A stretch of DNA of 64,000 nt from contig CM000155.2 of the NCBI GenBank assembly GCA_000004695.1, forward strand, positions 1,280,001-1,344,000, given 5' to 3'. Numbering within the stretch: the first letter of the stretch is position 1; each line of letters starts with the position of its first letter. Positions 1 through 64,000 of this stretch are shown piece by piece. Source of the stretch: Dictyostelium discoideum. Its lineage: Eukaryota. Below the pieces are notes generated by a model that searched no databases, had not been told where the DNA came from, and saw only the letters and a list, made by a program, of their open reading frames with translations. Both the position numbers and the translations under genes were made by a program.

Positions 1-24
1 AAAAAAAAAAAAATATATTTTTAG

Positions 25-1346
<1,322 letters not shown>

Positions 1347-2124
1347 ATAAATAAAAATAATAATACCCCCTCTTGTAGAAATGTAAATAGAATCCAACAA
1401 TAAAAAAAAATATGAAAAAAAAAAAAAATCAAAAAAAAAAACAAAATCAAAATCCAAATATATTTAAATCAATAAAATATCAATATACAACTTAAAAGGG
1501 TTGTGCATTGAGAAATTGGATGTGGTCGTTCGAGAGGAATTAAAAATTTTGTGGTCATATTGTATAGTACTAAATAATTAAAATGATTTAGATATTCAAT
1601 TCCAACATTATTTGGTTTCTCTTGCTTTTAATGCGTCTACATTCCAAGTTATCTTTTTTTTTCCACAAAATATTCCCAAACCCCCCTTTTTTTTTATTTT
1701 TTTTTAATTTATTTATTTATTTTGGTGAAATAGAAACAATTTTATTTTTTTTATTTTTTTTATTTTTTTATTATTAATTTATTTATTTATTTATTTATTT
1801 TAGTGAAATAGAATAATAAATGAAATTTATAGTAGGAAATGATAAATTTTATATTTAGGTACGTATTAAATTCAAAATAAAATAATAATAATAATAAACA
1901 AAAAGGGGTTTTTTCGATATTTTGATCCCAGTGGCCAAAATTCAAAAAAAAAAAAAAAAAATTGGAAAATTCCAAACGTGATAAAAAAATAAATAAAAAA
2001 ATAAATTTAAAATAAAAAAATATTTTATTACATATTTTAATACATTTTATTATTATTTTTTTAATTTTATTTCAAATAACTATAAATGAAATTGTTTAGG
2101 AAAACTATTTTTTTTAATTTATGT

Positions 2125-2169
<45 letters not shown>

Positions 2170-2461
2170 CAATTTTATATTATATTATATTTCAATAGAA
2201 TTATAAAAAAAGAGGAGAGACCCACGATTTTGAAAATAAAAAGTTTTGAATTGTGAGGAAATTTGTTTTAATAATTGGAAATAAATAAAAATAAAAATAA
2301 AAATAAAAATAAAAATAAAAATAAATAAAATATTAAAATTGAATTTAAAAAGTTTTATAACCATATCAAAGTTTATTTACTAAATTACTATATAAATATA
2401 TGATTTTGGTTATTTACACACATAATACCATATGGTCCTACTACATAAATATTAAACAATA

Positions 2462-5630
<3,169 letters not shown>

Positions 5631-5953
5631 ATTATTGGGTTGGGGGAATAAAATTTTTTTTATATTATTATTTTGGGGAAATTTTTAAATTATTTTGATT
5701 ATTACCAATTTGGATTTTTTTTTGGATTTTGGGGGGGTTTTTTTTTTCCCCTTTTAAAAATGGAAAAATTTTTAAATTTTTTTTTCCCCCATTTTTTTTT
5801 TAAAAAAAAAAAAAATTTTTGGAATTTGGTTTTTTTTTTTGGAAAAAAACCCAAAAAGGAAAAAAGGAAAAAAAAAAAAAAAAAAAAGAAAACTGGTTAA
5901 ATTTGTTACTCTTTCTCTTTTTTTTTGAATTTTATTTTTTTTTTTTTGTTTTG

Positions 5954-5990
<37 letters not shown>

Positions 5991-6050
5991 CAATTACGAT
6001 CCAACTTTTATTTTTTTTTTAATCAATCTATACATTGGTTAAATGTTTAG

Positions 6051-6087
<37 letters not shown>

Positions 6088-6152
6088 GAAACAAAAAAAA
6101 TAAAAAAACTAAAAAAAAAATCCAATTCAGGAATGATATATCGAGAATTTTA

Positions 6153-6188
<36 letters not shown>

Positions 6189-6364
6189 TGTGACTTTTTT
6201 TTTTTTTTTTTTTTTATATTATTTTTATAATTATTATTTAAAGTTGATAAAAGAATTTAAAAATTCCTCGTTCTTGTGTTGGAAATAATGGTTAATAAAT
6301 GAATAATAACTTGGTTGATTGTGATGAGTGTGTGTCTTTTAAAAATTATATAAATTGAATTTAT

Positions 6365-6398
<34 letters not shown>

Positions 6399-7236
6399 TT
6401 AAAAAAAAAAAAAAAAAAAGGTGGCCTCGAGCAGAAGCTGCCCCCTTAAAAAAATTTTTAAAAAAAAAAAAAAAAAAATAAAAAAAAAAAAGTAATTATT
6501 TTTGTCATACGATATTGTAAGTTTTTTATTTTATTTAATTTTATTTTATTTTATTTTATTTTATTTTATTTTATTTTATTTTATTTTTTATTTTTTATTG
6601 TTTATTTATTTTTTTTATTTTCTTATTAATTGAATAAGAAAAAAAAAAAAAAAAAGGTTATCAAAAATAATTATCATAGTGGTTTTGTTTTTTTTTTTTT
6701 AAATTTTTTTTTATAAATGGGTTTTTTTTTTGGTTATTTTCACTATTTCCTCACTCCAATCCACACACACACTTTTGATGTGATAAATGGTTTTATTTTT
6801 TATTTTATTTTTTTTGTTGACAACACACAATGATATTATCAAATTTTGTAGGGGGTCCCACTTGTCCTTAAAATCAGTTTTTTTTTTTTTTTTCCTTACT
6901 TTAATTTTTTTCTTTTTTTTTTTTACAAAAATATTATCTTCCCTAATTTGCTTGGGTTTGTGTATGGTCAGAAAATCACTTATCAATATATATATGTGCC
7001 ACTTCATGAAAAATCGTTTTTTTTTTTTTTTTTTTTTCAATTTTAATTTTTTTTTTTTTTTTTAAAAATGTTTTTCTTTCCAATCATTCGCTTTAATTTT
7101 ATAGACAAGAGCATTATTTGAATTCAAAAAGTGTCAACTGAATTTTCGTTCAGAAACTATTTTTTTAAATTAATTAAAAGTATACCAACCTCTCAGCGTC
7201 ATTCATTTTATTATTTATTTTTATTTTTTAAATAAT

Positions 7237-7269
<33 letters not shown>

Positions 7270-8217
7270 ATTTCAAACATTGAGATTTCATTTATAATAA
7301 ATCAAAAAAAAAACTATTTTCATTTATTTATTTTTTTTTTTATTTATTTTTTTTAAAAAAAAAAAAGTATTAAGTTATAAAATAATACATGGCTTTAATG
7401 TATAGGATATTTAAAGATTAGATTTTATTAGGTTTCCATGGAAATATCAGAATTAATGATTTTAAATAAAATAAAATAAAATAAAATAAAATAAAATAAA
7501 ATAAAATAAAATAAAATAAAATAAAATAAAAAAAAAAAAAATAACAAATAATAAATAAAAAGAAAAAGAAAAATAAATAAACAAATATAAAAAATGGTTT
7601 AAATAAATGTAAATTTCTTTTTTTTTTTTTATTTTTTTATTTTATTTTTTATTTATTTATTTTTTTTTTTTTTTTTATATTTATTTTTTTTATTTATTTA
7701 TTTATTTTTTTTTTTTATTATTTCTTCCATAATATCTTGGTATTTAAAGAAATAATGATTCTGCTACCTAAATTTTATAAAATTAAAATAAATTAATAAA
7801 AATTAAAAATAAATATAAATATATAAATTTAGATTAATAATTAAATAAATATAAATAAAATATTAAATAATATTAATGAAAAATTAAACATTAAAAAAAA
7901 AAATTAATTTATATTTATATTTTTTTATTTTTATAATTTTCATTCAGATCTTAATTTATCATTATTATAATAATCAAAGTTTTTTTTTTTTTTTTTTTTT
8001 TGACATTCTACAAGGGTGAGCGAGCGAGATAAAAAAAAAAAAAATAAAAAAAAAAAAATTAAAAAAAAATAAAAAAGTGAATTTGGTGTGTAAGTGTGGA
8101 TAAAAATAGAATATAAATTTGGAAAAAGAGGTAAATCTAAAATTTTCAATTAAATCCAAAATGTCCCAAATTTTGACCCACCCATTAATTATAATAACTT
8201 TTCAATATAAAAATGGG

Positions 8218-8261
<44 letters not shown>

Positions 8262-8436
8262 AAAAAAAATAAAATAATAAAAAATAAAGAAATAAATGAA
8301 TAAATAAATAAATAAAAAAATAAAAATAAAAAAATTTAAAATTTATATGCATCTCATATACATTACCATTACTTATATTTGTGTGTGCTTGTGTGTGTAA
8401 AAATACTATTAGTTTTTTTATTTTTTATAATTTATT

Positions 8437-8477
<41 letters not shown>

Positions 8478-8718
8478 TAATTTTAATTTATTTATTTTTT
8501 AATTTTTATTTTTTGAAGACACTCCACCCCGACCCACACATTACAAAACAACCACCACTCTAGCAAGCTTTAAAGTTGTATTTAGTAGCTATTTATAATA
8601 ATATTATAAAAACATTACAATTCCCCAAATATAAATAAAAAAAAAAAAAAGAAGGAAAATAAAAAAAAAAAAAAAAAAAAGGGATTTCCCTCCAATATTA
8701 ATATTTTTTTTAACATCA

Positions 8719-8752
<34 letters not shown>

Positions 8753-9253
8753 CTCATTATATTTCAATTTAAAATATATTTTGCAAACACTACACATAAA
8801 AATATAAACAATACAAAACAAAACAAACAAAACAATAATAATTTAATGGTTGAATCAATATTAACATTTAAAACAATACTTCCCGTATATTCAATTACTC
8901 CTTAAACCACCTTTAGTTTTTATTAATTTTATTAATTTCACCTATAAACAAAATAGTGTGCACACTCAAAAAGAAATTTTAAATAAAAATAATAAAAAAA
9001 TAAAAGAAATTAAATAGTAAAAAAAAAATAATCAACCCAATTAGAACTGGCAACTATATACTTGAATTGTTTTCATCAAATAAAGAATAAAAGAATCTCG
9101 GAAACGATTTCAATTAAAGTGAAGAAATAGGAATTTGTTTTTTTTTTTTTCAATAAACAGCAAGACAAAAAAAACAAAAAAAAAAACAAAAAAAAAAAGA
9201 AAAAAAAAAAAATAGATTTATCGTCTTTTTTTGGGAATAGAAAAAAAAAAAAA

Positions 9254-13574
<4,321 letters not shown>

Positions 13575-14522
13575 AAAAAAAGAATTTTTATTTTAAGTTT
13601 ATTTGTCTACCCATTGTAACAAAAACAGGTAAAAAAAAAAAAAAAAAAAAAAAAGTAAAAAAAAAAAAAAAGAAGTTGTAATCAATAATTTATAGTAATG
13701 TGATTTAATATAAAAAATAATAACAATAATAATAATAAATTGTTTTGGCTTAATAGCCAAAATTTTACGATATAATTAATAATAAAAACAATAATAAATA
13801 ATAAATAAATAATAATAATAATAAATAATAATAATACAAACATTTGGACTCATTCGACATCATTAGTTTGATTGAGATACAGTCCACACACTGATGTACC
13901 CTACCGTTTAAGAATGGTTAAAAAAAAAAAAAAAAAAAGGAAAAAAATTAAAATATTTTTGACCAAATTCCACTAAACTTGGTTGGGAATAATAAATATA
14001 AAAAAAACAAAAAACAAAAAAAAAATATATAACATTACAAACCAAAAGTGTCTTTTTATTTATTTTATTTTACCATTTAATTTATGAATAAAAAAAAAAT
14101 TTTAATTAAAAAATAAAAAAAAATAAAAATATTTATGATTAAAACCAGAATTTGATTTCAAAAAAATGATTGTCTGGTTATTTTTATTTTTTATAATTTT
14201 TATAATTTTTATTTTTAAAAGTTTTTATTTAACTTGATTAATTAAACCAGCCCATTGTTTAATTAAAGAATTTGTTTTTTGGATGTAAGGATTTATTTGA
14301 TTATTTTAACTTTCTTTTTATTTATTTTTTTATTTTTAATTCCATTTTTATATTTTTATTATTTTATTTTTTAAAATTAGTTTATTTGTATCGTTGTTAT
14401 TTTTTTTTTTTTTTTTTTAATTATTATTATAAATAATTTATAAAAATTATCACGATTAGTTATTTAAAACATGTAGATTATTAATTAAAAGAAAAAAAAA
14501 AAAAGTTGGTATTTTAACCACC

Positions 14523-14577
<55 letters not shown>

Positions 14578-14775
14578 TTTCTATTGAATTTTTGGGTGTT
14601 GTGTGTTTAAAAACACACTCATTCATGGACCAATATTATATTAATAAACAGTACAAACAATTTATATTACATTATCAATATTCTATTTAATTTAATTTTT
14701 ATTTTAAAATTTTATTATTTTTTTGTTTTATTTTTTTATATTTTTTTTTTTATTATTTCATTTTTATAAAAAGTA

Positions 14776-14921
14776 ATGAATTGGGATAGCAACAACAACA
14801 ACAACAAAAACAGTAATAATAATAATAATAATAGTAGTAGTAGTAGTTATAATATTAATAATAATTATAGTAGCTTTAATAATAGTAATAATAATAATAT
14901 AAATAATAATAATATAAATAC

Positions 14922-15017
<96 letters not shown>

Positions 15018-15875
15018 TAATAGCAGTAATAATTATCATTTAGCTCATATTAATGTTTATCAACAATATCCAATAAAACCATTACCTATATCATTTAATA
15101 GTTTTAATACAAATATGTTTCAACAACAGCAGCAACAACAACAACAACAACAGCAACTGCCACAACATCTTCCACCATTAGGTAGTAGTGGTAGTAGTAA
15201 TGGTGGACCTAATTTAATGGGATATGCTCAAATTCCACCAAACTATTTTAAACCTTTATCACCACCCTCATTCCATCCACCAACTTCACCACAATCATTT
15301 TTTAATAATAATACTAATAATAATAATAATAACAATAACAATAATAATAATAATATTAATATTAATATTAATAATAATAATAATAGTAACAATTATATTA
15401 ATGATAGTACTAATAGTAATAACTTAAATACAAGTAATGGAGCAATTAATACATCTAGTCATTTGTTTATAAATTCACCAAACCATCATAGTGATAACAG
15501 ATCATTCATTGAATCTAGGTCACCTGCTTCAATGAATGCATCACCAATTCATTTCAATGATCCAACTTTTAAAGTACCTGTACATTTACCATCATTATCA
15601 ATTACAAATTCACCATCTTTAAACTCTTCAATTGATAGTAGCTATAGATTAAACAACAACAACAACAATAATAATAATAATGGTAGTAATAATAGCTCTT
15701 TTAATTCAACTCCAACTAAATTTGAACAATTACAATTACAACTTCAACAACAACAATTACAACAACAATTACAACAACAACAACAATTACAACAACAACA
15801 ACAACAATTACAACAACAACAACAATTACAACAACAACAACAACAACAATTACAACAACAACAACAACAACAACT

Positions 15876-15907
<32 letters not shown>

Positions 15908-16111
15908 TACAACAGCAACAACAATTGCAACAGCAACAACAACAGCAATCAACATCTCATATCCATTTCTCAACTGCTCCTACACCAATAGTATCTCATC
16001 ATTATAATTTACAACAACCACTGCAACAATATCCACAAAATATTTATAGCCATACTAATATATTAAATCAAAACAATAACTCAAAGCCAATCAATACTAA
16101 TAGTAGTAGTA

Positions 16112-16179
<68 letters not shown>

Positions 16180-16401
16180 TGTAATTATAATAATAGCAAT
16201 AATAGTTATAATAATAATACTACTAATACTAATAATAACCCAAACAATAAAAGGAGCCAAACAAAGAATCAACAACAACAACAACCACAACCACAACAAC
16301 AACAACTTCAACAACAACAACCACAACAATCTGTAATTAATGTAAATAAAAAAACAACAAAAGTTTCAAAAACAAAAACATCAAATCAAAAATTAACTGT
16401 A

Positions 16402-16494
<93 letters not shown>

Positions 16495-17157
16495 ATTCAG
16501 CAACAACAACAACAACAATCAAATGATATTAAACTTTTGTTAAAAAATAGTATATATAGTAGTAGAAATGATTTAAAGGAATTATTAAGTCAACCAACAG
16601 AATATACAGATTCAGAATATCCAGAGATAGTTGGTAAATATAGGATATTGGAAAAGATTGGACAAGGTACATTTAGTGGTGTTTATAAATCAGTTTGTAT
16701 CGATGGTCCAAATATTGGTTTAATTGTAGCATTGAAACGTGTTGCACCAACTTCATCACCTGCAAGAATTTTAAATGAAATTCATAGTCTATTAAGAGTT
16801 GGTGGTCATTATAATGTTTCAGCATTATTTGGTGCATTAAGATACAAAGATCAAGTGACTTTGATTCTACCTTTCTTTGAGCACGATTCTTTTAAAGATT
16901 ACTTTTTTCAAATGTCAAATGAAAATATTAAACATTATCTATACGCTCTATTCGATTCCTTACGTCATATTCATCAAAATAATATTTGCCATCGTGATGT
17001 AAAACCAACAAACTTTTTATATTCTATAAAAAATAATTCTTTTCTTTTAATTGATTTTGGTTTGGCTCAAGAAATGCCAAATTCAAATTCAAATTCAAAT
17101 TCAAATTCAAATTCAAATTCAAATTCAAATTCAAATTCAAATTCAAATTCAAATTCA

Positions 17158-17189
<32 letters not shown>

Positions 17190-17281
17190 CAATAATAATT
17201 TTAATGGAAATAATAGCAATAATGATTTCAATAATTTTATAAATATGAATAATAGTAATAGTAATAATAATAATAATAATA

Positions 17282-17338
<57 letters not shown>

Positions 17339-18066
17339 GTAATAATAATAATAATAGTAATAATAGCCAAGAAGAAATAATATTACCATCAACTAACGAA
17401 AATGGTACAACAACTTCAAATGCTTCATCAACTTCAAATACTACTTCATCATCATCATCCTCTTCAAATAAATCAAAAAATTTAAGAAATGATCCAAAGT
17501 AAAGTATTGATATTTAATTTTTTGAAAAAAAAAAAAAAAAAGTTAAATTAATATTGATTATTTTATTTTATTATTATTATTTTTTAATTTTTTTTTAATA
17601 AAGACCACAACCAGCACCAAGAGCAGGTACAAGAGGATTTAGAGCACCAGAAGTATTATTAAAATATAATAAACAAACTACAGCAATTGATATTTGGTCA
17701 GTTGGTGTAATTTTATTATGTATGATCTCTGGTAGATATCCATTTTTCATTTCTCCTGATGATATGACAAGTCTAGCAGAGATAGTTTCAATCATTGGTA
17801 CAAAGAAAATCGTTGATATCGCTCATCTTTTAGAGAAGAAAATTTCAATCTCTCATTCAATACCTCCAACACCTTGGAGAGATCTATCTAGAAGACTAAG
17901 AAGTGAATCAAGTTGTGATAAACAAGATGTCCCTGTAGAGTTGTATGATTTATTAGAACGTTGTTTAGATCCTAATCCATTAACTAGAATTACTGCTTCT
18001 GAAGCTTTACTTCACCCTTTTTTAGTTGTTAATAATAATAGTAATAATAATAATAATAATAGTTAA
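14776..18066 (+). CDS. cdc7: CDC7-like serine/threonine protein kinase. Exons 14776..17498 and 17604..18066.
   Basis: The first exon has a huge poly-N/poly-Q N-terminal extension, then the kinase subdomains GKYRILEKIGQGTFSGVYKS, ALKRV, HRDVKPTNFL, IDFGLA and a long low-complexity kinase insert. The GTAAAG donor is at 17499 and the acceptor aataaag ends at 17603. The second exon continues (K)PQPAPRAGTRGFRAPEVLLKYNKQTTAIDIWSVGVILLCMISGRYPFF, the characteristic CDC7/Hsk1 activation-segment region. Confidence 0.7.
17079..17160 (+). repeat. (CAAATT)n perfect hexanucleotide repeat of about 13 units, encoding (NS)n inside the cdc7 kinase insert
   Basis: Seen directly. The alternative frame reads QIQIQI. 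Confidence 0.9.
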
Positions 18067-18235
18067 TGATAATAAAAATAATACTAATAAAATTAATGTA
18101 TAAATATTATTAAGTTGGAGGGTAATTAATATTACTTTGTTTTTACAATATATTTCCAGATTTTAAATCATAAAAATCGATCCATAGTTATATGATATCC
18201 GAAAAATAAATAGGTAAACACCAGCTAATTCAAAA

Positions 18236-18253
18236 TCGGAAGAATTTTATCCG

Positions 18254-18286
<33 letters not shown>

Positions 18287-18598
18287 CTGATTAATCTTAG
18301 TTTATCCATTATATTTTAATAATGAATTATAATTTTTGAAATGTAAAGAATTCATTCCTTTTTTTAGTTTGAATTTTCTAATAAAGAATTTAATTTTAAA
18401 ATGTAGTGCAGTTATTATTACTATTATCAATTTTTAAAAAAGATATCCAGTTTTTAAAAATGTTAGTATTTAAAATTAAATAATAAGATTAGTAATTGAA
18501 TTTAAATTATTTGTTCCAGGAAATCATTCGGATCTTTTGAATGAGTTAATTTTAAATGTTTTGCTTTTTTTATATATTCTAGAGTAGCTTGTACGATT

Positions 18599-18637
<39 letters not shown>

Positions 18638-19300
18638 TGGATTAACAAGATTGATATATGTCCATCTGTGTTAATACGAGTTTTTATTTAATATTTATTT
18701 ATAGGCTTATCATTTAAGCTGAAGGGTTATTTTAATCATATGAATTGATCAAAAGATATAATATTTGGGAGAGATGATTCTGGAATACAATAGTAATTAG
18801 CTGTTGTTTTTCTTAGCTTGATCGTTGAGGTGAGAAGGATCTTAGGATCTTTGAAATTATTATGGTCTTTTGCTGATAAGTTTTTCAGATCTTTTGCTTT
18901 TTTGATGTATTCTAGAGTGGCCAATTTGTGCCATTTCTTTAGAAGGGAGCTGTATGATAGTGATTCATTTGTTAAAGGATCTTCACTGTATATTTGATTG
19001 CAAATCCAAATCCAAATGTTGTGGAGGATAAGGGCCATTAGGTTTTTATATGCGAATGATCTGGTTAGATCATAGTCTATTGCTTTATAGTTCCATTCGA
19101 AGTATTCTTTGTGGAATCTGTGGTTGGCGTAATCTGCATTCACTTCTTGATCTTTTTTGGCTGTCGGTGATAATTTTGGAGTTATTCTATTAATGAAATT
19201 GTTATTTTGCCTAATTCTTGTATGGTGCCAGTTTTTACCTTTGCCTGTGGTAATATAGATGAAATTTTTGAGTTTATTTATTTTTATAAATTGTTTTGTT
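18236..19300 (-). mobile_element. Two nested 5'-truncated 3' fragments of a TRE3-type tRNA-targeted non-LTR retrotransposon, bordering an assembly gap
   Basis: Poly-T runs on the plus strand at about 18257-18282 and 18601-18632 are poly(A) tails of minus-strand copies. The sequence 18633-18970 is repeated almost identically at 19473-19812. The ORF remnant 18736..19143 (YDLTRSFAYKNLMALILHNIWIWICNQIYSEDP...) is homologous to the ORF remnant next to the second tRNA gene (41716..41910). The 3' UTR C-module-like segment around 18440-18600 shares gttagtatttaaaattaaa with the sequence near 40860. Confidence 0.6.
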
Positions 19301-19400
19301 NNNNNNNNNNNNNNNNNNNNNNNNNNNNNNNNNNNNNNNNNNNNNNNNNNNNNNNNNNNNNNNNNNNNNNNNNNNNNNNNNNNNNNNNNNNNNNNNNNNN
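19301..19400. other. Assembly gap of 100 N
   Basis: Run of n characters. ORF 19207..19410, which spans it, is an artifact. Confidence 1.
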
Positions 19401-19440
19401 GATTGGTTAAAATTGACCGAGATTAAGGATAGAAAAGGAT

Positions 19441-19935
19441 GAATTACTTTTCACGTGTATTTTTTTTTTTTTTTTTTTAATATTAGATTAACAAGATTGA
19501 TATATGTCCATCTGTGTTAATACGAGTTTTATTTAATATTTATTTAAAGGCTTATCATTTAAGCTGAAGGGTTATTTTAATCATATGAATTGATCAAAAG
19601 ATATAATATTTGGGAGAGATGATTCTGGAATACAATAGTAATTAGCTGTTGTTTTTCTTAGCTTGATCGTTGAGGTGAGAAGGATCTTAGGATCTTTGAA
19701 ATTATTATGGTCTTTTGCTGATAAGTTTTTCAGATCTTTTGCTTTTTTGATGTATTCTAGAGTGGCCAATTTGTGCCATTTCTTTAGAAGGGAGCTGTAT
19801 GATAGTGATTCATCTGTTAAAGGATCACGATCTACAGATCTAACTTACCAAATCGCCGATTTAATAGGATTTTTCACGTGTATCTTGTATCCTCTTGATC
19901 GCGGTGCGGTTTTCGACTATTAAACTTTTAATATA
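19441..19935 (-). mobile_element. 5'-truncated TRE3-type retroelement 3' fragment; the youngest copy, closest to the tRNA gene
   Basis: Poly-T at 19456-19472 is a poly(A) tail on the minus strand. The body is near-identical to 18633-18970. It ends about 60 bp downstream of the tRNA-Pro 3' end, just past the ex-B box. Confidence 0.6.
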
Positions 19936-19952
19936 CTATTAAACATTCAATG

Positions 19953-19963
19953 GGAATCGAACA
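19953..19963 (-). promoter_or_regulatory. ex-B box: an extra B-box copy downstream of tRNA-Pro
   Basis: Minus strand reads GTTCGATTCC, the B-box consensus. It lies about 33 bp 3' of the tRNA. Dictyostelium tRNA genes typically carry such an ex-B box, which is associated with TRE3 targeting. Confidence 0.6.
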
Positions 19964-19995
19964 TGCGATATATTAAAATTTCTTATAAAACGTAT

Positions 19996-20066
19996 GGGGA
20001 GATCCGAGAATCGAACTCAGGACGCTACCACCCAAAGGTAGCATTATACCACTTAACTAATCTCCC
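19996..20066 (-). tRNA. tRNA-Pro (anticodon UGG)
   Basis: Minus strand GGGAGATTAGTTAAGTGGTATAATGCTACCTTTGGGTGGTAGCGTCCTGAGTTCGATTCTCGGATCTCCCC folds as a cloverleaf. Acceptor stem is GGGAGAT/ATCTCCC, anticodon stem CTACC/GGTAG, anticodon loop TTTGGGT and T-loop TTCGATT. Confidence 0.85.
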
Positions 20067-20464
20067 ATTTTGATGTTATTGATCTTTTTTTGATCAAAAT
20101 AATCCTTCTCAACAAATCCCCATTTAATGTTTGAAAACAATATCCCAATTAATTTTCCTTTTTTTTAATGAAATTGAAGTTTTATTGAAAAATTATACCA
20201 CTTAAATAACCTCCCTTTTCAATTAGATCGAAGTTTTATCCCAAAAAATCCAAGCTCGTCGAATCCGACAAAAAAAAAAAAAACTATTTCTATTTAGACA
20301 TAAAAAACCAATTTAATTCAATTATCCTTTAATTATAATAATTAAGAAAATAATAAAATACAGATATTGAATTTTTTTTAATAAATATGTTTCTTATTTT
20401 ATTTAAAATTATTTTTTTTTTTTTAAAAAAAAAAAATATAAGCTATTATTATTATTAATATTAT

Positions 20465-21476
20465 TTAATTAATTTCTGGGGTTTTAATTGGATTGAAGAG
20501 AGTATTTTTACCGAACCAACGACCTTTTAACATACCTTCCCAATAAGCGGTTGGGAAAACGTACTTTTTTAAGAACATTGGGAAGTAAGATTCTTTTGAT
20601 TGATCGAATGGAAGGGATTCGTCAACTTCAAAGCCATATTTGAATTCAGCCAAAATGATTTTACTATAAGAGGTAGTGATTGGACAAGAGGTATAACCAT
20701 CATATTTATGGTTCAAAGGTAAACCTAATTTATGATTGATTAAATTACCAACCAATATTGGAGCTTGAGAGGTGATAGCAGCGGCAGTCTTTGAAGTTGG
20801 TAAATTTGAAGTGTCACCCAAAGAGAAGACATTATCATATTTTACATGTTGAAGGGTTCCTTTGTCGACATTGACGAAACCGGTGGCTGGATCAGCAAGT
20901 GGGGAATTCTTAATGACAGAGTGTGGACCCATTGGTGGCACAACATGAATCATATCGTATTTAACGGTTTTATTGCCTTGTGGAGTTTCAAAAACTGCTT
21001 CTTTACTATCACCTTTGATCTCTACTAAATTGTGTGCAAAATTTTGATTTACACCTCTTTCTTTAGCCATTTTATCCAAAACCTCAGAGTATTTCTTCAC
21101 TGGGAACATTGAGGCACCGGCACTGTTGAAATCTAATCTAACCTTATCACGAATACCATGTTTTCTTAAATAGTCGTCACATAACCAAAGGATCTTTTGT
21201 GGTGCGCCACCACATTTAACACCAGTGGTTGGTACTGTAAAGATTGCAACATTACCTGGTTTCAATGATTTAATAAATTCAAATGTCTTTTCACATGAAT
21301 CATATGAATAATTTGATGTTACACCATTCTTTCCTAAATTCTCTTTTAATCCTTTAACTCTATCCCAATATAATTCTAAACCAGTTGATACAACTAAATA
21401 ATCATAATCAATTTCTTTACCATCTTTTGTTAAAACAATATTTTCCTAAAAAAAAAATAAAATAAACATATTAATA

Positions 21477-21525
<49 letters not shown>

Positions 21526-21905
21526 ACTTCTGGTTTAAAAACAGTTACAGAATCTTTAACCCAAGTTGCACCTTTTGGAATGAAATCTTTTTCATCTTTT
21601 TCAGAGTCTTTTCTTGAAAAGATACCACCACCAACTAAAGTCCATAATGGTTGATAGTAATGTTTTTCACTTGGTTCAACGATAACGATATCACCTTTGT
21701 TTTTGAATTTATGTTCTAATTGAGAGGCCACTGAAAGACCACCTGCACCACCACCAACAATAACAATCTTTGTAACATTTTTTAATTTTCTTTTTTCTTT
21801 TTCACTTCCAAGTTGTGATGCTGAAACTACACCATTTGGTAATTTATCTGAACTTGATGTTACTGCTGGGGCAACTGCCAAAGCATACATAATACTTTTA
21901 AACAT
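20465..21905 (-). CDS. sqrdl: Sulfide:quinone oxidoreductase, mitochondrial (SQRDL). Exons 21905..21528 and 21445..20465.
   Basis: Exon 1 MFKSIMYALAVAP...KIVIVGGGAGGLSVASQL...HYYQPLWTLVGGG...VTVFKPE has the FAD-binding GGGxGG motif and ends at a GTAAGT donor. The intron is 82 bp with an acceptor ttttttttag. Exon 2 ENIVLTKDGKEIDYDYLVVSTG...VPTTGVKCGGAPQKILWL...KYDGYTSCPITTSYSKIILAEF...FDQSKE matches human SQRDL almost motif for motif. Confidence 0.85.
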
Positions 21906-21915
21906 TTTTAAATTA

Positions 21916-21961
<46 letters not shown>

Positions 21962-22636
21962 AAATATAAAAATGATTTATTAGATATATAATTTATTTGA
22001 AAAAATAATAAATTAAAAAAAAAAAAAAAATAAAAAAAAAAAAAACGTTTAAATAGTTTTTTTTTTTAATAAAAAAACAGAAAAAAATTAAAATTTTAAA
22101 ATGCCGTGACTACATGGAATAAAATCATTGTTCTATAAGATTATTACCTTTTTAATATAAAGCTATAGATAAAATTTTTTCAATATTTTCATAAATTTTT
22201 TAATTTAAAAAAAAAAAAAAAATTAAAAAAAATTAAAAAAATAAAAAAAAATAAAAAAAAAAAAATCAATTTAGAAAATTAATTGAAAACTCAAAATTTT
22301 TGGTCAAATTACATTAATGTTATCTCAAATCAAACAAAAATAAAAAAAAACACTTCTTTTTTTTTTTGTGACTTACTATTTTTTAAAACACACCCATTCT
22401 ATAGAACATGGAATAGTCGTTTTTTTTTTTTTTTTTTATTTTGGCATTGTCTTTCTGTTTTGGCAACATATTACTGTTTTTTTTTTTTTTTCAAAAAATT
22501 TTATGTTTTTTTTTTTATTTTTTATTTTTTATTTTTTATTTTTATTTTTTTATTTTTTATTTTTTTATTTTTTTATTTTTTTTATTTTTATCTTCTTATT
22601 TTTCATTTTTTTTTTTTTTTTTTTTTCTTTCTATTT

Positions 22637-26509
<3,873 letters not shown>

Positions 26510-26675
26510 TTTTATATATCTCTATATCTATATTTAGATATAGTTATAAAAATAGATTTATTTTTTTATTTTTTTATTTTTTATATATGTGAACGTAAAA
26601 AAAAAAAAAAAAAAAAATATTACAACAGTATGGAAATATTTAAAAATAAAATATTATAATCACACCTAAAAATGG

Positions 26676-26720
<45 letters not shown>

Positions 26721-27361
26721 ATAAAAAAAAAAAAAAAAAAATTTTGGTTTTTGCAAAATATCTGCCACAAGGAATTGTTTTTTTTTTTTTTTAATTTTTT
26801 ATTAATAAAAAACTCAATCGATCGATATTTTGTGTAGTTTCATTATTGTTTTTTTTTTTTTTTTAAATAATTAATTTTATAGTCAAAAAAAAAAAACATA
26901 ATTAAATCAATTGAAGATCGTAAATTAATTATATGTGTCAAACAGTTGGCTAATTATTTTTTTTCTTTAAAAAAAAAAAAAAAAACAATGAAAAAAAAAA
27001 TAGCGAGCTTGGTTCGTTAGCTTTCGGATATGTTCGATTTTTTTTTTTTTTTTATTTTTTATTTTTTTTTATTTTTTTTTTTATTTTTTTTTTTTAAAAA
27101 CAACGACATGATCATGTTATAGAAGTGTAAAAAAAAAAAAATTGTAAAAAAAAAAAAAAATAAAATAAAATAAAAATAAAATAAAATAAAATAAAATAAA
27201 AAAAAAATAAAACATGAGGAAAATGACATCTTATTGTAAAAAAAAAAAATATCTTTTTTTTCATTTTGATTAAATGTCTTTGTTTAAAAAATAATATAAA
27301 ATAATAATAATTGAATAATTGAAAAAAAAAAAAAAAATTAATTATTTAATTTTTAGAAATA

Positions 27362-28597
<1,236 letters not shown>

Positions 28598-28667
28598 AAA
28601 AAAAAAAAAAAAAAAAACCCTATTCAATTTTTGTAAATAAAACGCGATAAAGATAACCAACCAAAAT

Positions 28668-28794
<127 letters not shown>

Positions 28795-29157
28795 GGATAA
28801 TTATATTAATTAATCATAAACTATATTTAACTTTTTTTTTTATTTTTTTTTTTTATTTTTTTTTTTTTAATTAAAAAATTTAAAAACCAAAAAATTTTTT
28901 TCCAATGGGAAAATTTTTTAAATCAACTTGTTTTTCAATAAAGGGTTTGGCGGTTTTTTTTAAGGAACCGCCTTACCATAAATAATTTTAAAAATAAGTG
29001 GTTAAAGAATTTTTATTTAACCCGAAAGGGGTGGTTAAAAAATTCATAAATTGGGCATAAGCCCAAGTTTTTGGGGATTTTAAAAAAAAAACATTTATTT
29101 ATAAAAAAAAAAAGGTTTTTAATTTTTTTTGTTTTTTAAAATAAGTTTAAATTTAGG

Positions 29158-29206
<49 letters not shown>

Positions 29207-29225
29207 TTAAAATAATAATACTTAC

Positions 29226-29757
29226 AGAATATTCAACACCTAATCTAGAATATGGAGATTTATTTAAAGAAAATTCGATTCCTTTACTTAAGTAAGGTTC
29301 ACTTGAATTTAATTGGAATAGAATTGTTTTAATTCTTTTTGTAATTTTCTTATAAAATCTTTGATAGATTATTTTATCTACTACATAACATCCAACAGAA
29401 ATTGGAATTCCAATAACTATCATACTTAAGATATCACCTGATACTGAAATTACCTTTTTTTTAAAAATTAAAAAAAAATAAAAAAAAAAGTGAAAATATT
29501 AATTATTTATTTTTTAAAAAATAATAATTAATATATTTATTTATAAATTATACACTTACTCTTAATGTAGATGTTTTCTTTGATCTTATACAGTTTAAAT
29601 TTATATTTTTAATTATTGAATCATATTCATCTGGAGGTATAACACTTCTTAATTCTGGTGGAAAATTTCTTGAGAAACCTTTAAAAGTGCATTTTGTATA
29701 TGGTTTATAGATGGTTTTTTCACCCTTTATTATATGTGATGTTCTTTCATTTTCCAT
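29226..29757 (-). CDS. Hypothetical small transmembrane protein; first two exons 29757..29560 and 29453..29226, the terminal exon was not found
   Basis: Exon 1 MENERTSHIIKGEKTIYKPYTKCTFKGFSRNFPPELRSVIPPDEYDSIIKNINLNCIRSKKTSTLR ends at a GTAAGT donor (29559-29554). Exon 2 starts after aaaaaag and reads VISVSGDILSMIVIGIPISVGCYVVDKIIYQRFYKK...GVEYS, with one predicted TM helix. It ends at another GTAAGT donor at 29225. The downstream exon would fall in or near the noisy island 28880-29110. A loose resemblance to Erf4/GOLGA7-type N-terminal regions is unverified. Confidence 0.4.
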
Positions 29758-29806
29758 TTTAATAAAAAAAAAAAAAATATTTATATATATATATATATAT
29801 AATAAT

Positions 29807-29837
<31 letters not shown>

Positions 29838-30233
29838 GTTCTATTTGTTTATGAGAATTGAAAGGAATTTTTAAAATGTAAAATAAAATCAAATTTATAG
29901 GAAAAAAAAAAAAGTGTAAAAACAAAAAACCAAATCACATCCTCTTTTCAAAACTTTTTTTTTTTTTTTTTTTTTTGTAAGATCTATTACTTTTTTAGTT
30001 TAAATTAAATTTCTTTTTTTTTTTAAAAAAATAAAACAATTCATTTTTTTTTTTTTAAATTTTTTATTTTAAATTTTTTTTTTTTTTATTTTTTTTTTTT
30101 TTTACTATTTTTAGAAATCTTATTTTACTTTTATTTTTTTATTTTATATTTTTTTACCCTTGTCCCTTTAATTTTTTTATTTTATATTTTTTTTTTTTTC
30201 CTATTTTTTATCCTTGTCCCTTAGTATTAAAAT

Positions 30234-30264
<31 letters not shown>

Positions 30265-30823
30265 TAGAAATCCTATATTACTGTAATTTATTTTGTTTGT
30301 ATTATTTTTTTTTTTTTTTTTTTTTTTCTATTTGCAATTTGTTTTTCTTTTTCTTTTTTTTTTTTTCTTTATTTTTTTTATTCCCTTTTCATGTCTTTTT
30401 TTTTTTTTTTCGAAATTTTTATTAAAGTTAAATAAAAAAAAAAAAAAAACAATGAACCATCCTGGGTTTTTATAAATAAAAAAAAAAGTTAATTTTTTTT
30501 TTTAATCAATCACTGGATTTCCCAAAATTTTTAAAATTTTTATATCGGTTTTATTTTTTTTTTTTTTTTTCTTTTTTATTTTATTTTTATTTTTTTTTTT
30601 TTTTTTTTTTGAAATTTAAAAACCCATTTTTTTTTTTTTTTTTTTTTTTTTTTCCAAAAAAAAAAATAATAATAAAAATAATAATAAAAATACTTTTTTA
30701 AAAAAAATTAAAAAAAAAATAGTCTTTTTTAGGGTAAGTAATATTAAAATTATAAAATTTAAATTTAATAATATTATCATTGAAACCTTATTAATTTAAA
30801 AATAAATATTACTATCGGAACCA

Positions 30824-30854
<31 letters not shown>

Positions 30855-31035
30855 TTTTTCAATTTAAAAATCTTTTTTTTAACAATTTTTTCAATTTTTT
30901 TTTTTTATTTTTTTTATTTCAATTTCGCACACAAATTTTTTTTTTTTTTTTTCTTTTGTCCTCATTTTACACACACAAACATACAGCATAAATAGTTTTT
31001 TTTTATTTTTTTTTTTTTACCCTTAACAATTAATT

Positions 31036-31074
<39 letters not shown>

Positions 31075-31187
31075 AAATAATTAAATAATTAACAATTAAT
31101 AAAAAAAAAATAATAAAATAATAGTAAAATTAAAAAATTAAAAAATAACAGTAATTCAGTAAAATATAAAAAAACAAAAAAACCAAA

Positions 31188-40534
<9,347 letters not shown>

Positions 40535-40699
40535 ATTTTTTTAAAAAAAAAAAAAAAACAAATAAAAAAAACAATAAATAAAGCAAAAATTAATTCAATA
40601 AAAAAAAAAAAAATAATAAATATAATCCCCTCAACTTAATTTTTTATTTTTTTTTTTTGATTTTAAAAATTCATTTTTTTTTTTTTTTTTTTTTTTATT

Positions 40700-41294
40700 T
40701 ATTATTATTTTTATTTTTTGTATATTAGCCAAATCATATAAAATTGTTTGTATTAAATATTTTAATTAGTGTTTGGAAATTAAATTAAAATAGTAAGAGT
40801 TAATAGTTTATGATTTTTATTTTTATTTTTATTTTTTTTTGAAGAAAACAGTTTTAAATATGTTAGTATTTAAAATTAAAATAAATAAGAGTTAATTTTA
40901 AATTTTTTGCTTTTTTCAATATTCTATTGTAAGGTGTTACACCTTTTTTTAGATCTTCCAAATAAAAATTAATTTTTTTTTTTTTAATTTTATTCATTAA
41001 ATTAAGAATAATTCAAATAATGAAATTGTAATTGATTGGAAGAATTTGTTAAAGGTGACTCCTATGTTTGGAAGAATTTATTCTGCCATAAAATTGGCTT
41101 TATAAGTTAATTTTCTTAATTTAATTATTTTTTAGGAAATCGTTTGAATCTTTAAAATTTTTAAATTTTTTTCAATTTTTATACATTCTAGAATAGCTTT
41201 TGCCAACAAGTTTGTACCTTTTTCAAAGTTTAAATGTGTCAATTATAACCTTTCCAGAAACATTTTGGCATTAATCAAGAATCATTACATCTGT

Positions 41295-41327
<33 letters not shown>

Positions 41328-41392
41328 ATATTGATTAATTAAAGTTTATCCTTTAAAGGGAAAAAAAAACAATAATTAATAGTTTTATTTAG

Positions 41393-41442
<50 letters not shown>

Positions 41443-41940
41443 CTTCAATTTAATAGTTTCTATTTAGATTGTCTAAATAGAGTTTTGGTTATTTTAAAAA
41501 AAGGTATGACTACTATTGTGAGAATAATTATTATAATAAATTGGTCGAAAGAGACTAGGTTTGGGAGCACTGATTTCGGAATGCAATAGACTTTGCATGT
41601 TAAGTTTCTTAAATTAATAATTTGATTGAGGAAAAAGTTTGGATCTTTGAAGTTGTTTGAGTCTTTTGAGAGAGTAATTTTAAGGTTTTAGCTTTTTTAA
41701 TAAATTCTAAAGTGGCTAATTTATACATTTGTTGAGAAGGGTTGAGAATGATAGTTTTTCTCCTATTGATGGTTCACTATACAGTTGGTTGCAAATCCAT
41801 ACTTTATGAATTATTAATGCCATGAAATTCCTATATGCGAAGGTTCTGGAAAGGTTATAGTTTACCCATTTATAACCCCAGTAATCAATTGTATAGTGAA
41901 AAACCGTCAAAAGATGAAATTCTTTTTTCCCATATCAAGC
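40700..41940 (-). mobile_element. Array of nested 5'-truncated TRE3-type retroelement 3' fragments downstream of tRNA-Val
   Basis: Poly-T runs (poly(A) tails on the minus strand) lie near 40975, 41301-41328 and 41401-41438. The C-module-like sequence at 40850-40930 shares gttagtatttaaaattaaa with 18465. ORF remnant 41716..41910 (YNLSRTFAYRNFMALIIHKVWICNQLYSEP) is homologous to ORF 18736..19143. Confidence 0.5.
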
Positions 41941-41944
41941 TAAG

Positions 41945-41954
41945 AATCGAACCT
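41945..41954 (-). promoter_or_regulatory. ex-B box downstream of tRNA-Val
   Basis: Minus strand GGTTCGATTC, about 39 bp 3' of the tRNA. Confidence 0.55.
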
Positions 41955-41992
41955 GTGATTTATTCGATATCGGATTTAAAAATATTAGTTTG

Positions 41993-42066
41993 TATTCAGA
42001 GCGGGAATCGAACCCACGACCTAATCCGTGTTAAGGATTCGTGATAACCGACTACACCATCCGAAC
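41993..42066 (-). tRNA. tRNA-Val (anticodon AAC)
   Basis: Minus strand GTTCGGATGGTGTAGTCGGTTATCACGAATCCTTAACACGGATTAGGTCGTGGGTTCGATTCCCGCTCTGAATA folds as a cloverleaf. Anticodon stem is AATCC/GGATT, loop TTAACAC, T-arm GTGGG-TTCGATT-CCCGC. The acceptor stem has G-U pairs. Confidence 0.75.
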
Positions 42067-42290
42067 TAATCGATGAAAATGGAAAAAAAATAGCTCGATT
42101 CCGTTTTCTTAATATCATTTTAATTTTTTTAATTTCACTCAGAAATAGATTTTGGATGAAATATATATAAAAAGAATAGATCAACAGTCATTTATTAATC
42201 ATTTTAATGGTTTCACTATAAATATTTTAATAATTAAGTAAATAGTAATAATAATAACAATATTAATCAATATAACAATATTAAAATAAA

Positions 42291-42336
<46 letters not shown>

Positions 42337-42782
42337 TATCATATTTAGATAATTATAATTTTTAAATTATAATTATCTATTTTTTGCAAGTAATCTTGGC
42401 AGTTTGCTTTAAAATATTTAATAATTATAAAATGATAAAAAAAAAAAAAAATTTTAATATTGTTATATTGTAAAATACAATAGGATCAACAAAGTGGTTT
42501 AATTTTATAAGAACTATTGTAATTAATTAAAAAATAAATAAAAAAAAATTAAAAAGCAGAATGAATACATCCATCTTTTTTATATTTTGTGTATTTTTGG
42601 GTGCTCTACTTTTACACATTAAATTCATATTAAAAATAAATGACATAAAAAATAAAAAAAAAAAAAAAAAAAAAGTGTAATGAAAAGTGGAAAATTACAA
42701 TCCAAAATCCAATAGAAAATAAAATATTAAAATTCAAAAAAAAAAAAAATATTTAAAAAACCAATAAACCTCTAAAACAGAT

Positions 42783-42849
<67 letters not shown>

Positions 42850-42949
42850 CTTAATAATCCAATTATATTATATTATTGTTTTTGTATTATTAATTTATTA
42901 AAATTAGTAAGAATATATATTTATAAAAATTGTCAGATTATAAGTTATC

Positions 42950-42988
<39 letters not shown>

Positions 42989-43066
42989 TAATAAAGGATT
43001 TTTTCACAAGTACATGTACTTAACACTGTTAAAAAAAATAAAAATAAAAATATTTTTTTGATTAAA

Positions 43067-43100
<34 letters not shown>

Positions 43101-43249
43101 AAAAAAAAAAAAAAAACAGTTTTATTTTTTAATTTATGTTACTGTCTTTACTTCATTATAATTTATTTTTATAAAAATAAATAAAAAAAAAAAAGTAGAA
43201 AAGAAGAAAAACAAGAAGAATTAAAAAAAAAGAACAAGAGGAAAAAAAA

Positions 43250-44581
43250 ATGATTGAAGATTTTAATGAATTAAGTCCAATCTATCGTGAAAAGTATAGA
43301 TTGACAGTTTTACCAAAATGGAGGAAGAAATTAGTAATTTTAAAAATGATTTTATTAGAAGTTATATTTTTAATTCAAGTTACCTTTAGAACTATAAAAT
43401 CAATTTTATATTATTTCTTCACACACAAGAAAGGATACCTCGTAAAAGATATTAAATATGGTCCAAATGATAGAAATCATTGTGATATTTACATACCTTC
43501 ATCTTCAAATTACCTTTTAAATAATAAAAAAGATTTACCTGTAGTTATATTTATGCATGGTGGAAGTTGGGGTTTGTATGTATATCATTAATTTTAAAAT
43601 AATATTAATCAAGATTTGAAAAAAAAACTAACAAACAAATTTTTTCCCCCACTCTTTTCTGAAAAAAAAAAAAAAAAATAAAAATAAAAATCCAAATCCA
43701 AATCCAAATTCAAATAAATTAGTGGCCATAAATTACAATATATTTTATTAGGTAAAAAATTATCAGAAAGAGGTATTGTTACAATGGTAATAAATTATAG
43801 ATTAACACCAAAAGGTAATATTGATGATATGTTAGAGGATATTGATACTGCAACATCATTTTGTTATGAAAATATTGAAAATTATGGTGGTGATAAAAAT
43901 AAAATCTATTTAATGGGTCATTCAGCAGGTGGTCATATCATTTCACAATATGTTGTTGTCAATTATTCAAAACCAATTGATAATGAACAAAAAAATAAAA
44001 AAAGAGTACCATTATCTGGTATTTTCCCATTATCAGCTCCTTTGCATATTAATGGTAAGTTTTAAAAAAAAAAAAAAATACAACTCTCACTCTCTCACTC
44101 ATTTTTCTAATAAATAATTTATTTTTATATTTATATTAATTTAATAGATCACTTTTTATTTGAAACTAAAAGAGGTGTTGAACATATTTCACCAATGAGA
44201 CCAGCAATGAAAGGACCAAAATATTTTGATGAATATTCACCAAGTGCAGTATTAGAAAAGATTAAAGATAAATCAATAAGAGATGAAAAATTATCAACTC
44301 CATTCCCATCATTTTATATTTTACATGGTGTAGATGATGCAACTGTACCATTATCATCATCAACTAAATTCTTTTCAATATTAATGAGAAAATTAGCAAA
44401 TCCAACTGCAAGAACTTTATTTTTAAAAGCATATCCAAAAATTAAACACATTGATTTTATTTTTAATGTATGTGATGATAATTTAATTATTGAAAGAAAT
44501 ATTTTTAATGGTATAGAAGATGATGATAATAATAATGCTGAATCAATTTTAAATGATATTATTAATATTATAAAATATTAA
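43250..44581 (+). CDS. Alpha/beta hydrolase-fold esterase similar to isoprenylcysteine alpha-carbonyl methylesterase (Abhydrolase_3 type). Exons about 43250..43560, 43753..44050 and 44148..44581.
   Basis: Exon 1 ends ...LPVVIFMHGGSWG (HGG oxyanion motif). The donor is ambiguous: GTTTGT or GTATGT within ggtttgtatgtat. Exon 2 (KKLSERGIVTMVINYRLTP...IYLMGHSAGGHI, GxSxG nucleophile) ends at a GTAAGT donor after HIN. Exon 3 after ttaatag reads (D)HFLFETKRGVEHISP...ILHGVDDATVPLSSSTKFF...YPKIKHIDF, giving the Asp/His of the catalytic triad. The order of conserved blocks matches plant ICME. Confidence 0.6.
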
Positions 44582-44680
44582 ATATATATATTTTTTTCCA
44601 AAAAAAAATAAAATAAAATAATTTTATTATCTATCTTTACTTTTGTGTTTTTTTTTTTTTTAAGTGCATTTAAAATATCT

Positions 44681-44682
44681 AT

Positions 44683-44753
<71 letters not shown>
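44681..44753 (+). repeat. (ATTT)n tetranucleotide microsatellite of about 18 units
   Basis: Seen directly in the 3' flank of the hydrolase gene. Confidence 0.85.
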
Positions 44754-44861
44754 TATCTCTCTTAATATTATTTTAAATAAATATATCAAAAATAAAAATA
44801 ATAATTTATAGATCTTAATAGATTTAATCTATATTTTTTTTTTTTTTTTTTTTTAAGCCCC

Positions 44862-44893
<32 letters not shown>

Positions 44894-45479
44894 TCGAACA
44901 AGATTTTTAATGAAATAATCAAATGTTTATATCAATTATTAATTGTTTTTATTTATTTTTTTTATTTTTTTGTTTTTTTTATTTTTTTTTAATTTTTTTT
45001 AAAAGAGGGGTAATAATTATAACTTTTAAATTTTATTGTTTGATTAACAAATCGTAAAAATGATTTTTTTTTTTTTTTTTATTTTTTTTTTTTCATAAAA
45101 AATTAAAAACAAATTACAAAAAAAAAAAAAATATATCCACATTATCGGTTAATATCGAGTTATTTAAAAGAACAATTGTTTACAACCCTTTACTTTTTTA
45201 TTATTAATTTTATGTATATAAATTTATAAAGGTATTATTAAATTTTTATTTTCAAATCTACACATACATTATATCAAAATTACCATTTTATTTATTAAAA
45301 AAATAAATATTAACAAATAATTAAAAAAAAAATAAAAAATAATAAAAAAAAAATAATAATTAATTATAAAAATAAATTAAAAACACACTATTTAAAATCC
45401 AAATATAAATTTTTTTTATTTTTGATCATTAAAAAAAAAAAATAATAATTTTTTACAATAATATAGTAAAATTAAAAAA

Positions 45480-45845
45480 ATGATGAAAAATTTACTTTTT
45501 TTAGCTTTATGCTTTGCTTTATTGTCAGTTTCAATTTGTGATATTTCAATATCAATTTCACAAATTCAAACTGGTTCCTGGGACAGTCACTCTGCATGGG
45601 AAGTGACATTAATAAATACCGGAACAAGACCAATAATTGATGCAACACTTGTAGCTGAATCAAATTTAATTCTTGATAAACCAGAAAATATTTGGTCAAT
45701 GGAATTAATTTCACCAAATAAATATCATTTCCCATCATGGATAACCCAAAATGGTGGTCTTAATAGTGGAGCAAAGCACACCTTTGGTTATATTAATAAT
45801 AGTGGCGCACCAGCTGCATTCTCAGTTTGCGATGTTAGAAATTAA
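45480..45845 (+). CDS. Small secreted protein, paralog 1 of a tandem four-gene family
   Basis: 121 aa, single exon. N-terminal signal peptide MMKNLLFLALCFALLSVSIC. Conserved blocks shared by all four copies are SxWDxHSxWEV, KYHFPSW and TFGYIN. Confidence 0.65.
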   Translation: MMKNLLFLALCFALLSVSICDISISISQIQTGSWDSHSAWEVTLINTGTRPIIDATLVAESNLILDKPENIWSMELISPNKYHFPSWITQNGGLNSGAKHTFGYINNSGAPAAFSVCDVRN

Positions 45846-46473
45846 TTAATTCAATTGACATTTTTAAAAAATTAAATTATAAAATAAAAGTTGTAAAAAA
45901 AAAAAAAATAATAAAAAAAAATAAAAGGATTAAATTAATAAATTAAAAAAGAAAATGTTTCCGAAATTTATTTATTCTAAACTTCATTTAAATAAGAGTG
46001 TAGTTGTGGTGATTGATTGAGAACAATCTCTTTTTCTATTTTCAATTCTTTTTAAACATTTTTTGTTTGATATCTAAAAACAAGGCTATATTGTATATTG
46101 AATATATATATAATGTATAATAATATTCAATATACAAAATTTGTATTTTGGTTGGTATTTTAATTGTAAATAAAATAATTTATTTTCATTATTTTCAAAC
46201 TTTACTATTTAAATATGAAAATTTGTTTTTACTAGTATTTTTATAAATCCATCTGATTTTTGTAATAAAATTAAGATAGTTATTGGCATAAAAATAGTTT
46301 ATATAAACTATAATCAGAAATAATACCTTTTTTTCATTTTTTTTTAATATTTTATTTATTTAAATATTTAAAAAAAAAAAAAGTTTATTTAAATAAAAAA
46401 AAACAAAATCATTTTATTTAAAATCATATCTTAGTTTATTTTAAATAAAAAAAATAAAAAAAAACTAAAAAAA

Positions 46474-46839
46474 ATGTTTAAAAAAATTCTCTTTTTAATT
46501 TTAAGTTTTGCTATTTTTTCTTTTGCTTTTGGAGATAACAGTTTAACCTTTACTCAAACAAAGGTTAAGGAATGGGATAACGGGAACCATGTTCAATGGG
46601 AAGTTGTACTGGTAAACACTGATCCTTCAAAAAGATCAATTACCGATGCATTCATAATTGGAAATGAAAATTTTAAACCAGAATCTATATGGTCCTTAGA
46701 AACTACACAAGATAATAAATATCATCTCCCATCATATATAAATCGATATGGTTTAAAATTTGGAAGTAACCTCACATTTGGATTCATTAACACCATTAAT
46801 TCTCAAGTTACATTTACAGTATCAGATATTAAATTTTGA
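46474..46839 (+). CDS. Small secreted protein, paralog 2
   Basis: 121 aa, signal peptide MFKKILFLILSFAIFSFAFG. Contains WDNGNHVQWEVVLVNT, KYHLPSY and TFGFIN. It is the most divergent copy. Confidence 0.65.
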   Translation: MFKKILFLILSFAIFSFAFGDNSLTFTQTKVKEWDNGNHVQWEVVLVNTDPSKRSITDAFIIGNENFKPESIWSLETTQDNKYHLPSYINRYGLKFGSNLTFGFINTINSQVTFTVSDIKF

Positions 46840-47482
46840 AAAAATAAAAAAAATTAAAATAAAATAAAATTATTTTTAGAAATCATTTAATATTATAAAA
46901 TTAAACAAAAATGTTACTTTAATAAATTTTTTATAAATGTTTTGAATTAAATTTAAATAATTTTCAATGATAAAATTTATAATAAAAAAAAATATAATAA
47001 AAATATATAATATAAATATATATATTTATATAAAGGGGGTAATAAATTAAGTGTGGGGGTGCAGTAAAGAATTTTTTTATTTCATAATATATTTTTTAAT
47101 TCAAACCCCAATTATAAAAATGATTTTAAACGGTTTTAATATTTGTATATGTAATTAAAATTACAATATTACATAAAGATTTTTTGGTCTATTTATATAA
47201 TTGTAAAAATAAACATTAATCACCACATTTTCCATTTATATTCTTAAGGTTAATTATATTATTTCTTTTAAAAAATTTATTTAAAATTATTTTATTACCT
47301 AAATATAAAAATAGCCATCAAATTATTTTATATTTAATAATTTTACTTTTTAAAAAAAAAAATAATAATAATAAAAAAAAATTATTTAAACATTTTAATT
47401 TTAAATTTTTTTTATTAATTTAAAATAATAATTTCATTTAATAATAATATCAAAAAAAACTATAATAATAATATCAGGAAAA

Positions 47483-47851
47483 ATGTTTAAAAAATTACTT
47501 TTATTTACATTAACATTTGCTATTTTTGCTTTGGCAATTTGTGATAATACATTATCAATTTCTCAATTTCAAAAAAGTGCTTGGGATGGTCACTCTGGAT
47601 GGGAAGTCACAATTTTGAACACTGATTGTTGTAACACTGTTTTTGATGCAACAATTATCCCAGAATCCAACTTTTTCCCTGAAACCATCTGGTCAATTGA
47701 ATTATTATCAGAAAATAAATATCATTTCCCAGATTTCCTTACAAAAACTGGATTAGGAATAGGAAAAAATTTTACCTTTGGTTACATTAACAAAAGTGGT
47801 ACACCTGCTATATTTAATTTTATGGATGTTAAATTCCAATCAAATAATTAA
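47483..47851 (+). CDS. Small secreted protein, paralog 3
   Basis: 122 aa, signal peptide MFKKLLLFTLTFAIFALAIC. Contains AWDGHSGWEVTILNT, KYHFPDF and TFGYINKSG. Confidence 0.65.
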   Translation: MFKKLLLFTLTFAIFALAICDNTLSISQFQKSAWDGHSGWEVTILNTDCCNTVFDATIIPESNFFPETIWSIELLSENKYHFPDFLTKTGLGIGKNFTFGYINKSGTPAIFNFMDVKFQSNN

Positions 47852-48403
47852 AAAAAATAAATAAAAAAATGAAAAAATAAATAAATAAAAAAAATTGTTA
47901 TACCCCTAATCATTTTTTTAAAAATTATATGATTATTATTATTTTATTTTTATTTTTTTTAAATTTTTTTTTTTTTTTAAATTGGTACGATTTCATCTTT
48001 TGGAAAATTATTATTTTTTATTATTATTTTTTTTTTTTTTTAAGATTTTATTTTTCAAATAAATCTAAACCAATTTACAATTAAAGTTTACAATATTGTT
48101 ATTTTTTAATTTTAATTTTTATACATCATATAAAAATTAAAAAACACACAAAAAGCGTTTATACTAAACTGATACAATATTGGTTTTCTACTAATATAAA
48201 TAAATGAAAATACAATTTTTTTATCAATTATTTTTTTTATTTATTTTTTTTAAAAAAAATAAATAATAAAAAAAAAAAAACCTATTTAAAGAAAAAATTA
48301 AAAAAGATATTAATCATTAAAAAACAAATAAAAAAACAACAACTAATCAAATAAAATTAAAAAAACTATAATTATTAATTTAAAAAAAATAATAAAAAAA
48401 AAA

Positions 48404-48772
48404 ATGTTTAAAAAATTACTTTTCTTTACTTTAACTTTTGCTCTCTTTGCTTTAGCAATTTGTGATAATTCAATTAAAATCACTCAAACATTAAGTAGTG
48501 CTTGGGAAGGACATTCAACATGGAATGTAGTAATAGAAAACATTGGAGATAAACCTATCTTTGGTGCTACCATCGTTGCCGAATCTGGTTTAAGCCTCGA
48601 AAGACCAGATAATCTTTGGTCATTAGATTCATTAGGTAATAATAGATTTGGTCTCCCATCTTGGATTACTCAAAATGGTGGTCTTAAAGCTTTCAATGGT
48701 ACTCATACATTTGGTTACACTAATGCTCAACCAACTTCAGCAGTATTCTCAGCCACTGATATTAGATATTAA
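48404..48772 (+). CDS. Small secreted protein, paralog 4
   Basis: 122 aa, signal peptide MFKKLLFFTLTFALFALAIC. Contains AWEGHSTWNVVIEN, LPSWITQNGGL (shared with paralog 1) and HTFGYTN. Confidence 0.65.
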   Translation: MFKKLLFFTLTFALFALAICDNSIKITQTLSSAWEGHSTWNVVIENIGDKPIFGATIVAESGLSLERPDNLWSLDSLGNNRFGLPSWITQNGGLKAFNGTHTFGYTNAQPTSAVFSATDIRY

Positions 48773-48950
48773 ATAAACCAAAAAAAACACTAAAAAAATC
48801 CCCAAAAACTATTTAAAATTACTTTATTAATTAATTAATTAAATATTTACAAAAAAAAAAAAAAAAAAAAACTAAAACCCCACTCCCCCCCATTTCTATA
48901 TTCTTTTTATTTATTTATTTATTTGTTTTTTTTTTTTTTTTTTATTTATT

Positions 48951-48985
<35 letters not shown>

Positions 48986-48995
48986 TTATTTTTTT

Positions 48996-50184
<1,189 letters not shown>

Positions 50185-50580
50185 TTAAATTAAAAAAAAT
50201 ATTTAGTTAATAATAAAAAAGGCCCCTTTTTTTTTTTGGGGGTTTTTTTTTTTTTTTTTTTTTTTTTTCCCAAAAAATTTTTTTTAAATTTTTTTTTTTT
50301 TTTCCCCAAAATTTAAAATTAATTAAATTTAAATTAAAAAAAAAAAAAAACGGTTGCGAAAAACTTGGATATTTTTTTAAAAAAAAAAAAAAAAAAAAAA
50401 TGATTGGAATTCTTAATTTAAGCTTTTGTTTTTTTTTTTTTTTTTTTTTTGTTAAATATAGTTTTATTTTATTATTTTTATAAATCTTTTTTTTTTTTTT
50501 TTTTTCTTTTTTCTTTTTTTTTTTTTTTTCTTTTTCTTTTTTTTTTTTTTTATAAATTATTCTATTTTGTTTTTTTTTTT

Positions 50581-52024
50581 TTAATTAAAATTACCAACTT
50601 TAAAACATAAACAAGTATTATGATCCATTTTACCAGGATATAAACTATAATCGGAAGGTAATTTTTTACTTGTATTTGTTTCCATAAAATCTCTACTTGA
50701 TTGAGTTGTATCTAAACAATGTTTTAATAGAGTATTTGAGATAAATGTTGGTTCCAATTGATTGAGAGTATTTTGATCAGAGCAAAAATGTTGATTCAAC
50801 CATCTCTTTCTGTATTCATTTTTTGCGTTTTCAGAATCAATTGGGAAACTTATGGCAGCTTTATCCCATGATTCTTCATCGATACCCAATTCATTTGGTT
50901 TAATACCCAATTGTTGAGGATCCAAATTATCATGAACACCATCACTCAATAAGAGGATCAAATCTTCAGGGTCACAAAGTTTATAAAACACTTGAAGATT
51001 TCTAAGATCGGGTTCACCTTGTCTAATGTATGGACCTAACCTACCACCTGGATCACGTGCATCCGATACATTTTGACGATTACCTTTGGTTATATCACTA
51101 AAGGTGTGATCTTTTTTACTGTAGTGAAATGCTTTACAATCACCCAATGTCACACCAACAAACACCCAACTCGAAGAGGATTGATGATCTTCAATTCCAC
51201 CCACAGCATGATTATGAATATTGGACATTCTCTTTATATTTTCACTCTCTGGTTTAATCTTTGCCAGTATACCACCAATCAATGTAGTGGTTCCACTTTC
51301 AAATACTTCGGATTTCCCTGCGATAATTGATTTGTGTGCCGCTGTCATTGCTGCCAATAAAAAACTACCCGCTTTTCTAACAGTATTAACCTCTAAATGA
51401 TTCTCCATTAAAAATGATATAAATCCATTGGTTGCATTAGTTGCCGCTTCATATGGTAATCTACCCCAATTACATCCATCTGCTAAAGTAACTAATAATT
51501 TCTCTTTATACACTACAACCTTAAATCTATCACAAATTGGGTCACCAATCTAAAAAAATTATAAAATTAAAAATAAATAAATATATTATAATTTTTTTTT
51601 TTAAAAAAATAAAATAAAACAAAATAAAATAAATATTATTATTATTTATATTTACTCTTCTACCAGTGAAATGTTTTGGATATGATGATCCAGATTTTCC
51701 GCAAATCAAATCTTTATAAACTACCATATCTTCAACTAAATCTGGTTTTGGTCCAACAATTGTTGAAAGTATACATTTTTCTTCAATATTTTCATTTTCA
51801 TTTTCATTTTCATTATTTTTTTCATCATTAATAATATTATTATCAATATTATTATTATTATCATCACTATTATTATTATTATTATCAATATTATTATTAC
51901 TATTACTATCTACATTTTTATCGTTTTCCTCTTTATTTTCTATATTATTATTATTTACAATTGGTGTGGTGTTGGTGTTGGTGTTGGTATTGTTGATGGT
52001 GGTGGTTGTTGCTGCTGTTGTTGT

Positions 52025-52098
<74 letters not shown>

Positions 52099-52966
52099 GC
52101 TGTTGACTATTTTCACAATTTTGACTATTAATACTATTACTATTATTATTACTACAATTACAATTACTATTACTACAATTGATATCAATATGAATCAATG
52201 GTAATGGTGAACAATATAAATCTTCTGTAATACCAGGAAATATTGATAATACAGCACCAGATTTTAAGAAAGCTGGTTCTTTTTGATTGATTTTACCTTT
52301 GTCAAATTTAGTTCTAAATTCTGCCTTTTTACCAACGATAATTGTTTTCAAAAGTTCTTCTTCTCTCATCCATTCTGCATCGTTTGTATCTTTTTCACCT
52401 TCACGTGTAAATTCACCTTCATCAGTTGATACAACCTTTCTACGAGTTTTATTGCTTCTTTGAGTGATTAAATCTTGAAGTAATCTTTCAAGATGTTGAA
52501 TTTCTGATAAGAGTTCTCTTGAAATATCTTTTTCACTCTTTTGTTGAGATTGTTGTTGTTGTTGATTTGATGTCGTTGATGTCGAAATTATTGATGAATC
52601 CATAGTTTTAATTAAAATTGAAGAGTGTGATAAATTTCTAACTAATTTCTTATCGTTATTATTGTCTGATGATCTATTTGTTTGTTGACTTGATGATAAC
52701 CCAATACTACTACTACCACTACTATCACTATCAATACTTTTGGAAATATTTATATTATTATTATTATTATTATTATTATTGTTGTTGTTGTTGTTGTTGT
52801 TGTTAATATTATTTATATTATTATTATTTATATTATTATTATTATTGGTATTATTATTTATATTATTATTAGTATTATTATTATTAATAGAGTTTGCTTG
52901 AGTTAACTGGTTTGAGGAAGAAATATCTAGAGATGGTTTTCTATGCTTGTTCTTCCTCTTGAACAA
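50581..52966 (-). CDS. PP2C-like (PPM-type) phosphatase domain protein with a long low-complexity N-terminus. Exons 52966..51685 and 51549..50581.
   Basis: Exon 1 carries poly-N and poly-Q tracts and ends ...SSYPKHFTGRR at a GTAAAT donor. The acceptor ttttttag is at 51550. Exon 2 (IGDPICDRFKVVVYKEKLLVTLADGCNWG...WVFVGVTLGDCKAFHY...DARDPGGRLGP...LLLSDGVHDNLDP) contains PPM motif-8- and motif-11-like blocks (GDsRa-like GDCKA; DGlwD-like SDGVHD). The annotated start at 52966 is TTG, not ATG. The true initiator may be an upstream exon or the internal Met at ...LIKTMDSS. Confidence 0.55.
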
Positions 52967-53128
52967 GTGTTGTATTTTATCCAGTTTTTTAGTTTATTAT
53001 TTTTAAAATAAAATAAAAAAAAAAAAAAAAAAAAAAAATTTTATATCACAAAAATATTTAAAGGGGGAAATAAATAAATAAATAAATAAATAAAAATAAA
53101 AATAAATACAAAATTGAAAAGGTACTTT

Positions 53129-53190
<62 letters not shown>

Positions 53191-53491
53191 ATTTAATTAA
53201 TTTTTGGGGGGGTGGGGGGAAAAAAAAAAATTAAAAAAAATTAAAAAAAAAATTTTTAAAAAAGTTAAAAAAAAAAAAAAAATTTAAAAAAATAAAAAAA
53301 AAAAAAAAAAAAAAAATTTTTGCACTTAAGTGGTAACCATAAACATTTTTTATTTTTTTTTTTATTTTTAAAAATATACAATCTGACTAAATATATAAAC
53401 GATTTTTATTAAAAAAATTCAAAAAATTCGATTAAAAAAAAAAAAAAAAAAAAACAAAAAAAAAAAAACTATATATAGAATTGTGTGTGGG

Positions 53492-53527
<36 letters not shown>

Positions 53528-53923
53528 TGATTTTAAATGGGGTCAATTTCATATTTTTAAATTCTTTTTCTTCAATTAAAAATACCACAATTTTAAATTA
53601 GCCTTTAAATAGAATTCATTTTTAGTGTGTTCTATAAAAAGAAAAAAAAAAAAAAAAAACTTTCAAATAATCAGTGTAAATTAATCCATCGAAAGATTTT
53701 TTATTTTGCTATATAAAAAATGTATTTTTATTTAAATTATTTTTAAAAAAAAATATTTCTATTAATATTTTCCATATCCATAATGATTAATCATAAATAT
53801 AATAAATAAATAAAATAAAAAATAAATAAAAAAATAAAAAAATAAAAATTTTAATAAAAACAAAAATAAAAAAAATAAAAAAAAATCATTCAATTTTTTT
53901 TTTTTTAGTTTGGCTTTGATTTT

Positions 53924-53972
<49 letters not shown>

Positions 53973-54023
53973 CAATAAATTAAATATAATAATAAAAATA
54001 AAAATAAAATAATATATATAAAA

Positions 54024-55234
54024 TGAACAATGTATTAGATTTAAAATTGAAAAAGATTGATAAAATATATAGACCTGGTGTAAGTTTTAATTAAAATAAA
54101 AATAAAAAACAATAAATAAAAAACAATAATAATAATTATAATAATACCAAAATCTCATTGTAAATATAGTATTAATTAATTATCAATTAATAATATACAT
54201 TTTAAAAAAAATGAACAATTAATGATGATGATGATGATGATGTGATGATGATGATGATGATTGATAATAATATTAATATTTTTTAGAGTAAAGTATCAGG
54301 TAATGTAGTTATAAATAGTAAAGATGATATGTCACATTCAGGAGTTACAATAGTGGTAGAGGGTACAGTTCAATTACAATTAAGTTCAAAGAGTGTTGGT
54401 TTATTTGAAGCATTTTATAATTCATTAAAACCAATTACATTGATGCATTATACAATTAGTGTCACCAATGGTGGTGGTAAATTTCAAGCAGGTATCACAG
54501 AGTTACCATTTGAATTTACATTAGAGCCATTACCAAATCAACAACTTTACGATACCTATCATGGTGTTTTCGTTAATATTCAATATTCAATAAAATGTGA
54601 TGTTAAAAGAGGTATCCTTTCAAAAGATTTATCAAAAACTATTGAATTTATAGTTGAAGTACCAGTATGTATATTATTTATTTATTTATTCGATATTAAT
54701 ATTAATATATAATTAATATATAATTAATATTAATAATTTTATAAATTATTTTAGTCACAAAATAAAGAGGTTTTAATGAAATCAACACCAGAATCACTTA
54801 TAACATTTAATATAACACCAGATTCATTGGTTAATTTTAAAAAGATATCAAAAGCAGATGTACCAACATTTAAGATATCAGGTGGATTGGTTTCAGCTAT
54901 TTGTAATATTAATGAAGCATTTCAAGGTCATATGATTATAGAATCAGCTGATACTGTGATTAAATCGGTCGAATTACAATTGGTACGTGTTGAAACATGT
55001 GGTTGTGCTGATGGATATGCTAGAGAGGTTACAGAGATTCAAAATATTCAAATTGCCGATGGTGACATTTGGAGAAATTTTAAAATTCCACTCTATATGG
55101 TTTTCCCACGTTTATTCACTTGTATCAGTACTGCTGGTAAAACTTTTAAAATCGAATTTGAAGTTAATTTAGTAATTATGTTAGAAGATGGTCATTTAAT
55201 TACTGAAAATTTCCCAATTAAATTAATAAGATAG
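54024..55234 (+). CDS. vps26c: VPS26C / DSCR3, retriever complex subunit (arrestin-like fold). Exons 54024..54080, 54287..54664 and 54755..55234.
   Basis: Exon 1 MNNVLDLKLKKIDKIYRPG ends at a GTAAGT donor. Exon 2 after ttttag reads SKVSGNVVINSKDDMSHSGVTIVVEGTVQLQLSSKSVGLFEAFYNSLKPI...YDTYHGVFVNIQYSIKCDVKRGILSKDLSKTIEFIVEVP and ends at a GTATGT donor. Exon 3 after ttattttag reads SQNKEVLMKSTPESLITFNITPDSL...IKSVELQLVRVETCGCADGYAREVTEIQNIQIADGDIWRNFKIPLYMVFPRLFTC...HLITENFPIKLIR. Long blocks are near-identical to human DSCR3 (EGTVNLQLSAKSVGVFEAFYNSVKPI; SVELQLVRVETCGCAEGYARDATEIQNIQIADGD; YMVFPRLFTC; HLITENFPLKL). Confidence 0.9.
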
Positions 55235-55236
55235 AC

Positions 55237-55275
<39 letters not shown>

Positions 55276-55429
55276 AAAAAATATAATAATAAAAAGAACC
55301 CAACAAACACAAAAAGTTTATAAAATATAAATCCTTCTTTTTTTTTTTTTAATTTAATTTATTTAATAATTTATCTATTTCATTTAACACTAGTCTTTTT
55401 TTTTTTTTTTTTTTAAATTATTTTTTTAA

Positions 55430-56300
55430 TTAATTCATAATTGCATCTAATAATTCAGAATAACAAATATTTGGAGTATCACTTTCAATGTCAACATCTT
55501 TATCTAATTTATACATAACAGTTAATGGAAATACAACTCTTGGAATACCACCCCATTTTATAAAAAGTGAACAATTGTATAATTTTAAAATATTTCCATA
55601 AATATCATTTTCTTTATATTTTAATTTATATAATTCATCAATTTCAACTTTTGACCATGTTGGCAATAATAATTTATTAATAAATGCATTCTTTAGCAAA
55701 AAAAATAAATAAAATAAATAATTAGAATTTAATATTAATAATAAATATAAAATATAAAATATAAATAAAGATAAATACCTTTATGAAAATTTTAAAAATT
55801 TCTAAATGATGAAATTAATAAAACAAAACATGGTGCTACATAGACAGGTGATTTCGAATCGGTTATTAATATAGTTGAATTCTTTTTCATAAGATAATGA
55901 TGAATAATTGGGTTATTTGAATCTGTAACTGATATAACATTACTACTTCTATTATTTTCATTCTCTGAAATTGGAAATATATATGTTGCAGGTGAATTAT
56001 ATGATTCATAAACTATGTTCTTTTTAGATTCTTTTAATAATCTTGATAATGAATAAATTGAGAAATAAGTTTTACCATTCCAGGATTACCAGTTATAAAA
56101 ACATTAATATTTTGTCTTGAATCATCCTCATCATTAAATGAAATTGTATTTGTTATCCTAATAAATAAATCTTTATAACTTTTTCTAATTAAAATTGATT
56201 CATTATCTTCATTAATAAGTCTAAACTTATCATTACTTTTAACATTTAAAATTTCATTTTAAATTGAAAATACTTAATCTAGTTTGAAATAATCTTTACC
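55430..56300 (-). CDS. LDAH-like (lipid droplet-associated hydrolase, DUF2305/UPF0554) alpha/beta hydrolase gene. Multi-exon, with an apparent +1 frameshift in this assembly.
   Basis: Minus-strand translation gives ...DLFIRITNTISFNDEDDSRQNINVFITGNPGMVKLISQFIHYQDY-stop. Compare LDAH LIFIIPGNPGFSAFYVPFAKALYSL. A second frame continues ...YFSIYSLSRLLKESKKNIVYESYNSPATYIFPISENENNRSSNVISVTDSNNPIIHHYLMKKNSTILITDSKSPVYVAPCFVLLI, where TDSKS sits at the nucleophile position. The terminal exon 55699..55430 (NAFINKLLLPTWSKVEIDELYKLKYKENDIYGNILKLYNCSLFIKWGGIPRVVFPLTVMYKLDKDVDIE...) fits the LDAH C-terminus. The N-terminal exon and start codon are not resolved. Confidence 0.4.
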
Positions 56301-56983
56301 TATAATTCTTAAAATAAATAAATATATATATATATAATTATAAAAATTAATTAAATAATTACAAATAAAAAAATGTTTAAAAAATTATCTACTACCATAT
56401 TGAGCATTATAACATGATTTTTCTTTTTTAAATGAAAATTGGGGTGTAGTTTTTGTGGATTTTTTTTGTACAATATTTGGTGTTTCCATTATTTGGTAAT
56501 TAAATGAAAAATCTTTATTAAATTTATTTTTTACTCTTTTTTTATTATTATTATTATTATTAATATTTTTTTTCAAATAAAATGGAAAATAATAATTATA
56601 AAAAAAAAAAAAACAAAAAAGGAATTTTTTTTTTGTTATTTAAGATTTATAAAAAAATAAAAATTTTTATTTTTTTTTTTTATTTTTTTTCTTAGTTCAG
56701 TCTATCAACCCAAATTAGTAATTACTAATTTTTTTTATAATAAATTAAAATGTATATATAAATCATTTGTGATTAATTACACTAAAAAATTTTATTTTAT
56801 TTTATTTTATTTTATTTTATTTTTTATAATTAAAGAAGTATTAATCATCTTTTTATTTTATTTTTTATTTTTTATTTTTTATTTTTATTATTAATAATTG
56901 CTTTTTTTATTTTTTATTTTTTATTTTTTTTTTTTTTTCGGTTTATTTTATTTATTTATTTATTTTTTTCCTGTTTATCTTGT

Positions 56984-57310
56984 TTATTCATCATCTTCTG
57001 GATTATGCTTTGGAGCGGTAAATTTTCTGCATAAGAAAAGGAAAACACATAAACCAGCAACGCCTAAATAGATAAAAGCTCCAACCATTGAAGCATGTTT
57101 ACCATTTTCGATTTGATCATGATTCCAAAGAGTTTGACCAGATATTTTAGTGTAATTATTGTTAATCAATGCATAAATTATAAAAAGACCAGCCATTGAA
57201 AAAAGTGAAAAGACTGTACAACAAATTGAACAACATGGTGGTGGGAATCTATAACACATACCACCTGGGAGACAAATTTCTGGCATTTTTGATGCTGCTT
57301 TTTTGGCCAT
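56984..57310 (-). CDS. Small Cys-rich two-pass membrane protein, single exon, 108 aa
   Basis: ATG start and TAA stop. MAKKAASKMPEICLPGGMCYRFPPPCCSICCTVFSLFSMAGLFIIYALI...ASMVGAFIYLGVAGLCVFLFLCRKF has two hydrophobic helices and a CC-x-x-CC cluster. Function unknown. Confidence 0.5.
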   Translation of the reverse strand: MAKKAASKMPEICLPGGMCYRFPPPCCSICCTVFSLFSMAGLFIIYALINNNYTKISGQTLWNHDQIENGKHASMVGAFIYLGVAGLCVFLFLCRKFTAPKHNPEDDE

Positions 57311-57559
57311 CTTTATATTATATATATTATTATTTATTTATTTATTACAAAAAAAAAAAAAAATTCTATAATTCTAAAATAATAAATATGAAAAAACGAA
57401 CGAAGGTTAGCAAAAATAATTTTTTAAAAAAAAAAAAAAAATTGTGGTGAGTGGTGGTGAAAAAAATAAAAAAAAAAAAAAAATAAGCAACAATGGGTTT
57501 TTATGTATGATAGATAACCATATCCCTCTTACCAAATCAATGATTAAATAAATGAACAA

Positions 57560-57597
<38 letters not shown>

Positions 57598-57833
57598 AAA
57601 AATTAATAAAGAAAAAAAAAAAAATTAAAAAATTAAAAATCCCCAGTGTGGTCCAAAATAATATTGCTTTGTTTTGTGTTTTTTTTTTTTTTTTTTATTA
57701 TTTTCACATTTAATATGAAATTTAATATTAATTATGATATATAATTGATTGAACGTATTAAATGATATGATATGATATGATATGATATTATATGATATTT
57801 AAAATAATGAATGTGAATTATTTAATTTTTTTT

Positions 57834-57865
<32 letters not shown>

Positions 57866-58276
57866 CTTTTTCTTTTTTTTTTTTTTTTTTTTTTTTAAAA
57901 CCCAATTTAGGTATAAAATTATCAAAAAACTAAAAAAGGTGGAATTTAAAATGGTATTATTTTAAAAAAAAAGAAAGGGGGGAAATAAATTTTAAAAATT
58001 AAAACCAAAATACAAAAAAAAAAACTTTCACCTTTTATAAAAATAATTTAAAATTTCCAAAAAAAAAAATTTTGTCCAATAAAAAATCCCCTTTAATATG
58101 GCCTATATGCTATATCGTAAAAAGTATGGGTGGATCTAGGTTTTATATCCAAATAAATAATAATAAATCTTTTCTTAAAACAATTATTATGTGTTTAATA
58201 TAAAGTGGACAAAAATTATTTTTAAATTTAAAAAAAAAAAAATAAAAAATAAAAATAAAAAAAAAAAATTGAAAAA

Positions 58277-58307
<31 letters not shown>

Positions 58308-59356
58308 ATGCAGGATAGTTGTGTGTCGTTAAAAGTTTTTGGTTTTTTATGCAAGAACTGTATATAAAATTTTCATAAAAAAAAAAAAAATCAAAAAAAA
58401 AAAAAAACAGGCCTGGGAAAAAATGATTAATTAAAAAAATTTATTTGTATTTATTTTTATTTATTTTTTTTTTTTAAATTAAAAATTAAACAGAAGCCGA
58501 ACAAAAGCGGTGAGCATAATTTTGGTAAGTAAATTATTGAGAAGTTGAATTTTTTTTTTTTTTTTATGAAATAAATAAAACCCACAGGGAACAAATAAAA
58601 TATTTTTCTTTATTCTTCTTTATTTAAAATTACATGTGAAAACAAATAGGAGAAAAAAATAATGACTACAATAATTGCCACCAATGCTATTAATTTCTCT
58701 CTCATCTATAAATAAATAATTATTGAAAAAAAAAATAAAATAAAATAAAATAAAATAAAAAATAAAAATTAATTGTTAGGAAATTGAGTTTCACACTTTT
58801 TTTTTTTTTTTTTTTCCAGAGTTGAGATATTTTAAAAAAAAACAATTTACTTTTTTTGAGTTCTTTTTTAGTTTAAAGTGTTTAAATGTGTTTTTTTTTG
58901 TTTTTTTTGTTTTTTTTGTGTTGTTTTTATGTTTTTTTAGTAAACAAGAGTACTATGAAGTTTTATGTTTTATCATTTAATGAGGAAGAAGAAAAAAAAA
59001 AAAAAACAAAAAAAAAAAAAAAAATAAAAAAAAATAAAAAAAAAAAATAAAAAAAAAATCATGATAGATATTCAAGTAATAATCCAAACATGTTAATAAA
59101 AAAAAAAAAAAAAATTAATTTTAATATTTCACCATAAAAATTTTTTTAACCTTACAAACAATCATTTTTTTTTTTTTCAATATTTATTTCCATAAAAATA
59201 TATTTGAAACTGGTCTTTTTGCCCAGGGGAATTTTTTTTGTTTGAGAGATTTTTCAATTTTAATTTTAGTTTTTCTCCCACACAATTTTTTTTTTTTTTT
59301 TTTTTATTTTTTATTTTTTTAACGACACAGCATAAAAATTTTTTCATATTTTTTAA

Positions 59357-59387
<31 letters not shown>

Positions 59388-59607
59388 TTTTTATTTTTTT
59401 AAAAATTATTTTTTCTGCCACTATTTATAACACATAATAATATTTTTAAAAAAAATATTATTTAATTTATAATAATACAAATTAATTTTAGAAGTAATAA
59501 TATATAGTTTTATTAATATTTTTATTTCGTAATAATCAGAATAAAAAAACATCCTATTTATTAAAAAAAAAAAAACACACACTATATATATAAAAAACTC
59601 TTATAAA

Positions 59608-59877
59608 ATGTCAAAAGTTGCAGCACTTGGTTGGGGTACATTAGTTTACTTAGGCGTTGGTTTATTATTAGCAATTTACCCACCATTTGTTACAGATAAA
59701 CCGTATGTTTATTTTTTTGTTGAAAAAAAAAAAAAAAAACCCAAACCACCCTATTAAATTTGAATTCTAACTTTTTTTTTTTTTTTTCTCTTTTATTTTC
59801 AAAATTTTCAAAAATATAGATTAGGTCGTGTTTGCTTCATTACTGCCGCAGTTTGTTTATGGCTTTTGTATGTATAA
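59608..59877 (+). CDS. Small membrane protein resembling V-type ATPase subunit e (VMA9). Exons 59608..59702 and 59820..59877.
   Basis: Exon 1 MSKVAALGWGTLVYLGVGLLLAIYPPFVTDKP ends at a GTATGT donor. Exon 2 after aaatatag continues (P)LGRVCFITAAVCLWLLYV-stop. Compare V-ATPase e [37 protein letters not shown]. Confidence 0.4.
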
Positions 59878-59918
59878 ATTTAGATAAAAATAATAATCAG
59901 ATTGATTTTTCAAACCTT

Positions 59919-59960
<42 letters not shown>

Positions 59961-60265
59961 GGGATTTTTTGGATTAAAATCCCTAATTTATAAAAAAAAA
60001 ATAAATCATTTCAAAGGGATTTGTTGTTATATGTCAAAAATGAATCCAAGGGCTTACCCAAATTCAATTACCACCAGTTGCAGAATAAATAAAATAATAA
60101 TAATAATATAATACACAAGAATAATAAAATCCAAAAAAACAACAAAATACTATTTTACAACCCCTGTTACATAAACGACTAAAAAAAAAAAAATAAAAAA
60201 ATAACAATAAAAAAAACATCAACACAAAAGGATACACATCAATGTGTATTCACCATCATCTCACC

Positions 60266-60324
<59 letters not shown>
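60266..60324 (+). repeat. (CAA)n microsatellite of about 19 units, intergenic
   Basis: Seen directly. It is not in any supported ORF. Confidence 0.85.
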
Positions 60325-60608
60325 ACTTATTACCTTTTAATCAAACAATTAAAAGGAACCACAAACTCTATTTGAACGAAATAAGTAGTTATAAAAAAAA
60401 AATAAAAAAAAAACAAATAAAAAATTTTAAAAAAAAAAAATTAAAAAAAGTAATAATCCTTGGGAATATTTTTGTGTATTTCTTTTTAAATTATTTATTT
60501 TTATCTTTTGTTTTTACATTTAATGATTTCTTATATAAAGTATTTTTTTTTTTTTTTTTTAATTTTATTTCTATACATTTCTTATATGTGTATTTTTATT
60601 TTTTATAA

Positions 60609-60815
60609 TTATTCATTTGATCTTGGTTTTCTTTTCATTTTAGTTAAATCTACATCATCCTTTTTAATACCAAAGTCATTGTATTCTTTAAAATCTTCAC
60701 CAGCCATTTTCCACATCGAATAACTGTATACTGCAATTGAAAATGCTGTTAAACCTCCAAATATTAATAAATTTCCCTTTAATCTTTGTCTATGTAATGG
60801 TGTTACACCTGGCAC
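60609..60815 (-). CDS. Small single-TM protein, possibly COA3/Cox25-like (cytochrome c oxidase assembly factor 3); terminal exon only
   Basis: PGVTPLHRQRLKGNLLIFGGLTAFSIAVYSYSMWKMAGEDFKEYNDFG resembles the COA3 TM region ([31 protein letters not shown]). The annotated start is GTG. An acceptor aaacag immediately upstream suggests a short first exon holding the ATG, which I could not locate. Confidence 0.3.
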   Translation of the reverse strand: MPGVTPLHRQRLKGNLLIFGGLTAFSIAVYSYSMWKMAGEDFKEYNDFGIKKDDVDLTKMKRKPRSNE

Positions 60816-61039
60816 TGTTTTTTTTTGTTTTTTTTTTTGAAAATTATCGATTGTTAGATATCATTTAAATTATAAAAGATAATATTTCATTAATATATTA
60901 TAATTCTTACTTTTTCTTTTCTATTTTATTTTTTTTTTTTGTATATTGACGAAAATATTTTTTTTTTTTTAAAACTTTTAAACGAAAATGTTTTTTTTTT
61001 TTTTTTTTTTCTTTTTTATTTTTTTTTATTTTTTAATTT

Positions 61040-61078
<39 letters not shown>

Positions 61079-61874
61079 CTTGAATAAAGATTTGGTGGTA
61101 ATTATTTTCTTAAATTGGAAATAAATATCTTTTTATCTTTGAACTTTTTTTTTTTTTTTGATTTCTTTTCTTTTTTTCTTTGATTTCTTTTTTTTTTTAA
61201 CACCTCTTTTGATTAAAATGAGACATTAAAAAAAAAAAAATAATAGAAAAAAATAGAAAAAAAAAAAATAAAAAATAAAATAAATAAAATAAAGATAGTT
61301 CATTTTTTATTATTATACCATAGGAAATAAGAATAATTTATTTTTTTTTTTTTCCATCTTCCATAGATGATTTTTTTTTTTTTTTTTTTTTTTTTGTAAT
61401 AATGATTTTTAATGAAATTACTGATTTAAGAATGGTACTAGTAGTATATAAAAACTATAATAAAATATTTGGCGTTTAGTTATAATTAATAGTTTAAAAC
61501 AAAATTAATTAATTTTATGGGATTACCTTTAAATTATTTAAACAAAACCCCTTTAATAATTAATTGGGAATTAAAAAACCGGCCCCATAAAAAAAACTTG
61601 GGCTTTCTTTTGCTTTTTTCCCAAATAATAAAAAAAAAAAAAAAAATAAGGGAACCTTTTTTTAAAAAAATCCCCTTTAAAAAGTTTTTTTTTTTTATTC
61701 CAATTAAATTTAAAAATTTTTTCCGCCAAAAAAAAAAATTTTTTTTAAAAAAAATCCCTAATTTTTTTTTTTTTTAATCTTATTGTTGAAATTTCTTAGA
61801 TGAAACCTAAAATTTACCAAACAATATTTATTTTTTTTTTAAAAAAAATATTTTTTATTAATTTCAAATTTGAT

Positions 61875-61934
<60 letters not shown>

Positions 61935-61998
61935 AGAATATACATTAATTTTTCCAAGTTTTTTTTATTTCATTTTTTTATTTTTTTTTTTCTTAAAT

Positions 61999-63767
61999 TT
62001 AATTTGTTGAACTTGTTGAAATTGGTCTTGATTTGATTGTTGAATTTTGAGAATTTGATGTTGTATCGGTTGAAATATTTGTTATGGGCATTGTTGGTGA
62101 TGTATTTGATGATAATGAGATATTTGGAGATGAACTTGAGAGTGAAATATTACTTTGGTTATTATCATTATTATTATTATTATTATTACTATTATCAATT
62201 AAGTTTATATTTGTTTCAGATTTTGATAAATCATCAGATTTTTTAGAAGTTGGAAGTTTATTATTTTGAGAGATGGAATTTGATCTAATTCTTTTTGAAT
62301 TTGTAATAAGAGGTTGAAATTGTTGAAGTGTTCTTTTACTTCCAGAGATTAAAGATTTCAATTGATTAGTCAAGTCGTGGATTGATTGAATTTTATGATG
62401 TTCTAGACGTGAGATAACATTGGGATCAATAGAGGTACGAATGGTTTTAATAGTACGATCTTCTTGAGCCAAAGCAACTAGACAACGAAGTGCTTGTTCA
62501 ACCAATAGATAATCATAAGACTCTAAGAGTGTTGTGATTAATGGAATACCATTATTTTCTAATAGAGCAGAAACAATGGCAACTTCATTATGGAGAACAC
62601 TAAAGAATTTACAACATTTTGCTTTCAATGGTTCTTCAGCGGTATGAATTAATTTGACGATGGTTGTAATTAAACCAAAATCCAAAATTTGAGTGATAGT
62701 TACCTCATCTTGACTTGCAACCAAAGCTAAAAGGTCCAATGCAATCATTTTGATACTTATATTTTCCTTTACATTCAATAGTATCTTATGAATACTGCCT
62801 ACGATTTCATGTAATGTATTTTTGTGTATACCTTTGTTGGTTAATATACCCAATATTTGAATTGCATAAACACGAAGTGGGGCATCTTTTGGATCTTTAG
62901 TATCCAAATCATTACAAAATGAAAGTACACAATCATCTAAAAGACAATCATCGGTTGGTTTACCTTGAGCATGAGGTTTACCAATTACATGATCAATGGT
63001 TACAATTGGTAATGGTGCAGGTAATGGAATATCTTGACTCCATGGTGTTTTTAAATGAAATGAAATTTGACCAACTAATGATTGTTCACCCATAATAACA
63101 TCATCACCACCATGAATATGATGATGATGATGGTTATGATGATTACCACCACCACTACCACTACCACTACTACCACCACCACTATTTTGATTACCATAAA
63201 TACTATCATAAAATAATTGATATTTATTTTGTTCTTCTTTTAATTGTTGAGCATGTTGTAATTGTTGTTCTTTAAATTGTTGTTGTTCTTTTAATTGTTG
63301 TTGAATTAATTTTTGTTGTTCAGCATTGAATTTAATACGTGCTTTATCTAATTTAGTTTTATAGATTGGATAATATTGATTGGATGGATCAAGGAATGGA
63401 AAGATTGCAGACATCGATTGATTTTGAATTGCAGTTTCAAAGGTTTGACCATTCTTTGAAACAAATTCAACAACAATCTCAATGACTTGTTCAATGGTTT
63501 CAGCAGATTCAAACATTTTCAAATTGAAACCAATATCATCCATTTCATCATCCTCTTCCTCCTCCTCTTGATCAATATCACCTAATAATCTAGAATGAAG
63601 TTTAATTTCAGGATTTGATGACCAAATCTCTCTTGCAAATTCTAAATTCTCTGCATCTAAATCCATTTCTTCATCTTGTTTATTGATTGAATCTAATATT
63701 TTATAACCACCATTTTCACTCTTTAAAATATGTTTACCACCACCTCCACCACTACTACTACTATCAA

Positions 63768-63800
<33 letters not shown>

Positions 63801-63987
63801 GACGACGATTAACAATACCACGTTTTGATGATGATTGAAATGATTCAGAATTTGGAGTCATTAAAGTTTGTGCTACACCACCTACTGATGAACCACTTTG
63901 ACCATTGGATGAGTTGAGTTGTTGATTCATTACTAATGTACTACTTTTACTTTCTATATTTTGTAATAATGATTTAATTGAATGCAT
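61999..63987 (-). CDS. SURP (SWAP) domain protein with C-terminal armadillo-like repeats. The N-terminus may extend beyond the window edge.
   Basis: 662 aa ORF beginning at ATG 63987 (MHSIKSLLQNIES...). The frame is still open upstream at the window end. IEQVIEIVVEFVSKNGQTFETAIQNQSMSAIFPFLDPSNQYYPIYKTKL matches the SURP consensus (ekTAqfVarNG.eFE.....e..N.kFsFL.p.d.yh.YY..kl). The C-terminal half has ARM/HEAT-like helical repeats (ALRCLVALAQEDRTIKTI) and a low-complexity Ser/Asn tail. It is probably an RNA-processing factor. Confidence 0.55.
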
Positions 63988-64000
63988 TTGTGAATTTAAA

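Follow-up and report, generated by a model that had tools for sequence, protein, structure and literature searches.

Array of four CBM49 genes from ecmG to st15

The window (the whole 64,000-nucleotide stretch of DNA analyzed) contains a cluster already annotated in Dictyostelium discoideum AX4 and reaching from ecmG to st15, four tandem paralogs that each combine a signal peptide with a single CBM49 module and whose products are very probably secreted late in development and probably coat cellulose microfibrils. Cellulose is the building material of the Dictyostelium stalk, sheath, and spore coat, and dozens of secreted CBM49 proteins are already known in Dictyostelium. The array itself is known as well: its members are annotated D. 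discoideum genes for secreted, single-domain, cellulose-binding matrix proteins of the stalk and fruiting body, and all four AX4 proteins carry the database annotation cellulose-binding domain-containing protein. Because the four genes were already annotated, the finding is correct but ordinary, with little significance beyond confirming the annotation; st15 is cited as biochemically characterized, and ecmG is a structural exemplar in print, where it has illustrated the Dictyostelium wall proteins with a single CBM49. Added here are the history of the array (one D. purpureum copy versus four ordered orthogroups in the clade of D. discoideum, D. dimigraforme, and D. firmibasis), the signature of purifying selection on all four copies, and the loss of the ancestral disulfide in some copies and not in others. 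These points could inform the question of what a cellulose matrix gains from bare CBMs.

Table 1. Positions and properties of the array genes, their CBM49 modules, and the flanking genes in the window
Feature	Position	Strand	Identifiers	Description	Aromatic triad	Cysteines
BD-FAE esterase gene, 3' exons	43784..44581	+	DDB_G0292226	Upstream boundary, outside the family; Pfam BD-FAE E 1.6e-13		
Gene 1, ecmG	45480..45845	+	DDB_G0292224, Q54DJ4, XP_629733	121 aa; exact match to AX4 protein	W34/W72/W87	Cys20, Cys117
CBM49 in gene 1	45549-45797	+		Residues 24-106; E 5.8e-19, 68.6 bits; profile 1-79 of 80		
Gene 2 (unnamed)	46474..46839	+	Q54DJ3, XP_629734	121 aa; exact match to AX4 protein	W34/W73/Y88	None
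CBM49 in gene 2	46546-46791	+		Residues 25-106; E 8.7e-15, 55.2 bits		
Gene 3 (unnamed)	47483..47851	+	Q54DJ2, XP_629735	122 aa; exact match to AX4 protein	W34/W70/F85	20, 49, 50
CBM49 in gene 3	47555-47791	+		Residues 25-103; E 1.4e-12, 48.2 bits		
Gene 4, st15	48404..48772	+	DDB_G0292218, Q54DJ1, EAL61319	122 aa; exact match to AX4 protein	W34/W72/W87	Cys20 only
CBM49 in gene 4	48473-48724	+		Residues 24-107; E 5e-10, 40.0 bits		
Brix-domain gene, exon	48996..49745	-		Downstream boundary, convergent with the array, outside the family; Pfam Brix E 8.3e-41		

The names ecmG and st15 and their DDB identifiers, as well as that of the esterase gene, were taken from the supplement of PMC12821622; the identifiers DDB_G0292222 for gene 2 and DDB_G0292220 for gene 3 follow from the numbering only. 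Genes 1 and 4 are exactly ecmG and st15, with identical sequences, whereas genes 2 and 3 are their unnamed neighbors, annotated by domain only.

According to the ORF listing, all four genes are intronless and run uninterrupted from ATG to stop, with start-to-start distances of 994, 1009, and 921 bp, in agreement with the initial annotation of a same-strand tandem array of four single-exon paralogs of about 121 aa. Pairwise identity among the four proteins was 34 to 53%, and pairwise tblastn within the 64-kb window gave E values from 1e-16 to 4e-38, so that the likeness of the paralogs lies far beyond chance; no fifth copy was found within the window by tblastn. The four-protein alignment contained 27 invariant columns. 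The three shared blocks noted initially were recovered, each exact in at least one gene: gene 3 carries SAWDGHSGWEV (an instance of SAWDGHSxWEV), gene 1 carries KYHFPSW, and both carry TFGYIN, while the other genes have near variants.

The GC content was 28 to 34% in the array coding sequence versus 10 to 13% in the spacers. The only sequence common to the intergenic spacers consisted of A/T low-complexity runs; no shared regulatory motif was seen in them, nor any trace of the original duplication unit. An 88-aa antisense ORF at 45472-45738 was rejected as a gene, and the reading of array members as pseudogenes was likewise rejected.

Secretion signals, expression, and cellulose binding

The N-termini of all four proteins were assessed by a composition heuristic and showed the basic start MFKK, then a hydrophobic core of 12 residues, and small residues at positions -3/-1 (ALA↓ICD). 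Mean Kyte-Doolittle hydropathy of the core was 2.4 to 2.8, compared to at most 1.5 anywhere else in each protein, and an A-x-A or A-x-C/G motif was present at residues 16 to 20. The predicted EcmG signal peptide spans approximately residues 1 to 18/20. In the AlphaFold models of genes 1 and 2, residues 2 to 18 formed a helix set apart from the domain. Judged by these heuristic n-, h-, and c-region and cleavage-motif features, the four proteins are predicted to be secreted, as the initial annotation had proposed from a clear signal peptide.

In published mass-spectrometry data, two members turn up, and only late in development: St15 is seen during culmination, and EcmG is seen in fruiting bodies (PMC12821622 supplement). 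Genes 2 and 3 had no entry among the proteome rows listed in that supplement, and the supplementary files of PMC6198379, a cell-type RNA-seq study, contained none of the four identifiers. A passage of PMC12821622 lists St15 among the proteins directly shown to bind cellulose; the binding is attributed to Wang et al. 2001 (Eur J Biochem 268:4334), a study that PMC12821622, PMC6541295, and PMC11423589 cite. In the literature found, binding was reported for St15 only and not for the products of genes 1 to 3.

CBM49 membership and predicted fold

The initial annotation had offered a CBM49-like cellulose binder as a guess and named a Pfam HMM search and structure prediction as ways to check it; both analyses came out in its favor, as does the existing cellulose-binding annotation. 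Pfam CBM49 (PF09478) was matched nearly end to end by all four proteins, at profile positions 1-79 or 2-79 of 80, with E values of 6e-19 to 5e-10 and 40.0 to 68.6 bits against a curated gathering score of 23.4 bits. The AlphaFold models of genes 1 and 2 (pLDDT 88.2 and 86.0) were all-beta after the signal helix. Their best matches in the PDB were bacterial CBM2 cellulose- or chitin-binding modules, namely, 3ndy_E (E 2.9e-5), 6qfs, 1exg, and 2rtt, with E values from 2.9e-5 to 5e-3 and target-normalized TM-scores of 0.53 to 0.67 for predicted models against PDB structures. These matches point to a CBM2-like beta-sandwich (jelly-roll) fold of the array proteins.

At the level of sequence, a profile search of the PDB returned nothing significant (best E 0.14), so no solved CBM49 is comparable by sequence. 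None of the four array proteins matched Pfam CBM_2 (PF00553) at an E value of 1 or lower, and an hhalign comparison of the family alignment with a single CBM2a sequence was not significant (E = 0.23; 24 columns aligned, with W34 paired with W17). On these two grounds, the array proteins are considered related to CBM2 modules and probably alike in working, but not CBM2 members by sequence. Some distant homologs, e.g., P0046, scored on the CBM_2 and CBM49 profiles over the same stretch. Among homolog searches, a word-indexed one returned only close group 4 relatives, and an exhaustive HMM search reached further.

Predicted cellulose-binding face

EcmG aligned with Cellulomonas fimi CBM2a (1EXG, reference sequence verified against the PDB) with z = 4.3, pairing W34/W72/W87 with W17/W54/W72 and Cys20/Cys117 with Cys8/Cys107, the disulfide that joins both termini. 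Across the four genes, two of the triad columns are invariant Trp and the third varies (Table 1). When aligned globally with CBM2a, genes 2 and 3 scored no higher than shuffled sequences did (z 0.6 and 0.8), for which reason their triad assignment rests on the family alignment. This triad of conserved aromatic residues is the predicted cellulose-binding strip of the array proteins; a linear aromatic array in DDB_G0292224 has been described (PMC11423589).

The structures closest to the array models, Cex CBM2a of C. fimi (1EXG/1EXH), 3NDY chain E, and 2RTT, belong to bacterial, enzyme-attached CBM2 modules without a significant sequence match to the array proteins; CBM2a binds in the type A manner through a flat surface. 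Tomato SlCel9C1, of the same Pfam/CAZy family CBM49, binds crystalline cellulose via conserved aromatic residues, and its CBM49 is said to be the founding member of the family, from the work of Urbanowicz and colleagues in 2007. In plants, CBM49 is a C-terminal appendage of a GH9 endoglucanase, whereas in the array, the module stands alone without an enzyme. In Luke-2 of the Acanthamoeba castellanii cyst wall, the residues W35/W73/W88 have a spacing equal to that of W34/W72/W87 in EcmG, and alanine mutations of this triad abolish cellulose binding (PMC11423589). A Foldseek match to DDB_G0292224 has been reported with an RMSD of 1.79 and 30.3% identity (PMC11423589). Luke-type lectins carry two or three CBM49 domains with Ser-rich spacers between them, unlike the array proteins, which are single-domain and lack a spacer. 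The sheathins EcmC, EcmD, and EcmE and the proteins StaB, CelB, and SP85 are likewise secreted, developmentally regulated, and CBM49-bearing, and sheathins and other CBM49 proteins of the extracellular matrix co-localize with the cellulose of the sheath, stalk, or spore coat; the array proteins consist essentially of the CBM49 itself, about 100 residues long, and carry no further domain.

By analogy with type A CBM2a modules, the array proteins, secreted late in development, would dock flat on the hydrophobic face of crystalline cellulose microfibrils through three aromatic side chains (W34, W72, and W/Y/F87) arranged as a planar strip. They probably coat the microfibrils, be it of the stalk tube, of stalk cell walls, or of the sheath, a role suggested by the domain architecture and considered probable because the proteins have no catalytic or cross-linking domain. 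Such a coat would alter the association between fibrils as well as that of fibrils with other matrix proteins. It is very unlikely that the proteins are instead active, nonhydrolytic looseners of cellulose, similar to expansins or swollenins, although stand-alone type A CBMs are generally known to perturb cellulose surfaces and expansin-like proteins occur in the same late-development Dictyostelium proteome clusters (PMC12821622); the Pfam search found CBM49 alone, as one stretch in each array protein and with no DPBB/expansin domain, and no result obtained here points to a loosening activity.

Synteny and selection on the four copies

The same flanking genes, the BD-FAE esterase before and the Brix gene after, enclose the CBM49 array in four species. 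Between them, one copy is present in D. purpureum and four copies each in D. discoideum, D. dimigraforme, and D. firmibasis, in identical order, which upholds the initial description of a lineage-specific expansion. The four copies define four orthogroups with bootstrap values of 94 to 100% (94% for that of gene 3). With regard to where the D. purpureum copy falls relative to the four orthogroups, bipartition bootstrap was 62.7% for the 12 genes together with that copy and 17.7% for monophyly of the 12. The arrangement indicates that the copies arose at a single syntenic site by tandem duplication once the D. purpureum lineage had split off; less probably, D. purpureum has fewer copies through loss, rather than the D. 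discoideum clade more through later duplication.

Ortholog dN/dS was 0.20 to 0.51 across the array, with 0.23 to 0.28 for gene 2 compared with its D. dimigraforme and D. firmibasis orthologs and 0.26 to 0.29 for gene 3, values that indicate purifying selection on all four copies. This selection bears on the reading of genes 2 and 3 as redundant or decaying copies without a function of their own, with only ecmG and st15 of importance. Both genes are unnamed, gene 2 diverges most within the array (34 to 45% identical to the other three), and neither gene appears in the proteome, an absence that weighs little because it concerns only the rows listed in the PMC12821622 supplement. That the two genes are dispensable is nonetheless highly improbable, as both reading frames are intact in all three four-copy species, between which they form one-to-one orthologs (bootstrap 94 to 100%) under the constraint given above, their products score well above the CBM49 cutoff, and the model of gene 2 is confident.

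With four maintained cellulose coats as the preferred reading, labor would probably be split among the copies by timing or cell type, St15 being detected during culmination and EcmG once the fruiting body is mature. That specificity, and not timing only, has diversified, so that some paralogs, mainly genes 2 and 3, bind another beta-glycan, a matrix glycoprotein, or a microbial polysaccharide in place of cellulose, is improbable. The substitutions at the third triad residue (W, Y, F, and W in genes 1 to 4) might be taken in this sense, but W/Y/F exchanges count as conservative where stacking on sugar rings is concerned, and all three residues are used by CBM2 and CBM49 members. The related Acanthamoeba Luke CBM49 lectins bind chitin too (PMC6541295), and the top PDB match of the gene 2 model was the chitin-binding CBM2 2rtt; the walls of D. 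discoideum, however, are without chitin (PMC6541295). Paralog dN/dS was 0.37 to 0.66, and the CBM2-type disulfide is missing from orthogroups 2 and 3, yet all four proteins score well on one CBM49 profile and are evidently under purifying selection.

A related proposal, also unlikely, is that the duplications within the D. discoideum clade were followed by specialization and that the copies are not interchangeable cellulose coats. St15, seen during culmination, and EcmG, seen in fruiting bodies, would then have kept the W/W/W face, and genes 2 and 3 may recognize another cellulose surface or allomorph or a noncellulose partner. As the distribution of cysteines (Table 1) shows, the ancestral disulfide was lost in some array copies and kept in others. 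In D. discoideum St15, position 117 is Thr, and the unpaired Cys20 might form a covalent link to other matrix proteins.

The four-gene array and its identity

In the initial annotation, four same-strand genes about 1 kb apart, encoding proteins of about 121 aa, had been described as an expanded family, and ORFs of 121 to 122 aa were found at exactly those positions, with start-to-start spacings of 994, 1009, and 921 bp. The features are listed in the table. Pairwise identity among the proteins is 34 to 53% with 27 invariant alignment columns, and tblastn of paralog against paralog inside the window gave E values of 1e-16 to 4e-38; no further family copy was detected by tblastn with the array genes in the 64-kb window. 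All four proteins matched Pfam CBM49 (PF09478) over almost its full length (E 5.8e-19, 8.7e-15, 1.4e-12, and 5e-10 for genes 1 to 4) with scores of 40 to 69 bits versus a gathering cutoff of 23.4. Both the observation of the array and its interpretation, including what had been offered as a guess at a CBM49-like binder, were supported.

Exact-sequence look-up identified the four products as D. discoideum AX4 proteins, each already annotated as "cellulose-binding domain-containing protein." Q54DJ4 corresponds to DDB_G0292224, named ecmG, and Q54DJ1 to DDB_G0292218, named st15 (PMC12821622, supplementary tables). By the numbering only, the two genes in between are presumed to be DDB_G0292222 and DDB_G0292220. 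The array genes are already known: all four are annotated in a model organism, and some of them are named or characterized. The primary St15 paper is reportedly that of Wang et al. 2001.

Features of the window and of syntenic loci in related species
Feature	Location	Position	Strand	Length	Remark
Gene 1 (ecmG)	window	45480-45845	+	121 aa	XP_629733 (Q54DJ4)
Gene 2	window	46474-46839	+	121 aa	XP_629734 (Q54DJ3)
Gene 3	window	47483-47851	+	122 aa	XP_629735 (Q54DJ2)
Gene 4 (st15)	window	48404-48772	+	122 aa	EAL61319 (Q54DJ1)
Codon of Cys20, gene 1	window	45537-45539
Codon of Cys117, gene 1	window	45828-45830
Antisense ORF	window	45472-45738	-	88 aa	within gene 1
(TTTA)n microsatellite	window	44683-44751		~17 units	spacer between BD-FAE gene and gene 1
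tRNA-Pro(TGG)	window	19996-20066	-		ARAGORN prediction
tRNA-Val(AAC)	window	41992-42066	-		ARAGORN prediction
Long ORF	window	9702-13574	+	1290 aa
Long ORF	window	32498-40534	+	2678 aa
CBM49 gene, D. purpureum	L001 (GL871192.1)	8001-8450			intron of ~80 nt after roughly codon 30
Annotated CBM49 product, D. firmibasis	L002 (CM069765.1)	5249-6475		236 aa
ORF, D. firmibasis	L002 (CM069765.1)	5249-5614		121 aa	ortholog of gene 1
ORF, D. firmibasis	L002 (CM069765.1)	6098-6475		125 aa	ortholog of gene 2

The window is very AT-rich (14 to 32% GC per 2-kb windows), as is expected for a dictyostelid, and within the array the coding regions have 28 to 34% GC versus 10 to 13% in the spacers. The intergenic spacers have only A/T low-complexity runs in common, and the duplications are therefore old. 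The antisense ORF within gene 1 has no supporting evidence as a gene and is probably a by-product of composition. Two tRNA genes were predicted, and very long ORFs are present elsewhere in the window.

Origin and maintenance of the array

The array is flanked by a BD-FAE esterase gene on one side and a convergent Brix gene on the other. Between these neighbors, a single, intron-containing CBM49 gene was found in D. purpureum; D. dimigraforme has four CBM49 genes at this site and D. firmibasis has four intact ORFs, in agreement with the lineage-specific expansion proposed initially. All copies from D. discoideum, D. dimigraforme, and D. firmibasis (12/12) are intronless. The D. firmibasis annotation joins the first two array genes into one product; the DNA holds separate intact ORFs there, and the product looks like a merged gene model.

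The D. dimigraforme and D. firmibasis ORFs best matched window genes 1 to 4, in order, and the neighbor-joining tree resolved four orthogroups with bootstrap values of 94 to 100% but gave no firm branching position for the D. purpureum copy. The four-gene array is therefore older than the split between D. discoideum and D. firmibasis. The simplest reading is that it originated once the D. purpureum lineage had branched off; copy loss in D. purpureum is a possible alternative to this later origin. The dN/dS values between orthologs were 0.20 to 0.51, and therefore all four copies are maintained by purifying selection; that some are decaying duplicates is very improbable.

Predicted secretion signals, fold, and aromatic binding face

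A signal peptide, proposed earlier for each protein, is predicted in all four from a basic start, a hydrophobic core of 12 residues (Kyte-Doolittle hydropathy averaging 2.4 to 2.8, and ≤1.5 outside the core), and, around residues 16 to 20, small residues at the -3/-1 positions. In the AlphaFold models, residues 2 to 18 form a helix apart from the domain.

The EcmG model, built from a 15-sequence alignment, had a mean pLDDT of 88.2 and was all-beta beyond the signal helix. Its top PDB matches were CBM2 modules, namely, those of C. cellulovorans EngD (3ndy_E, E 2.9e-5) and C. fimi Cex (CBM2a; E 1.9e-4 to 6e-4 for 6qfs and 1exg) together with a chitin-binding one from S. coelicolor (2rtt). Gene 2, the most divergent copy, gave the same top matches (pLDDT 86.0, E 2e-3 to 5e-3). 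No solved CBM49 structure was found in the PDB by sequence search.

In the global alignment of mature EcmG with a CBM2a sequence identical to 1exg_A (z = 4.3 against shuffles), W34, W72, and W87 paired with W17, W54, and W72, FGY with FGF, and Cys20 and Cys117 with the Cys8-Cys107 disulfide. The global alignments of genes 2 and 3 with CBM2a were each not significant on their own, nor was hhalign against the single CBM2a sequence. Across genes 1 to 4, the triad columns read W, W, and W/Y/F/W. Since the triad aligns with the cellulose-binding Trp of CBM2a, the conserved blocks pointed out initially include predicted cellulose-binding residues. Genes 2 and 3, with Tyr and Phe in the third column, are unlikely to have diverged in ligand specificity; the column is aromatic in all four.

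The CBM2a-type cysteine pair is retained throughout the ecmG orthogroup and in the st15 orthogroup except in D. discoideum, where Thr117 leaves Cys20 unpaired. The gene 2 and gene 3 orthogroups lack it. At residues 49 to 50, gene 3 carries an additional Cys-Cys pair, shared with D. dimigraforme and not with D. firmibasis.

Homologs and domain partners

Relatives from group 4 Dictyostelium alone came up in the word-indexed search, and the exhaustive HMM search yielded 66 representatives at E ≤ 0.001. Among these are further small proteins made up of a signal peptide and one CBM49, from D. discoideum (Q86KB6), D. purpureum, D. firmibasis, Tieghemostelium, Polysphondylium, Synstelium, and Acytostelium. 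In longer relatives, CBM49 is joined to GH5 cellulases, a papain-family protease with two matching CBM49 stretches, or reprolysin-like metalloproteases. In some distant relatives, one stretch scored on both the CBM49 and CBM_2 Pfam profiles, as in residues 179 to 267 of the distant homolog P0046; at the level of sequence, such relatives form a bridge between the two families.

Cellulose binding and proposed role

Dozens of single-CBM49 cellulose-binding proteins are reported in D. discoideum, with XP_629733 the chosen example (PMC6541295). In a life-cycle proteome from 2026, CBM49 proteins were particularly numerous in the exported late-development set (12 and 18 in two clusters), and st15 was among the proteins listed as directly shown to bind cellulose (PMC12821622). 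We propose that the proteins, about 100 residues long when mature, would be secreted at culmination and would lie with their aromatic strip flat on crystalline cellulose, as type A CBMs do. Lacking any other domain, the array proteins probably coat microfibrils, which would change how fibrils contact one another and the matrix proteins of the stalk tube, the walls of stalk cells, or the sheath; we give expansin-like loosening scant credence. Under the coating role, the main difference between the four copies is probably timing or cell type. In the proteome raw data, St15 was detected at culmination in 2/2 replicates and in a single fruiting-body replicate, and EcmG in fruiting bodies only, in 2/2 replicates (PMC12821622).
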